From the NCBI GenBank assembly GCA_041389885.1, contig JAWKRB010000006.1:3101-67100 (forward strand): a DNA stretch of 64,000 nucleotides. The letters are read 5' to 3'. The translations under genes were made by a program, and so were the position numbers. A model generated the notes under the pieces. That model had not been told where the DNA came from and searched no databases. It saw only the letters and a program-made list of their open reading frames with translations. The stretch comes from Polyangiales bacterium (GTDB taxonomy: Bacteria; Myxococcota_A; Polyangia; Polyangiales; Ga0077539). Shown here in pieces: positions 1 through 64,000 of the stretch (positions within the stretch are counted from its first letter, which is position 1; every line of letters begins with the position of its first letter).

Positions 1-3000
1 GGGCAGCGGCGGGGGGGCGCGGGGCGGCGACGGGGGCACGCTCTCGCTCTGCCGCGCCTGCGGCGAGGCGATCATGCGCGCGAGGTCTTCGAGCGAACCC
101 TCCTCCACCGCGGGCTCCGGCGCGGGGAGGTCTTCGATGTCGTCGAGGGCGAGGTCGTCGTCGAGCATCTCGAGGTCGTCGGCGGGCTCGACCTCGAGGT
201 CGTCGTCGACCTCAAGGAGCTCCTCTTCTTCGTCGACTTCGAGCTCGGGCGTCTCCTCCACGGGCTCCTCCGCGGGCTCGAAGAACGCCAGCCTCGGATC
301 GGCGTGGGGCTCGGGCTCGGGCTCGGGCTCGGGCGAAGGCTCGAAGAACGCGACCCGGGGGTCGGACGGCGCCGCCGCGACGGGCTCTGGCGGCGGGACG
401 GCCTCGGGCTCCCAGGCCGGCGCGGCCTCGGGCTCCCAGGCCGGCGCGGCCTGGGGCTCGGGCTGAGGCGCGGGGACGGCGGCCGGGGGAGGGGCTTCGG
501 GCTCCAGCAGTTCGTCGTCGAGGTCTTCGACGGGGCGGTCGAGGCGCTCGAGGGCCTCGCGGGCCTCGGCGTCGTCGGGGGCGCCGCGGAGCACCCGGCG
601 CCACAGCTGTTTGGCCTCGTGCGAGTTGCGCAGGCGCTGCTCCCACACGCGGGCCATTCGGCGGAGGCACTCGGTGCGGTCACCGCCCGCCTCGAGCTCA
701 CGCTCGATGGCGATGAGCAGGTCCTGCCACCGGGAGGCGCGCTGGAGCAGCTCCTGCCAGCGACGGATCGCGTCGAGGTCCTTCGGCGCGATCTCGACGA
801 CCCGCTGCAGCGCCGCGACGGCGTCGTCGACGCGGTCGAGGTGCTCCGCGAGGATCGTCGCGCGACGCTGGGTGTACGCCCGCGCCACGGACGCCTCGTA
901 CGCCGCGTCGATGACCTTCTCATAGCGCGCGGCCACCTGATCGAGGCGACCCAGTCGCAGCCCGCACGCCTCGAGGGCGTCGGCGCCGAGCGCGTCGGAG
1001 GGCCAGGCCGAGACCGCGCGGAGGTAGAGCGTCCAGGCGTGCTCGTCGAGGCCCAGGTCGTCCGCGCAGAGGTCTCCGGAGCGTCGGAGCAGCAGCGCCG
1101 CGAGGCGCGGATCCTCGTCGACGCAGTCGTCGGCGCGCTGCGCCAGACGCTCGACCAGCGCGGTGAGCAGCCCCGCGTCGGGGGCGGCCGCGTCCGCCGT
1201 ACGAATCGCGTCGATGACCTGTCCCAGCCTGTTCTCGTCGGCTCCCCGCCGAGAGAACGCCAGCGCGACGGCCTGGGAGAGGTACTGCTGCGCGGTGGTC
1301 GCGTCCGCCGCGGCGACGGCGGCGGCCTCCATGGCGCGCAGGGTGATCGCGGTGAGCTCGTCGTCGTTCTGCGCCGTCTTCTTTCGGCGATCGAGGGCGA
1401 TGTAGAGGTCCTGCTCCCGGCCGCTGCCGGGGATCAGGCGGACCGCCGCGTCGAGGAGCTCGTCGTCGGCCGGCGCGCCCGCCAGAGCGCCGAGGCAGAG
1501 GTCCAGCGCCGCGCCGATCGCCCCGGCGGCGGAGAGCGCGCCGACGCCCTGCAGCGCCCGGTCGTGCGAGGACGTGGGGTCGGGCGCGCCCGCGACGGCG
1601 GCCTGCCACCCCTCGGCGGCGGCCTCGGGATGGGACGCGCGCGCGGTGAGCTCCGCGAGGAGCGCCACGGCGTCGTCCCGCTCGGGCGCCGCGCAGGCGG
1701 CGCGCACCGTCAGCGACAGCGCGGCGTCGACGTCGCCGAGCGTGGAGCCCGTGCGCCGCGCGACGTCGACGAAGAGCTCCGCGCGCGCCGCGTCGTCCTG
1801 CACCCGCTCGGCGAGGTCGGTGAGCAGCGGGACGAGCTGCGCGTCGTACCCTCGCCGCGTCGCGAGGTCTTGCAGCATCTGCACGCAGCCCAGGTCGCCG
1901 TTGCGCGCGAGGGGCTCCAGCAGGCCCCACGCCTCGCCGGGCGCGTCGAGGTGCGCGTCGAGGATCGCGGCGACGCGCATCGAGCACCGCCTCTTCCTCC
2001 TCGTCGCCCTCGACCTCGATGAGCTCCTGAGCAGCGCGACCGCCTCGTCCCAGCGGCCCATCGCCTCGGCGGCGTCGGCGACGCGCTGGGTGAGCACGAG
2101 GTCTCCAGGGTCGGCGTCGTGGCCCAGCCGCAGCAGCGAGAACGACAGCGTGGGGTCGTCGAGGGAGGCCTCGGCGAGGGCCAGCGCGCGGGCCGCAATC
2201 TCGCCGCGCGCGTCGTCGTCCTCGTCTGTGAGCCGCACCTGCCGCGCGAGCGCCTCGAGCACCAGGTCTCTGCGCGCCAGTGAGTTCGCGGTGATCTCGA
2301 GCACCGACCACGACTCGATCGCGTCGGGCGCCACCTCGCGCGCCACGTGCGCGAGCGCCTCGAGGCCCTCGTGCGACATGCCGAGACCGTCGATCATCAC
2401 CCTCGCGCGCCGGGTGAGCAGCGCCCTCCGCGCGTTGGCCGTGTCCGCCGCCGTCGAGGCCTCCTCGAGGAGCTGCGCCGCGCGCGCCAGGTCGCCGTCC
2501 CGCTCGGCGAAGCTCGCCAGCGCCTCGATCGCCTCGACGTCGTCGCGGAGGCCGTGTTGGGCCCGCAGTGCGCGCAGCTCTTGCCAGTACTGCACCGCCG
2601 CGGCGGGGTCGCTCGCGCCCATGACCTGCGCGGCGCGGCGCAGGAGGTTCGAGCGCTGCTCGAGCGCGAAGACCTGCTGCAGTCGGTCGTGCAAGAAGGC
2701 CACGAGCCGCTGGTGCTGCCCGAGGGCGTCGAGGGCGTCGATGATCGTCAGGGCGAGGGACTCGTTGGTCGGGTCCATCGCCACCGCGGCCTCGGCCTCG
2801 TCGAGGGCGGTGGCCGAGTCGCCGAGGAGCCGCGCCGCCGCGGAGGCCCGGGCGTGGAGCGCCGCGCGGGCCGGGCCGCGGGGCATCGAGCTCGCGCGCT
2901 GGCGGAGGCCGTCGAAGCGGGCCTGGTGCTCGCCCGCGGCGTCGAGCGCGCGGTCGAGGGCGTCGAAGCACTCGTCGCTCTCGGGGTCGAGCCGGAGCGC

Positions 3001-4689
3001 CTCTCGCAGGGCCTCGACCGCCGCCGGGTGCTGCCCCGCCGCCGCCCGCGCGTCGGCGAGCTCGCGCCACCGCTCGACCGCGACGTTCGGGGGGCTCTGC
3101 TCGGCGCGCACCTGGAGCACGTCGGCGACCTCGGACAGCGCGTCGCGGCCCCGGTAGAGCGCGATCAACCGGTCGCTCACCGCCTCGTCGCTCGGGTCTT
3201 CGCGCCACGCCTGCGCGACGCACTCGAGCTCCTGGTCGAGCTCGTCGAGCTGGTCGCGCGCGATGTCGGCGCGGCGGAGCAACAGCGCCTTGCGCTCGCC
3301 CTCCGGCAGCAGCGCGACCTGCTGCTCGATCACCTGAGCGAGCTCGGCCCAGGAACCCGCGCGGGTGAAGATCGCGTCGAGGCCTCGCAGCGCGTCGAGG
3401 TCGGTGGACGACACGTCGAGCAGCTCGCGGTACGCGTGCATCGCCGACTCGGGGTCGTCGAGGTGGTCGAGGGAGAGCGCCGCGATCTCGCGGAGCTTCG
3501 CGGAGCGCGTCTCGGGCGGGCAGTGCTCGCAGCGCACGGCCTCGGCCATCACCTCGCGGAGCTCGCCGTACTCGCCGCGCGCGCGCAGGTCGTCTTCGAC
3601 CAGCGCCAGGGCCTCGGCGTCGGCGGGGTCGAGCTGGAGGACCTCGCGCATGGACGCGAGCATCCCGGCGCGGTTGCCCTGGTTGCCGTACAGCTCCGCG
3701 AGCTCCTTGAGGTCGCGCACGCGCTCGGCGGGGTCTGCCGTGGGCGCGAATTGCGCGAGGAGCTGCGCGAGGTCGTCGGCGCGGCCCGCGGCGCGGTAGA
3801 GCCCCCCCAGCTCGCGGGCGACGTCGAGGTCGTCGGCCGCGAGGGGCTCGAGGCACGCGATGGCGTCGTCGAGCTGCCCGACCGAGGCGTACATCTCCGC
3901 GAGGCCGCGGCGGATGGTCGGCGCGTAGGCGCTGGTCGGGTTGGCGCCGAGGAAGGCGATCTGCCGCAGCGCGAGGTCTTGCGTGCGCCCGTCTCGGTAG
4001 TAGGCCTCGTGCACGATGGCGTAGGCGCTCTCGTCGCCGGCGAAGGCGTCGAGCGCCGCCTCCGCGAAGGCCAGGCCGTGCTCGCCGCCCACGTTCTGCG
4101 CGAGGGAGCCGAGCACCTGCGCCGCGTACATCGCGTCTTCGGGGCGGGCCTGCGGGCTCTGCGAGCGCGCGAGGTAGGCGCCGGCGAGCTCGCGGAGCAT
4201 CTCCCAGTCGTCGGGGGAGCCGGTCAGGATCTCGTCGATGTAGGCGATCTGCAGGTCCCAGTCGGGGATCTGCCCATAGATCTGAACGCCCTCGCGGAGC
4301 AGCAGGTTGCGCACCATCGGGTCGGCGGTCGTCGCGAGCTGCTCGGAGAGCAGCTGCGCCGCGGGTCGAAAATTGCCGAGCTGAATGAAGATCTGCCGCG
4401 CGGCCTCTGCGGCCTGGAGCTGCCCCGTGTCGAGCTCGAACGACCGCTTGTAGCAGGCCACGGCCTTGTCGGCCCGGCCCACGTTCTTCGACCAGAGCTC
4501 CCCCGCGCGAAAGTACAGGTCCGCCGCGGAGGCGGGGACGGCGCGGCGGGCCGCGGTCTGCTCCACGAGCTGCGCGAGCTGCTGGAATTCACCGCGGGCG
4601 CCGTGGTGTTCCCACAGAAGAAAGAGCGCCTCCGCATCGTCGGGGTTGCGGCTGAGACGCTCGTAGTACGCGTAGACAGCAGGGTCCAT
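1..4689 (-). CDS. Very large TPR/HAT-like repeat protein (>1560 aa, C-terminus beyond window start) with acidic Pro/Glu-rich repetitive tail
   Basis: Minus frame ending at coordinate multiples of 3; ATG at 4689..4687. Hand translation gives plausible repeat-protein text (e.g. ...LEAGGDRTECLRRMARVWEQRLRNSHEAKQLWRRVLRGAPDDAEAREALERLD...; ...AAVQYWQELRALRAQHGLRDDVEAIEALASFAERDGDLARAAQLLEE...) with GC3 near 95%. Absent from the ORF track because no stop lies inside the window. Listed ORFs 304..2022(+), 1574..3157(+), 920..3856(-), 2347..4700(+) are its shadows. Confidence 0.8.
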   Translation of the reverse strand, partial: MDPAVYAYYERLSRNPDDAEALFLLWEHHGARGEFQQLAQLVEQTAARRAVPASAADLYFRAGELWSKNVGRADKAVACYKRSFELDTGQLQAAEAARQIFIQLGNFRPAAQLLSEQLATTADPMVRNLLLREGVQIYGQIPDWDLQIAYIDEILTGSPDDWEMLRELAGAYLARSQSPQARPEDAMYAAQVLGSLAQNVGGEHGLAFAEAALDAFAGDESAYAIVHEAYYRDGRTQDLALRQIAFLGANPTSAYAPTIRRGLAEMYASVGQLDDAIACLEPLAADDLDVARELGGLYRAAGRADDLAQLLAQFAPTADPAERVRDLKELAELYGNQGNRAGMLASMREVLQLDPADAEALALVEDDLRARGEYGELREVMAEAVRCEHCPPETRSAKLREIAALSLDHLDDPESAMHAYRELLDVSSTDLDALRGLDAIFTRAGSWAELAQVIEQQVALLPEGERKALLLRRADIARDQLDELDQELECVAQAWREDPSDEAVSDRLIALYRGRDALSEVADVLQVRAEQSPPNVAVERWRELADARAAAGQHPAAVEALREALRLDPESDECFDALDRALDAAGEHQARFDGLRQRASSMPRGPARAALHARASAAARLLGDSATALDEAEAAVAMDPTNESLALTIIDALDALGQHQRLVAFLHDRLQQVFALEQRSNLLRRAAQVMGASDPAAAVQYWQELRALRAQHGLRDDVEAIEALASFAERDGDLARAAQLLEEASTAADTANARRALLTRRARVMIDGLGMSHEGLEALAHVAREVAPDAIESWSVLEITANSLARRDLVLEALARQVRLTDEDDDARGEIAARALALAEASLDDPTLSFSLLRLGHDADPGDLVLTQRVADAAEAMGRWDEAVALLRSSSRSRATRRKRRCSMRVAAILDAHLDAPGEAWGLLEPLARNGDLGCVQMLQDLATRRGYDAQLVPLLTDLAERVQDDAARAELFVDVARRTGSTLGDVDAALSLTVRAACAAPERDDAVALLAELTARASHPEAAAEGWQAAVAGAPDPTSSHDRALQGVGALSAAGAIGAALDLCLGALAGAPADDELLDAAVRLIPGSGREQDLYIALDRRKKTAQNDDELTAITLRAMEAAAVAAADATTAQQYLSQAVALAFSRRGADENRLGQVIDAIRTADAAAPDAGLLTALVERLAQRADDCVDEDPRLAALLLRRSGDLCADDLGLDEHAWTLYLRAVSAWPSDALGADALEACGLRLGRLDQVAARYEKVIDAAYEASVARAYTQRRATILAEHLDRVDDAVAALQRVVEIAPKDLDAIRRWQELLQRASRWQDLLIAIERELEAGGDRTECLRRMARVWEQRLRNSHEAKQLWRRVLRGAPDDAEAREALERLDRPVEDLDDELLEPEAPPPAAVPAPQPEPQAAPAWEPEAAPAWEPEAVPPPEPVAAAPSDPRVAFFEPSPEPEPEPEPHADPRLAFFEPAEEPVEETPELEVDEEEELLEVDDDLEVEPADDLEMLDDDLALDDIEDLPAPEPAVEEGSLEDLARMIASPQARQSESVPPSPPRAPPPLP
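307..334. repeat. (GGGCTC)n hexamer microsatellite, about 4.7 copies, inside the TPR gene tail
   Basis: Direct reading gggctcgggctcgggctcgggctcgggc; encodes (EP)n on the minus strand. Confidence 0.8.
401..472. repeat. 24-bp tandem direct repeat x2 plus one degenerate copy (gcctcgggctcccaggccggcgcg)
   Basis: Two perfect copies at 401-424 and 425-448, then a diverged third copy. Encodes AAPAWEPE repeats in the minus-strand TPR protein tail. Confidence 0.75.
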
Positions 4690-4794
4690 CCGGGCGCGCG
4701 GACGCTAACACGTTGCGACGAGCCGTTGTCTATTCTCCGCCGTACGGCCCGCGCCTGGCGCCGATCCCGATCCAGCGAGGCCCCGACCGACTTC

Positions 4795-6337
4795 ATGAAG
4801 CGCTTCGAGAAGATCCCCGACCCTTCGCCCGAGCTCCGGCGCCCGATGCGCCTGGGCGAGCTCTCGGTCGGCGCGGGCGCGGGCCTCTGCGTGATTCGCT
4901 GCCTCGACGCGCGCGGGGCGCTCGGCGCGCCGACGGTGCTCTCCGAGGGCCTCACGGGGCGAGGCAGCGACTCTCCGCGCGCGTCGCTGCGCTGGGACGC
5001 TGAGGCCGCGGACCTTCTGCTCCCTCCGCTCTCGGTGCACGAGCGGGCGCGGCTGCACCTGAGCCTCGGCGCGGCGGTCGAGCTCGTCGCGGCGCCGGGG
5101 CGGGTCACGGCGCTCGACCCTGGGGGCCGCAGCGTGCTGCTGCACCTGGAGGGCCAGGCCGGCGAGGGCGCTTTGCGGGTGCGCGTCGCCGACGCGGCGC
5201 GGTCGGTCTCGCTGCGCGTGCGAGCGCGATGGGACGAGTCTCCCGACGCGCTCGCCGCGATGGCCGACGAGGTCAGCCGCGCGCGGTGGTCGGCCGCGGT
5301 TCGCGACGAGGCGCTGCCCCTCACGGCGCCGGCGTCGCTGCGCGAGGGCGCGCGCCGCGAGGCCGCCGAGGAGCGCTTCGTGCTCTGGTCCCTCGCGCGC
5401 TTCGAGCCGTTGCGGCGGGCGATCGACGAGGTGCGCCGGGCCCCCGCGCCCGCGCTCACGGCGGAGGTGCGGGCGGTGCGGCTCGACGACCCCCGCGCGG
5501 GCGATTACCTCGCCGCGCGAGGGGTGAGCCCGTCCCTCGCGGCGCACCCCGAGCGGGGCGCTCGCGCGCGGACCGCGTCGCTGAGCTGGAGCACGCCCGA
5601 GAACCGTACGCTCCGAGCGTTCCTCGACGCGTTGCAGCGCCGCGCCGCGCGCCTCGACGGCGACGACGCCCTGCGCGGCGTCTTTCAGTCGTGGCGCGAC
5701 GAGCTCCCGTGGATCGAGCTCGTCCCTCCCCGCGACGAGCCCTCGCCCCCCCCCGCGAAGGCCGCGGGACCAGGTGATCGCGCGCTGCGCCGAGCGCCTC
5801 GAGCGGGCCGCGCCCGCGCTCTCCGACGGCGACTCGCGGGTCTCTCCCTGGAGCACCGCCGCCCTCTACGAGCGGTGGTGCGCGCTCGAAATCTGCCGCG
5901 CCCTGGGCCTGAGCGACGAGCACGGCGCGCGGCTGATGGCGGGCGCTGCGGTGCGCGCGCCGTGGCCGGGGGGCGCGCTGATCCTCGACGCCCAGCGCAC
6001 CGCGACGAGCCCCATGCCCCTCGCGCTGCGGCCCGACTTCACCCTCCGCGTGGGCGACCGCGCGGTGCACCTCGACGCGAAGTATCGCCTCGACCCGTCG
6101 ACCCGCGACGGAGGGTTCGTGCGCGACGAGCTGATCAAGATGCACGCGTACCGCGACGCGATCCCAGGGAGCGTCGGGGCCTACGCGCTCTTCCCTGGCG
6201 CGGCGGAGGATCGGATTGAAGGGCGAGACGCGCGGGGCGGCGTCGGGGCGCTCCCGCTGCGCGCCGAGCGCGACGAGGCCCTTCGTCGTGCGCAGCGCGA
6301 GGCGCTACGCGGCGTCCTCACAGAGCTCCTCGGGTGA
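4795..6337 (+). CDS. Orphan restriction-endonuclease-like protein: N-terminal domain of unknown function plus C-terminal PD-(D/E)xK nuclease domain (DUF2357/DUF524-like). Frame-disrupted at a C9 tract (5746-5754).
   Basis: ATG at 4795 (MKRFEKIPDPSPELRRPM...) in frame 1 reads plausible protein up to ...WRDELPWIELVPPRDEPSPPP; frame 1 then has no stop until 6219, and the rest is junk. Frame 2 from about 5744 reads ...RRPRDQVIARCAERLERAAPAL...YERWCALEICRAL...RPDFTLRVGDRAVHLDAKYRLD...DELIKMHAYRDAIPG..., ending at 6337. Motifs hLDAKY and KMHAYRD are typical of PD-(D/E)xK folds. One extra C in the run would fuse both parts into about 514 aa. Confidence 0.6.
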
Positions 6338-6380
6338 AATAGTGTGACGCGACCCTTTACGGCGCCGCTCCCTCGGTGCA

Positions 6381-7247
6381 ATGAGCCCCCGTCACGCACC
6401 GATGCAGCGCCCGACCCCCGAACAACTCGCCCTGCTCTCGCCCGCGGAGCGCCGCTGGTTCCGCTTCGCCGACGCGATCAACCGTGACCCTCGACTGAAG
6501 GCGCCGGCCAACACGTTCCTCAAGGTCGTGGCGAAGAACTGGGTCTCGAAGTCGATCGGCAACCTCGCCCACTTCTACGGCCTGGAGCACCTGCGCGCCC
6601 TCCGCGCCGACCGCGGGGTCTTCGTCATCTCCAACCACCGGAGCTTCTTCGACTTCTACGCGATCTCGTCGGTGCTGCTCCGAGAGGTGCCCTCCATCGA
6701 GCGGATGTACTTCCCGGTCCGCGCGAACTTCTTCTACGAGTCGGCCCTGGGCAGCGCCGTGAACGGGCTGATGTCGGCCTGGGCGATGTATCCCCCCGTC
6801 ATGCGCGACGGCCCGAAGCGCGCCTTCAACGAGTACTCCGTGGCCTTCATCGAAGACGCCCTGGCGAAGCCGGGCACCTTCGTGGGCTTTCACCCCGAGG
6901 GCACCCGCGGCCGCGGCCCCGACCCCTACGAGCTGCTCCCGGCCAACATCGGCGCGGGCGCCATCGTGCACCGCGCGCGGCCCGTGGTGCTCCCGGTCTT
7001 CACGCTCGGGCTCATCAACGACCTGCCCCGGCAGGTGATCGGCAACTTCGACGGCACCGGCGCGCCCATCACCATGGTCTTCGGCGCGCCCCTCGATGTG
7101 CAGAGCTACCTCGACATGCCCGGCAAGCTCCGCACCTACAAGGCCCTCTCGGTCGCGATGCGCGACGAGCTCGTGCGGCTCTCCGGGGTCGAGCGCGAGC
7201 TCCGCGCCCGCGACGGGCTACCCGACCTCTCGCCGCCGTCGAAGTAG
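6381..7247 (+). CDS. Lysophospholipid/1-acyl-sn-glycerol-3-phosphate acyltransferase family protein (PlsC-like LPLAT)
   Basis: HX4D acyltransferase motif (NHRSFFD) and FPEGTR motif (FHPEGTRGRG); 288 aa. Confidence 0.85.
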   Translation: MSPRHAPMQRPTPEQLALLSPAERRWFRFADAINRDPRLKAPANTFLKVVAKNWVSKSIGNLAHFYGLEHLRALRADRGVFVISNHRSFFDFYAISSVLLREVPSIERMYFPVRANFFYESALGSAVNGLMSAWAMYPPVMRDGPKRAFNEYSVAFIEDALAKPGTFVGFHPEGTRGRGPDPYELLPANIGAGAIVHRARPVVLPVFTLGLINDLPRQVIGNFDGTGAPITMVFGAPLDVQSYLDMPGKLRTYKALSVAMRDELVRLSGVERELRARDGLPDLSPPSK

Positions 7248-10200
7248 GGCGAGCGCGAGCAACCACCCCGCGCCGAGCGCGCGCGGGCCCCCCGTCGCGT
7301 GGCATCCGCAGTCGCGCGCCACGGTCGTGCGCTGCGAGGCGCCCGCGTCAGCGTCTCGCGGCGGCGCGTCGGTGAGCGTGAGCGTCGCGGTCGCGCGGCC
7401 CACGTGGCCGGCCCCGTCTTCGGCCTCGGCGACGACCGTGTAGACGCCCGGGGGGACGAGGAGACGGGTGTCGTCGGCGGCGCCAGTCCACGACGCGCGG
7501 GTGGTGCGCGTGGGCAGCGGGGTGCGCAGGGTCTCGTCGTCGAGCACCGCGAGGGTCGCGCCGTCCGCGCCTTGCACCTCGGCGTGCGCGCGAGCGAGAC
7601 CGGTGAGGTCCTCGAAGCGGATCTCGACCTCGGCGCGCTCCCCCGCGCGAGGCGAGAAGCTCGGGGTCAGCACGTCGATGCGCACCGTCGGCGGCGACGT
7701 GTCGACCACGGTGAACCCGTCTGACAGGGTCTCGGGACCGCTGCCCTGGTCTGAGACCGGAACGACGCCGACGCGGTACCGCCCGCCCGCGCGCAGGGGG
7801 AGGCCGTCGACGCGCGCCGAGGTGCCCGACACCTCGACGTAGTCGGGGAAGCGCACCGCCGTGCCCGACGCCGTGAGCACCCGCACGTGGTAGCGCGCCG
7901 CCCCTGGGACCTCGCTCCACCGCGCGAACACCACGCTCGACGACTCGACCTCGTCGACGTCGTCGGCGCCGCCCTCGCGGTCGAGGTCGAGCACCTCGCG
8001 CACCGCGGGGAGCGTGCGCGGACCGAGGGCGTACAGGTACCCGTCACCGACGCTCACGAGCACCTCGTCGACGCCGTCGCCGTCGGTGTCGCCCACCACG
8101 GGCTCGCCAACAGGGTAGCGAAAGTCCAACGCCCACCGGAGGGTGAGGGCGCAGGCGTCGAGGGCGTAGAGGTGACCGTCGGTGCTGCCCACCAGCAGCC
8201 CGGGCGCCCCCGATCCGTCGAGGTCCGCGACGGCGGTGACGTTGGCGAAGGCGCCCCCTCGCGTGCCCTCGGGGAGCGGGGCGCCGGCCGCGAAGGCCCT
8301 GCCGCCGGCGAGCACCACGCTCGCCACGACGGCCTCGCTCGCGGCGCCCCCGCCGCTCGGGAGCCGCGCCGGCTCGATCAGCCGAAGCTCCGACGTGCCG
8401 ATGGGAGACGCCGCCACGCGCCTCGCCTCTCCGCAGCGCACCAGCGCGCCGTAGGGGCTCGTGAAGCTCGCGAGGTCAGCCTCGCCGACGAGGGACAGGT
8501 CGGCGCGGAGGAGGCGGTCGGGGCGCGAGGCCGCCGAGGTGAAGACCTCCAGGCCCTGTCCGCGAAAGGGCGCGAGGATCTGCACGCTGTACGGGGCGTT
8601 GGGGCCCGTAGAGAGCACCCGCCCGTCGCCGCCGTCGACGAGGTGCATCACGGTCGCGGCGAAGACCAGGTCCTCGCCGCCGTCGCCGTTGAGGTCGCCC
8701 ACCGAGAGCTGCCCGAAGGCGCTGTTCGTGCCGCGGGTGAGGTCGTTCCACCGCAGCGCGCCGTCGCGGGCGCGGAGCACCACGGGACGCACCTGCACGT
8801 TGGGATCGCCCCGGAGCAGCGCGAGCTGCTGGCTCCCGTCCGCGAGTCGCAGCGGCAGCGCGTCGCCCACGATCGACGAGCCGCGGGGCGCGACGTCGCG
8901 CGCCGTCCACAGGGCCGAGCCGTCGCGGAGGTCGAGGCCGAGCACGTCGCGCCCTTCGAGCGCCGCGGCGTCGAGGTCGCCGTCTCCGTCGAGGTCGAGC
9001 AGGGCGGGGTACGCCGCGCGGGGGCGGCTCCAGCGCGCGCGCGGCGGCGCCGAGAGCGACGCGGCGCGGGCGTCGAGTCGCACCAGCGCGGGGCGCGCGT
9101 CGCGCACCAGGATCGCGGGCTCGCGCGCGGCGTCGAGGGCGGCGATCACGGGGGTGTGACCGAGCACGGCGCTGCCTGAGAAGTACCCGCCGACGCGCAT
9201 GCCGGGCACCGTGAACTCGGCGGTGACGATGCGGTTCGTCGAGGTCATCTCGCGGTCGAGGGCGAGGAGGTAGCCGTCCGAGGTGACGGCGACCGGCTGC
9301 GCGTAGGGGCGCGAGAGAGAGGCTCCCCACGAGGTCGTGAGCACGGTGGTGCCCGCGGGCGCGTCGAGTCGCCCGAGGCGGCGGAGCCCGTCGGCGCCGA
9401 CGTCCCAGGCCTCCAGGCTGGTGACCACGCGCTGCTCGGGGGGCAGGTCGGGGTCGAAGGGCGCGAGGATCAGCTCGGCGCCCGGGTCGTCGTCCAGCGC
9501 CACGAGGAGCGGGCCCACCGCGACGCGCTCACGCGCCGCGCGGTCGAGGTCGAGCGCGCGTGCAGGGCGCCGGCCCTCCACCGACCACCGCGGCGCCCAG
9601 GCGCCCGACTCCCACCGGAGGATCACCGTCGCCCGGTCGCCCTCGACGGTGATGGCCTCGGGGCGACCGTCGCCGTCGACGTCTCGAATCCCCACCAGCT
9701 CGGCGTCGGAGCGACGCGCGCGGAGGGCGCCGGTGCGCGCGTCGCGGGTCTCCAGCCCCCAGCGCCGCGCGACGCCGTCGTAGAATGAGAACGTGACCTC
9801 GGCCGCGCCGTCTCCGTCGAGGTCGCTCACGCTCAGGTCTTCGAAGCTCACCGAGCCCGTCGCGCGGTCGGGCCCGTTGGCCTCCCACAAGAGCCTGAGC
9901 GAGCGCCGCCCGGCCTCGACGACGTGGTCGAAGACCGCGACGCGCCGCGCGCCGAAGGGGGTCTGCCCCGCGGAGTACCCGTTGGTCACCACGACGAGCT
10001 CGAGGCCAGGGTCTCCGTCGACGTCGCGGAGCAGGGGCGTCGAGAAGGTGCCGAAGAGCCCCGAGGCCGGCGCGCGGAGGTCGATCGCGAGGCTCCCGGT
10101 GCGCCCGTCGAACACGCGCATGTGGTCGTGGCCGAGGGCCATCACCACCTCGGGCGCGCCGTCGCCGTCGAGGTCGCCGATGACATCGCCGACGGTGCCG

Positions 10201-10843
10201 CAGGCGTCTGGCAGGGGGGCGATGCGCCAGAGCTCTCGCGGGCTGGCGAGCCCGGGACCGAAGGAGAACGCCAGCGCGGCCACGGGGTTTCGCACGCACT
10301 GGCCGACGTAGAGCTCGTCCCGCCCGTCGCCGTCGAGGTCGCCGACGCGGAGCTGTCCGCCGAGCCCGCGGAGCGCCGCGGGCACCTCCCAGCGCACGCG
10401 CCCGTCGCCGCCGCTGAGCACCAGCACGTTGCCCCGGTCGGCCGTGACCACCACCTCGCGGGCGCCGTCTCCGTCGAGGTCGGTGATCGCCGAGAGCGTC
10501 CGGGCGTCGACGAGGGGCGACTCCACACCAGGGTGTCGTCGGCGTGCTTGGCGACGACGCGCCCGGCGGAGACGAAGACCACGTCGGTCACGCCGTCGCG
10601 GTCGATGTCGGTGAGCGCGTATTGCTGCGCGCCGAGGGCGCCGCCGAGGTAGTGCCGCCAGCGCACCGTCGCGGACGGGAGGTTCACGCGCCCGGCGCTG
10701 AGGCCGGTGCGCTGCGGGTCGTGCCGCGAGACCCGCCAGTCGTCGGCGCGCGTCGCTCGCGCGTAGAGCGCGAGGACGGTGAACGCCCACGCGTGCGTGG
10801 CTCGAGGTGGACGCGTCATGTCGCGGTGAGAATGTACGCCCAC
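7218..10843 (-). CDS. Large secreted FG-GAP/VCBS-repeat protein (about 1200 aa) with MYXO-CTERM-like C-terminal sorting tail; frame-disrupted near 10520-10531
   Basis: N-terminus with signal peptide (MTRPPRATHAWAFTVLALYARATRA) in the frame of ORF 10142..10843 reads sensibly to ...KHADDTLVW. The body then continues in the frame of ORF 7218..10790 from ...VESPLVDARTLSAITDLDGDGAREVVV... Many DxDGDG FG-GAP units. C-terminus is ...RDCGCHATGGPRALGAGWLLALALLRRRREVG. A single missing nucleotide around 10521-10531 explains the frame change. Confidence 0.75.
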
Positions 10844-10903
10844 GCGCGCGCAGACGGCGCGCTTCTTGAGCGCGAGCGGGTTCGCGGCCTACGATCCGCC
10901 GCC

Positions 10904-12034
10904 ATGGACGCGCTCGGCCGCTTTCGCGGCGCGATCCTGGGGCTCGCGGTCGGCGACGCGCTGGGACACCCGACAGAATTCATCTCAAACCTCGGGTCGA
11001 TCCGCGCCCGCTGGCCGCCGTACGGGGTCACGGGCTTCGAGGCGGCGGGACGTCATGCTCCGGGTACGTTCACCGACGACACACAGATGGCGATCGCGGT
11101 GGCGCGGGCCCTGTGCCGCGTGGGGCAGCGCGACCTCGACACCCTGATGCGGGTGATGGGCGCCGAGTTCGTCGCCTGGGCGAGCTCGCCCGAGAACAAC
11201 CGCGCGCCCGGCGGCACCTGCCTCGCGGGCTGCCGAAACCTCGCCCGCGGCGCTCCCTGGCGCGAGGCTGGGGTGCGGGGATCGAAGGGCTCGGGGGCGG
11301 CGATGCGGGCGGCGCCGGTCGGGCTCTACCACGCGGGCGACCTCGACGCGCTGGTGCGGGTGAGCGCGGCGCAGAGCGCGCTGACGCACGCCCACCCGAC
11401 GGGGGTCGCGAGCGGCGTCGCGGCGGCGGCGGCCATCGCGCACGCGCTCCGCGACGGGGCGGTGGTCGGGGTGTTCGAGTTCACCCGCGCCTGCCTCGCG
11501 CGGCTGACGCCCGCGATGCTCCTCGACGTCGGCTGCGACGAGGGCATGGTGAGCGCCCTCGGGGTGCGGGAGATGTCCGAGGCCCTCGACCGCGCCGAGG
11601 CCGCGCAGGAGCAAGACGCCGACGACGTCTGCGCGCTCCTCGGCGGCGCCTGGGTCGGCGAGGAGGCGGTCGGCGCCGCGCTCTGGTGCGTGCTGAAGTC
11701 GGGCGGTGACTTCTCGTCGGCGGTGCTCCGCGCGGCGAACAGCTCCGGAGACTCCGACTCCATCGGCTGCATCGCGGGCGCGATCGCGGGCGCGATCGGC
11801 GGCGTCGACGCGATCCCGCCCGTGTGGCGAGGCCAGGTCGAGAAGGCCGCCGCCCTCGACGCGCTGGCGACGGCGCTCTACGAGTCCTCGCGGGACCGGC
11901 GGAGCGTCGTGCTCGCGCCCGAGCTGGACTTCTTCGGCGCGGAGCGCTTCGGCGTACGCCCCGAGGATTTCGCGGAGGGCGAGCCCACCGAGGTGAACTT
12001 CAAGCGGAGCGACCTCCGCGGGCGCCGCGACTGA
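10904..12034 (+). CDS. ADP-ribosylglycohydrolase (ARH/DraG family)
   Basis: MDALGRFRGAILGLAVGDALGHPTEF..., FTDDTQM, and C-terminal NSSGDSDSIGCIAGAIAGA metal-site motifs typical of ARH enzymes; internal ATG of ORF 10544..12034. Confidence 0.85.
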   Translation: MDALGRFRGAILGLAVGDALGHPTEFISNLGSIRARWPPYGVTGFEAAGRHAPGTFTDDTQMAIAVARALCRVGQRDLDTLMRVMGAEFVAWASSPENNRAPGGTCLAGCRNLARGAPWREAGVRGSKGSGAAMRAAPVGLYHAGDLDALVRVSAAQSALTHAHPTGVASGVAAAAAIAHALRDGAVVGVFEFTRACLARLTPAMLLDVGCDEGMVSALGVREMSEALDRAEAAQEQDADDVCALLGGAWVGEEAVGAALWCVLKSGGDFSSAVLRAANSSGDSDSIGCIAGAIAGAIGGVDAIPPVWRGQVEKAAALDALATALYESSRDRRSVVLAPELDFFGAERFGVRPEDFAEGEPTEVNFKRSDLRGRRD

Positions 12035-12048
12035 CGCGGGAGAGGTGA

Positions 12049-14457
<2,409 letters not shown>

Positions 14458-14531
14458 CGCGCCGAGCCTGGTCCCGCCGCGTGATCCGCGCTTGTTTTCA
14501 GCGGTGACGCTGCGGTACCTATGAGGCCTGA

Positions 14532-17174
14532 ATGATCGCTGACGCGCCGCGGGTCGGCCGAGTCATCGCGGGTCGATACCGCGTCGAGGAGGCATGTGCG
14601 CAGGGTTCGGCGCCCTTCGCGGCGCGCGCCGTTCGCGTCGTCGACGGGGTCGACGTGCTGCTCTTCACCGCGCCGCCCTCGGTGGTCCGCGACGGAGGGG
14701 TGCAGCGCTTCACCGAGCTCGCGCGCCCCCTGCGCGGCTTCGCCGAGGGGCTGTGGATGATGGTCCTCGACGAGGGGGTCGACGCCGACGGCTCGCCCTT
14801 CCTCGCGACCTCGTACTGGAGCCGCGAGACCGTCGAGCAGCGCGTGCTCCGCGCGGGCGCGATCAACGCGTCGGTGGCGGCCGAGGTCGCGGTCGACGTC
14901 CTCGGCGCGCTCGGCGCGCTCCACGCGCGCGACATGGCCCACCGGGGCCTCTCCCCCGAAGACGTGCTGCTGGTCATGGGCGAAGACGGGGCGCTGCACG
15001 GCCACGTCCTCGCCGGGGGCCTGCTGCGCGCGCTCGCGTGCGGCGCGAGGGCGGGAGAGAGCGTGGTCCGGGCGGCCTGCGCGGCGCCCGAGCAGCACCG
15101 CGGCGAGCTGGGAGGGCCCGAGGCCGACGTGTGGGCCGTGGGCGTGACGCTCTACCGAATGCTCACGGCGTCGCTGCCCTTCCCGGGCACGACGACCGAA
15201 GAGGTCGTGCTGGCGGCGGCGACGCAAGACTTCACGCCGCTCCCTTCGCGGCTCCCCGACGGCTTCGCGCGGGTGATCGCCAGGGCGCTCTCGAAGCGCG
15301 CCCCCGCGCGGTACCCCGACGCGCGGGCGATGCGCGACGACCTGCTGAAGGCCCTGGTCGAGGCCGGGCTGCGCGAGCACCCCGGCGCCGCCCCCTCGCA
15401 GCGCCCGGCGACCGTCGACGACCCCGAAGACGACGCGGGCGACCTCGACGCGCTGATCGAGCTCGCGAAGGTGCCGTCGAAGCGTCCGTCGATGGCGCCC
15501 CCGAGCGCCGCCGGGCTCTCTCGCCCGCCGCTCTCCCTCGGTCCTCCGAGGAGCCTGAGCCCCCAGGCGCCCTCGAGGGACCCCGTGGCCGCGAGCGGTC
15601 CCGCGCCGGCGAGCTTCGACCTCGACTCGGTGCAGCCGCCTCCCACGGGGGCGCAGGTCGAGATTCCGCGCCCGGCGCCGGTCCCGAACATTCCTGTGGC
15701 GCCCTCGTCGCCCGCGCCCGCGTTCAGCGCGCGGGAGAGCTCGGTCGCGGTGAGCAAGCCGCGTCCCTCTCGCACCTTCGAGCCTCCCCCCAAGCCCAAG
15801 GGCGGGACCATCAGCGCCGGCTCCGCGCTGCTCGTGGTGATCGCCGTGACGGCGGGCGCGGGCTACCTCAGCCGCGACTTCCTCCGCCGCACCTTCTCCC
15901 CCAGCCCCACGGGGCTGGGCGACCTCGAGGTGCCCTCCGAGCCGTCGACGCGCGTCGACGGAGCGGTCGACGCCGCCGTCGCCGTCCAAGACGTCGCCGC
16001 GGCTGACGCCGAGCCCGAGACCCCGTCGGGGCCCTTTCAGCCTCGGGTCGAGACGCAGTCCCCGGCGGAGTTCGGCGAGCAGCTCCGGGTGCCCCTGCCG
16101 CCGGGGCTGAGCTCGCTCCAGCGGCACCAGTTCGTGACGCACGTGACCTCGGCTCCGCCCAACCTCGCGGCGACGGTGGGGGGCTTCGCGAGCTGCGTCG
16201 ACGGGCGGGTGTTTCTGCACCCTGGCGGCGTGAACGGCGCGCTCCGGGAGGGCGCCGCGGGCGCGCGCTGCGAGGGCGTAGACCTCGCCCTCACCGAAGA
16301 CCTCGACGGAGACGGCCGCGGCGACGTGATCGCCATCGACGCCCGCCGGGGCGCCGTGCTCGTCGTGGGGTCGCGCAGGATGAGGGTCGAGCGGAGCCTC
16401 GCCCTGCCCGACGCCTGGGCGATCACCGCGGGGCTGAGCTTCGAGGTCGGGCGCCGACGCGAGCCCGCGGCGGTGGTGTACACCGCGGGCGATGGCGTGC
16501 TCCCGACGCTCGTCGCGGTGGGGCTCCGCAGCGGCAGGGTCTTCTGGCGGGCCGACCCCGCGCTGCACGTGGGCGCGCCCGGCGACTACGGCCTCAGCGT
16601 GGCGGGCGACCTCGATCGAGACGGCGCGCCCGACGTGGTCGTCGGACTGCTGCGAGAGGGGAGGCACTGCGTGACGGTGCTCTCGGGAGCCACCGGGGTG
16701 CCGGTCTGGCGCCAGCCGCGGTGCACGCGGGAGGTCGGCGCGCAGTACCTCTCCGCGGGGCCCGACCTCGACGACGACCACCGCGGAGAGATCGCCCTGG
16801 GCAGCGCCTTCGGCCACCGGTTGACGGTGCTGTCTGGCGCCGACGGCGCGGAGATGGTGTCGGCGCCCCCGGCGACGGAGGCCGCGACGCTCTCGCTGGG
16901 GCAGGGGATGCTGATGACCCCCGACCTCGCGCGCGATGGATTCCCCGACCTCGTCGCGCCCACCTCGGAGGGGAACGCCTCGGTGGTCGTGGTGTACTCC
17001 GCCAACGACGGGCACCGGCAGGGCGCGATCCCTGTTTCGTATGATGGCGCCCCTGTGTCTATTTCGCAGATTCGAATTCAATACCTCGAGAATTTTGTGT
17101 TTGACGGCTCCCGCTCGCTCCTGGTCGCGACGCCTGGCGGGTTGCAGATCTTCGGCGCCTCGCCGCGCTCCTGA
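14532..17174 (+). CDS. Membrane-anchored pseudokinase (degenerate Ser/Thr kinase-like domain) with Pro-rich linker, TM helix and C-terminal FG-GAP/beta-propeller repeats
   Basis: Kinase-like fold with degenerate motifs: no GxGxxG/VAIK, HRGLSPED in place of HRDLKPxN, and activation-segment-like ADVWAVGVTLYRMLTASLPF. TM segment LLVVIAVTAGAGYL; DLDGDGRGD and DLDRDGAPD FG-GAP units; SD gagg upstream. Confidence 0.75.
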   Translation: MIADAPRVGRVIAGRYRVEEACAQGSAPFAARAVRVVDGVDVLLFTAPPSVVRDGGVQRFTELARPLRGFAEGLWMMVLDEGVDADGSPFLATSYWSRETVEQRVLRAGAINASVAAEVAVDVLGALGALHARDMAHRGLSPEDVLLVMGEDGALHGHVLAGGLLRALACGARAGESVVRAACAAPEQHRGELGGPEADVWAVGVTLYRMLTASLPFPGTTTEEVVLAAATQDFTPLPSRLPDGFARVIARALSKRAPARYPDARAMRDDLLKALVEAGLREHPGAAPSQRPATVDDPEDDAGDLDALIELAKVPSKRPSMAPPSAAGLSRPPLSLGPPRSLSPQAPSRDPVAASGPAPASFDLDSVQPPPTGAQVEIPRPAPVPNIPVAPSSPAPAFSARESSVAVSKPRPSRTFEPPPKPKGGTISAGSALLVVIAVTAGAGYLSRDFLRRTFSPSPTGLGDLEVPSEPSTRVDGAVDAAVAVQDVAAADAEPETPSGPFQPRVETQSPAEFGEQLRVPLPPGLSSLQRHQFVTHVTSAPPNLAATVGGFASCVDGRVFLHPGGVNGALREGAAGARCEGVDLALTEDLDGDGRGDVIAIDARRGAVLVVGSRRMRVERSLALPDAWAITAGLSFEVGRRREPAAVVYTAGDGVLPTLVAVGLRSGRVFWRADPALHVGAPGDYGLSVAGDLDRDGAPDVVVGLLREGRHCVTVLSGATGVPVWRQPRCTREVGAQYLSAGPDLDDDHRGEIALGSAFGHRLTVLSGADGAEMVSAPPATEAATLSLGQGMLMTPDLARDGFPDLVAPTSEGNASVVVVYSANDGHRQGAIPVSYDGAPVSISQIRIQYLENFVFDGSRSLLVATPGGLQIFGASPRS

Positions 17175-17335
17175 TCCGCTGCGGGTCGAGAAGCGCGGGG
17201 GGCTCTGCACGCGGATCGCGACTCGTGCTAACAGAGGGCAGCGCAAGGCGCGCCCCTTCCACAGCGCAGTGTCCAGATGGACGATCGCTGGGAGGTGGAG
17301 ACGCGCGACGGTTGAACGCGGGGCGGGAGCCCACG

Positions 17336-20300
17336 ATGTCGGCGCCTGAGGCGCCGCACGACACGACACCGATGCCCACGCCCGGGCGGCCGAAGGGGGC
17401 GAGTGATGCAGGCAGCGAGCGGAGCGACGACGTGACGATCTCAGGCCCGAACAAGCGCGGCACCCACGACGAAGACGACGACCTGAGCGGGCTCCGCGAC
17501 GGAGAGGACGAAGACGCGCTCCGCGTCGACGAGGAGGGCGGCGACGACGACGCGCTCCCTGAGATCCCGAGCGCGGTCGACGCGCCCAAGGAGCTCCCGC
17601 CGCTGCCGCAGACGCCGGCGACCCTGGCCATCGCGAGGATGAGCGAGCGCTCGATCTCTCGCACCGTCGGGATGAACGCCTACCAGAAGGGCCGAGGCTA
17701 CGCGCGCCGAGGCAACGTGGTCGACTCGACCATCGACGCCTGGGCGGCCGCGGGCCGCGTGCACGGCCGCGCCGCGGAGCCCTACGACGTTCGCCTCGAG
17801 GTGAACGACGCGGGCGGGTTCACGTCCTCGTGCACCTGCCCCGCGTGGCGAGGCCCTGAGCGGCACTGCAAGCACGTCGCCGCGCTGCTGGTCTCTCTCC
17901 GCGACCGGATGCGACCCCTGCGCGAGGCCGCCCTCCACGCGGCGCAGCAGAGCCGCGAGGAGGAGCGCAGCGTCGTCAAGAAGCCCCGCGGCCGCGCCCG
18001 CGGCCACCGCGACGAGCCCTCGACGCCGCGGGAGGTGGTCGTGGTCGACCGCTCGGGGCCGCGCGTGGTCAGCGCCGGCGCCTCGACGCTGACCACCGCG
18101 CAAGGGACCACGTCGACCAGCGTCGCGCCCCTCGAGCTCCGCGCGGGCTGGCAAGTCTGGCTCCCCGCGAACGAGCCCCGGCGCGCGCCCGATTTCGAGT
18201 ACCGCGTGCAGCTCCGCTCCATGGCCATCGCGGTGACCGCGTACAACGCCGAGACCCGCTCGCCGGTCGCCCCCGACGCCGCCCTCGAGGCGCTCGGCGC
18301 GCACGCGAGCGCGCACCGACCGATCCTCCGGGCGCTGAGCCGCGCGGTGCGAGGCGGGCGCGCCGCCGCGGTGGAGCTCCGCGGCGAGGACGCCGCCGAG
18401 GCGCTCTCGATGCTCCGCGAACGCAGGGTGCTCATCGAGCCCACGCTGATGGAGATGCGCTTCGTCGACGACCCCCTGACGCCGCGCATCGACCTCGAGC
18501 TCCACGGCCCGACGGTGCGCGTGAAGGTGGCCTTCGAGCGCAAGTCTGACGGGCGGAGGTACTCCGGCGCGCAGGGGCTGTGGTTCGAGGGTCAGCCGGG
18601 GTGGCACATCGACACGGTGCAGGGCATCGCGCGCACGATCGCGGAGAGCGTGACGCCGACGTGGCTCGAGCGCCTGTCGCGCGCGCCGACCATCTCGCAC
18701 CCCGTCGACGACCTCGGGCGGCTCCTCTCCGAGGTCCTGCCCCGCACGGCGCTGGGCCTGGGCGCCGAGCTCCCAGAGCTCTCGTCGATCCTCGACGTGA
18801 TCGACGCGGCGCCGCAGTTCGTGCTCCGGGCGCAGGGCGACATCACCCGCGTGCGCGCCTGGCTGAAGGTCTCGTACAGCGACACCGAGCTCGACGTGCC
18901 GCCGGCCTCGCTGCCCTCGCCGCTGGCGATCCTCCCGATGCCCGCCGACGCGCCCCCCGGCGCGCGCCCCACGGTGATTCGTCGCGACATCGGCGCCGAG
19001 CGCGAGGCCGCCGACACGCTCTTCGGCCTGGGCCTGGGCCTGCCCGCCGACGACCGCCACGACGAGTGGTTCGAGGCCAGCGGCGACCGCGCCATCGCGT
19101 TCTGGTCCGAGGGCGTGGGCTCGCTGCCCGAGACCTGGGACCGCTACATCCCCGACGACCTCGTCGACGTCACCCTCCGCAGCACGGCGGTGACCCCGCG
19201 GGCGAGGGTCTCGTCGGGCGTCGACTGGCTCAGCCTCGACGTCGAGTTCGACAGCGAGGGATCGAAGGTCAACGAGGCCGACCTGCGCCGCGCGCTCACC
19301 GAGGGCCGACGCCTCGTGCGCCTCGAGGACGGCACCTTCGCGCCCATCTCGCCCGAGCAGGTGAGCGAGGTGCTGCTGCACATGGCCGAGCTCTTCGCGC
19401 AGGGGCGCAAGCAGCTGCCGCTCTCGCAGGCGGGGCGCATCCAGGAGCTGCTGAGCCTGGTCCCCGGCGCGAAGGTCGAGCCCGAGGCGCGGGAGCTGCT
19501 GAGCTCGCTCAACGCGCACCGGTCGGTGCTCCAGGTGCCGTGCCCCGAGGCGCTGAAGGCGACGCTGAGGCCCTACCAGCACGAGGGCTTCTCGTGGCTG
19601 GCGTTCATGCACAAGACCAAGAACGGCGGCGTGCTCGCCGACGACATGGGCCTCGGCAAGACGCTGCAGACCATCGCGCTGCTGCTCTGGGCCAAGGAGG
19701 GTGGCCGAGAGCTCGGCGCGGCGCCCGACGCGGCCCCGAAGACCGCGAAGGGGCGAAAGAAGAAGGCCGAAGAGGCGCCCGCCGAGCCCGCGCCCGCGGC
19801 GAAGAAGGCTCGCAAGGGCGCGGCGAAGGCCCCGGCCGAGGCGCCCGCCGCCGTCGAGCCGAGCGCGGGCAGGCGCGGGCTCGCGCTGGTGGTCGCGCCC
19901 ACCTCGGTGGTGCACAACTGGATGCGCGAGATCGAGCGCTTCGCGCCGACGCTCCGCGCGGTGGCGTGGACCGGGGCTGACCGCGAGAAGCGCACCCACG
20001 AGCTCGACGGCGCCGACCTCGTGATCACCAGCTACGCGCTGCTCCGCCGCGACGAGGAGTTCTTGCAGCGGTACGAGTTCTCGTACGTGATCCTCGACGA
20101 GGCGCAGAACATCAAGAACCCGATGTCGGCCACCGCGCGGGCGGCGAAGCGGCTCCGCTCGGAGCGGCGGCTCGCGCTCACGGGCACGCCGATCGAGAAC
20201 CGCCTCTCGGAGATCTGGTCGATCTTCGATTTCTTGTCGCCCGGGATCCTCGGCGACCTGGCGACCTTCGAGGAGCGCTACGCGCGCCCCATCGACCGGG

Positions 20301-21145
20301 GCGACCACGCGGCGATCCGCAAGCTTCGGGGAACGATCCACCCGCTGGTGCTCCGCCGCACCAAGACCGAGGTGGCCAAGGACCTCCCCGAGCGCATCGT
20401 GGTCGAGCGAGAGTGCGAGCTCGTGACGACGCAGCGCGGGCTCTACGCGCAGGTGCTGCAGCAGGTGCGCGCGAGCGTGTTCGGCGAGATCGAGCGCGTC
20501 GGGGTCTCGAAGAGCCAGATCCAGATCCTCGCCGGGCTCACGCGGCTCCGTCAGGCGGCCTGCGACCCGCGGCTCCTGAAGCTCCCGGGGCAGAAGTTCG
20601 GCGACGAAGACTCGGGCAAGCTCGACGCGCTGATGGAGATCCTCTCCGAGGCCGTGCAGTCGGGGCACCGCACGCTGGTCTTCTCGCAGTTCGTCGAGAT
20701 GCTGACGATCATCCGCGCGGCGCTCGAGCGCGAGGGGATGAAGTACGAGTACCTCGACGGCTCGACGAAGGACCGCATGGAGCGCGTCGACCGCTTCAAC
20801 AAGGACGAGACCGTCCCGGTGTTCTTGATCTCCCTCAAGGCCGGGGGCGCGGGCCTGAACCTCACCGGGGCCGACACCGTCGTGCACTTCGACCCGTGGT
20901 GGAACCCCGCGGTGGAGGACCAGGCCACCGACCGCGCGCACCGCATCGGTCAGACCCGCGTGGTCACCGCGTACCGCCTCATCGCCCGCGGGACCATCGA
21001 GGAGAAGATCATGACGCTCTCGGCGAAGAAGCGTGAGCTCGTCTCGAACGTGCTCGGCGCCGAAGAGGCCACGATCCCGAAGGGGCTCACCCGCAGCGAC
21101 GTCGAGCTCCTCTTCGCCGAGGAGGACGCGGCGGTCGACGCATGA
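17336..21145 (+). CDS. SNF2/SWI2-family helicase with N-terminal SWIM zinc finger
   Basis: SWIM CxCxnCxH (CTCPAWRGPERHCKHVAALL); SNF2 motifs LADDMGLGKTLQ, DEAQNIKN, LTGTPIENRL; helicase C (QATDRAHRIGQTRVV). SD gggagc upstream of ATG 17336; an alternative upstream start is at 17225. Confidence 0.9.
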   Translation: MSAPEAPHDTTPMPTPGRPKGASDAGSERSDDVTISGPNKRGTHDEDDDLSGLRDGEDEDALRVDEEGGDDDALPEIPSAVDAPKELPPLPQTPATLAIARMSERSISRTVGMNAYQKGRGYARRGNVVDSTIDAWAAAGRVHGRAAEPYDVRLEVNDAGGFTSSCTCPAWRGPERHCKHVAALLVSLRDRMRPLREAALHAAQQSREEERSVVKKPRGRARGHRDEPSTPREVVVVDRSGPRVVSAGASTLTTAQGTTSTSVAPLELRAGWQVWLPANEPRRAPDFEYRVQLRSMAIAVTAYNAETRSPVAPDAALEALGAHASAHRPILRALSRAVRGGRAAAVELRGEDAAEALSMLRERRVLIEPTLMEMRFVDDPLTPRIDLELHGPTVRVKVAFERKSDGRRYSGAQGLWFEGQPGWHIDTVQGIARTIAESVTPTWLERLSRAPTISHPVDDLGRLLSEVLPRTALGLGAELPELSSILDVIDAAPQFVLRAQGDITRVRAWLKVSYSDTELDVPPASLPSPLAILPMPADAPPGARPTVIRRDIGAEREAADTLFGLGLGLPADDRHDEWFEASGDRAIAFWSEGVGSLPETWDRYIPDDLVDVTLRSTAVTPRARVSSGVDWLSLDVEFDSEGSKVNEADLRRALTEGRRLVRLEDGTFAPISPEQVSEVLLHMAELFAQGRKQLPLSQAGRIQELLSLVPGAKVEPEARELLSSLNAHRSVLQVPCPEALKATLRPYQHEGFSWLAFMHKTKNGGVLADDMGLGKTLQTIALLLWAKEGGRELGAAPDAAPKTAKGRKKKAEEAPAEPAPAAKKARKGAAKAPAEAPAAVEPSAGRRGLALVVAPTSVVHNWMREIERFAPTLRAVAWTGADREKRTHELDGADLVITSYALLRRDEEFLQRYEFSYVILDEAQNIKNPMSATARAAKRLRSERRLALTGTPIENRLSEIWSIFDFLSPGILGDLATFEERYARPIDRGDHAAIRKLRGTIHPLVLRRTKTEVAKDLPERIVVERECELVTTQRGLYAQVLQQVRASVFGEIERVGVSKSQIQILAGLTRLRQAACDPRLLKLPGQKFGDEDSGKLDALMEILSEAVQSGHRTLVFSQFVEMLTIIRAALEREGMKYEYLDGSTKDRMERVDRFNKDETVPVFLISLKAGGAGLNLTGADTVVHFDPWWNPAVEDQATDRAHRIGQTRVVTAYRLIARGTIEEKIMTLSAKKRELVSNVLGAEEATIPKGLTRSDVELLFAEEDAAVDA

Positions 21146-21615
21146 GCGACGACGCCTCGCGCCCGCTGCCGCCCTGCGGCCTGTACCGCACCACGACCCG
21201 CCTCGCGGAGGTCCCCTCGGGGCGGCTGGTGTACTTTCACAACCACGGAGACCCCGGCGCGGGGATCTACCTCCCCTCGTCCTGGCGGCAGAACCGCGCG
21301 CGCTTCGAAGACCGCGGGATCCTCATCCCCGGCGACTGGTGGGCGGCCACCCTCGACCCGCTGCCCGCCGAGGGATTCTACCGCGTGACCCGCGCCTTTC
21401 ACTGCTGCGAGAAGCAGTGCGCGACCTTCGAGGTCGACCAGCTCCTGCAGGTCGGATACACCGCCGAGGCGACGCCGCTGGTGTTCGTGCTCCGGGTCGT
21501 CGACGGCGTGCTCGAGGTCCCCGAGGAGGGCACGATCATCGATCGCGCGCGCCTCGGGTGCATGGCGCCCCTCAAGACCCCCGTGAGCCAGACCCCCGAC
21601 CACTCGATCCATTGA
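21142..21615 (+). CDS. Hypothetical protein (157 aa) translationally coupled to the SNF2 helicase
   Basis: ATGA start/stop overlap with the helicase; non-repetitive sequence with a Cys cluster FHCCEKQC. No recognisable family. Confidence 0.55.
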   Translation: MSDDASRPLPPCGLYRTTTRLAEVPSGRLVYFHNHGDPGAGIYLPSSWRQNRARFEDRGILIPGDWWAATLDPLPAEGFYRVTRAFHCCEKQCATFEVDQLLQVGYTAEATPLVFVLRVVDGVLEVPEEGTIIDRARLGCMAPLKTPVSQTPDHSIH

Positions 21616-21650
21616 GCGCCGGGGTGACAAGCGCGCGCTGACGTCGGATC

Positions 21651-24043
21651 GTGCCCACGCTCGTGAGAATCGCCTCCCTCAGCCTCGCCGCCTCGCTCGC
21701 CGTCGCGCTCCCCGGCGTCGCGCGCGCCGACACGCCGCCCCGGCTCCTCGAGGCGCCGACGATCACGCTCCCCCCGGCGAAGCCCGCTTCGCCGCCGACG
21801 CCTCGGTGCGCCTCGAGCTCCGCCTCGACGCCGAGGGGCGCGTCCTCGACGCGAGGGTCATCCAGTCGCTCGATGTCGAGACCGACGAGCGCGTGCTCCA
21901 GGCCACGCGGTCGATGCGCTTCGCGCCCGCCGAGCGCCAGGGCCGAGCGGTGCCGTCGGTGATCCGCTTTCGCTACCGCCTGCAGCCCGGCGACCCCCTG
22001 ATCCCCTTCGCGATGCCCGAGAACCCCTTCGCGGGTCAGGCCGACGCCTTGCTCGCCGCGGGGCGAGGGCAGCCGCCGCCGCCTCCTCCTACCCCAGACG
22101 AGGCCGCGGGCGAGGCCACCGTGCGCACGCGTCGCCTCGCGGGCGCCGCGACGACCATGACCCTGCGCGCCGAGGAGCTGACCACCGTGCCGGGGACCTT
22201 CGGGGAGCCCACGCGCGTGGTCGCGACGCTGCCCGGCGTGGCCCGCACGCCCTTCGGCCTGGGCTTCTTCGTCGTGCGCGGCGCGAGCTTCGAGAACACC
22301 GGCTTCTTCATCGACGGCTTCCCGGTTCCGGTGCTCTATCACTTCGGCGCGGGGCCCGCGGTGATCTCGTCGCGGCTCGTGGGTCAGCTCGATTTCTACC
22401 CCGGCGGCTATCCCGTGCAGTTCGGGCGGTTCAGCGCGGGGGTGATCTCGCTCGAGACCCGCCCTCCGCCCACCGACCGACCGTTCCTGGAGTTTCAGGT
22501 CGACACGCTGAGGGCCAGCGCGATGGCGGTGGCGCCCTTCGACCACGGCCGCGGCAGCCTCGCGGTGGCCGTGCGCCGGAGCTACTACGACCTGCTCCTC
22601 CCGCTCCTCGTCGACGGCGTCGGCCTCGAGTACGGCGACTATCAGGTGCGCGCCGACTACCGCTTCTCGGCGCGCTCGCGGGTGTCGCTCTTCGCGTTCG
22701 GCAGCTACGACCGCTTCGACCGCAGCGCCGCCGTCGGCTCCGGCACCACCACCGCCGAGCAGAACACCGAGCTCGAGTACGGCTTTCACCGCATCATCGG
22801 CCGCTGGGACTACGGCCTGCCCGGCGGCGCGCAGCTCTCCTTCGCGGCGAACGTCGGCGTCGACGACACGGGCTTCAGCTCGCTGAACCCCGGCTCGCCC
22901 GACCAGCGCTTCGCCGCGCGGGGGTACGTGCTCGGCGAGCGGCTCTCGGTGCGGGTCCCGACGGGGCGTCTGCTCACGACCACGCTGGGTCTCGACGTGC
23001 TCACCGTGAGCCTCGACGCCGACATCCGCGTGCCGCTGCCCGCGTCGATCGGCGGGGTGCCCGCGCCGGTGACCTCGCCTGACATCTTGAGCCTCCGCCC
23101 GCGCATCACGCAGCTCTCGCTGGCCGCGTACGTCGAAGAGTCGCTGCGGGCGGGTCCCGTCGAGCTCACCGCGGGCTTTCGCCTCGACCGGCTGATCTAC
23201 GGCAACGTGCAGACGGTGGTGGCCGATCCGCGGGCGACGCTGCGGGTTCGGGCGGCGCGGTGGCTCAGCGTGGTGCTGGCCTCGGGCTTCTTTCACCAGC
23301 AGCCGCCGTTCTTTCAGCTCGTGCCGGGCGTGCGCAACCCCAACCTCGTGCCGCAGCGCTCGTGGCAGAGCTCCGCGGGCTTCGAGCTCACGCTCCCCGC
23401 GAAGGTCGAGGCGCGCCTCACCGGCTACTACAGCGAGATGTACAACCTCATTCGCACGAGCAACGACGTGGTCGCGGGCCCGAACGGGCCGCAGCGCAAC
23501 CCCCTCGCGGACGACGGGCGAGGGAGGGCGTACGGGCTCGAGGTGCTCATTCGCCGCAAGCTCGAGCGGGGCTTGTACGGCTGGGTCTCGTACACCCTCT
23601 CGCGCAGCGAGCGCACCTACCAGGACCGCCCCGTCGAGCCCTTCGCCTTCGACCAGACGCACGTGCTGAACGTGGCGCTCTCGTGGGAGATCAACGCGCG
23701 CTGGCGCGTGGGCGCGCGCTTTCAGCTCGCCACGGGCTCGCCCCGGAGGGTCATCGACACGGCGTACTACGACGCCGACCGCGACCGCTTCGCGGCGGTG
23801 TTCGCGGGGCGCGGCGTGGCGGGGAACACCGAGCGCCTGCCCACCTACCACCAGCTCGACGTGCGGGTCGACTACCGCTTTCGCTGGGGCCCCTTCGACA
23901 TGTCGGCCTACCTCGACATCATCAACGTCTACAACGCGCAGAACGTGGAGAACTGGCTCTACCAGTACGACTTCGCGAGGCGGGTGGCCTTCCCGGGCAT
24001 CCCGATCCTGCCCACCCTGGGGCTCACGGGGACGCTGCGATGA
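21651..24043 (+). CDS. TonB-dependent-receptor-like outer-membrane protein with N-terminal TonB_C-like domain; frame-disrupted at a C6 tract (21770-21775)
   Basis: Signal peptide MPTLVRIASLSLAASLAVALPGVARA in frame 0. After the poly-C tract the sensible reading moves to the frame of ORF 21806..24043 (...GEARFAADASVRLELRLDAEGRVLDARVIQSLD...MRFAPAERQGRAVPSVIRFRYRL = TonB C-terminal-like). Then a TBDR plug (TVPGTFGEPTRVVATLPGV...FFIDGFPV...GVISLETR) and a long beta-barrel. One extra C restores a single ORF. Confidence 0.75.
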
Positions 24044-24939
24044 GGGCCCTGTTCTTCGCGGCGGCGGCGCTCTGCGCGGGGTGCATCGACGACCTCGACC
24101 CGAAGCAGATCATCACCGCCGCTCGGGTCGTCGACGTGATCGCCGAGCCCCCCGAGGTGCGCCCGGGAGAGCCGTCGAGGCTCTCGGCGGTCCTCGCGGG
24201 CGCCGAGGGCGAGGCGACCTACCGCTGGTCGCTCTGCCCGGTCACCGACCTCGGCGCGCTGGGGTCGGGGGCGAGCGCCTCGACGGGGGACTGCTTCACC
24301 GACGGCGCCGCGCTGCTGCCGCTCTCGAGCGACGCCGAGGCGACGCTGCTGGTGCCCGAGTCGGTCATCGCGCAGGCCACCGAGGCCGCGCGTCGATTCG
24401 AGGGGGCGCTGCCGCCGGGCGCGCTCGAGACCTACCTGCGCGACGTGGGGATCGCGCTCTCGGTGGTGCTCGAGGTGCAGGTCGACGGGCGCACGCTCCG
24501 CGCGCTCAAGCGCGTGGTGGTCTCGCTCAACCCCGCGCCCAACCGCAACCCGCCGCCGCCGCGGGTGCGCTTCGGCGCGCGATGGGTCTCCGCCGACCCC
24601 ACGCGCCCGGGGCTCTGCGTGGCCGAAGACGGCGCGGCGCTGAGCTTCGGGCCGGGCGAGACCGTGACGCTCACGCCAGACCCCGACGAGCGCTGGGCGG
24701 AGCGGTACACGGTGCTCACCGCAGACGGTCGCTTCGCGGTGCGCGACGAGCAGGCCTACTACTCCTGGTACGCCACCGGGGGCTCGCTGAACGGGCTCAC
24801 GCGCTCTCCGCTCCGCGACAACCAGTGGACGCTCCCCGGCCGGGTCGGCTCGCGCTCGGGGCACTCGCTCTGGATCCTGCTCCGCGACGGGCATGGGGGC
24901 TCCAGCGGCTGCCGGGTCGATGTCTCGCTGGCGCGCTGA
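24040..24939 (+). CDS. Lipoprotein of unknown function, coupled to the upstream OM protein
   Basis: ATGA overlap with the upstream stop; lipobox MRALFFAAAALCAGC; 299 aa. Confidence 0.7.
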   Translation: MRALFFAAAALCAGCIDDLDPKQIITAARVVDVIAEPPEVRPGEPSRLSAVLAGAEGEATYRWSLCPVTDLGALGSGASASTGDCFTDGAALLPLSSDAEATLLVPESVIAQATEAARRFEGALPPGALETYLRDVGIALSVVLEVQVDGRTLRALKRVVVSLNPAPNRNPPPPRVRFGARWVSADPTRPGLCVAEDGAALSFGPGETVTLTPDPDERWAERYTVLTADGRFAVRDEQAYYSWYATGGSLNGLTRSPLRDNQWTLPGRVGSRSGHSLWILLRDGHGGSSGCRVDVSLAR

Positions 24940-25055
24940 ACGTCGAGGTCGGCGTTGACGCACGCACATCGGGCGTGCCAAGGGTGCACCATTGCGGGCG
25001 TTGCGCGCTTCGCGGCGTCTCGTCGTTCGAACGAATGCTCTGGAGGCTTTTCTGA

Positions 25056-26914
25056 TGCGTACTCGGAACTGGTTGGCGATGTCGCTGGCCGCTGGCGTGC
25101 TGGCGAATTGTAGCAGCCCCGCAGCGGGCGGCGGCGGCGGCGGTGGCACCGACGCGGGTGGTGGTCAGGACGTCGTGTCGTCGATGGACGGCGGCACGAC
25201 CGACGGTGGCATGAAGGGCGGCGACGGCGGCACGGGCACCGACGCCCGCGCCGACACCGGCGCCACCGACCGCCCCCCGCCCCGCGACACGGGCCCGGTG
25301 ATCACCAACCCCTGCGCCACCGACGCGCAGGTCGACCTGACCAGCCGGATGCCGAACTCGATGGGCGTCGTGGTGTACCAGGGGAACAACAACCGCGCGC
25401 CCGAAGAGGGCGGCGTCACGCCCCCCATGGGGTGCATCGCGGGCACGGGCGCCTTCCTGGGCTACCAGGTGGCGCACCGCTACCGCATGCGCACCACCGC
25501 CGTCCTCGAGGCCTCGACGGCCAACGAGAACACCCTCGAGACCCTCGACACCGCCATCGCCGTCACGACCGCCTGCGGCGCCACCGGCATGAGCCTCGCG
25601 TGCAACGACGACGTGTCGCAGATGCTGCTGCAGTCGACGGCGCGCACCGCGGCGCCGATCCCCATGGGCACCGAGGTCTTCATCATCGTCGGCACCTACA
25701 ACCCCGCGTTCAACAACTCGGACGTGCAGGGCGACTACGAGCTCCAGATCCGCGAGGTCGCGCCCGTGCCGATCGGGATGCCCTGCACCGCGTCGAGCAT
25801 CTGCGCCACGGGCTCGGCGTGCATCCCGAACCCGGGCAGCACGACCATGGGCACCTGCATCGCCGACGGCGCGCAGGCCGCGCGCTGCCGCCTGCCGGCG
25901 ACGGGCGACGCCGGCGTCGTGACGCCGTGTGACATGGGCCTGGCCTGCAGCGTCGCGATGCCGACGGCCACCACCCGCGGCGTGTGCCAGCAGCTCCTGA
26001 TGGTGGGCGCGGAGTGCGGGGCCCCCGGCACGACCTGCGGCGCCGACGCCAGCTGCCAGCCGGCGCCGACGGCCACCAACCTCACCCGCCGCGAGTGCCT
26101 CGCCACGGGCGCCCAGGGCGGCAACTGCCGCACCGCCGACCCCCGCTGCGACGGGATGCTCCAGTGCTCCTCGTCGAACGCCTGCCGCGCGCCGGCCATG
26201 GCGGACGCGGCGTGTGACCTCACGGGTCGCCGCGATTTCTGCCCCAGCGGCCAGTCGTGCGCCCCCAACGCGATGCTCACCGGCGGCGTCTGCACCGCGC
26301 CGGGCACCGCCGCGGGCGCGCCGTGCCGCGATGTCGACGCGGGCGCGCGCTGCGACATGGGCCTCACCTGCTCGACCATGACCGGCGCCGGCGTCTGCCG
26401 CCGCGAGGTCGCCGTGGGCATGCCCTGCGACCTCAGCTTCAACACCACCACCTGCGCGATGGAGTCGGCCTGTCAGGCTGGGATGACCGCGGGGCAGGGC
26501 GTCTGCACCGCGCCGACCGCCGAGATGGAGATGAACAACACGCCGATGACCGGCAACGGCCCGGTGACCACGTCGACGGTGTTCCGCGCGGCGCTCCCCG
26601 AGGGCGACATCGACTGCTTCCGCGTCACCGTGCCCATGGGCGCGTCGATTCGGGCGCAGACCTCTGACGCCACCGGCGGCTGCAACCTGGGTATGGGCGG
26701 CGACACCGTCATGACCCTCCACGACGCCATGGGCGCAGAGATCGCGACCAACGACGACTCCGGCGGCACCCTCTGCTCCCTCATCGACGGCGCCACCACG
26801 GCGGCGGCGCGCAACCTCGCGGCAGGCACCTACGCGGTGTGCGTCGAGTCGTACCCCAACAGCCCGGCCATCGCGTCGTACTACCTCCGCCTGACCGTCA
26901 CCCCGGCCATGTGA
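25056..26914 (+). CDS. Cys-rich repeat lipoprotein (myxobacterial Cys-rich repeat type) with C-terminal PPC-like beta-sandwich domain
   Basis: Lipobox LAAGVLANC; Gly-rich linker. At least 7 tandem modules of form C-x(5-9)-C-x(3-6)-C (e.g. PCTASSICATGSACIPNPG, RCRLPATGDAGVVTPCDMGLACS, NCRTADPRCDGMLQCSSSNAC, PCRDVDAGARCDMGLTCS). C-terminus is GDIDCFRVTV...NDDSGGTLC...GTYAVCVESY. Confidence 0.7.
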
Positions 26915-27003
26915 TCCCGCCCCCGGAGCTCCAGCCTGGGGCTCCGTTCTGCCTCCCATGAATTCCTGAGAGCCCCGAGGGGGGTGCTACCGATGGCATC
27001 ACG

Positions 27004-27882
27004 ATGCGTTGGTCGCTCTCCCTCCCCAGCCTCCTCGCGGCGACCGTCGGCGCGCTCGCGGTGATCACCCCCGCGATGGGCACGGTCACCCGCACGCTGG
27101 GCGAGCAGGAGCCCCGGCGCGTGCGGCTGCGCACGCTGCGGGACGGTCAGCTCATCGAGGGCTCGTGCCCCGCGCGCTACCCGCGCTGCCTCTCGTTCAC
27201 CTTCGACGACGGGCCAGAGTGGTCGACCACGCCGCGGCTGCTCGACATGCTCGACGCGCGGCACATCCGGGCGACCTTCTTCGTCGTCGGTCACCGGATC
27301 TCCGGGCCCGAGAACCACCACCGGCTCAACCGCGGCGTGCTGCGCGACATCGCGCGGCGCGGTCACCGCATCGGCAACCACACCTTTCGCCACGTCGTGC
27401 TCGACGGGCTCCGGCCCGAGCGCATCGCGCGGGAGATCGACGACACCGCCGAGATCATCACCCGCGAGACGGGGAGGCGGCCGTGGCTCCTGCGCGCGCC
27501 CTTCGGCGCCCTGGCCTCGGATCGAGCGCTCAAGGCCGTGTTCTCGCGCCGCTACACCCCGGTCTACTGGCAGCTCGACACCGAGGACTGGAGCGTGAAC
27601 TCCGCCCGCGCGGTGCTGCTGAACTTTCGCCGCGTGCTCGACGAGAGCCCGCGAGGCGGGGTGGTGCTGATGCACGACACGCGGCCGTGGTCGGTGGCGG
27701 CCTTCCCCCTGATCTTGAACGAGATCGACCAGCGCAACGCGAGGCTCGTGGCGCAGGGCCAGGCGCCCTACCGCATCGTCGGGCTCGAGCACTTCTGGCG
27801 GCCGATGGGCCGCAGGGAGCTCCCCAGGGGGCTCCCGCTCCCGCGACGACCGCGGTCAGGGGTCCGGCCAGCTCCGAGGTGA
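27004..27882 (+). CDS. Secreted polysaccharide deacetylase (NodB homology, CE4 family)
   Basis: Signal peptide; FTFDDGP, HTFRH and LMHD motifs. Confidence 0.85.
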   Translation: MRWSLSLPSLLAATVGALAVITPAMGTVTRTLGEQEPRRVRLRTLRDGQLIEGSCPARYPRCLSFTFDDGPEWSTTPRLLDMLDARHIRATFFVVGHRISGPENHHRLNRGVLRDIARRGHRIGNHTFRHVVLDGLRPERIAREIDDTAEIITRETGRRPWLLRAPFGALASDRALKAVFSRRYTPVYWQLDTEDWSVNSARAVLLNFRRVLDESPRGGVVLMHDTRPWSVAAFPLILNEIDQRNARLVAQGQAPYRIVGLEHFWRPMGRRELPRGLPLPRRPRSGVRPAPR

Positions 27883-30234
27883 GGCCCACGCGGCGAGGAG
27901 GTAAATCGCGCCGGCGAGGGCGAAGGTGGTGGGGATGCCGAACCACACCGAGACGATGATCGCCGAGACCGATCCCAGCACGCTGGTCGCGCCGTTGAGG
28001 GCGAGCGCCACGGGCGCGCCGCGGGCGCGGTCGACGTAGCGAATCCCCGAAGGAAAGAGCGTGCCCAGCGCCACGCCCACGAGCGCCGCGCAGCCCCCGG
28101 TCCACGCCGCGCGCACCGCGAAGGGCGCGTCGAGGGTCGCCCGCGCGAGGGGACCGATGAGCACGTAGGGGAGCGTCGCGAGCACCGCCGCCGCGGCCGC
28201 GCAGGCGAAGGTCACGGCGCGGCGCGAGCGCACGAGCCGCGTCGAGAGCGCGCTGCCGACGCCGGTGGCCACCAGCAGCCCCGCGAGCACCACGATGAGC
28301 GCGTAGCTGGGGTGCCCGAGCACCACGTGCATGCGCTGCACGAGGGCCACCTCGGCGGCCATGAAGCCCGCCCCCAGCGCGCCGAAGTAGACCCCGGCGC
28401 GCCACGAGGGCAGCGGGGGCCGCGACGACGAGAGCGCCTCGCGCAGGGTCGGGCCCAGCAGGGTCAGTCCGACCAGCGCCACCGCGAGGAAGGTGAAGAG
28501 CAGCTCCGACATCGCGCGCACGTTGCCCGCGAGGGCGCCGCGGTTGCTGCGCGAGGCGCGGAGCGCGTCGAGGGGGTGGAGCCAGGTGCGCGGCGAGAGC
28601 AGCTGAAAGAAGAACGGGCGGTCGTCGGTGGGCGCCGAGGTGTCGAGGCCGTGGGGCACCCCCGCGGCCGCCAGCGCGTCGACCGAGCGCGCCTGCAAGA
28701 GCGTGCGCAGCAGCGGGTCGCGGGGCGCCACGTCGGGCGCCGCGAGGAGCGTGAAGCGCAGGCGGTCGACGACCTCGTGGAGCGTCGTGAGGTCGCGCGC
28801 GCCCAGCGGCGCGGGGCTCACGAGGATCGTCGCGACGTTGCCCGCGGCGACCAGGGCGATGTGGTCCCTGGGGGTGGAGGCGCCGCGGTCGAGGAGCGCG
28901 GCGACGGCCAGCGAGACCAGCCTCGCGGTCTCGCTCACGCGCTGCGGGTCGTACCACCGCGAGAAGGTGAGGATCCCGTCTGGGCTCGTGCGCCGCAAGA
29001 AGATCGCCCACGCCTCGCGCGTGTAGAGCGTCGACTCGGTGTGCGCGAAGGCGCCCGCGGTGGTGGCGGCCCAGGTGTCGACCAGCGACGCCTGGAGCAC
29101 CCTGCACCGGGCGTCGCTCCGCGCGAAGAGCGCCCGGCCGTCGCCCACCCGCCAGAGCACCCGCGGGTCGCGCAGCACCGGCGAGCGGGCGGCCACGCGC
29201 TGGAGCATCTCGATCATCGCCGGGTTCACCTCGGCGCCGAGCACCCGGTCGTGACCCGCCACCAACGCCGTGAGCAGGTCGCGCCCGCCGCCGACGCCGA
29301 TGACGCACGCGGTGCCGTCGGGGCGCAGCGCGTGGGCAGTGGCCGTGGCGTCGAAGCGCAGCACGTTCATCTGCTGCACGCGCTCGAACTGATACACCGG
29401 CGTGCCCGCCTCGCCGTCGATGAGCGCGCCCGCGACCCGGTAGCGGCCCAGGGGGGTGACGGGCGAGGGCGACCAGAGAAACGGCACCGGCGACTCGCTG
29501 AAATCGCGCAGGCGAACGTGGGAGATGGGGTTCCAGCGCTCGAAGAGGGTGACCTCGTCATCGCCGCGGGGCACCCCCTTGGGATAACGGATCACGAAGC
29601 CCGCGCTCGTGCCCGCGTCCACCGCGAGGGCGAGCATCGCGACCGCCGCGGTCCACCCCGCGCCGCTGCGCTTCGCCCGTTCCGACGTGGCCGCGGCGCC
29701 GAGGGCCGTGAGCGCCGCGATGGCGACGAGGGCGCCCGGTCCCGAGAGGGGGCCGAGCATCGCGAGGGGGAGCAGCGCGCCCACCGCCGCCGCGCAGAGG
29801 TCGACGGCGTACAGCGTCGGGAGGGGGACCTCGGACTCGGCCATGAGCCGCGCGACGACAGCGCCTCCGTACACCAGCGGGGCGGCGGTGGCGAAGGCCA
29901 CGACGAGCACGCCCGCGAAGGACGAGAGGTCCCCCGCGAAGGAGATGGGCATCGCGACCACCACCGCCGTCGCCGCGAGGAGCGCCCGCGACATCGACAG
30001 GAGCTTGCGCGAGAGCCACGGGCCCAGGGCGTCGCCGCGCTCCCGGGCGCGGGAGGCGTCGAGGGAGCCGGCGGTGAGCCCCAACATCGCGAGGGAGAGC
30101 ACGACGAACGCGAGGCCGTACCAGGTCGTCACCGAGAGGACGCGGGTGAAGAGGACCTCCACCGTCACGACCGAGGCGGCGACCAGGGCGAGCAGCGCGA
30201 GGGCGCGAGCACGAGGCAACGGCGCAGAATCCAT
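27856..30234 (-). CDS. Polytopic membrane protein with spermidine-synthase-like (aminopropyltransferase-fold) domain
   Basis: Multiple hydrophobic helices at both ends; central VIGVGGGRDLLTALVAGHDRVLGAEVNPAMIEML resembles the spermidine synthase/methyltransferase fold. 27-bp convergent overlap with the deacetylase. Confidence 0.6.
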   Translation of the reverse strand: MDSAPLPRARALALLALVAASVVTVEVLFTRVLSVTTWYGLAFVVLSLAMLGLTAGSLDASRARERGDALGPWLSRKLLSMSRALLAATAVVVAMPISFAGDLSSFAGVLVVAFATAAPLVYGGAVVARLMAESEVPLPTLYAVDLCAAAVGALLPLAMLGPLSGPGALVAIAALTALGAAATSERAKRSGAGWTAAVAMLALAVDAGTSAGFVIRYPKGVPRGDDEVTLFERWNPISHVRLRDFSESPVPFLWSPSPVTPLGRYRVAGALIDGEAGTPVYQFERVQQMNVLRFDATATAHALRPDGTACVIGVGGGRDLLTALVAGHDRVLGAEVNPAMIEMLQRVAARSPVLRDPRVLWRVGDGRALFARSDARCRVLQASLVDTWAATTAGAFAHTESTLYTREAWAIFLRRTSPDGILTFSRWYDPQRVSETARLVSLAVAALLDRGASTPRDHIALVAAGNVATILVSPAPLGARDLTTLHEVVDRLRFTLLAAPDVAPRDPLLRTLLQARSVDALAAAGVPHGLDTSAPTDDRPFFFQLLSPRTWLHPLDALRASRSNRGALAGNVRAMSELLFTFLAVALVGLTLLGPTLREALSSSRPPLPSWRAGVYFGALGAGFMAAEVALVQRMHVVLGHPSYALIVVLAGLLVATGVGSALSTRLVRSRRAVTFACAAAAAVLATLPYVLIGPLARATLDAPFAVRAAWTGGCAALVGVALGTLFPSGIRYVDRARGAPVALALNGATSVLGSVSAIIVSVWFGIPTTFALAGAIYLLAAWASPRSWPDP

Positions 30235-30401
30235 CTGGTTCGGCGCGGGACGCTACCAGACCGCGCCCGTAGCGGCGCGCCGAAGCGACGCATGACATTC
30301 GTGTCGCGATCGAGCCGATTGTCCCTCGACGGGAATGGGGCTACCCTGCGGCCTCGTTCGTCGGCGCTCCCCTCGATGCCCGCGCAGAAGAGAGACGAAG
30401 A

Positions 30402-31205
30402 ATGCGAATGGTCCGTCCCGCGCTCGCCCTTCTGCTCGTCGCCGCGCCCACGAGCTGCCAGTCGCCGTCGCCCGAGGGCGCGCGGGTGCAGCGGGCGCTG
30501 CGCGTGGGCGCCGCGGGGGCCCTGGCGGCGAGGGTCGCGGTCTCGCCGCCCGCGCGTCCCGACCCGAGCTCGCTCCCGCGGGCCACGGAGGGCGACCGCG
30601 GCCTGCGCTTCGAGGCCGACGACGCGCACCAGTCCATCGCCAGCGTGCGCGTGGGCGAGCAGATGGCCCTGGCGTGGACCAACCTCGACCACGACGGCCT
30701 CTGGTTCGGCACCACCGATCTCCACGGCGTGGGGCAGGGAGCCGCGCAGCGGATCTACGCCGCCGCCGAGGGCGAAGAGCGCGCCGAGGCGCCTTCGGTG
30801 GTCGCCACCGCCCAGGGCTTCGCGGTCGCGTGGGTCGATGGGGAGAACGGACGGGTGATGTTCCGTCGGCTCAACGCGCAGCGCAGGCCCGTCGGGAGGG
30901 CGGTGATCGTGCACGAGGGGCTCTCGTCGCCGCGCTCGGTGTCGCTCGCGCCCTCCGGCGACGGCTTCGGCCTGGCCGCGGCGCTCTTTGAGGGGGTGTA
31001 TTTCGCGCAGCTCGACGCCTCGGGCGCGAGGGTCGACGACGGCACCATGGTCAGCGAGGGCGAGCCCGTCACGGCGATGCAGCCGCTCCGTTGGGAGCGC
31101 GACGCCTTCACCCTCGCGTGGACCGTCACGCAGAACGGTCGCGCGGCGCAGGTGGAGCGCAGGCTGAGCGCGTCGCGGCGAGGGCGCCCGGGCCCGGTGG
31201 GCTGA
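30402..31205 (+). CDS. Lipoprotein of unknown function
   Basis: Lipobox LLLVAAPTSC; 267 aa, non-repetitive. Confidence 0.55.
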   Translation: MRMVRPALALLLVAAPTSCQSPSPEGARVQRALRVGAAGALAARVAVSPPARPDPSSLPRATEGDRGLRFEADDAHQSIASVRVGEQMALAWTNLDHDGLWFGTTDLHGVGQGAAQRIYAAAEGEERAEAPSVVATAQGFAVAWVDGENGRVMFRRLNAQRRPVGRAVIVHEGLSSPRSVSLAPSGDGFGLAAALFEGVYFAQLDASGARVDDGTMVSEGEPVTAMQPLRWERDAFTLAWTVTQNGRAAQVERRLSASRRGRPGPVG

Positions 31206-31221
31206 GCCGGGCCTCGAGCCC

Positions 31222-31779
31222 TCAGGTCTCGTCGATGATCGTGATCTCCGAGGCCGCCGTCGCGGTCTCGGCCGACTCGAAGCGCTGCACGGTCATCTCG
31301 AGGCGAAACGTGCGGCCCACCACGTCTTCGGGCCCTCGGATCGCCTCGAGGATCACCAGCTGCGCCCCCGAGGTCTCCCACTGGTCGGCGCCGACGCGCA
31401 CGAGGCCTCGTCCCTCGCGCAGGCGTACCCGAGCCGCCGGGTCGTTGAGCGCCGGGCCGCCGCCGACCGGCGCGACGCGGAACGAGAGGTAGATGTCGGG
31501 CCCCAGCGCGCGGTACCGCACCCGACCAAAGACGTGGTAGCCGCCCTGCGGGCCGTGAATGAGCTCGAGGCGGTTGCCGGTGGGGCTGAGGGGCTCCCAG
31601 GCGAGCTGCCCCGTGCCGAGCTCGAGGAGCTCCGCCCCGATGTCGGCGCTCGGGATCACCACCCGGTCGACCCCCGCGTCCGCGACGGTGCCGCCGCCGC
31701 CGCAGGCGCCCAGGAGCGCGCAGAGGGCAGCCGCCTTGAATCTCACGCCGTGCGCTGTCACCGCCGCGCAAACTAGCAC
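31222..31779 (-). CDS. Lipoprotein of unknown function
   Basis: AALCALLGACGGGG lipobox; the true start is possibly the internal GTG near 31743. Confidence 0.55.
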   Translation of the reverse strand: MLVCAAVTAHGVRFKAAALCALLGACGGGGTVADAGVDRVVIPSADIGAELLELGTGQLAWEPLSPTGNRLELIHGPQGGYHVFGRVRYRALGPDIYLSFRVAPVGGGPALNDPAARVRLREGRGLVRVGADQWETSGAQLVILEAIRGPEDVVGRTFRLEMTVQRFESAETATAASEITIIDET

Positions 31780-32001
31780 CGCGGCCCGAGGGATTCAGCC
31801 CCGAAGGGGAATGACCGGGCGGGGGGTGGCTGTTGACCGTGGCGGCGCGTGCGTGCTAGCAGCGCGGGCCGCGCGGAAGTGTCCTTGGAGGGCATCGAAG
31901 CCGCGAGGGCGCTCCGCGGCGCCCACACGCCTCCGCCCTCCATCTGCTGCCCCTGTCCCTCTCCACCGCGCCGCGAACCGCTGCCCCACCGAAGAACACC
32001 T

Positions 32002-32436
32002 ATGACCCCTTTGATCCAGCTCGAACACCTGGCCAACCACGCCGCTCTCACCTTCATGGCCTGGCAGCCCGCGGCGCGCCCGAGCGGCGGGGGCGGGGGC
32101 GGCGCGGCGGCGGGGGGCGCATCGCCCGCCTCGCCCGGCGGCATGGGACAGATGGTCAACAGCTTTTTGCCGCTGATCGTCGTCGGTTTCATCTATTTCT
32201 TCATGCTGCGACCCATGAGCAAGCAGCGTAAAGAAGAAGAGGAGACCCAGAAGTCCATTCGCAAGGGCGACCGGGTGGTGACCTCGTCGGGGATCATCGG
32301 GACGATTCATGAGCTAGAGGAGCGCGAAGTGGTGCTGGAGACCACGGAGCGCACGCGCATCCGCGTGCTGCGCAGCACCGTCAACAAGAAGTACGACCCC
32401 GCCGCGGAGGCACGCGCGGCGCAGGCGAAGTCGTGA
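32002..32436 (+). CDS. yajC: Preprotein translocase subunit YajC
   Basis: FLPLIVVGFIYFFMLRPMSKQRKE...KGDRVVTSSGIIGTIHELEE signature; immediately upstream of secD. Confidence 0.85.
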   Translation: MTPLIQLEHLANHAALTFMAWQPAARPSGGGGGGAAAGGASPASPGGMGQMVNSFLPLIVVGFIYFFMLRPMSKQRKEEEETQKSIRKGDRVVTSSGIIGTIHELEEREVVLETTERTRIRVLRSTVNKKYDPAAEARAAQAKS

Positions 32437-32446
32437 GGTCCCTGGA

Positions 32447-34327
32447 ATGAACCGTGGCTGGTACTGGCGGCTCGGCACCGTCCTCGCGGCGATCGTCGCG
32501 GCGTTCGTCGTCCTTTGGCCCAGCATCCCGAGCGTCTCGACGCCCTGGGTGCGGAGCCACATCCCCTTTCGCCTCAACGAAGGGCTCGACATTCGCGGGG
32601 GCGCTCGCCTCTCGTATGACGTGCAGATCGAGCAGGCCATCGCCGAGCGCCGCAACGCGCGCATGGACGACGTCCGCGATCAGCTCGCCCGCGACCTCGG
32701 GATCCACCGCGGCACGGGTCGCCTGACCCCCGAGGAGGGCAACCGCCTCGCGCAGCGGGTGTCGGTGCGCGCCGGCGGCTCCAACCGCGAGATGCGCGTG
32801 CGCTTCACGCAGGCGGCCGACGCGAGCCGGCTGAGCGACGCGACCCTCACCCGCCTGGGCATCCGCCGGGCGTCGAGCAGCGGCAACGAGGTCGTCCTCG
32901 CGCTCAAGCAGGACGAGGTCACCCAGCTCGAAGAGACCGCGGTGCGTCAGGCGATCCAGACGATCACCAACCGCGTCGACGAGCTCGCGGTGCGCGAGAC
33001 CTCGATCACGGCGCGCGGCGAGACCATCGTCGTCGAGGTCCCGGGACAAGACCGCGCGTACTTCGACCAGATCCGCGAGATCATTCGCCGCACGGCGCGG
33101 CTGGAGTTCAAGATCCTCGCCGACGACTCCTCGCTCATCGACGAGCTGGTGCAGGGGCAGGCGATCACCGGCGCGGCCCCCGCGGCGCAGGGCGCGAACA
33201 CCCCCGCGAACACCCCGCACCCCGCCCCCGAGGGCGTGACGGTGGAGTACGAGAGCAGCCCGGTGGGCCCGGGGCGCCCCAACGCCACGGTGGCCTTTCT
33301 CCTCGCCAACGGCGCCGAGGGACGACAGAAGATCCTGACGTGGATCGACTCGGTGCGGGCGCAGATCCCCGAGGGCCGGCAGATCCTCGTGGGCAAGGCC
33401 GACCGCCGCGAGGGCAGCGCCCCCGGCGCGCAGGAGCGCTGGCGCACCTACGTGGTGTACGCCACCGCCCAGGTCGACGGCTCGATGATCTCCGACGCGC
33501 AGGTGTCGGTCGATCCGCAGGAGAACCGCCCCTTCGTGTCGCTGACCTTCAACCCGCACGGGTCTGAGGTCTTCGCCCGGGTCACCGAAGACAACGTGAA
33601 GAAGCGCTTCGCGATCGTGCTCGACGATCGGGTGAACTCGGCGCCGGTGATCCAGACCCGAATCTCGGGGGGCCAGGCCCGCATCACCCTCGGGGGCGAC
33701 AGCGATTTTCAGCAGACCATGCGCGAGGCGAACGACCTGATGGTCGTGCTCCGCGCGGGCGCGCTGCCCGCCCCGCTCAGCGAGGGCAAGCAGGACTTCA
33801 TCGGCCCGACCCTGGGCTCTGACACCATCCGCCACGCGCGCAACGCGATGCTCGTGGGCATCTCGCTCGTGCTGCTCTTCATGGCCGTGTACTACGGGTA
33901 CGCGGGGTGGATCGCGAACGGCGCGGTGCTCGTGAACCTGCTGCTGCAGCTCGCGGCGCTGGCGCTGTTCTCGGCCACGATCACCCTGCCGGGGCTCGCG
34001 GCGCTGGCGCTCACCGTGGGGATGAGCGTCGACAACAACGTGCTGATCAACGAGCGCATCCGAGAGGAGATGCGGCTGGGCAAGACCTTCAGGGCCTCGG
34101 TCGACGCGGGGTACAACCACGCGTTCACCGCGATCTTCGACGGGCACGTCACGACCTTCATCTCGGGCGTGGTGCTCCTGGAGTACGGCACGGGGCCCGT
34201 GAAGGGCTTCGCCGTCGCGCTGCTCATCGGGATCATCGCGAACCTCTTCACCGGGGTCTTCGCGACGCGGGTCGTGTTCGATTTCCTCGTGCGCGGCCTG
34301 AAGGTCAAGCACCTCCTCGGGAAGTGA
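32447..34327 (+). CDS. secD: Protein translocase subunit SecD
   Basis: 626 aa; conserved SecD periplasmic and 6-TM regions (GLDIRGG, ...VDNNVLINERIREE...). Confidence 0.95.
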   Translation: MNRGWYWRLGTVLAAIVAAFVVLWPSIPSVSTPWVRSHIPFRLNEGLDIRGGARLSYDVQIEQAIAERRNARMDDVRDQLARDLGIHRGTGRLTPEEGNRLAQRVSVRAGGSNREMRVRFTQAADASRLSDATLTRLGIRRASSSGNEVVLALKQDEVTQLEETAVRQAIQTITNRVDELAVRETSITARGETIVVEVPGQDRAYFDQIREIIRRTARLEFKILADDSSLIDELVQGQAITGAAPAAQGANTPANTPHPAPEGVTVEYESSPVGPGRPNATVAFLLANGAEGRQKILTWIDSVRAQIPEGRQILVGKADRREGSAPGAQERWRTYVVYATAQVDGSMISDAQVSVDPQENRPFVSLTFNPHGSEVFARVTEDNVKKRFAIVLDDRVNSAPVIQTRISGGQARITLGGDSDFQQTMREANDLMVVLRAGALPAPLSEGKQDFIGPTLGSDTIRHARNAMLVGISLVLLFMAVYYGYAGWIANGAVLVNLLLQLAALALFSATITLPGLAALALTVGMSVDNNVLINERIREEMRLGKTFRASVDAGYNHAFTAIFDGHVTTFISGVVLLEYGTGPVKGFAVALLIGIIANLFTGVFATRVVFDFLVRGLKVKHLLGK

Positions 34328-34331
34328 CGTC

Positions 34332-35558
34332 ATGGAACTGAACAAAGACCGCAAGATCTATGACTTCATGGCGATCCGAAAGTACTGGATCGCCTTCTCC
34401 CTGATCCTCTCGGTGGTCTCGGCGATCCTGATCTGGAAGCCCGGCCCCCGCTACGGCATCGACTTCCTCGGAGGCACCGAGCTCACCGTGCAGTTCGACG
34501 GCCCGGTGGAGACCTCGCGCATCCGCGAGTCGCTGGAGCGCATGGGCCACGAGCGCCCCGAGGTGGTCCCCACCACGTCGCGGCCGAACGAGTTCATCAT
34601 CCGGGTCGAGCGCGCGTCGTCGCTCTCGCCCGCGCTGGCGAACCGCATCCAGTCGCGCCTCGGCGAGCTCCTCGCCCGCGACGCCGCGAACGGCACCCTG
34701 GGCTTCTTTCGCGTGTCCCCCGGCGGCGATCACATCGTCGTTCAGCTCGCGAGCAGCACCATCGACGGCCGCGCCGTCGCTTCCCTGGTGCGCGAGGCCG
34801 GCGCCAACGTGCGCGGCGAAGAGGCGCTGCAGGCCGGCGCCGTCACCGACCACCGCTGGCAGGTGCCCCTGGTGGGCGTCGGCGACCAGATCTTCGACCA
34901 GCTCCGCCGCCCCGTCTCTGACGGCGGCGTCGGCGTCGAGGGCCACCTGAACGCCTCGGTCTGGGTGTCGCCCAAGGCTGGTCGCGAGCTCCGCGACGCC
35001 GCGGTGCGCGCGGTGCTCTACTCGATCGTCTTCATCATGATCTTCGTGGCCTTCCGCTTCGACCTGCGCGTCGCGCCGGGCGGGATCCTCGCGCTGACCC
35101 ACGACTCGCTGGTGACCCTGGCGTTCTTCGTGGTCACCCGCAAGGAGGTCACGATCTCGACCGTCGCCGCGATCCTGACCGTCGTGGGCTACTCGATGAA
35201 CGACACCATCATCGTCTACGACCGCATTCGAGAGAACCTCGCGAAGCGGCGAAACACGAAGATGCTCGAGGTGATCAACGTGTCGGTGAGCGAGATGCTC
35301 AGCCGCACCCTGCTCTCGTCGACGACGGTGGTGCTCTCGGTGTCGGCCTTCGCCTTCATCGGCACCGGCGTGATCCGCGACTTCGCCTGGGCGATGATCG
35401 TGGGCGTCGTCGCAGGGACCTACTCGTCGATCTACGTCGCGGCGCCCTTCACCGAGTGGATCGACTCGAAGTTCTTTCACACCGCGCCCGTCGACGGCCC
35501 CCCCGGCGACATCACCGTCGAGCCCGCCGACGAGAACGCGACCTCCGAGGGCGCCTAG
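34332..35558 (+). CDS. secF: Protein translocase subunit SecF
   Basis: 408 aa; GIDFLGGTEL, HDSLVTLAFF, MNDTIIVYDRIRE. Confidence 0.95.
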   Translation: MELNKDRKIYDFMAIRKYWIAFSLILSVVSAILIWKPGPRYGIDFLGGTELTVQFDGPVETSRIRESLERMGHERPEVVPTTSRPNEFIIRVERASSLSPALANRIQSRLGELLARDAANGTLGFFRVSPGGDHIVVQLASSTIDGRAVASLVREAGANVRGEEALQAGAVTDHRWQVPLVGVGDQIFDQLRRPVSDGGVGVEGHLNASVWVSPKAGRELRDAAVRAVLYSIVFIMIFVAFRFDLRVAPGGILALTHDSLVTLAFFVVTRKEVTISTVAAILTVVGYSMNDTIIVYDRIRENLAKRRNTKMLEVINVSVSEMLSRTLLSSTTVVLSVSAFAFIGTGVIRDFAWAMIVGVVAGTYSSIYVAAPFTEWIDSKFFHTAPVDGPPGDITVEPADENATSEGA

Positions 35559-35599
35559 CGTATGGTCCGGCGCGCCGCGACCCCGCGACGCCGCCGACG

Positions 35600-37291
35600 A
35601 TGAACGACGCAACCCTCTCCGAACCCCAGCAGCGCCAGGCCGCGGAGCTCGCTCGGGACCTCCGACTCCACCCCCTCGTCGCCCGCGCCCTCGTGCGTCG
35701 CGGCGGCGTGAACCCCGCGCAGCTGAAGCGCTACCTGCACCCGCGCCTCGCGGACCTCACGCGCCCCGACGCCATGGTCGACCGCGAGGTCGCCGCCGAG
35801 CGCCTCGCGCGGGCGATACACCGCCGCGAGCGCGTGGCGGTCTTCGGCGACTACGACGTCGACGGCATCACCAGCGCCGCCCTGCTCACCCGCGCGCTCC
35901 GCGCCATGGGCGCCGAGGTCGCGCCCTTCGTGGCCTCGCGCTTCGACGGCGGATACGGGTTCTCGGGCCCCGCGCTGGAGCGGGTCATGGCCTCGTCGCC
36001 CCGGGTGATCGTGACCTGCGACTGCGGCACCAGCGACCACCCCCGCATCGAGTCGGCCCGCGCCCGCGGCGTCGACGTGATCGTGGTGGACCACCACAAG
36101 GTGCCCGACGAGCCGCTCCCCGCGTTGGCGTTCTTGAACCCGCACCGCCCTGAGTGCGGCTTTCCGTTCAAGCACCTCGCCAGCGTGGGCCTCGCGTTCT
36201 CCATCGCCGCGGCGGTGCGCGCGCGCGTCGACGCGACCCTCGACCTGCGGCCCTACCTCGACCTCGTCGCCCTCGGGACCATCGCCGACGTCGCGCCCCT
36301 CGAGGGCGACAACCGCGTCCTCGTGCGCGCCGGCCTCGCCCGGATCAACGCGGGCGAGTCGTCGCCCGGCGTGCGGGCGCTGCTGCAGCGCGCGAGGCTG
36401 CGACAGCGGCTCTCGGCGAGGGACGTGGCCTTCAACGTCGCGCCGGCGCTCAACGCCCCGGGGAGGCTCGGCGCGGCCACGCCCACGCTCGACCTGCTGC
36501 TCTCCGAGAGCGAGGCCGAGGCCGCTCCCCGCGCGCAGGCGCTGATCGACGCGAACAGCCGGCGCAAGGAGATCTCCGCCGACCTCATCGAGCAGGCCAC
36601 GCGGCAGGTCACCGAGGTCTACGGTCACGAACTCCCCGCGGGCATCGTGCTCGCGGGCGAGGGGTGGCACCACGGCATGGGAGGCATCGTCGCGGGACGC
36701 CTCGTCGACCGCCTCGGCGTCGCGGTCGCGGTCGTCGCCCTCGACGGCGAGGTGGGCGTCGGGAGCGTGCGCGGTCCGCGCGGCACCCGGCTCTACGACG
36801 CCGTCGCGGCGTGTCGAGAGGAGCTCACGGTGTTCGGCGGCCACGACGCCGCCGCGGGGCTCACGGTGCCCAGGGCCCGCATCGACGCGCTCCGCGCGCG
36901 CTTCGGCGAGGCGGTCGAGCGCGCCGGCAGGGTCGAGGTGCGCGACCCGCCGATCGACGCGCGCGTCTTCGAAGCAGACCTCAGCCACGGGCTCGCGCCC
37001 TCGCTCGAGCAGATCGAGCCGACCGGCGAGGGGAACGCCGAGCTGGTCGCCGAGCTGGTCGACGCGACCCTCGCCGAGCTGCGCGTCGTCGCCGAGACGC
37101 ACCTGCGGGCGACCTTCTCCCTCGGTCGAAGGAGCCTCTCGGCCTTTCTGCGCGACGGCGTGGCCACGCGGGCGAGGGGGGAGCTGCCCGCCGTGGGCCA
37201 GCGCGTCGAGGTGGTGGGTCGCCTGCGCCCCGACCCCTGGAGCGGAGACGAGGGCGTGCAGATCGACGTCACCCGCCTGCGCCCGGCCTGA
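35600..37291 (+). CDS. recJ: Single-stranded-DNA-specific exonuclease RecJ
   Basis: DHH motifs (VFGDYDVDGITSAA, CDCGTS, VVDHH) and DHHA1 (GGHDAAAGLT). Confidence 0.9.
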   Translation: MNDATLSEPQQRQAAELARDLRLHPLVARALVRRGGVNPAQLKRYLHPRLADLTRPDAMVDREVAAERLARAIHRRERVAVFGDYDVDGITSAALLTRALRAMGAEVAPFVASRFDGGYGFSGPALERVMASSPRVIVTCDCGTSDHPRIESARARGVDVIVVDHHKVPDEPLPALAFLNPHRPECGFPFKHLASVGLAFSIAAAVRARVDATLDLRPYLDLVALGTIADVAPLEGDNRVLVRAGLARINAGESSPGVRALLQRARLRQRLSARDVAFNVAPALNAPGRLGAATPTLDLLLSESEAEAAPRAQALIDANSRRKEISADLIEQATRQVTEVYGHELPAGIVLAGEGWHHGMGGIVAGRLVDRLGVAVAVVALDGEVGVGSVRGPRGTRLYDAVAACREELTVFGGHDAAAGLTVPRARIDALRARFGEAVERAGRVEVRDPPIDARVFEADLSHGLAPSLEQIEPTGEGNAELVAELVDATLAELRVVAETHLRATFSLGRRSLSAFLRDGVATRARGELPAVGQRVEVVGRLRPDPWSGDEGVQIDVTRLRPA

Positions 37292-40200
37292 GCGCCCGCA
37301 GCGCCCGGTGCTCGAGCGGGAGCTCGAGGTACGCCGCGCGCGCCGCCGGGTCACGAATCGACGCGCCCCAGCCCTCGAGCTCGATCCAGGCCTCTTCGGC
37401 GAGGGTGCATCCGTCGGGGTCGCCGAGCTCCGCGAGGGTCGCGGCGCGCACCCAGCGCACGTACGACGCCCCGTCCTCCAGGGCCACGCCCGCGTCGAGG
37501 GCGACGGCGGCCTCGGTGGCGGGGGCGATGGCCGCGACGGGGCCCCGCAGCCTCAGGAGCAGGTGGGCCCGCACCGCGCGCGCGAGGCAGCTCAGCGCGG
37601 GCGCGGCGTTCGACGCGTCGGTGACCTCGATCCAGGCGATGGCGAGGTCGAGGGAGGCGTCGACGCGCGGGTCGAGGGCGCGCGCCCAGCTCGCGTAGAC
37701 CCGCGCGGCGAGGGCCACGGAGGGGAGCCGCGCCCTCTCGGCGAGCAGCGACGCCGCGGCGAAGGCCGAGCGCGACTCGTCGTGCCGCTCGCTCCGCGCG
37801 AGGGTGAAGGCGACGTGCCGCTGCGCCAGGGCCTCGAGCGCGGCGAGGCCGTCGCGGCGCGCGCGGTCCCTCGCCTCGGTGGCGCGGGCGAGGGCCTCGG
37901 GCCACCTCGCCTGTCGGCGCCACGCGACCGACTCGGCCAGGGTGGCGCGCACGAAGCCGTCGCCGTTGCGGTCCTGCGCCGCGCGGGCGCGCGCGGTCTG
38001 CGCGGTGGCCAGCGCGGCCTCGAGGTGTCCCCGCACGAGGGCCGCGGCGCCTCGCACCGCGTCGGTCTCCGCGCCGAGCGCGTCGAGGTCGTCGCCGCTG
38101 AGCCGCGGGTCGGCCGCCGCCTCGTCGAGCAGCGCCAGCGCGTGCTCCGCGTCGCCCCGTGAGACCAGCCAGTCGGCCTGCCGAATCGCCGCGCGGTACC
38201 ACCGCGCGCCGTAGGGCACCGAGCCGACGCCACGGCGCGACGCGCGCACGATCGCCCGCGCGGCGTGCAGCGTCGAGATCGCCGCGTCGACCCGCCCGTC
38301 GAGGTACTGCCCCTCGGCGACGCAGAGCGCGACGCGCAGGCGCTCGTCGGCCGTCGCGCCGGGCAGCGACTCCGCCGCGCGCGCGTCGTCGATGGCCGCC
38401 ACGCCGTCGCCCAGCGCGAAGCTCGCCTCGGCGCGGAGGCAGAGCAGCACGCGTCGCAGGAGGTCCGGCGGCTGTCGACCCAGCGCCCGGGCGACCTGCG
38501 CGCGCACGGCGTCCCAGTGCTGCGCGTGGGCGCTCTCTTCGGCGGCGCGGGCCCACCAGATCGCCGCGGCGTCGTCGCGCTGCGCGCGCTCGTAGTGCTC
38601 CGCCACGGCCGCCGCGCCGACGCGCTGCGTCTGCGCCTCGTCGATGTAGCTCGCCGCGCGCTCGTGCAGGACCCTGAGGTCGGCCTCGGCGATGGACGCG
38701 TACGCCGCGTCGCGGGCGACGGTGTGCCGAAAGCCGTACTCCTCCGCGGCCCTGGCGCGCGCGCCCGACTGCGGCACCACGAAGCCCTCGGCGCGGAGGA
38801 GCGCCAGCGAGCGGGTCATCGTCGCCGCCGACACGGGCTCGAGCAGCCGCTCGACGCCGCCGCGGGTGAAGGTGCGGCCGAACACGCTCGCCGCGCGGAG
38901 CACCCGGCGGGCGTCGAGGTCGAGGTTGTCGAAGCGTCGCTGCACCGCCGCGAGCGCGGTCACCGGCAGCGGCGTGGGGCCCTCGTCCTCGCGGTCGGCC
39001 TCGGCGTGCAAGAGCTCTTCGAGGAAGAGCGGGTTGCCCTCGGCGCGCGCCACCAGCGCGTGGACCCGGCCGCTGTCGGCCTCCGGGCCGAGCACGCGCC
39101 GGGCGGTCTCCATCGCCGCCGCGAGGGGGATCGGGCCGAGGCGCAGGTCCGTGCGCGACACGCCGCGCCACGCGCGCTCGGTGCGCTCCGCCACGGCGCT
39201 GTCAGGGCGGCCGAGCGCGACGGCGGCGAAGGCCTTGCCCTCGAGCACCTTCAGCAAGATCGCCAGGAGCTCCAGGCTGGGCTCGTCGAACCACTGGATG
39301 TCCTCGACCACCAGGAGCTGCGGCGCCCGCTCGCTCACGCTCCGCATCAGCTCAATCGCCGTGGCGCGCAGGCGCTCGTGCATGCGCTGGGGGTCGCGGC
39401 GGGCGGAGCGCAGGGCGGGGGTGGGCTGCTCGCTCCAGGAGACGCGGGCGAGCTCGCCGACGAACTCCGGCGCCACGTCGGCGCGCAGCCGGTCGACGAA
39501 GGCGTGGAGGCGCCTGCGCCGCTCCTCGAGGGGGGCGGTGTCGTCGATGCCGGCCTGCTCGCGGAGCGCGCGCCCGAGCACGCCGAGGGGCGTCGACGCG
39601 AGCATCGTGTCTCCGCGAACGACCAGCACGCCGGGGCCGCGAGCGCCCGCGGGGACGCGCTCGGCGAGGCTCGCGCAGACGGCCTGCGCGAGGCGGGTCT
39701 TGCCCGTGCCGGTCTCTCCCCAGACCGCGACAAGGCGCGGCGCGCGCTGCACCCAGGCGTCGTGCAAGATGCCCGTGATGAGCTCGAGCTCGTGGCTCCG
39801 CCCTGGGGGCGCGAGGAGCGCCGCGGGCAGCCCGCTCGCGGGCACCCAGGGCGGCGGCGTGGCGTCGTCGCCGAGGACCATCCCCTTGCGGCGGCTCGAC
39901 ACGGCGAAGCGCGACGAGAGCACCACCGCGGTGGGCTCGTCGAGGCGCACCTCGCCCTCGCGCGCGGTGGTGAGCAGCGTCGCCACCCGCCGCAGGGGGT
40001 CGCCCTCGAGCGCCGCGCCCGCGCGCCAGGTCATCCCCGCCACGAGGGCCATGCGCACGCCGGGCCGGCGCGCCGCCTGCGCGGCCTGGGCGGCGCGCAC
40101 GATCTCGTCCCCGCGGGTTCGCTGGTCGCCGAAGACGCCGTCGAGGGAGAGCCCGCTGCGCCGTTCGACGCGCCCGCCCCGCGACTCGATGGCCTCGGCC

Positions 40201-41138
40201 AGGGCGTTGAGCGCCGCGCCGGCGTCGCCCTGGAGCACCTGCGCGCGGAGGAGCACGCGCACCCGGCGCTCGTCCTCGGCGATGCGCGGACCGATGCGCA
40301 GCCCGTCGGGGCGCGTGGCGAGCGGGTCGAGGAGCGCGGTGGCCTCTTCGACGAGGTCGAGCACGTGCGCGGGGCGTCGCGAAGGGTCCTTGGCGAAGCA
40401 GCGGTCGAGGAGCGCGTCGAGGGCGCCCGGCAGGTCGGGGCGCGACGCGCGGAGCCTGGGTGGCGCCTCGCTGAGCACCTGGCGGAGCACGGTGACGGTG
40501 TCGGTCCCCTGAAAGGGTCGCTGCCCGGTGAGGAGCTCGTAGAAGACCACCGAGAGGGCGTAGAGGTCCGAGGCGGCGGTGGGCTCCTCGCCGCGCACCT
40601 GCTCGGGGGAGATGTACACCGGGCTGCCGATGACGAGGTCTTGCCCCGTGAGCGCGAGGTCCCCGCTCGCGAGGGCGATGCCGAGGTCCAGGAGCTTCAC
40701 CGAGCGCCCGTCCTCCCCCTCGGCGAGGAACATGTTCGACGGCTTCACGTCGCGGTGGAGGATCCCCGCCTCGTGCAGCGCGGCCAGGCCGAGGGCGGCC
40801 TCACGGATCACTCGCAGCACCTCGAAATCCGAGATCCTCCCTCGCGAGATTCGCTCGTCGACGGTCTCGCCTCGGAGCCACTCCGTGACCAGGCAGAAGC
40901 GCCCCTCGCTGTCGGCGCCGTGGGTCACGTACGAGACGAGGTGCGGGCTCTGGATGTCTGCGAGGAGCCTCGCCTCGCGCTCGAAGCGTGCCCGCGCCAC
41001 GGGGTCGCCGAAATCAGCGCGCAGGCGCTTCACCGCGACCGCGCGGCCCGTGGCGAGGTCGACCCCGCGGAAGACCTCCGCGGAGCCGCCAGAGCCGACG
41101 AGATCCTCAAGGATGATCCGGCCTTCGAGTGACTCCAT
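37269..41138 (-). CDS. Ser/Thr protein kinase fused to AAA+/STAND-like NTPase and C-terminal TPR-like region (about 1289 aa)
   Basis: Start MESLEGRIILEDLVGSGGSAEVFRGVD...AVKRL, HRDVKPSNMF, DLGIA, SPEQ; P-loop GETGTGKT; Walker B LLVVEDIQWFD. ORF 37269..42062 upstream of 41138 is junk. 23-bp convergent overlap with recJ. Confidence 0.85.
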   Translation of the reverse strand: MESLEGRIILEDLVGSGGSAEVFRGVDLATGRAVAVKRLRADFGDPVARARFEREARLLADIQSPHLVSYVTHGADSEGRFCLVTEWLRGETVDERISRGRISDFEVLRVIREAALGLAALHEAGILHRDVKPSNMFLAEGEDGRSVKLLDLGIALASGDLALTGQDLVIGSPVYISPEQVRGEEPTAASDLYALSVVFYELLTGQRPFQGTDTVTVLRQVLSEAPPRLRASRPDLPGALDALLDRCFAKDPSRRPAHVLDLVEEATALLDPLATRPDGLRIGPRIAEDERRVRVLLRAQVLQGDAGAALNALAEAIESRGGRVERRSGLSLDGVFGDQRTRGDEIVRAAQAAQAARRPGVRMALVAGMTWRAGAALEGDPLRRVATLLTTAREGEVRLDEPTAVVLSSRFAVSSRRKGMVLGDDATPPPWVPASGLPAALLAPPGRSHELELITGILHDAWVQRAPRLVAVWGETGTGKTRLAQAVCASLAERVPAGARGPGVLVVRGDTMLASTPLGVLGRALREQAGIDDTAPLEERRRRLHAFVDRLRADVAPEFVGELARVSWSEQPTPALRSARRDPQRMHERLRATAIELMRSVSERAPQLLVVEDIQWFDEPSLELLAILLKVLEGKAFAAVALGRPDSAVAERTERAWRGVSRTDLRLGPIPLAAAMETARRVLGPEADSGRVHALVARAEGNPLFLEELLHAEADREDEGPTPLPVTALAAVQRRFDNLDLDARRVLRAASVFGRTFTRGGVERLLEPVSAATMTRSLALLRAEGFVVPQSGARARAAEEYGFRHTVARDAAYASIAEADLRVLHERAASYIDEAQTQRVGAAAVAEHYERAQRDDAAAIWWARAAEESAHAQHWDAVRAQVARALGRQPPDLLRRVLLCLRAEASFALGDGVAAIDDARAAESLPGATADERLRVALCVAEGQYLDGRVDAAISTLHAARAIVRASRRGVGSVPYGARWYRAAIRQADWLVSRGDAEHALALLDEAAADPRLSGDDLDALGAETDAVRGAAALVRGHLEAALATAQTARARAAQDRNGDGFVRATLAESVAWRRQARWPEALARATEARDRARRDGLAALEALAQRHVAFTLARSERHDESRSAFAAASLLAERARLPSVALAARVYASWARALDPRVDASLDLAIAWIEVTDASNAAPALSCLARAVRAHLLLRLRGPVAAIAPATEAAVALDAGVALEDGASYVRWVRAATLAELGDPDGCTLAEEAWIELEGWGASIRDPAARAAYLELPLEHRALRALRPGAGG

Positions 41139-41222
41139 GCGCGACTGCGCCCCGGAGCATCGCACGGACCGGCCGCGACGTGGACGCTCGTCGCAGCATG
41201 CGGTATCGCAGGAGCAGCCGAC

Positions 41223-41741
41223 ATGGGACCGACCGCTCGCCTCCTCTCCGCTGCGCTCCTCGCCGCCCTGCTCGGCTGCGCGAGGGTGCCTCGCCCGAGC
41301 TACTCCTTCGACCCGCAGAACGGGGGGTGGGAGCTCGACGAGCACACCCTCGTGCAGGGCGTGAACAACGAGCGCTTTCGCCACCCGGTGCACACCGAGC
41401 GCCTCGAGCTCTTCGAGGTCGCCCGCGCCGCGCCCGCGCCGACCAGCGCGGCCTTCGGCGGGCTGCAGAACCTCTCCCGCGCGCTGCCCCCCCTGGGCAC
41501 GGTCACCGCCGCGCCGCGCCCCCTCGGCGATGACCGCGTCGGCAACATGGCCGGCTACTGGATCGAGCAGCACGGCCGCGAGGGCGACGAGCAGGTGCGC
41601 GCGGCGACCTTCGTGCTCCCCGCGGGCGGCAGGCACTTCCTCGCGCGCATGTCGTCGCGCGAGGACGAGGTGCCGCAGCTCCAGGGCTGGCTCCGCGACC
41701 TGCTCCTGCGCGAGATTCGCTTCCCCGTCAGCGCGCGCTGA
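41223..41741 (+). CDS. Lipoprotein of unknown function
   Basis: Lipobox LLAALLGC; 172 aa. Confidence 0.55.
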   Translation: MGPTARLLSAALLAALLGCARVPRPSYSFDPQNGGWELDEHTLVQGVNNERFRHPVHTERLELFEVARAAPAPTSAAFGGLQNLSRALPPLGTVTAAPRPLGDDRVGNMAGYWIEQHGREGDEQVRAATFVLPAGGRHFLARMSSREDEVPQLQGWLRDLLLREIRFPVSAR

Positions 41742-42093
41742 CCGCCGCGTCGAGGTCAAAGGCCGACACGCCCACCCTCCGACCCTCGGGGTCGCGCACG
41801 TAGGTGGTGTAGTCCGTCTCGCGCTCGATGGGCACGCCGAGCGCGGCGCACCGCGCGCGAAACCCTTCGCGCCCCGCGGCGTCGACGCGCAGCGCGAAGA
41901 AGTCCATCCCGCCGGCGGGGGGCGCGGGCTCTCCCTCCTCGGCGCGCTCCAGCATGAGCACCGCGCCGCCGAGGTCGAGCCACACCGCGCGCGCGCCGTC
42001 GCGGCGCACCGCGCGCAGGTCGAAGAGCGACGTCCAGAAGGCCTCGGCCGCGCGCAGGTCAATGCTGCGCAGCGCGATGTGATGCAGGCTCAT
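41728..42093 (-). CDS. VOC/glyoxalase-family protein
   Basis: MSLHHIALRSIDLRAAEAFW...FFALRVD...; 121 aa, glyoxalase/bleomycin-resistance fold pattern. Confidence 0.7.
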   Translation of the reverse strand: MSLHHIALRSIDLRAAEAFWTSLFDLRAVRRDGARAVWLDLGGAVLMLERAEEGEPAPPAGGMDFFALRVDAAGREGFRARCAALGVPIERETDYTTYVRDPEGRRVGVSAFDLDAAVSAR

Positions 42094-42148
42094 GACCGCG
42101 AGGGTAGCGCGTTGACGCGCCGTCGGCGGCGTCCGTAGAGTCCGCGCC

Positions 42149-43015
42149 GTGTCAGACGAACCTACGCGCTACGCGACGCTCACGGTCGATTGCTCCCCCG
42201 AGCAGGTCGACGTGCTCCTGGGCCGGCTCACCCTCCTCGGCGCCGAGGGGATCGAGCAGCGAGACCCCACGACCCTCACCAAGGGCGGCGCCCTCGGCGC
42301 GACGCTGATCGCGTGCTTCGGCACCGAGGCCGAGGCCCAGGAGGCGCTCCGCGCGCTCGACGGCGGGGTCGAGGCGGTCGTGGCCGTCGTCGAGGGCGAC
42401 GCCTGGCGCGACGCGTGGAAGGAGCACTGGCAGCCCGCGCACCTCACCGACCGGGTGGTGGTGATCCCGAGCTGGACGACCTACGCGCTCGCGCCCGGCG
42501 AGATCGCGCTCTCGATGGACCCGGGGCGGGCCTTTGGGACCGGGCAGCACGCGAGCACCCGCCTCGCCGCGAGGGCCCTCGAGCGCCACCTCGCGGCGAG
42601 GAGCGAGCCGCTGCTCATCGACCTGGGCTGCGGCTCGGGGATCCTCTCGTTCGTCGCGCTGCTCCACGGCGTGCCCCGCGCCATCGCCTGCGACATCGAC
42701 GACGAGTCGGTCGTCTCGGTGGTCGAGAACGCGGGACCGCTCGGGCTGCTCCCGCGGCTCGACGCGCGGGTCGGCGGGTTCGAGGTCGTGCCCGAGCGCG
42801 CGGCGTTGGTGGTCGCGAACATCGAGGCCGTCGTGCTCGTGCCCGAGGCCCCCGCCGTGGCCGAGAAGGTGCTGCCAGGCGGGAGGCTGATCCTGTCGGG
42901 GATCCTCTGCACGCAGCGCGACGAGGTGGTGCGGCGGTACGAGTCGCTGGGCTTCACCTTCGACCGCGCGGAGGTGGAGGGCGACTGGACCGCGCCGGAA
43001 TTCCTGCGGCCGTGA
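42149..43015 (+). CDS. prmA: Ribosomal protein L11 methyltransferase
   Basis: DPGRAFGTGQHASTRL and DLGCGSGILS motifs; GTG start. Confidence 0.88.
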   Translation: MSDEPTRYATLTVDCSPEQVDVLLGRLTLLGAEGIEQRDPTTLTKGGALGATLIACFGTEAEAQEALRALDGGVEAVVAVVEGDAWRDAWKEHWQPAHLTDRVVVIPSWTTYALAPGEIALSMDPGRAFGTGQHASTRLAARALERHLAARSEPLLIDLGCGSGILSFVALLHGVPRAIACDIDDESVVSVVENAGPLGLLPRLDARVGGFEVVPERAALVVANIEAVVLVPEAPAVAEKVLPGGRLILSGILCTQRDEVVRRYESLGFTFDRAEVEGDWTAPEFLRP

Positions 43016-43767
43016 CCTCCCGCGTCCTCGTCGACCCGGCCGAGCTGCGCGAAGACCGCGTGCGCGTGGAGGGCGACCGCGCGCACCACCTCCGACGGGT
43101 GTCGCGGGTGCGAGACGGCGAGCGGGTGGTGCTCTTCGTCGGCGAGGGGCGAGAGCGAGACGCCGAGGTGCTGCGGGCCGACGCCAGGGGCGTGGTGCTC
43201 GTGGCGAGCTCCGAGCCTCGCGACGGCGTGCGCCGCGACGCCGCGCGGGTGACGTGGCTCCAGGGCGTGCCGAAGGGCGACAAGCTCGACGCCATCGCCC
43301 GGCAGGCCACCGAGCTCGGCGTCGAACGGATCGTGCCCGTGTGGACCCGCCGGTCGGTGCCCGTCGAGCGCTCCGACCGCGTGGGCGCGCGCCACGAGCG
43401 CCTGCGCCGCGTCGTCGAAGAGGCCGCGCGGCAGTGCGGGCGCGCCGACATCCCCGCCGTCGATCCCCCCTGCGACCTCGCCACGGCCCTCGCGGCGGCC
43501 TCGCGCTGCGCCCTGCGGCTCGTGGCGTGGGAGCGGGCGTCGCGCCCCCTGGAGGCGCTCCCAGACCCCGCGGGCGGCGGCGTCGCGGTGCTCGCTGGGC
43601 CCGAGGGCGGGATCTCCGACGAGGAGGCGCGGCAGGCCGAGGCGCTGGGCTGGGTGTGCGTGTCGCTGGGGCCGAGGATTCTTCGGGCGGAGACGGTCGC
43701 GCCGGCCCTGCTCGCGGTGCTCTCTGCGCGCTGGGGTGACCTCCGCGGCGGGGCGGGCCAGGGCTGA
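43012..43767 (+). CDS. rsmE: 16S rRNA (uracil1498-N3)-methyltransferase RsmE (SPOUT)
   Basis: GTGA overlap with the prmA stop; C-terminal LAGPEGGISDEE signature. Confidence 0.82.
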   Translation: MTSRVLVDPAELREDRVRVEGDRAHHLRRVSRVRDGERVVLFVGEGRERDAEVLRADARGVVLVASSEPRDGVRRDAARVTWLQGVPKGDKLDAIARQATELGVERIVPVWTRRSVPVERSDRVGARHERLRRVVEEAARQCGRADIPAVDPPCDLATALAAASRCALRLVAWERASRPLEALPDPAGGGVAVLAGPEGGISDEEARQAEALGWVCVSLGPRILRAETVAPALLAVLSARWGDLRGGAGQG

Positions 43768-43808
43768 GTCCCGCGCCGGGATGATTCTCGCGGGACGGCG
43801 ATGCCGCG

Positions 43809-43837
43809 TTGACAGCGCCGCGATGAGTTTGCGATCT
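43809..43837 (+). promoter_or_regulatory. Candidate sigma70-like promoter (perfect TTGACA -35, weak -10) upstream of 43856 gene
   Basis: ttgaca-17nt-cgatct about 20 nt before the ATG at 43856; the -10 is poor. Confidence 0.2.
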
Positions 43838-43855
43838 TCGGTCCCGCGTCAGACG

Positions 43856-44635
43856 ATGTCGTTGCTCTCCGCGCTCCTTACACAGGACAAAGTCGTCACG
43901 CCGCGGAAGATCGACGAGGCCATCCAACGTCAGGTCATCTCCGGCGGAGACTTCGAGACGAACCTCCTTGAGGTGAACGCCGTCGCCGAGGATTGCCTCG
44001 CGGGGTACGCCGCGATCGTGCGCGACATGCTCCCCGCCCGCCGCGCCGAGGTGGTCGAGGCGTCGCTCGAGCTGATCGCCCGCGCGCCTCGGGCGCTGCT
44101 CGAGACCGCGGGCGCGTTCCCGCTCCGGGTGGAGGGCGGCGTGGTGCTCCTGGCGGTGTCTGACCCTCTCACCGACGCACAGTCACGAGACCTCGCCCGC
44201 GCCTTCGGCATGCCCGTCGAGGGGCGCTATGTGAGCCCGGCGCGGGTCGCCTGGGCGCACAACCACCACTTCGACACGCCGCTCCCCTCGCGCACGCGCC
44301 GGCTCGTCGAGCGCCTGGCGTCGCGCGACCCCGGGGAGCTCCCTGCGCGTCGCGCCGCGGTGGCGCAGCGCGCGGGTCCGCGCCCGGCAGGGCGCCGCGT
44401 CGGCCTCGCGACCCTCGACGCCGCCCTGCGCGAGGACGATGACGCGCGGGCCTCGTCGATGCCCGCGCCGCCGATGCCCCGGCGCCCGCCGTCGACGCGC
44501 ACCTGGCGCCCACCAGCCGCCCAGCGCGTCAGGTTCCCCGCTGCGGACCATTCGCGTGGGCGAGCCGGCGCGGGGCGCGCCGACCGACCTCCTCGACGCG
44601 GCCCCTACCCCCGCAGCGAAGGGAGGGGGACCTGA
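43856..44635 (+). CDS. Regulatory protein with T2SSE_N-like N-terminal domain and Pro/Arg-rich disordered C-terminus
   Basis: MSLLSALLTQDKVVTPRKIDEAIQRQVISGGDFETNLLE... resembles the GspE N-terminal domain; the tail is low complexity. Confidence 0.55.
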   Translation: MSLLSALLTQDKVVTPRKIDEAIQRQVISGGDFETNLLEVNAVAEDCLAGYAAIVRDMLPARRAEVVEASLELIARAPRALLETAGAFPLRVEGGVVLLAVSDPLTDAQSRDLARAFGMPVEGRYVSPARVAWAHNHHFDTPLPSRTRRLVERLASRDPGELPARRAAVAQRAGPRPAGRRVGLATLDAALREDDDARASSMPAPPMPRRPPSTRTWRPPAAQRVRFPAADHSRGRAGAGRADRPPRRGPYPRSEGRGT

Positions 44636-44655
44636 TCTCGCTCCGCGCGGCGAGG

Positions 44656-46191
44656 GTGCCCGACGCCCGCGACCTGATGGGGGAGCGGTCCCTCGACCTC
44701 GACGAGGCTCGAGCGATCCTCGCGGAGGCGACCGACCGGGAGAGCCTCGTCGACGCCCTGCTCGACCACGCCGCGCAGCACTTCGGCTACGTCGCGCTCT
44801 TCGCGGTGCACGGCGACGAGGCCTCGGGCGTCGCCGCCAGGGGCCCCGGGCTCGCGGGCGCGCCGCTGCGCGGCCTGGGGTTCAGCCTGCGGGGTGATGG
44901 CGCCTTCGCCCGCGCGGCGCGCGAGGCGAGGGTGTGCCGGGCCGACCCGAACGGCGCCGACCTCGCGGCGGCCGAGACCCTGCGACGACCGAAGGTGTCG
45001 CACCCGAGGGTGTTCCCGCTGCGCCTCCGGTCGAAGATCGCGCTGCTGCTCTGGGCCGACGACGGAGAGCGCATCCCGTCCGAGGTGGCGGTCACGGCGC
45101 TGGAGTCGTTCCTCGGCGAGTGCGCGGCGGCGTTCACGCGGCTGATCCTGGCGAAGAAGCGCGCGTCGAGGCCGGCGCCCGGGGTCGAGACGCCGTCGAG
45201 CCTGGGGCCCTTTCCGACCCTCGCGCCGCGCCGCGCGACGATCCCCTCGGTGGAGGCCCGCGCGGCGGCGCTCCGGAGCGCGCTGCTCGTCGGTGAGCGA
45301 CGCTCGGCGTCCCCGCCCCGGCGAAGCCAGCCCCCCGCGACCCGCGCCCCCGAGGCGCGGCCGACGCAGCCCGACCCCCCGAAGCCGCCCGCCGCCGCCG
45401 CGGACCTCCACGCGCTGCTCGCGAGCTTTCCCGGGCAGCATCGCGTCACGCGCTCGGCCTCCGGGGCGCGGCTCCCGGTCGCGTCGGAGCAGGGGCCGGT
45501 GCTGGCCGCCGTGGTGGCCCACGGCCCGGCGGCCCTGCCGGGGCTGCTGCCGATCCTCGCCGACCCCGACCCCACCCGACGCTACTGCGCGCTGCTGTGC
45601 CTCGCCGAGGTGCGACATCCGAGCGCGATCCCACACATCGCGTCGCTGCTGACCGACGTCGATTACCCCACGCGCATGGCCGCCATCGAGGTGCTCCGGC
45701 GCTACCGCGAGATGCCCGAGATCGCGGCGGTGTGGCCGGTGCTCCGGGCGACGATTCGCGACGCGCGGGCCACCGTCGAGGCGCGCCGCGCGGCGGCGCA
45801 CGCGGCGGGCGAGCTGCGCGACAGCGGCGCGGTCTCGGTGCTCATCGCGACGCTGTCGGAGCGGGACGCGGCCCTGGTCGCCGCCACGCGCCGGGCGCTG
45901 GTCGAGCTCTCGCGGCAGGACTTCGGCGTCGACGCGCCGCGCTGGCTCGCGTGGTGGTCCGAGGCGTCGTCGCGGCACCGCGCCGAGTGGCTCATCGACG
46001 CGCTCACGCACGCCGACGCGACGATTCGACACGAGGCCGCGGAGGAGCTCAAGGCGCTGAGCGGCCAGGTGTTCGGGTACTACTTCAACCTGCCTCGCAA
46101 GGAGCGCGAGCGCGCGCAGCAGCGATACCGCGACTGGTGGCAGCGCGAGGGCGCGACGACGCTGGCCGGGCGCGTTCACGTCGACGGCTGA
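44656..46191 (+). CDS. GAF-like plus HEAT/PBS-lyase-repeat protein
   Basis: GTG start 20 nt after the previous stop. C-terminal HEAT-like units (PTRRYCALLCLAEVRHPSAIPHI, DYPTRMAAIEVLRRY, ...RRAAAHAAGELRDSGAVSVL...). May be one gene with 43856..44635 if there is a further indel. Confidence 0.6.
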   Translation: MPDARDLMGERSLDLDEARAILAEATDRESLVDALLDHAAQHFGYVALFAVHGDEASGVAARGPGLAGAPLRGLGFSLRGDGAFARAAREARVCRADPNGADLAAAETLRRPKVSHPRVFPLRLRSKIALLLWADDGERIPSEVAVTALESFLGECAAAFTRLILAKKRASRPAPGVETPSSLGPFPTLAPRRATIPSVEARAAALRSALLVGERRSASPPRRSQPPATRAPEARPTQPDPPKPPAAAADLHALLASFPGQHRVTRSASGARLPVASEQGPVLAAVVAHGPAALPGLLPILADPDPTRRYCALLCLAEVRHPSAIPHIASLLTDVDYPTRMAAIEVLRRYREMPEIAAVWPVLRATIRDARATVEARRAAAHAAGELRDSGAVSVLIATLSERDAALVAATRRALVELSRQDFGVDAPRWLAWWSEASSRHRAEWLIDALTHADATIRHEAAEELKALSGQVFGYYFNLPRKERERAQQRYRDWWQREGATTLAGRVHVDG

Positions 46192-46195
46192 GGCC

Positions 46196-48304
46196 GTGAG
46201 GCTCGGACCCATCCTCGGCGCAGCCGCGCTGGCCGCGTGCGCCTCCTTCGCGTGGCGCGCGGCCCGGGCGGTGTACCCCGACGAGGCGCTGCACGCGCGG
46301 GTCGCCGCCGCGGTCACCCTCGCCCTCGCCAGCGCGGTGATCGGACTCAACGTCCTCGACGCCCTCGGCGCGTTCAACCTCGTCGGGGGCGCCGCGTGGT
46401 GGGGCGCGGTTGCCCTTGGATCCCGAGCGCTCCCCGCGCGTCGAGGGGGCGACGACCTCGCGACGCTCTCCCGCTGGACCCGCGCGCAGCTCGCGCACCC
46501 CGTCGACGCCGCGCTGCGCCTCTCAGCCGTCGGCCTCGTCGCCTGGCGCGTCGCCCGCGGTCTCGCGACGCCCCCCCTCGCGTGGGACAGCCTCACCTAC
46601 CACCTCGCGCGCCCCGCGCGCCTCGTGCAGCGCGGTCGCGACGTCGTCGAAGCGCTGCCCGACCAGTGGGGCTACCTCGAGTTCTTTCCCCGCGGCGGCG
46701 ACGCGCCGTGGGCGTGGATGCTGCTCTGGTGGCGGGGAGACGCGCTCCTCGCGCCCACCGGCGCCGCGGTCCTCACGGCGGCGGCGGCGAGCGCGGCGTG
46801 CCTCGCGCGGGCGCTCGGCGCCGACGCGCGGCGGAGCGGCCTGGCGGCGGCGCTGGTCGCGATGATCCCCGCCGCGGCGAACCTCTCGACCTCGGGCTAC
46901 GCCGACGTCTTCGTGCTGTGCACCGCGCTCCTCGCGGCGACCTTCCTCGTGCGCCTGGGCGCGCGGGCCGACGCGCGCGACGCGACGCTCGCCCTCGCGG
47001 CGCTCGCCCTCGGCGCGTCGGCGAAGCTCTCCGGGCTGCCGAGCTTCGTCCTCGGGGTGCTGGTCGTGGCCGCTCGCTTCGCCGCGGCGCGCGCTCGCCC
47101 GCGCCTGCCTGCGCTCGCGGCCGCCCTCCTGGGGAGCGCGGCGATCCTCGCGCCCGGGTACCTCCGCACGTGGCGCGCCACGGGTTCGCTCACCTGGCCC
47201 CTCCCGCTCACCCTCCTCGGGCGCACGATCTCCCGCGGCAACGAGGAGCTCACCCTGCTCTACGCCGGCGCGCTGCACCCGCGCACGCCGGGCGAGGGGA
47301 GCCTCGCGCGGGTTCTGCACGCGCTCATCGACCCCAAGCCCGAGTTCCCCCACGAGCTCCTCGACTGGGGGCCCGCGGTGCTGCTGGTGCTGCCCATGGC
47401 CGCGGTCGCCCTCGGGCGCCTCTGGCGGCTCCGCGCGCCGCGCTTCGGGGTCGCGGCGTCGCTCGCGCTCGCGGGCCTCCCCTTCGCGGCGCTGTTCGCG
47501 CCCTCCTTCGTGACCCTCCGAACGATCTGGATCACGGTGCTCGGACGGCTCGTGCTCCCGCTCCCGGCGACGCTGGCCGTGATCGCCGCGACGCTGCCTG
47601 GGCGCGCCGCCCGCGCCGCGCTCTGGTTCGCGCTGCTCGTCGAGCTCTCGGCGGCCTGGCCCCTCGAGCTCGTCGAGCCGGTGCGCGCGGCGATGGTCGA
47701 CACGCTCCCGGTCGTGGTCGGCGCGCTCGCCGCGTCGCTCGCCGCGGTCATGCTCGCCGCGCGTCAGCGCAGCGCGTTCCCGCTTACGATCGGGCTCCTG
47801 GCGTGCGCCGCGCTCTTCTCGGGACCGCTCGACGCGGCTCGGGCGCGGCACCGCCACGCGATCTACCGAGCCGCGGCGATCCCGGGCACGTCGGGGGCCT
47901 TCGAGCTGCACCCGCTGATCCCCCAGTTCGCGAGCGCGAGCTCGATCTGGCGCCTCCTCGACGACGGCGCGCCCCACCGCGTCGCGGTCTCCCTCGGCTG
48001 GGAGGGGATCGGGCACAACGGCTACCGATACCCCCTGCTCGGCAGCGCGCTGCAGAACACCCTGTCCTACGTGCCTGTCACCGCCGACGGATCCGTCGTC
48101 GATCACCGCCGCGCCGACGAGCTCCGCGCGCGCGCCGACGGGGCCGCGTGGCTGCGGCGCATCGAGCAGGGCGAATTCGAGTTCCTGGTGTTGCTCCACC
48201 CCTACCCGATGGAGCGCGAGTGGGTGCTCTCCCACCCCCAGCGGTTCACCCTCGCGCACCGCACCGCCGACGGGCTGCACGAGCTCTGGCGCGTTCGTCG
48301 CTGA
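46196..48304 (+). CDS. Polytopic integral membrane protein (GT-C/ArnT-PMT-like glycosyltransferase fold suspected)
   Basis: GTG start 5 nt after the upstream stop; more than 10 predicted TM helices; 702 aa. Confidence 0.6.
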   Translation: MRLGPILGAAALAACASFAWRAARAVYPDEALHARVAAAVTLALASAVIGLNVLDALGAFNLVGGAAWWGAVALGSRALPARRGGDDLATLSRWTRAQLAHPVDAALRLSAVGLVAWRVARGLATPPLAWDSLTYHLARPARLVQRGRDVVEALPDQWGYLEFFPRGGDAPWAWMLLWWRGDALLAPTGAAVLTAAAASAACLARALGADARRSGLAAALVAMIPAAANLSTSGYADVFVLCTALLAATFLVRLGARADARDATLALAALALGASAKLSGLPSFVLGVLVVAARFAAARARPRLPALAAALLGSAAILAPGYLRTWRATGSLTWPLPLTLLGRTISRGNEELTLLYAGALHPRTPGEGSLARVLHALIDPKPEFPHELLDWGPAVLLVLPMAAVALGRLWRLRAPRFGVAASLALAGLPFAALFAPSFVTLRTIWITVLGRLVLPLPATLAVIAATLPGRAARAALWFALLVELSAAWPLELVEPVRAAMVDTLPVVVGALAASLAAVMLAARQRSAFPLTIGLLACAALFSGPLDAARARHRHAIYRAAAIPGTSGAFELHPLIPQFASASSIWRLLDDGAPHRVAVSLGWEGIGHNGYRYPLLGSALQNTLSYVPVTADGSVVDHRRADELRARADGAAWLRRIEQGEFEFLVLLHPYPMEREWVLSHPQRFTLAHRTADGLHELWRVRR

Positions 48305-48487
48305 GCGCGCCGTGGCCCCCGCGACACGCGCTCGTGGCCGGTGAGCCGCGCTCAGAACCCGCAGCCCCAGCAGACCCGGCGCGGCACGCGGGCTGCTGTA
48401 GGGCCCCTCATGATGGACCCGATGTGGATGCTGGCCCCCGCGCTCTTCGCGATGGGCCTCCTGACGGCGACGCTCCGGCTCGGCCGC

Positions 48488-48859
48488 TCAGGGCGCCTGG
48501 TAGGTCGCGCCGATCTGGGCGCAGAAGGCGCGCACGACCGTCGCGTTGACGTTCGGGCCTGAGTACACCCACGAGACCAGGTCGATGCCCTGAAAGCTCC
48601 TGCGGCACCCGCCGACGCGCCCCGCGGTCTGGCACGACGCGCTCTGCTGCCAGTTGCTCGCCACCGAGCCGAGCTGGCCGCTGCGGCACGCGGTGTTGAG
48701 GGTGGCCTGCTGGTCGATGGTCAGCGTGGGGCTCTCGCTGCACACGTTGACCGTGGTGCCCGCGAGGGTCTGCTGCCCGTAGCAGCTGCCGCCGATGGCC
48801 GAGGCGATGTCGCCGCAGCCCAGGGCCGCGAGCGCGAGCAGGAGCAGGTGAGCCTTCAT
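48488..48859 (-). CDS. Small Cys-rich lipoprotein (123 aa)
   Basis: MKAHLLLLALAALGCGD lipobox; 8 Cys; GC3-typical codons. Confidence 0.6.
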   Translation of the reverse strand: MKAHLLLLALAALGCGDIASAIGGSCYGQQTLAGTTVNVCSESPTLTIDQQATLNTACRSGQLGSVASNWQQSASCQTAGRVGGCRRSFQGIDLVSWVYSGPNVNATVVRAFCAQIGATYQAP

Positions 48860-48889
48860 GGGAGGAGCCTCCGTTCGACCCCGAGCGTA

Positions 48890-50437
48890 TCACCCGTCGC
48901 GAGGCGCGCCGCGAAAGAAGCCCACCAGCGCGAAGCGCCGGCCGCGGGTCACCTCGGTCACGCCATGCAGCAGCGACGCGGAGTACACCGCCGCGGCGCC
49001 CAGGGGCGTGTGCAGCTCCGCGCCGTACTCGGGGAGCTGGAGGCGGCCGCCCTCGTAGTCGTCGGGGTTGAGGTTCATCGAGAGCGCGAAGCGCCGAGAC
49101 GCGACGGAGGGGTTCCCGTCGTCTCGGTGCGGTCGAAACATGCCCCCCTCGCGGGCGTCGTAGCACCCGACGCGAAAGGCCTCGTGGGCGCCGAGCGTGC
49201 TGTGAAACGCGCGCAGGAGCTCTGGGTCGACGCGGCGACGAAGGCGCTGGAGGATCCAGGCGTCGAGGGAGGGGTCGGTGACGAGGTGGTCCCGTCGGCG
49301 CTTGATGGCGGCGTCGGCGTAGGTCTCGCCGACGGCGGCGTGGGTGGTGACGGCGCCGGCGGCGTGGCCTCCGCGCGTCCAGCGCTCGATGAGCGACGCG
49401 CACTCGGCGGCGTCGAAGACCGAGGGCACCACCAGCACCGGCGCCAGCACCCCCGCCCGCGCGGGCTCCGCGCTCGCCGCGCGCGCGGCGTCCAAGGCGC
49501 CCTCGAGGTCCCGCCCGATCCACGCGACGCGGTTGCCGCGGTCGAGCACGACGTGCCAGTCGCCCTCACGCGCGAGCCCCAGCGCGCCCCAGAGCGCGCC
49601 CTCAGGGTCTCGCATCCACGGCACGCGCTCGCCGTCGTCGCCGGCCTCTACGCAGACGACCATCGCCGTGACCCCCTCGCGGTCCCACCGCGCGCGAAGG
49701 ACCTCGCCCCGCGCCGCGCTCGGCGCCAGCGAGAGCGCGACGGCGGTGCCCGCGAGGTCGCGCAGGCGGAGCCGCCCCGTGCCGGCGTGCCGCAGCGCGT
49801 GCTCGGGCGCGGGGTCTCCCACGCGAGGGCCCTCCGACAACACCGGGGGGGCGACGCGGTCGACGCGTCGAGCGATCGCGCGCCGCGCCGCGGCCGCGTC
49901 GTCGAAGCCGCGCTCGGTGGCCCAGCCCTCGAAGTCCTCGGGCACGTCCTGGCCGAGGGAGTCGAAATAGCGCGCCAGGGCGGCGTCCTCATCGCCCTCG
50001 GAGACCTCGGCTTCGCAGGCCCGCAGCGCGCGTCGCCAGAGCGCGTCGACGCCCTCGGCCACCCGCGCGAAATCGGCGATGTCCCGCGGCGCGAGGGCCG
50101 AGGAGGAGAGCCGCACCGACTGCACCGTGGCCTCGTCGCGGATCCAGCGCGCGAAGTCTCCGGGCGAGCTCCCGCGTGACGCCAGCCACGGGTCGAGGGC
50201 GTCGCCGCGGAGCAGCCCCCGCGCGCGTCGAAAGCCCGCCGCCGCGCTCTTCACCGAGTCTTCTGCGACGACGACGCCCTGAGCCTGCGCCAGCCTGAGG
50301 GCGTCACGGCGCAGGCGCGCGCCCTGGAGCACCGCCGCGCGCTCGTCGTCGGGCAGGAGGCGGACCTCGTCGACCAGCTCGCGGGAGAGCCTCAGGGCGT
50401 CGGGGGGGGCAGGGCGAGGTGATCCACCGGCAGACAT
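48890..50437 (-). CDS. Two-domain protein: N-terminal domain of unknown function plus C-terminal 2OG-Fe(II) oxygenase (PhyH/P4H-like) domain
   Basis: C-terminal HRDDG...H...RFALVGFF pattern (H-x-D...H plus the 2OG-binding Arg). Start taken at MSAGGSPRPAPPDAL; ORF-track start 50524 is also possible. Confidence 0.65.
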   Translation of the reverse strand: MSAGGSPRPAPPDALRLSRELVDEVRLLPDDERAAVLQGARLRRDALRLAQAQGVVVAEDSVKSAAAGFRRARGLLRGDALDPWLASRGSSPGDFARWIRDEATVQSVRLSSSALAPRDIADFARVAEGVDALWRRALRACEAEVSEGDEDAALARYFDSLGQDVPEDFEGWATERGFDDAAAARRAIARRVDRVAPPVLSEGPRVGDPAPEHALRHAGTGRLRLRDLAGTAVALSLAPSAARGEVLRARWDREGVTAMVVCVEAGDDGERVPWMRDPEGALWGALGLAREGDWHVVLDRGNRVAWIGRDLEGALDAARAASAEPARAGVLAPVLVVPSVFDAAECASLIERWTRGGHAAGAVTTHAAVGETYADAAIKRRRDHLVTDPSLDAWILQRLRRRVDPELLRAFHSTLGAHEAFRVGCYDAREGGMFRPHRDDGNPSVASRRFALSMNLNPDDYEGGRLQLPEYGAELHTPLGAAAVYSASLLHGVTEVTRGRRFALVGFFRGAPRDG

Positions 50438-50541
50438 CGCGGCGATGGTGCCACGGCCACGGGGCCGCGCGGGTCGTGTCGAAAAGTGGACCCCCTCGGA
50501 GGGATCGGCCAAGGCAGGGGACACTTCCCAGGAGGCGCCGC

Positions 50542-52275
50542 GTGACCGTGCAGTACTCTTCTTCGACCGACACCGCCGACGACCGAGCAGGTCCAGGCGA
50601 CCTGGCGGAGCTCCAGAACCCGCGGAGGCGCGAGGAGCTCTCCGCGGAGAACGTCAGGCTCCGGCGCGAGCTCGAAGGCGCCTCGCGGCAGCGGCGCGCC
50701 CTCGAGGAGAGCGGGGGCGCCGACGGCGCGTCTCGCAGGCAGGCCCTCCTCCGCGACGCCCTCACGCGCAAGGACCAGGAGATCCTCGCGCTGAAGGGGC
50801 AGCTCGCGGCGCGAGACCGCGCGGCCCTCGAGTGGCGCGACCAGGGCGACCGCGCCCGTCGCGAGCGCGCCGAGCTCGAGGAGCGGCTCCGGCTCAGCGC
50901 GGCCGTCGAGGCCGAGCGCGCGCAGCTGGCGCGGGCCCTCGAGACCGCGCGGCGAGACGCCGAGCAGACCGCGGCGGCGCTGGTCCACGCCGACGGGGTC
51001 GTGGCCGAGTGGCGCGCCGCCCTCGAGCGGGTCACCCGCGAGCTCGACGACGCGCGCCGGCAGGTCGCGGAGATGAACCGCGTCGGGCAGGAGCTCCGGG
51101 CCGCGTGGGAGTCTGCCCAGGCCGAGCGGCAGCGCGCGGCCGAGGCCCACGCCGAGCAGGTCACGGCCCTCCGGGCGCAGCACGCCGCGGCGCTGGAGCA
51201 GGTGAGAGAGGGCTACGAGCGCCTCCTGGCCGAGGGCGCCGCCCGCGTCGAAACGATGCGTGCGTCGCAGTCGGTCGCGCTGCGCGAGCTCGAGGACGCG
51301 CACGCGCAGGAGCTGGCCGCCGAGCGCGCGGGGCGCATCCGCGCCGAGGAGGCCGCCGCCGCCGAGGTCGCCCGGCGGGACGAGGCCGCGCGCAAGCTCG
51401 ACGAGGTCGACCGCAAGACCGCGGACCTCGACCGCGTTCACGAGGGCTACGCGCGCGAGATCGCCGCCCTCCAGGCCGCGCACGCGAGGGACCTCGAGGA
51501 GATGCAGTCTGCCCAGGAGCGCGCGGTGCAGGCCGCGCGGGACGACGCTGGGAGCGACGCGCGCTCCGAGCTGCTGCTCGAGCTGGAGTCGCTCCGCGCG
51601 GTGATCGAGGAGCGCGACGCCCTGAGCGCCGAGCTCGACGCGCAGCGCGACAGGGCCGCGCAGCTCGAGGCCCTCTGCGTGGCCGCGGAGCAGTCGGCGC
51701 GCGAGGCGCTGGAGGCGATGCGCGCCCGAGACGCGACCCTGCGCGACGACCTCGAGGCCGAGACCGCCGCGCTGCGCGAGGCGCACGCCGAGGCCCTCGC
51801 GGCGATCGAGCGCAGCCTCGCCGACGAGAAGGCCCGCGCCGACGGGCTCCACGAGGACCTCCAGCGCACCCGCGAGGCGCTGGGCACCTACGCGGCGGAG
51901 TGCGCCGAGCGCCTCGACGCGGCGGACCGGATCGAGGGCGAGGCGCGGTCCTTTCGCGAGCGAATGACCCGGCGGCTGGCCGACGCGGTCGAGCGGCTCC
52001 GCGTCACCACCGAGCGCGCGCAGGCCGACGCCGACGCCCTGAGCGGTGAGATCCGCCGGCTCACCAGCCTCGTGGGGCGGCTGACCGCGCGGGTCGTGGT
52101 GCAGGGCGCTCGGACCACCGCCCACGCCCGCGGCGCCGCGGCGCCCGAGGGCGACGACCTCGACGACGCGATCAGCCGCATCGCCGACGACCTCCCTGAC
52201 GCGGTCGCCGCGGCGCTCTGGGACGCGAGGGACGACCTGCTCCGCCGCGCCCTGCACTCCTCCGCGCCCTGCTAA
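50542..52275 (+). CDS. Long coiled-coil protein (Ala/Arg/Glu-rich, about 577 aa)
   Basis: GTG start with SD ggagg 7 nt upstream; heptad-like ELxxxRxxLE text throughout. Confidence 0.65.
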   Translation: MTVQYSSSTDTADDRAGPGDLAELQNPRRREELSAENVRLRRELEGASRQRRALEESGGADGASRRQALLRDALTRKDQEILALKGQLAARDRAALEWRDQGDRARRERAELEERLRLSAAVEAERAQLARALETARRDAEQTAAALVHADGVVAEWRAALERVTRELDDARRQVAEMNRVGQELRAAWESAQAERQRAAEAHAEQVTALRAQHAAALEQVREGYERLLAEGAARVETMRASQSVALRELEDAHAQELAAERAGRIRAEEAAAAEVARRDEAARKLDEVDRKTADLDRVHEGYAREIAALQAAHARDLEEMQSAQERAVQAARDDAGSDARSELLLELESLRAVIEERDALSAELDAQRDRAAQLEALCVAAEQSAREALEAMRARDATLRDDLEAETAALREAHAEALAAIERSLADEKARADGLHEDLQRTREALGTYAAECAERLDAADRIEGEARSFRERMTRRLADAVERLRVTTERAQADADALSGEIRRLTSLVGRLTARVVVQGARTTAHARGAAAPEGDDLDDAISRIADDLPDAVAAALWDARDDLLRRALHSSAPC

Positions 52276-52339
52276 TTGACGGGTCTCTTCGCCGGCGGTC
52301 TTTACGTCGGCGCCGAGGATGGTTACCCCGCGCCACGCC

Positions 52340-54232
52340 ATGACGCAGGAGAGCCATCGGTTCCAGGCCGAGGTCAGCCAGGTGCTGCACCTCGTGATCA
52401 ACTCCCTCTACAGCAACCGCGAGGTGTTCCTTCGGGAGCTCGTGTCGAACGCGTCCGACGCGTTGGACAAGCTCCGATTCCAAGCGCTCCAGGCGCCGAG
52501 CCTCCTCGGCGACGACCCCACGCTGCGGGTGCGAATCTCCTTCGACCGCGACGCGGGCACCCTCACCATCGAAGACAACGGCATCGGGATGACCCACGCC
52601 GAGGTCGTCGAGAACCTCGGCACGATCGCCCACTCGGGCTCCCGCAAGTTCCTCGAGGCGGTCAAGGCCCGGGGCGAGGGCTCCGACGTGAGCCTCATCG
52701 GGCAGTTCGGCGTGGGCTTCTACTCGGCCTACCTCGTCGCCGACCGCGTCGAGGTGCTCACCCGCGCCGCGGGGCAAGAAGAGGCCTTTCGGTGGTCGTC
52801 TGACGCGAAGGAGGGCTTCACCGTCGAGCCCGCCGAGCGCGCCGAGCGCGGCACCTCGATCACCCTGCACCTCCGCGAAGACCAGAAGGACTACCTCGAC
52901 ACCTGGCGCCTCCGGGAGCTGGTGCGCAAGTACTCCGACTTCGTGGGCTACCCCATCGAGCTCCAGAAGGAGGCCGAAGACCCCAAGGAGGGCGAGGCGC
53001 CGGCGCCCGCCGAGTTCGAGGCCGTGAACCAGGCCAGCGCGCTCTGGCGACGCTCGAAGTCCGAGATCACCCGCGAGCAGTACGTCGAGTTCTACAAGCA
53101 CCTCACGCACGGCGACGAGCCCGAGTCGTGGACGCACTTCAAGGTCGAGGGCAACCAGGAGTTCGTCGGGCTGCTCTACCTCCCCAAGACCGCCCCCTAC
53201 GACATCGACGTGCCGGGCGAGAAGCGCCGCGGGCTGCGGCTCTTCGTGAAGCGCGTGTTCATCATGGACGACTGCGACGCGCTGCTCCCGACCTGGCTGC
53301 GCTTTCTCCGCGGCGTGATCGACAGCGACGACCTGCCGCTCAACGTGTCGCGAGAGATCCTGCAAGACAGCGCGGTGGTGCGCGGGATCAAGAAGCAGGT
53401 GACCCGCAAGGCCCTCGACCTGCTCTCCGACCTCGCGAAGGACGACGCCGAGGCCTACCGCGGCGTCTGGCAGAACTTCGGCCGGGTCCTCAAGGAGGGC
53501 GCCCACATGGAGTGGGAGCACCGCGAGCGCCTCGCCGAGCTGATGCGCTTCGAGTCGTCGCACGGCGACGGGCTGACCTCCCTCGCCGACTACGCGTCGC
53601 GCATGAAGGAGGGGCAGGCCGGGATCTACTACCTCCTCGGCGAGTCGCGCCGCGCCGTCGCCGACTCGCCCCACCTCGAGGCGCTGCGCGCCAAGGGCTT
53701 CGAGGTGCTCTTCCTCACCGATTTCGTCGACCAGTTCGTGGTCGACGCGCTGCGCGAGTACAAGGGAAAGAAGCTGCTCTCGGCCATGGACGCCGAGCTC
53801 TCCCTCGGCGCGACCGAGGAGGAGAAGCAGGAGCGCCAGGGCGTCGCCGAGGCCCTCAAGCCCCTCTTCGCCCGCGCCGCGTCGGTGCTCACGGGGCGCG
53901 TGAAGGAGGTCCGCGCGTCGGACCGGCTCACAGACTCCCCCGCGTGCCTCGTGACGCCCCCCGGGGGGCTCAACCCCGCGGTCGAGCGCGTGCTCCGCGC
54001 GCACGGGCGCGAGGTGCCCGAGGTGAAGCGCATCCTCGAGGTCAACCCCACGCACCCGCTCATCCAGGCGCTGCAGGCGCGGGTCGAGAAGAGCGGCGAC
54101 GACGCGCAGCTGGGTGAGTGGATCGAGGTCCTCTACGACCAGGCGCTGCTCACCGAGGGCGCGCCCATCGAGAACCCGCAGCAGTTCGCGCGCCGGCTCA
54201 CGGCGCTGCTCCAGCAGGCCGTCTCGTCGTAG
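52340..54232 (+). CDS. htpG: Molecular chaperone HtpG (Hsp90)
   Basis: [45 protein letters not shown], and the rest of the Hsp90 signature. Confidence 0.95.
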
Positions 54233-54276
54233 CGATCGCTTGAATCGCGCGGGGCGCCGGGGCCATCGTACCCGCG

Positions 54277-56001
54277 ATGTCCACCCGTCGCCTCGCGCTC
54301 TCGCTCCTCGCCCTCGGCTGCGGCAGCAGCACCCCCCCAGCCGCCGACGCGGGCGCCGACGTCTCCGCCGACGTCGCGGTCGATGCGCCCCTGCCCGACC
54401 TCCCCGCCGCCGACGCGGGCGGCCCGCGAGACTACGCGTGGGTCGAGCCCCCGAGCACCGTGGTGGTCGAGCCGGGGGTGCGGCGAGACGCCTTCCTGGT
54501 CGACGCGCCGCCGCCGCCGCCGAACCCGACCACGAACACGCCCACGCCCGCGCAGTACAACCGCGTGCAGGTGCTGCGCTACCGCGTCGACGCCACGCCC
54601 GCGAGGGCGGCGCGGGCGGTCATCGTCGCGATGCCCGGCTTTCTGGGCGGGGCGGGGAGCTTCGACGCCCTCGCGCGCGCCGTCGTCTCGCGCAGCGCCA
54701 CGGGCGAGGGGCCCGTCGAGGTGTGGGCCATCGATCGACGCTCCAACCTCCTTGAGGACCTCAGGGGGATGCACACCGCAGAGCGCCTGGGAGACAACGA
54801 GATCGCCGCGGCGTACTACAACGACCGCGAGGCCACCGTCGGGGGGCAGGGCTTCTCCGACTTCCCCGCCGCGAACGACCCGGCGCTCGCGTTCATGAGC
54901 GAGTGGGGCCTCGCGACCACCGTCAACGACCTGCGCGCGGTGGTCGCGCGGGTGCCCGATTCGCGGCAGCACGTGATCCTCCTGGGGCACTCCCTCGGCG
55001 CGAGCATCGTCGAGGCCTACGCGGCCTGGGACTTCGACGGCGTCGCGGGCTACCGATCCATCGCGGGGATCGCCCTGGTCGACGGCGTCGCCGGCGGGGC
55101 CCCGGCCCGCGAGGACGCCTGGCGCACTGGGGCCTCCACGGGGATCCCCGGCGTGGGCAGCGTCGGCGTCGACGCGCTGCGCGCGAGCGGCCCGCGGTAC
55201 TTCGCGCTCCCCCTGCTGGGCGTGCGCGCGCTGGTGATCTCCGAGATCGTCGCGCGCAGGGCCCTCGCGCAGCCCGACGCCGTGGTCGAAGACCGCGCGC
55301 GAGACAGCGTGCTCCGGCTGCTCCTCGGGGTCTCGCCGCTGCCCGACATCAGCAACGCCGCGGCGCTCGGCCTGGCCTTCGACGACCGCTCCTGCCCCCT
55401 CGCCTTCGCGCGGATGAGCTGCGGCGCCCCCGTGGGAGGCGCCGTCGAGACGCGCGCCAACGCCTTCGCGCCCGGCGAGACCGTCACGGTGCCCAGCGAC
55501 TCGTCGGCGACCTACCGATGGACCGACGCGCCCGCCACGCAGCCACGCGAGTTCACGTCGATTCGCGCCAACGCGCGCGCCTGGTCGGCGACGCCCTCGA
55601 ACTTCTCGGAGTGGTTCTTTCCGAGCCGCCTGCCCACCGACGTCGCGGCGCTGGGTGACATGCGCCTCGCGCCTGACTCGTGGCAGGTGCAGAACGGCAT
55701 TCGCGCGATGCACGGGGGCGAGATCGACGTGCCCGTGCTGGGCATCGCGACCGCCCTGGTGGGCCGCGCAGACGCCTTCGACCGCGTGCGCGACCGGGTC
55801 GCCCCGACCCTGGGCATGGACCTCCCCAACGCGGGCGCCGCCCGCGCGCAGCCCGAGGCGTTTCGCGCGAGCTTCGTGCCCGGGATGACGCACCTCGACC
55901 CGATCACCGGAGACGGAGACAACCCCGCGAACCCGGTGCCGGGTGACGTGCTGGCCTTCGCGACGCGGGCGACCCGGGGTTCGACCACGCCGACGCCGTA
56001 G
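54277..56001 (+). CDS. Secreted alpha/beta-hydrolase lipoprotein (esterase/lipase-like)
   Basis: Lipobox LLALGCG; nucleophile elbow GHSLGAS. Confidence 0.7.
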   Translation: MSTRRLALSLLALGCGSSTPPAADAGADVSADVAVDAPLPDLPAADAGGPRDYAWVEPPSTVVVEPGVRRDAFLVDAPPPPPNPTTNTPTPAQYNRVQVLRYRVDATPARAARAVIVAMPGFLGGAGSFDALARAVVSRSATGEGPVEVWAIDRRSNLLEDLRGMHTAERLGDNEIAAAYYNDREATVGGQGFSDFPAANDPALAFMSEWGLATTVNDLRAVVARVPDSRQHVILLGHSLGASIVEAYAAWDFDGVAGYRSIAGIALVDGVAGGAPAREDAWRTGASTGIPGVGSVGVDALRASGPRYFALPLLGVRALVISEIVARRALAQPDAVVEDRARDSVLRLLLGVSPLPDISNAAALGLAFDDRSCPLAFARMSCGAPVGGAVETRANAFAPGETVTVPSDSSATYRWTDAPATQPREFTSIRANARAWSATPSNFSEWFFPSRLPTDVAALGDMRLAPDSWQVQNGIRAMHGGEIDVPVLGIATALVGRADAFDRVRDRVAPTLGMDLPNAGAARAQPEAFRASFVPGMTHLDPITGDGDNPANPVPGDVLAFATRATRGSTTPTP

Positions 56002-56003
56002 GG

Positions 56004-57515
56004 CTACCTCCCTGGGCAGAGCGCGACGTCGTCGACGAGCACGTGGCCCCACGATCCTCCGCTCGCGTCGCGGACCTTCAGCCGCGCCGAGCGCCCGCGC
56101 CAGGCGCGCACGTCGAGCACGACCTCGCGGAGCGCCTCGGAGTTCTCGCCGGTCGCCTCGGCGACGCGGGCGCCGTCGACGAGCAGCTCCACGCCGGTGT
56201 CGGGGCCGCGCCCGCCGCCCACGCGGAGCCGCAGCGTGTCGGCGCTGAGGGTGAACGCGGGGGAGGTCGCCGAGCCCGTCACCGCGTCGGAGAACTGCGG
56301 GTGGTAGGTGTTCACGAACCACTCGCCGCGGTAGCCCGTGATCGCGAGCTGCGAGCGGGTAGGTCCGGCGACCACGGGGGCGGCGAGCGCGAGGCCCTCG
56401 ACCGCCCACCCGGCGAGGTCACGGCCCTCGAAGTCGAAGACGGTCGTGCAGGTCGCGGGGCGGTCGACGCGGGGGCCGCCGAGCAGCGGCACGATCGCCG
56501 TGTGCGCCAGCCAGTTGGTGAAGCGCACGCTGCCGGGCGTGCCGACGTGGTCGACGTCGGTGAAGTCTTCGTCGCTGGTCGAGGGCGGGCGGTGCGCGTC
56601 GACGAAGGTCGCGCCGAAGCGCTCCGCCTGCGCGCGCACCCAGCGGATGTGCTCGGGGTAGATGCTGTCTGGGCCCATCACCTCGTCCATCTGGCTCGCC
56701 GACAGCGAGTCGAGGACCACCGTGGTCACCCTGGCCTCTCGCAGCAGCCGCAGGCACTCGATGAAGTACCCCTGGGTGTCGTTCCCGAAGCCCGCGGTGC
56801 GCCGCAGGAGCTCTGGGCGGTAGCCCGTGACCCGCCCCGCCGCGCGGGTGCGCTGCATCGCGAGGGGCACGCTGGGGTGGTCCTCGAAGCCCTGCTCGCC
56901 GCGCGACGCGGGGGCCTGCACGCCGTTGAACTTCGTGAACAGCTCGACGAGGCGCGGGCGCACGCGAAACGGCGGCAGCCACGCGCCGGTGAACGCGGTG
57001 AGGGTGTCCTCCGCGGTCGCGCCGGCGCGGAGCAGCGAGGGCACGTCTGACACCCGGTAGATGGTCGGCAGCGACTCCTTCTGCGGCGCGCGCATGACCC
57101 GCGACGAGAACATGTAGGGCGAGATCGAGAGCAGCACCATGCGCGGCGGGTGGCGGTGCGCGAGGGCGCGGAGCACCCACGCGAGGTGGGTGACGGGACC
57201 CGCGCCGGGGAGCGCGCCGTTCCAGACCCTCACGCGAACCCCGGCCTCGTCGAGCGCCACCCGCTCGACGACCGAGGGGTTGAACGCGCAGCCCATGCGC
57301 GAGTCGCCGAGGCCGAGGATGTCGGCCCCGCGCGGGTCTTCGGAGTAGATCCGCGGGCGGGTGATGTACCAGCTCTCGTCTTGCAGCGCGCGGGTGGGCA
57401 GCCCGTACGACTGCGTCCAGGCCAGGAGCCCCAGGGCGGCCGCGCAGGTGAGCAGCGACGCCGCCGCGCCCCGCCGCGCGTCGCGATCAGAACTGGAAAT
57501 AGATGAACGATCCAC
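56004..57515 (-). CDS. Membrane-anchored SGNH/DltD-AlgJ-like O-acyltransferase partner protein with C-terminal lectin-like domain
   Basis: N-terminal TM segment; GDSRMG block; overlaps the upstream MBOAT gene by 29 bp. Confidence 0.6.
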   Translation of the reverse strand: MDRSSISSSDRDARRGAAASLLTCAAALGLLAWTQSYGLPTRALQDESWYITRPRIYSEDPRGADILGLGDSRMGCAFNPSVVERVALDEAGVRVRVWNGALPGAGPVTHLAWVLRALAHRHPPRMVLLSISPYMFSSRVMRAPQKESLPTIYRVSDVPSLLRAGATAEDTLTAFTGAWLPPFRVRPRLVELFTKFNGVQAPASRGEQGFEDHPSVPLAMQRTRAAGRVTGYRPELLRRTAGFGNDTQGYFIECLRLLREARVTTVVLDSLSASQMDEVMGPDSIYPEHIRWVRAQAERFGATFVDAHRPPSTSDEDFTDVDHVGTPGSVRFTNWLAHTAIVPLLGGPRVDRPATCTTVFDFEGRDLAGWAVEGLALAAPVVAGPTRSQLAITGYRGEWFVNTYHPQFSDAVTGSATSPAFTLSADTLRLRVGGGRGPDTGVELLVDGARVAEATGENSEALREVVLDVRAWRGRSARLKVRDASGGSWGHVLVDDVALCPGR

Positions 57516-58896
57516 GGCTCTCCGCGAACAAGAAGCACACGAGCATGATGGCCGCCCAGTAGAGGCCCCGGGCGATCGGGGGCATCGCGCGGTGGAGCGC
57601 CTCGCCGACGCGGTGCGCGGCGAGCAGGTGCGCGACGGCGAGCACCGCGAGGCAGGTCACCGCCGCGGTGAAGGGCGGCGCGCTCAGCGGCGTGAACGCC
57701 GCGGGCCACGCCGCGCACGCGCGCAGCACCCTCGCCGCGCTCGTGAAGTTCGGCGCGCGAAACGGGACCCACGCGAGGGTCACGACGGCGAAGGTGCCCA
57801 CCCCCGCGAGCGCGCGCCACACCAGCCGCTCGCGCAGGCGCATGAGCGCGGGGCGGTCGCGCGCGACGGTCATCCAGAGCTTGTGCAGCGCCAGCAGCCC
57901 GCCGTGCAGCGCGCCCCAGACGACGAAGGTCCAATTGGCGCCGTGCCAGAGGCCGCCGAGCAGCATCGTGAGAAAGAGGTTGCGGTACTGCGAGAGCGTG
58001 CCGTGGCGGTTTCCGCCGAGGGAGATGTAGAGGTAGTCCTTGAGCCAGCGCGACAGGGTCATGTGCCATCGCCGCCAGAACTCGGTGATCGAGGTCGAGA
58101 GGTACGGCCAGTCGAAGTTGTCGGGCAGCGGCAGACCCAGGGTCATCGACGCGCCGCGCGCGATGTCGGTGTAGCCCGAGAAATCACAGAAGATCTGCCC
58201 CGAGTACGCGAGCACGCCGATCCACACCGCGTGCGTGGGGTGCTGCCCCGGGTTCAAGAACACCGCGTCCGCCGCGGGCGCGAGGTTGTCGGCGAGCACG
58301 GTCTTCTTGAAGAAGCCCAGGAGCATGATGTTCATGCCCTCGGAGAACTGCCTCCCGTCGAAGCGCGGCAGCGCGTGGAGCGAGGGGAGCAGCTCCGACG
58401 CGCGCACGATGGGCCCGGCGATGAGGTGCGGGTAGTACGCGACGTAGAGCGCGAAGCGCCACGGCGAGCGCTCGGCCTTGTCGCCTCGGTACACGTCGAC
58501 GAGGTACGAGATCAGCTCGAAGGTGAAGAACGAGATCGCCAGCGGGAGCTCGACGCGAAACCTCGGCGCCTTCAGCGAGAGGCCCAGCAGGTGCGCCCCC
58601 GACTGCGCCAGCGAGGCGAGAAAGCTGGCGTATTTGTAGTACCCGAGGAGCAGCAGCAGCGCCGTCACCCCCGCGGCCAGCAGCGCGCGCCGCGGCCTCG
58701 CCTCGAGGGCGAGCCCGAGGGCCCAGGCGCCCGCCGTCGCCCCCGCGATGAGCAGCACGTACCAGGGGCCCGCGCTCCAGTAGAAGACGTAGCTGCTCAC
58801 CAGCAGGAGCGGGCCCACGAGCGCGCGCGGGAGCGTCCACCGCAGCGCCACCACCGCGAGGTGGAAATACATGAACACGAGGCTGGTGAAGAGCAT
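57487..58896 (-). CDS. MBOAT-family membrane O-acyltransferase (AlgI/DltB/PatA-like)
   Basis: Conserved MBOAT blocks (...FWRRWHMTLSRWLKDYLYISLGGNR..., invariant His in WHGANW). Confidence 0.9.
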   Translation of the reverse strand: MLFTSLVFMYFHLAVVALRWTLPRALVGPLLLVSSYVFYWSAGPWYVLLIAGATAGAWALGLALEARPRRALLAAGVTALLLLLGYYKYASFLASLAQSGAHLLGLSLKAPRFRVELPLAISFFTFELISYLVDVYRGDKAERSPWRFALYVAYYPHLIAGPIVRASELLPSLHALPRFDGRQFSEGMNIMLLGFFKKTVLADNLAPAADAVFLNPGQHPTHAVWIGVLAYSGQIFCDFSGYTDIARGASMTLGLPLPDNFDWPYLSTSITEFWRRWHMTLSRWLKDYLYISLGGNRHGTLSQYRNLFLTMLLGGLWHGANWTFVVWGALHGGLLALHKLWMTVARDRPALMRLRERLVWRALAGVGTFAVVTLAWVPFRAPNFTSAARVLRACAAWPAAFTPLSAPPFTAAVTCLAVLAVAHLLAAHRVGEALHRAMPPIARGLYWAAIMLVCFLFAESRGSFIYFQF

Positions 58897-58921
58897 GCGC
58901 GGTACGCGGTGGGGGTGACGC

Positions 58922-59374
58922 TCAGACGAACGCGTCGGGGACCGGCGGCGCGCCGTAGCGCATCATCAGCGAGCCGCTCCCGGGGCGCGTCGGGCGGGTG
59001 GGGTTGCCCGCGTCCTGCGGCGACGCGGCGCCCGCGTCGGCCACGGCGCCCGCGTCGGGCGCGGGGGGAGCCGGCGCGCCGTAGATGGCCGCGACGGTGC
59101 CGGGGCCCTGAGGCGCCGCGACGGGCTCCGCGGGCGTCGGTGCGGGCTGTTGCGGCGGCGGCGGCGTCTGCGCGGGGGTCTGCGAGGTCGAGCACGCCGC
59201 GACGGTCGTCGCGAAGGCGAAGAGCGCCGCGCGGGTCAGCCGCGCGCCCCCCGCGTCGGGGATCACCGGCAGCGCAGCGCCCGCGAGGTCGCTCGCGCAG
59301 AACGGGCAGCTCGGCGCGTCGACGCGCACGTGACGCTGACACGCGGGGCAGGGGCTCAGGGAGGCAGTGGACAT
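58922..59374 (-). CDS. Small protein with N-terminal Cys4 zinc-ribbon-like motif and Pro-rich tail
   Basis: MSTASLSPCPACQRHVRVDAPSCPFCASDL; a TM-like segment follows. Confidence 0.5.
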   Translation of the reverse strand: MSTASLSPCPACQRHVRVDAPSCPFCASDLAGAALPVIPDAGGARLTRAALFAFATTVAACSTSQTPAQTPPPPQQPAPTPAEPVAAPQGPGTVAAIYGAPAPPAPDAGAVADAGAASPQDAGNPTRPTRPGSGSLMMRYGAPPVPDAFV

Positions 59375-59423
59375 CGCGATCTCCTTCTTCAACCGACGAC
59401 TCAACGCGAGAGGCTCCGCGGCG

Positions 59424-61541
59424 TCAAGCGCTCGTGACGGCCGGAGCGAGCACCGCGCGCAGGGTCTCTCCGAGCGCCTCGGGGCTGCGCGCGGGCATTT
59501 CGCACGCGTCGCCGCGGCACACGTAGGCCACGGCGGCGCCCTGCGCGCCCGCGGTGCGGTACGCCAGCAGCGCCGGGTCGACGCCCGCCGCGACGCCCGC
59601 CGCCTCGTCCCTCGCCCACACGAGGAGCCGGTGCGGCATCGGGAGCGCGCGGGCGACGCGCATCATCGCCGCGGGGTCGTCGCCGACCACGATCACCTCG
59701 ACGCACCCGCGGGCGGCCCGGTCGGCCGCGAGGAGCGTCGAAGACCTCGCCATGGGCTGCCGCCGCGCCGCGCCGCCGTAACGACGAACCCCTTGCTGCG
59801 CAGCGCGTTGCACGCGCTCGTCCCCGGTGATCACCCCGAGCCGGAGCAGCGCGTCGAGGCACAGCCCCACGCCGCTGGGGAGGGCGCCGTCGAGGGTGGG
59901 CTCGACGCGGTGGAGCACCACCTCGGCGTCGACGGCGGTGAGGTAGAGCGCGCCAGACTCCGCCTCGAAGAAGCGCGCGAGGATGGCGTCGCAGAGGTCG
60001 CGCGCGAAGCGCAGGAAGCGCGGCTCGAAGGTCGCCTCGAACACGTCGAGGGCGGCGCCCGCGAGGCCCGCGTAGTCGTCGAGAAAGCCCTCTCCGTAGG
60101 CCGCTCCGCCGCGCACCGCGTGGGCGAGGCGGCCGTCGCGCCACGCGAGGCGCATCCACGCGTCGAGGGCCGTCGTCGCGAGGTCGACGAGGCGGGGGCG
60201 ACCCAGGGTGGCGCCCGCGTCGGCGAGCGCGCCGAGGGTGAGGGCGTTCCACGACGCGAGGCACTTGTCGTCGGTGGCGGGGGCGGCGCGCGCGCTGCGG
60301 TGCTCGAAGAGCCGGGGCGCGCCTCGGGCGACGGCCTCGCGGAGCGCCTCGGGCGAGAGGCCCAGCTCGGCGGCGACCTCGACCTCTCCCCGCGGCGTTC
60401 GGAGCACGCTGCGCGTGGCGTCGAAGCTCCCCTCGGGCTTCACGTCGAACCACGCGCAGAGGGCGCGCGCGTCGTCGGCGCCCGCGGCCTCGGCGATCTG
60501 CGCGGGGGTCCACACGAAGAAGCGCCCCTCCTCGCCCTCGCTGTCGGCGTCTTGCGCGCTGAAGAACAGCCCCTCGGGCGAGCGCATCTCCCGCTCGAGC
60601 CACGCCGCCAGGGCGTCGACCTCGGCCTCGCAGCGCGCGGGGGAGAAGCGCGCGGAGCCGCCCTGCGCCGCGCGCCAGGCCCTCACGAAGAGCCGCAGGA
60701 GCAGGGCGTTGTCGTACAGCATCTTCTCGAAGTGGGGCACGCGCCACGCGGCGTCGGTGCTGTAGCGGGCGAAGCCGCCGCCCAGGTGGTCGCGAATTCC
60801 CCCGCGAGACATCGCGTCGAGCGCGTGGTCCGCGGCGGCGCCCGCGCGCGCGCCGGCGGGGAGGCCGAGGGCCGAGGCGGCGAGGAGCAGCTCGTGGGCG
60901 AGGGTGTTGGGGAACTTCGGACGTCCGCCGAAGCCGCCGTGCTCGGGGTCGACGCGCGCGAGGAGCGCCTCGGCGGCCCCGTCGAGCCACGCGGTCGACG
61001 GGGCCTCGGGGTCGGCGTCGACGCGTGCGGCGTCGGCGAGGGCGCGGGAGAGCTCGACGCCCTGGGCGCGCACGTCGTCGCGGCGGTCGCGCCACACCTC
61101 GGTGACGCGGGCGAGCACCTCCTTGAACGACGGCAGCCCGTGGCGCGGTCGGTCGGGAAAATACGTGCCGCCCAGGAAGGGCTCGCGCGTCGGGGTGAGG
61201 AACATCGACAGCGGCCATCCCCCCGCCCGCTGCATCAAGATCTGGTACGCGAGCTGGTAGGCGTGGTCGACGTCGGGGCGCTCCTCTCGGTCGACCTTCA
61301 CCGCGATGAACCCCGCGGAGAGCGCCTCGGCCACCTCGGGGTCGTCGAAGCTCTCGCGCTCCATCACGTGGCACCAGTGGCACGCGCTGTACCCCACCGA
61401 CAGGAACACCGGCTTGTCTTCGGCGGCGGCGCGCGCGAAGGCCTCGTCGCACCAGGGCCACCAGTCGACGGGGTTGCGCGCGTGCTGCAGGAGGTAGGGC
61501 GAGCGCTCGGCGCCGAGACGGTTCGTCCCTCGTGCGCTCAT
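59424..61541 (-). CDS. yyaL: Thioredoxin-domain (DUF255) / YyaL-family protein with N-acylglucosamine-2-epimerase-like barrel
   Basis: [25 protein letters not shown]...[13 protein letters not shown] signature. Upstream part of ORF 59424..61838 is junk. Confidence 0.85.
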
Positions 61542-61773
61542 GCGCCGGTCGGGGTCTCGGCGTCGCGGTGAACCGCCTGGAGCTCGAAGCCCGCTCCCTC
61601 GACGACCTCGCGGAGGCTCGCCTCGGTGACGCTCGCGTCGCCGCGCACGGTGGCGGCGCCCAGGGTGACCTCGTCGACCTCCGCGCCGCGGAGGCTCCCG
61701 AGGGCGTTGCGCACCGCGTTGACGCAGCCGCCGCAGGTCATCCCGTCGATCTTGAGGGTGTATCGGTTCATGG
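61538..61773 (-). CDS. copZ: Heavy-metal-associated (HMA) copper chaperone CopZ-like
   Basis: [20 protein letters not shown]; ATGA overlap with the yyaL start. Confidence 0.8.
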
Positions 61774-61853
61774 GCGGATTCATACCACCGCGCGCACTTG
61801 ACGCGCGCCGTCGGGGGGCGAGAGTCTCCGCGACGCAAGAGGGAAGCACCGAC

Positions 61854-62042
61854 ATGGCCGACACGAGCAAGCCCGACATCAAGCCTGTGGATTATTGGGT
61901 TCTGAAGAACCTGGAGAAGTTCGATCGCCTCCGGCAGGGGAAGTTCTCGACGCCGAAGCCGGGCACGATCCTGGATCCAGAGAAGACGGCGCGGGATCTC
62001 GGGTACGAAGACCCCGCGTACCGTGAGCGCATGGGGCGCTGA
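61854..62042 (+). CDS. Small hypothetical protein (62 aa) with atypical (lower GC3) codon usage
   Basis: [37 protein letters not shown]...; ATG at 61854. Confidence 0.45.
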
Positions 62043-62055
62043 CGCCCCGGGCGAT

Positions 62056-62296
62056 TCAGGTGGGATTGTCCTTGTGCCAGTTGTACCCGTGCTGCTGAGC
62101 GATCAGCGCGCGGGTGCCGTCACCGACCATCCCGTCGACGGTGTAGCCGAAGGACTTCTGCAGGTGGCGCACGGCGCCCTCGGTGCCGTCACCGAACACG
62201 CCGTCGGTGTCGAGCCCGTAGCCGAATCGATTGAGATCGACCTGGAGGGCCTTCACGTCTTCCCCACGAGAACCCTTCTTCAGAACGCTGCTCATA
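62056..62296 (-). CDS. Small peptidoglycan-binding-domain (PG_binding_1-like) protein without signal peptide
   Basis: [48 protein letters not shown]. Confidence 0.55.
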
Positions 62297-62404
62297 GTCG
62301 AATCATCCTCTCCCCGCGCGATGGATTTCGCACTCCGGGGGCGCGGATCATCCTCACCATCGGCGCTCCAGGTCAATCCCGTAGGCGAGCGGGACCGCCT
62401 CGGC

Positions 62405-62926
62405 TCACCTCCTCGCGCTGATCTCTGACGGTTCTGTCGGCTCGTGCTCCGCGGCGTCGGCCGCCTCGGGCGCGGGCTCGACCCGGAGTCCGTCCGCGCG
62501 CGTCGCCTCGGCGATGCGCTGTCGCCACTCGTCGACGAGCGCCGGGGGCGGACCTCGGAGCGCGCTGAGCGCGTCGAGCGCGAGGGCGATCCCCCAGGCG
62601 ATGAGGGGAAAGTGGAACCAGGGGTCGTCGGGCGGCGTGGCGCGGTCGATCACGAAGAGCAGCGCGTTCACCACCACGAAGGCGATGGCGTGGTTGGTCA
62701 CGGCCCGCCGACGGTGCGCGCGCCAGCGGAGGGTGAGGCCCTCGAGGTCGTCTCCGCGGTCGGCCTCGCGAATCGCGGCGTCGATGTCGGCCTCGGCGAG
62801 ACCGACGCCCCGCGCCGCCTCGAGCAGCTCGGCGCGCGTGAGCCCGCCCGCGCCGCGCTGACGCTCCAGGGCGCGGCGGAGGATCGCCTCGACCTCCTCC
62901 TCGGAGAATCGACGCTCGGCGGTCAC
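62405..62926 (-). CDS. Small membrane protein (two TM helices) of unknown function
   Basis: GTG start overlapping (GTGA) the stop of the upstream hydrolase; hydrophobic AIAFVVVNALLFVI and LIAWGIALALDAL. Confidence 0.55.
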   Translation of the reverse strand: MTAERRFSEEEVEAILRRALERQRGAGGLTRAELLEAARGVGLAEADIDAAIREADRGDDLEGLTLRWRAHRRRAVTNHAIAFVVVNALLFVIDRATPPDDPWFHFPLIAWGIALALDALSALRGPPPALVDEWRQRIAEATRADGLRVEPAPEAADAAEHEPTEPSEISARR

Positions 62927-63879
62927 GGACCCGCGACCGCGCTCGACAGCGCGACCCGGTCGATCCAGTCGAGGAGGTCGCGGGTCACCTCGTCGCGGTT
63001 GGTCTCGTTGAGCAGCTCGTGCCGGGCGCCCGGGTAGACCTTCCACGTGAAGCGTCGAAGCCCCGCGCGGTTGTACTCCGCCACCAGGCGCTCGAAGAAT
63101 TTCAGCCCGCCCACCACCGGGTCGGCCTCCCCGGCGATCAGGTAGATCGGGAGGTCCTTGGGCACGCGCGCCTGGTTCGCGGGGTCGGCGAGCTTCCAGA
63201 GCGCGTCGAGGAGGTCGATCCACCCCTGCGCGCTGAGCTTGAAGCCGCAGCGCGGGTCGGCGATGTACGCGTCGACCTCGGCCGGGTCGCGGGACAGCCA
63301 GTCGAAGGGCGTGCGCGCGGGCTTGAAGGCGCGGTTGAAGTTCCCGAAGCTCATGGCGTCGAGGAGCGTCGACGGCGTGCCCGCGCCGATGCGCAGTCGC
63401 TCCAGCCGCGCGACCACGCGACCGATGGGGGCGAGGGGGTTGCTCCGCCCCGAGATCGACGCGCTCAGGATCACCCCCGCGAAATCTCCGCCCCGCTCGA
63501 AGGCCACCTGCTGCGCGGTGAACGAGCCCATGCTGTGACCGAAGAACACCACCGGGAGCCCGGGGTGCTCCGAGGCCGCGCGCTCGGTGACGCGACCGAG
63601 GTCGTCGATCAGCTTTCTCCAGCCGTCGCGCGGAGCGAAGACGCCCACCTCGGCGTCGGTGCGCGCGGTCTTCCCGTGGCCCCGGTGGTCGTCGGCGTAC
63701 ACCACGAGTCCCCGGGCCGTCGCCGCCTCGGCGAAGCGCCGGTAGCGCGCGGCGTGCTCGGCGAGGCCGTGCGAGACCTGCAACACGCCCCGAGCCTCCA
63801 CGCCCTCGGGCGGCGACCATCGGTACACCTGGAGCTCGATGCCGTCGTCCGATGGGATGCTGAACCGCGTCTCCTGCAT
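62923..63879 (-). CDS. Alpha/beta hydrolase (lysophospholipase/monoacylglycerol-lipase-like)
   Basis: MQETRFSIPSDDG start; HG oxyanion motif; GHSMGS nucleophile elbow. Confidence 0.8.
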   Translation of the reverse strand: MQETRFSIPSDDGIELQVYRWSPPEGVEARGVLQVSHGLAEHAARYRRFAEAATARGLVVYADDHRGHGKTARTDAEVGVFAPRDGWRKLIDDLGRVTERAASEHPGLPVVFFGHSMGSFTAQQVAFERGGDFAGVILSASISGRSNPLAPIGRVVARLERLRIGAGTPSTLLDAMSFGNFNRAFKPARTPFDWLSRDPAEVDAYIADPRCGFKLSAQGWIDLLDALWKLADPANQARVPKDLPIYLIAGEADPVVGGLKFFERLVAEYNRAGLRRFTWKVYPGARHELLNETNRDEVTRDLLDWIDRVALSSAVAGP

Positions 63880-64000
63880 GGCCCGCGACGCTACCACCCG
63901 AAGGGCCCGCGGCGAACGCCACAAGGGCGCCTCTTGCGACGCGGCGCGCCTCGTGGTTCCTGCCGCTCAACGCCGTGATCGACATCGCCCGCATCCTCAC

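What the first reader, a model, noticed from the sequence alone, without database searches (positions are those of the whole stretch)
4795..6337. Orphan PD-(D/E)xK restriction-endonuclease-like gene, frame-disrupted at a C9 homopolymer
The C-terminal half carries a clear PD-(D/E)xK pattern (E in ERWCALEICRAL; PDFTL...HLDAKY; KMHAYRDAI). This follow-up motif is characteristic of restriction/defence-type nucleases, which usually pair with McrB-like GTPases or other partners. Here the gene sits alone between a giant TPR protein and a PlsC acyltransferase, and its reading frame breaks exactly at ccccccccc (5746-5754). It could be a relic of a defence module, a phase-variable gene, or an intact solo nuclease obscured by a sequencing indel.
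Basis: partly seen in the sequence, partly recalled or inferred. Interest (0 to 1): 0.55.

Follow-up and report, generated by a model that had tools for sequence, protein, structure and literature searches.

The report
McrB-less McrC-type nuclease, one-base frameshift
This is a single gene for a restriction-type (McrC-family) DNA-cutting enzyme from a myxobacterial lineage that never carries the usual motor partner next to it, and its reading frame is broken by one extra C in a run of C's, which is most likely an assembly error or a very recent mutation.

Summary
A + strand gene (ATG 4795, TGA 6335-6337) changes frame at the C9 run 5746-5754. It is collinear with 14 intact homologues, and the closest (84% identical) reads CCCCCTCC at that site.

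The protein belongs to the McrC family (DUF524/PDDEXK_7 plus a DUF2357-like finger). All PD-(D/E)xK motifs are intact, and solved McrC structures are the best structural matches.

Distant relatives nearly always have a McrB-like AAA+ gene directly upstream. This gene belongs to a monophyletic Myxococcota (mostly Polyangiales) clade of 20 loci that never does. Most of these sit just upstream of a PlsC-like acyltransferase, and some have a FIST gene fused on in front. This argues against a recently decayed defence module.

The long C run exists only in this genome, so a conserved phase switch or programmed frameshift is unlikely. Nothing has decayed downstream of the break. A second one-base indel breaks the neighbouring FG-GAP gene. 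The sequence matches a Polyangiales MAG record.

I favour an assembly indel (about 0.55) over a genuine recent null mutation (about 0.35). Interest is modest.

The parts
4795..5753 (+). 5' part of the nuclease gene in frame A (codons 1-319, plus the start of codon 320). It encodes the N-terminal beta-sandwich 'scaffold' (aa 18-143, 4846-5223) and most of the helical finger domain (from aa 150, 5242).
   Evidence: GC3 phase; collinear alignment with 14 intact homologues; AlphaFold2 model; weak Pfam DUF2357 hit at aa 192-287, E 0.004, below the cut-off.
5746..5754 (+). C9 homopolymer, one C too many. The site of the +1 frame break.
   Evidence: The orthologue L001 has CCCCCTCC (8 nt) and an intact frame. 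No other orthologue has a run here. It is the longest homopolymer in the window.
5756..6337 (+). 3' part of the gene in frame B (R321 to G513, then TGA). It holds the end of the finger domain and the PD-(D/E)xK nuclease domain (aa 354-512, 5855-6331). Catalytic codons: E359 5870-5872, D414 6035-6037, D427 6074-6076, K429 6080-6082, MHAYRD 6140-6157.
   Evidence: Pfam PF04411 at aa 409-469, E 3.1e-10, 40.8 bits against a cut-off of 22.1. These residues are conserved in 81 of 81 family members. hhalign pairs D414/D427/K429 with E. coli McrC D244/D257/K259. The public record annotates 5774-6337 as a 187-aa 'nuclease domain-containing protein'.
6381..7247 (+). PlsC-like acyltransferase, 44 nt downstream on the same strand. 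It is the conserved downstream neighbour of this nuclease clade.
   Evidence: Pfam PF01553, E 1e-10. Present directly downstream in 13 of 19 related loci, at 58-95% identity. No terminator-like site lies between the genes.
1..4689 (-). Giant TPR protein (more than 1563 aa, runs off the window), transcribed divergently from the nuclease gene.
   Evidence: Pfam TPR families. The same divergent neighbour is in L001-L004 and L009.
7218..10855 (-). FG-GAP repeat giant gene, convergent with PlsC. It carries a second single-base indel: one G is missing from a GGG at about 10521-10523.
   Evidence: tblastn of the intact 1214-aa L002 orthologue switches from frame -1 (aa 1-112) to frame -3 (aa 112-1189) at 10520-10523. 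DNA alignment; Pfam.

Best explanation
Positions 4795-6337 are one gene, not two. It encodes a 513-aa McrC-family endonuclease with three parts: an N-terminal beta-sandwich scaffold, a helical 'finger' with a beta stalk (DUF2357-like), and a C-terminal PD-(D/E)xK domain (DUF524/PDDEXK_7).

It belongs to a vertically inherited Myxococcota (mostly Polyangiales) clade that has no McrB-like AAA+ gene beside it. Instead it usually sits directly upstream of a PlsC-like acyltransferase.

Inferred mechanism: metal-dependent phosphodiester cleavage by E359, D414, D427 and K429, probably as a dimer as in McrC. Cleavage would be licensed either by an AAA+ ring encoded elsewhere, docking on the retained finger, or by the protein acting alone. 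Only the fold and the residues are shown here.

The frame break is one extra C in a C8 run. That run arose in this lineage by a synonymous CCT to CCC change. I judge it most likely a consensus or assembly indel in the metagenome-assembled genome the window matches, so the real gene would be intact. It is not a conserved regulatory device.
For: One gene: the GC3 phase switches at the run with no stop codon. Fourteen homologues of 496-571 aa are collinear across the junction, and R321 just after the run is invariant. L001 encodes the identical [17 protein letters not shown] with CCCCCTCC.

Partner-less clade: a McrB-like AAA+ gene lies directly upstream in most of the 66 distant loci, but in none of the 19 close loci nor in the window. 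The 20 orphan genes are monophyletic in a neighbour-joining tree. PlsC synteny holds in 13 of 19.

Recent or artefactual break: dN/dS is 0.31 downstream against 0.22 upstream. Window-specific changes at conserved columns are 4 upstream and 4 downstream. A second 1-nt indel lies in the adjacent FG-GAP gene. The window's 187-aa fragment is identical to NCBI MEZ4389885.1 from a Polyangiales MAG with a 356-kb contig.
Against: No reads are available, so an assembly error is not demonstrated. Two frameshifts among roughly 45-50 genes is also within the range of real pseudogene content. The sequencing platform of the MAG is unknown to me.

One window-specific replacement (R423A) hits a column conserved 9/9 in close homologues. 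That could be early decay.

The DUF2357 sequence hit is below Pfam's cut-off, and the hhalign match to E. coli McrC is weak (E 0.02, 22 columns). The finger assignment therefore rests mainly on the predicted structure. 'No partner' is shown only for +/-8 kb of each locus and for 64 kb here, not for whole genomes. The tree is a quick neighbour-joining tree with uncurated start codons.
Confidence: 0.55

Rival explanations
1. The extra C is real. Replication slippage in the new C8 run produced a very recent null allele (an early pseudogene or a strain-level polymorphism). It yields 320 native residues followed by 154 out-of-frame residues.
For: C8-C9 runs are prone to slippage, and this is the longest run in a genome that otherwise avoids them. 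The frameshift is in the public record as well. R423A is a window-specific change at a conserved column. The neighbouring FG-GAP gene is also broken, so local gene loss is conceivable.
Against: There is no excess of window-specific substitutions downstream of the break (4 vs 4) and dN/dS stays well below 1. The coding GC3 signal is intact downstream (0.96). Two independent fresh frameshifts, and no other damage, in two conserved adjacent genes is what indel-type consensus errors produce.
Confidence: 0.35
2. The C run is a phase-variation switch (contingency locus) that turns the nuclease on and off by slipped-strand mispairing.
For: The run length (9) is in the hypermutable range, and restriction-type genes are often phase-variable in other bacteria (own knowledge).
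Against: The run is not conserved. L001 has CCCCCTCC and the other 11 orthologues inspected have no run at this site. The gene is syntenic and vertically inherited among housekeeping-type genes, not in a variable island. No other contingency-type tract was seen in the window.
Confidence: 0.05
3. The full-length protein is made from the C9 sequence by programmed +1 ribosomal frameshifting on CCC codons or by transcriptional slippage.
For: CCC-C is a known +1-prone context for tRNA-Pro (own knowledge). The frame needed is +1.
Against: No stimulatory element is present. The zero frame runs on for 154 codons with no nearby stop or pause. All orthologues encode the protein in one frame, so recoding is not conserved.
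Confidence: 0.03
4. It is the decaying remnant of a McrBC-type defence module that recently lost its McrB gene.
For: The wider family is almost always paired with a McrB-like AAA+ gene (PMC1913061, PMC11090510). This copy is both partner-less and frameshifted.
Against: The partner is missing from all 20 members of a monophyletic clade spanning 31-84% identity, while every catalytic residue remains invariant. The gene order with PlsC, the TPR giant and the FG-GAP giant is conserved. PADLOC gives no hit. Any partner loss is therefore ancient and was followed by purifying selection.
Confidence: 0.05

Closest known systems
McrC of McrBC Type IV restriction systems (E. coli and Thermococcus gammatolerans; PDB 6hz4, 6ut6, 6ut5)
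   Different: There is no sequence-level similarity to solved McrC chains. No McrB-like GTPase gene is adjacent, nor anywhere in 64 kb. The neighbours are housekeeping-type genes rather than restriction or defence genes.
DUF524 / PDDEXK_7 (PF04411, COG1700) plus DUF2357 (PF09823) proteins paired with COG1401 McrB-like AAA+ ATPases
   Same: This is the direct sequence family. It shows motif I Glu, motif II PD, motif III DAK and motif IV MHxYRD, with an all-beta then alpha-helical N-terminal region, exactly as described in PMC1913061. The finger residues P217, R242 and E269 are shared with paired members.
   Different: Paired members (e.g. Mycobacterium, Actinoplanes and Pontibacter loci) have the AAA+ gene ending at the nuclease start and are often about 750 aa. 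This clade is about 500-530 aa and unpaired. N270, the finger residue most conserved in paired members (59/61), is relaxed here (15/20).
CoCoNuT CnuC (McrC homologues with added domains; Bell et al. 2024, PMC11090510)
   Same: Both are McrC homologues with a beta-sandwich N-terminal domain ahead of DUF2357 and a PD-(D/E)xK domain.
   Different: No coiled-coil insertions, cold-shock domain or zinc ribbon were detected here, and no CnuB/McrB or other CoCoNuT genes are present. It is not a member of that group.

Membership tests
PD-(D/E)xK nuclease, DUF524/PDDEXK_7 family (PF04411) | Profile match above the curated threshold | tested here: met
   E 3.1e-10, 40.8 bits against a cut-off of 22.1, aa 409-469.
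PD-(D/E)xK nuclease, DUF524/PDDEXK_7 family (PF04411) | Motifs I (E), II (PD), III (DAK) and IV (MHxYRD) intact (PMC1913061) | tested here: met
   E359, P413-D414, D427-A428-K429 and M449-H-A-Y-R-D454 are all present. They are conserved in 81/81 aligned family members.
PD-(D/E)xK nuclease, DUF524/PDDEXK_7 family (PF04411) | Restriction-endonuclease-like fold | tested here: met
McrC protein family | N-terminal DUF2357 finger domain (helical bundle plus beta stalk) that docks in the McrB ring | tested here: inconclusive
   The Pfam PF09823 hit is below threshold (E 0.004, 16.8 bits against 23.3). Precomputed PF09823 hits exist for clade members P0009-P0013. The model shows a bundle plus stalk (E220-227, E257-264), and Foldseek aligns 365 columns to E. 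coli McrC at E 1e-6. Docking itself is not testable here.
McrBC-type two-gene restriction system | Adjacent McrB-like AAA+ GTPase/ATPase gene | tested here: not met
   An HMM of 53 partner proteins gave no hit at E <= 1 in the window or in the 19 clade loci, while the positive controls scored 1e-110 to 1e-156. tblastn gave the same result.
McrBC-type two-gene restriction system | NTP-dependent cleavage of modified DNA | not testable with these tools
   This needs biochemistry.
Known anti-phage defence systems (PADLOC models) | Match to a defence-system protein model | tested here: not met
   No PADLOC family matched at E <= 1. NCBIfam also gave none.
Phase-variable contingency gene | Homopolymer tract retained in orthologues or strains | tested here: not met
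   The tract is interrupted in L001 and absent at this site in the 11 other orthologues inspected.
Phase-variable contingency gene | Mixed tract lengths in a population | not testable with these tools
   No reads are available. Two metagenome scans found no conspecific copy.
Programmed frameshift gene | Shift site and stimulators conserved in orthologues | tested here: not met
   All orthologues are in a single frame. No stop follows the site for 154 codons.
Pseudogene | Further lesions or relaxed constraint beyond the first disruption | tested here: not met
   dN/dS is 0.31 downstream against 0.22 upstream. Window-specific changes at conserved columns are 4 and 4. There are no stops in frame B.

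The most novel reading that the evidence does not exclude
The Polyangiales clade may be a McrC-derived nuclease that has been freed from McrB altogether and taken into a chromosomal, non-defence role. In this reading it is controlled by other partners: a translationally coupled FIST sensor protein in one branch, and co-transcription with a PlsC-like acyltransferase in most branches. It would be a stand-alone descendant of a motor-dependent restriction nuclease.
Probability: 0.3. Interest if true: 0.55.

Novelty: new variant of a known kind. Interest (0 to 1): 0.3.

Why it matters
McrC nucleases are understood as strictly dependent on the McrB motor. This clade keeps every catalytic residue and most finger motifs over long evolutionary distances with no motor gene nearby. 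That raises two possibilities: McrC-type nucleases can work with a partner encoded elsewhere, or they can work without one. The clade is a reasonable target for biochemistry and for defence-system catalogues that count only paired genes. There is also a practical point: the public annotation of this MAG calls only the last 187 codons a gene, which is probably an annotation casualty of a one-base indel. The frameshift itself is probably not biologically meaningful.

Tried and rejected
- NCBIfam and PADLOC scans of the fused protein gave nothing.
- Sequence searches of the PDB with the protein and with the family profile gave only noise.
- An exact look-up of the 187-aa fragment in the contig index failed twice. 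I therefore could not fetch the source contig or its wider genome.
- A DNA pattern scan of metagenome contigs for C8-C10 alleles of this tract found nothing.
- The protein-based metagenome scan confirmed no relative. No same-species allele is available.
- The genome-collection scan holds no genome closer than 52% identity.
- The minus-strand ORFs overlapping the region (4224-5459, 4705-5856, 5456-6145) were rejected as artefacts of 74% GC. The codon-position GC pattern and all homology point to the + strand.
- The 1290-aa ORF 2347-6219 is likewise an open-frame artefact.
- I considered a FIST or McrB homologue elsewhere in the window; none was found.
- A first tree run timed out and was redone with faster settings.

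Full report
1. The observation

The window has 74% G+C, so long open frames occur on both strands and ORF lists alone are uninformative. Codon-position GC resolves the region.
- From about 4740 to 5700 the GC-rich third position corresponds to the frame that starts at ATG 4795.
- From about 5750 to 6270 it corresponds to the +1 frame, which ends at TGA 6335-6337.
- The change falls on the C9 run at 5746-5754.
- No stop codon marks the change. The first frame stays open to 6219.

C9 is the longest homopolymer in the 64 kb. The genome avoids such runs: 10 runs of 7 or more, against about 77 expected from composition.

Joining the frames needs one C fewer (or two more), and gives 513 aa.

2. One gene, not two

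A database search with the fused protein returned 14 proteins of 496-571 aa that cover 89-99% of it in most cases. The best is 84% identical. In the alignment the junction is collinear. The 84% relative reads [17 protein letters not shown], exactly as the C8 version does, and the arginine right after the run (R321) is invariant.

The relative's DNA reads TCG CCC CCT CCG CGA where the window reads TCG CCC CCC CCC GCG A. So this lineage first made an uninterrupted C8 by a synonymous T-to-C change and then acquired a ninth C. Eleven further orthologues have no run at this site and all are intact.

3. What the protein is

Sequence evidence:
- Pfam gives PDDEXK_7 (PF04411) above threshold in the C-terminal half.
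- It gives a sub-threshold DUF2357 (PF09823) match in the middle.
- They are conserved in all 81 family members I aligned.

Structural evidence comes from an AlphaFold2 model (pLDDT 80, pTM 0.77). It shows:
- a beta-sandwich at aa 18-143;
- a helical bundle carrying a two-stranded stalk with a small helical tip, aa 150-340;
- a nuclease domain at aa 354-512.

This is the scaffold/finger/nuclease plan described for Thermococcus gammatolerans McrC (PMC7680126). Structure searches agree:
- Foldseek's only significant PDB hit is E. coli McrC in the McrBC complex (E 1e-6, 365 columns).

A weak profile alignment places D414, D427 and K429 on E. coli McrC D244, D257 and K259. The structure paper names D257 and K259 among the active-site residues whose mutation impairs cleavage. 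That D244 completes the catalytic triad is from my own knowledge. Bell et al. 2024 treat PF04411 and PF09823 as the two McrC domains (PMC11090510).

4. Context here and elsewhere

Window gene order:
- TPR giant (-), divergent from the nuclease gene;
- nuclease (+);
- PlsC-like acyltransferase (+), after a 44-nt gap with no terminator-like site;
- FG-GAP giant (-);
- ADP-ribosylglycohydrolase;
- a LigA-like ligase;
- a Ser/Thr kinase.

The same order is found around the 84% and 51-52% orthologues.

Context varies at greater distance:
- At 31-36% identity the acyltransferase is still directly downstream. In five loci a FIST_C-domain gene abuts or overlaps the nuclease start.
- Seven further Myxococcota loci have other neighbours.

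In the 66 more distant loci (Mycobacterium, Actinoplanes, Pontibacter and others), most carry a roughly 390-aa AAA_5-like ATPase directly upstream. This is the expected McrB-like partner. Those lacking it mostly have the gene at a contig end.

A profile of 53 of these partners finds nothing in the window or in the 19 close loci, while the controls score 1e-110 or better. In a neighbour-joining tree the 20 partner-less genes form one clade that excludes all paired genes.

The absence of a partner is therefore old and clade-wide. It coexists with complete conservation of the active site. Finger residues are mostly kept (P217, R242 and E269 in 20/20). N270, the finger position most conserved in paired members (59/61), is relaxed to 15/20.

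5. The frame break: artefact, mutation or device

Nothing else is wrong with the gene:
- Frame B has no stops and full coding GC3.
- dN/dS against the 84% orthologue is 0.22 upstream of the break and 0.31 downstream.
- Substitutions unique to the window at conserved columns number 4 upstream and 4 downstream.

So the break is either very recent or not real.

A scan of the whole window for same-strand phase switches without a stop codon found only one other case. The FG-GAP gene two genes away lacks one G of a GGG relative to its intact orthologue. This splits residues 1-112 from the rest. The next three syntenic genes are unbroken.

An exhaustive protein search returned a 187-aa protein identical to window 5774-6337. 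It is NCBI MEZ4389885.1, 'MAG: nuclease domain-containing protein [Polyangiales bacterium]', from a 356,633-bp contig. The window therefore matches a metagenome-assembled genome, and the frameshift is in the deposited sequence.

Two isolated one-base indels in otherwise well-preserved neighbouring genes of a MAG look more like consensus errors than two independent fresh inactivations. I cannot see the reads or the platform, so I put this at about 0.55, against 0.35 for a real recent mutation.

A conserved phase switch or programmed frameshift is unlikely. Neither the run nor any recoding signal is shared by orthologues.

6. How it probably works

Shown:
- the fold;
- the intact catalytic residues;
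- the McrC-like domain plan;
- the absence of an adjacent motor gene;
- the conserved synteny.

Inferred: metal-dependent nucleic-acid cleavage by the E/D/D/K site, probably as a dimer as in McrC. The retained finger could still engage an AAA+ ring encoded elsewhere, or it could have been re-used. I cannot decide between these from +/-8 kb of context.

The tight FIST coupling in one branch and the PlsC linkage in most branches hint at a non-defence, chromosomal role. They do not establish one.

7. Verdict

The gene is a new variant (partner-less, vertically inherited) of a known kind (McrC/DUF524 nucleases). The frameshift is probably not biology. Interest is modest (0.3). The more novel reading is a motor-independent, domesticated McrC descendant. 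I give it about 0.3 probability.

Noticed in passing
window 10520-10523 (minus-strand gene 7218-10855): A second single-base indel. The FG-GAP giant gene lacks one G of a GGG compared with its intact 1214-aa orthologue in L002. Residues 1-112 are therefore in a different frame from the rest.
   Followed up: yes
L005 2115-3275; also L010, L011, L013, L014: In one branch of the partner-less clade, a roughly 386-aa FIST_C-domain gene abuts or overlaps the nuclease start (a 4-nt overlap in L005). This suggests a different partner in place of McrB. No FIST homologue is present in the window.
   Followed up: partly
L003 7942-9073 and 9094-11565, compared with L002 7869-8999 and 9020-11485: In the JGI contig L003 the ADP-ribosylglycohydrolase gene and the following 821-aa gene are split into several ORFs, whereas in the near-identical L002 they are whole. 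Indel-type breaks also occur in related metagenome assemblies.
   Followed up: no
window, whole 64 kb: Homopolymer runs are strongly depleted: 10 runs of 7 or more bases against about 77 expected from base composition. Only one run is longer than 8.
   Followed up: partly
window 6062-6064 (codon 423): Ala replaces an Arg that is conserved in 9 of 9 close homologues, four residues before the catalytic D427. It is the only window-specific change at a fully conserved column.
   Followed up: no
L016 4445-5800: An N6/N4 DNA methyltransferase gene lies two genes upstream of the partner-less nuclease. I scanned this upstream neighbour by Pfam in L016 only; the corresponding gene in the related L018 locus was not scanned.
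   Followed up: no
window 5774-6337: The public record (NCBI MEZ4389885.1, Polyangiales MAG, 356,633-bp contig) annotates only the last 187 codons, from an internal GTG, as a 'nuclease domain-containing protein'. It evidently misses the 5' two-thirds of the gene.
   Followed up: partly
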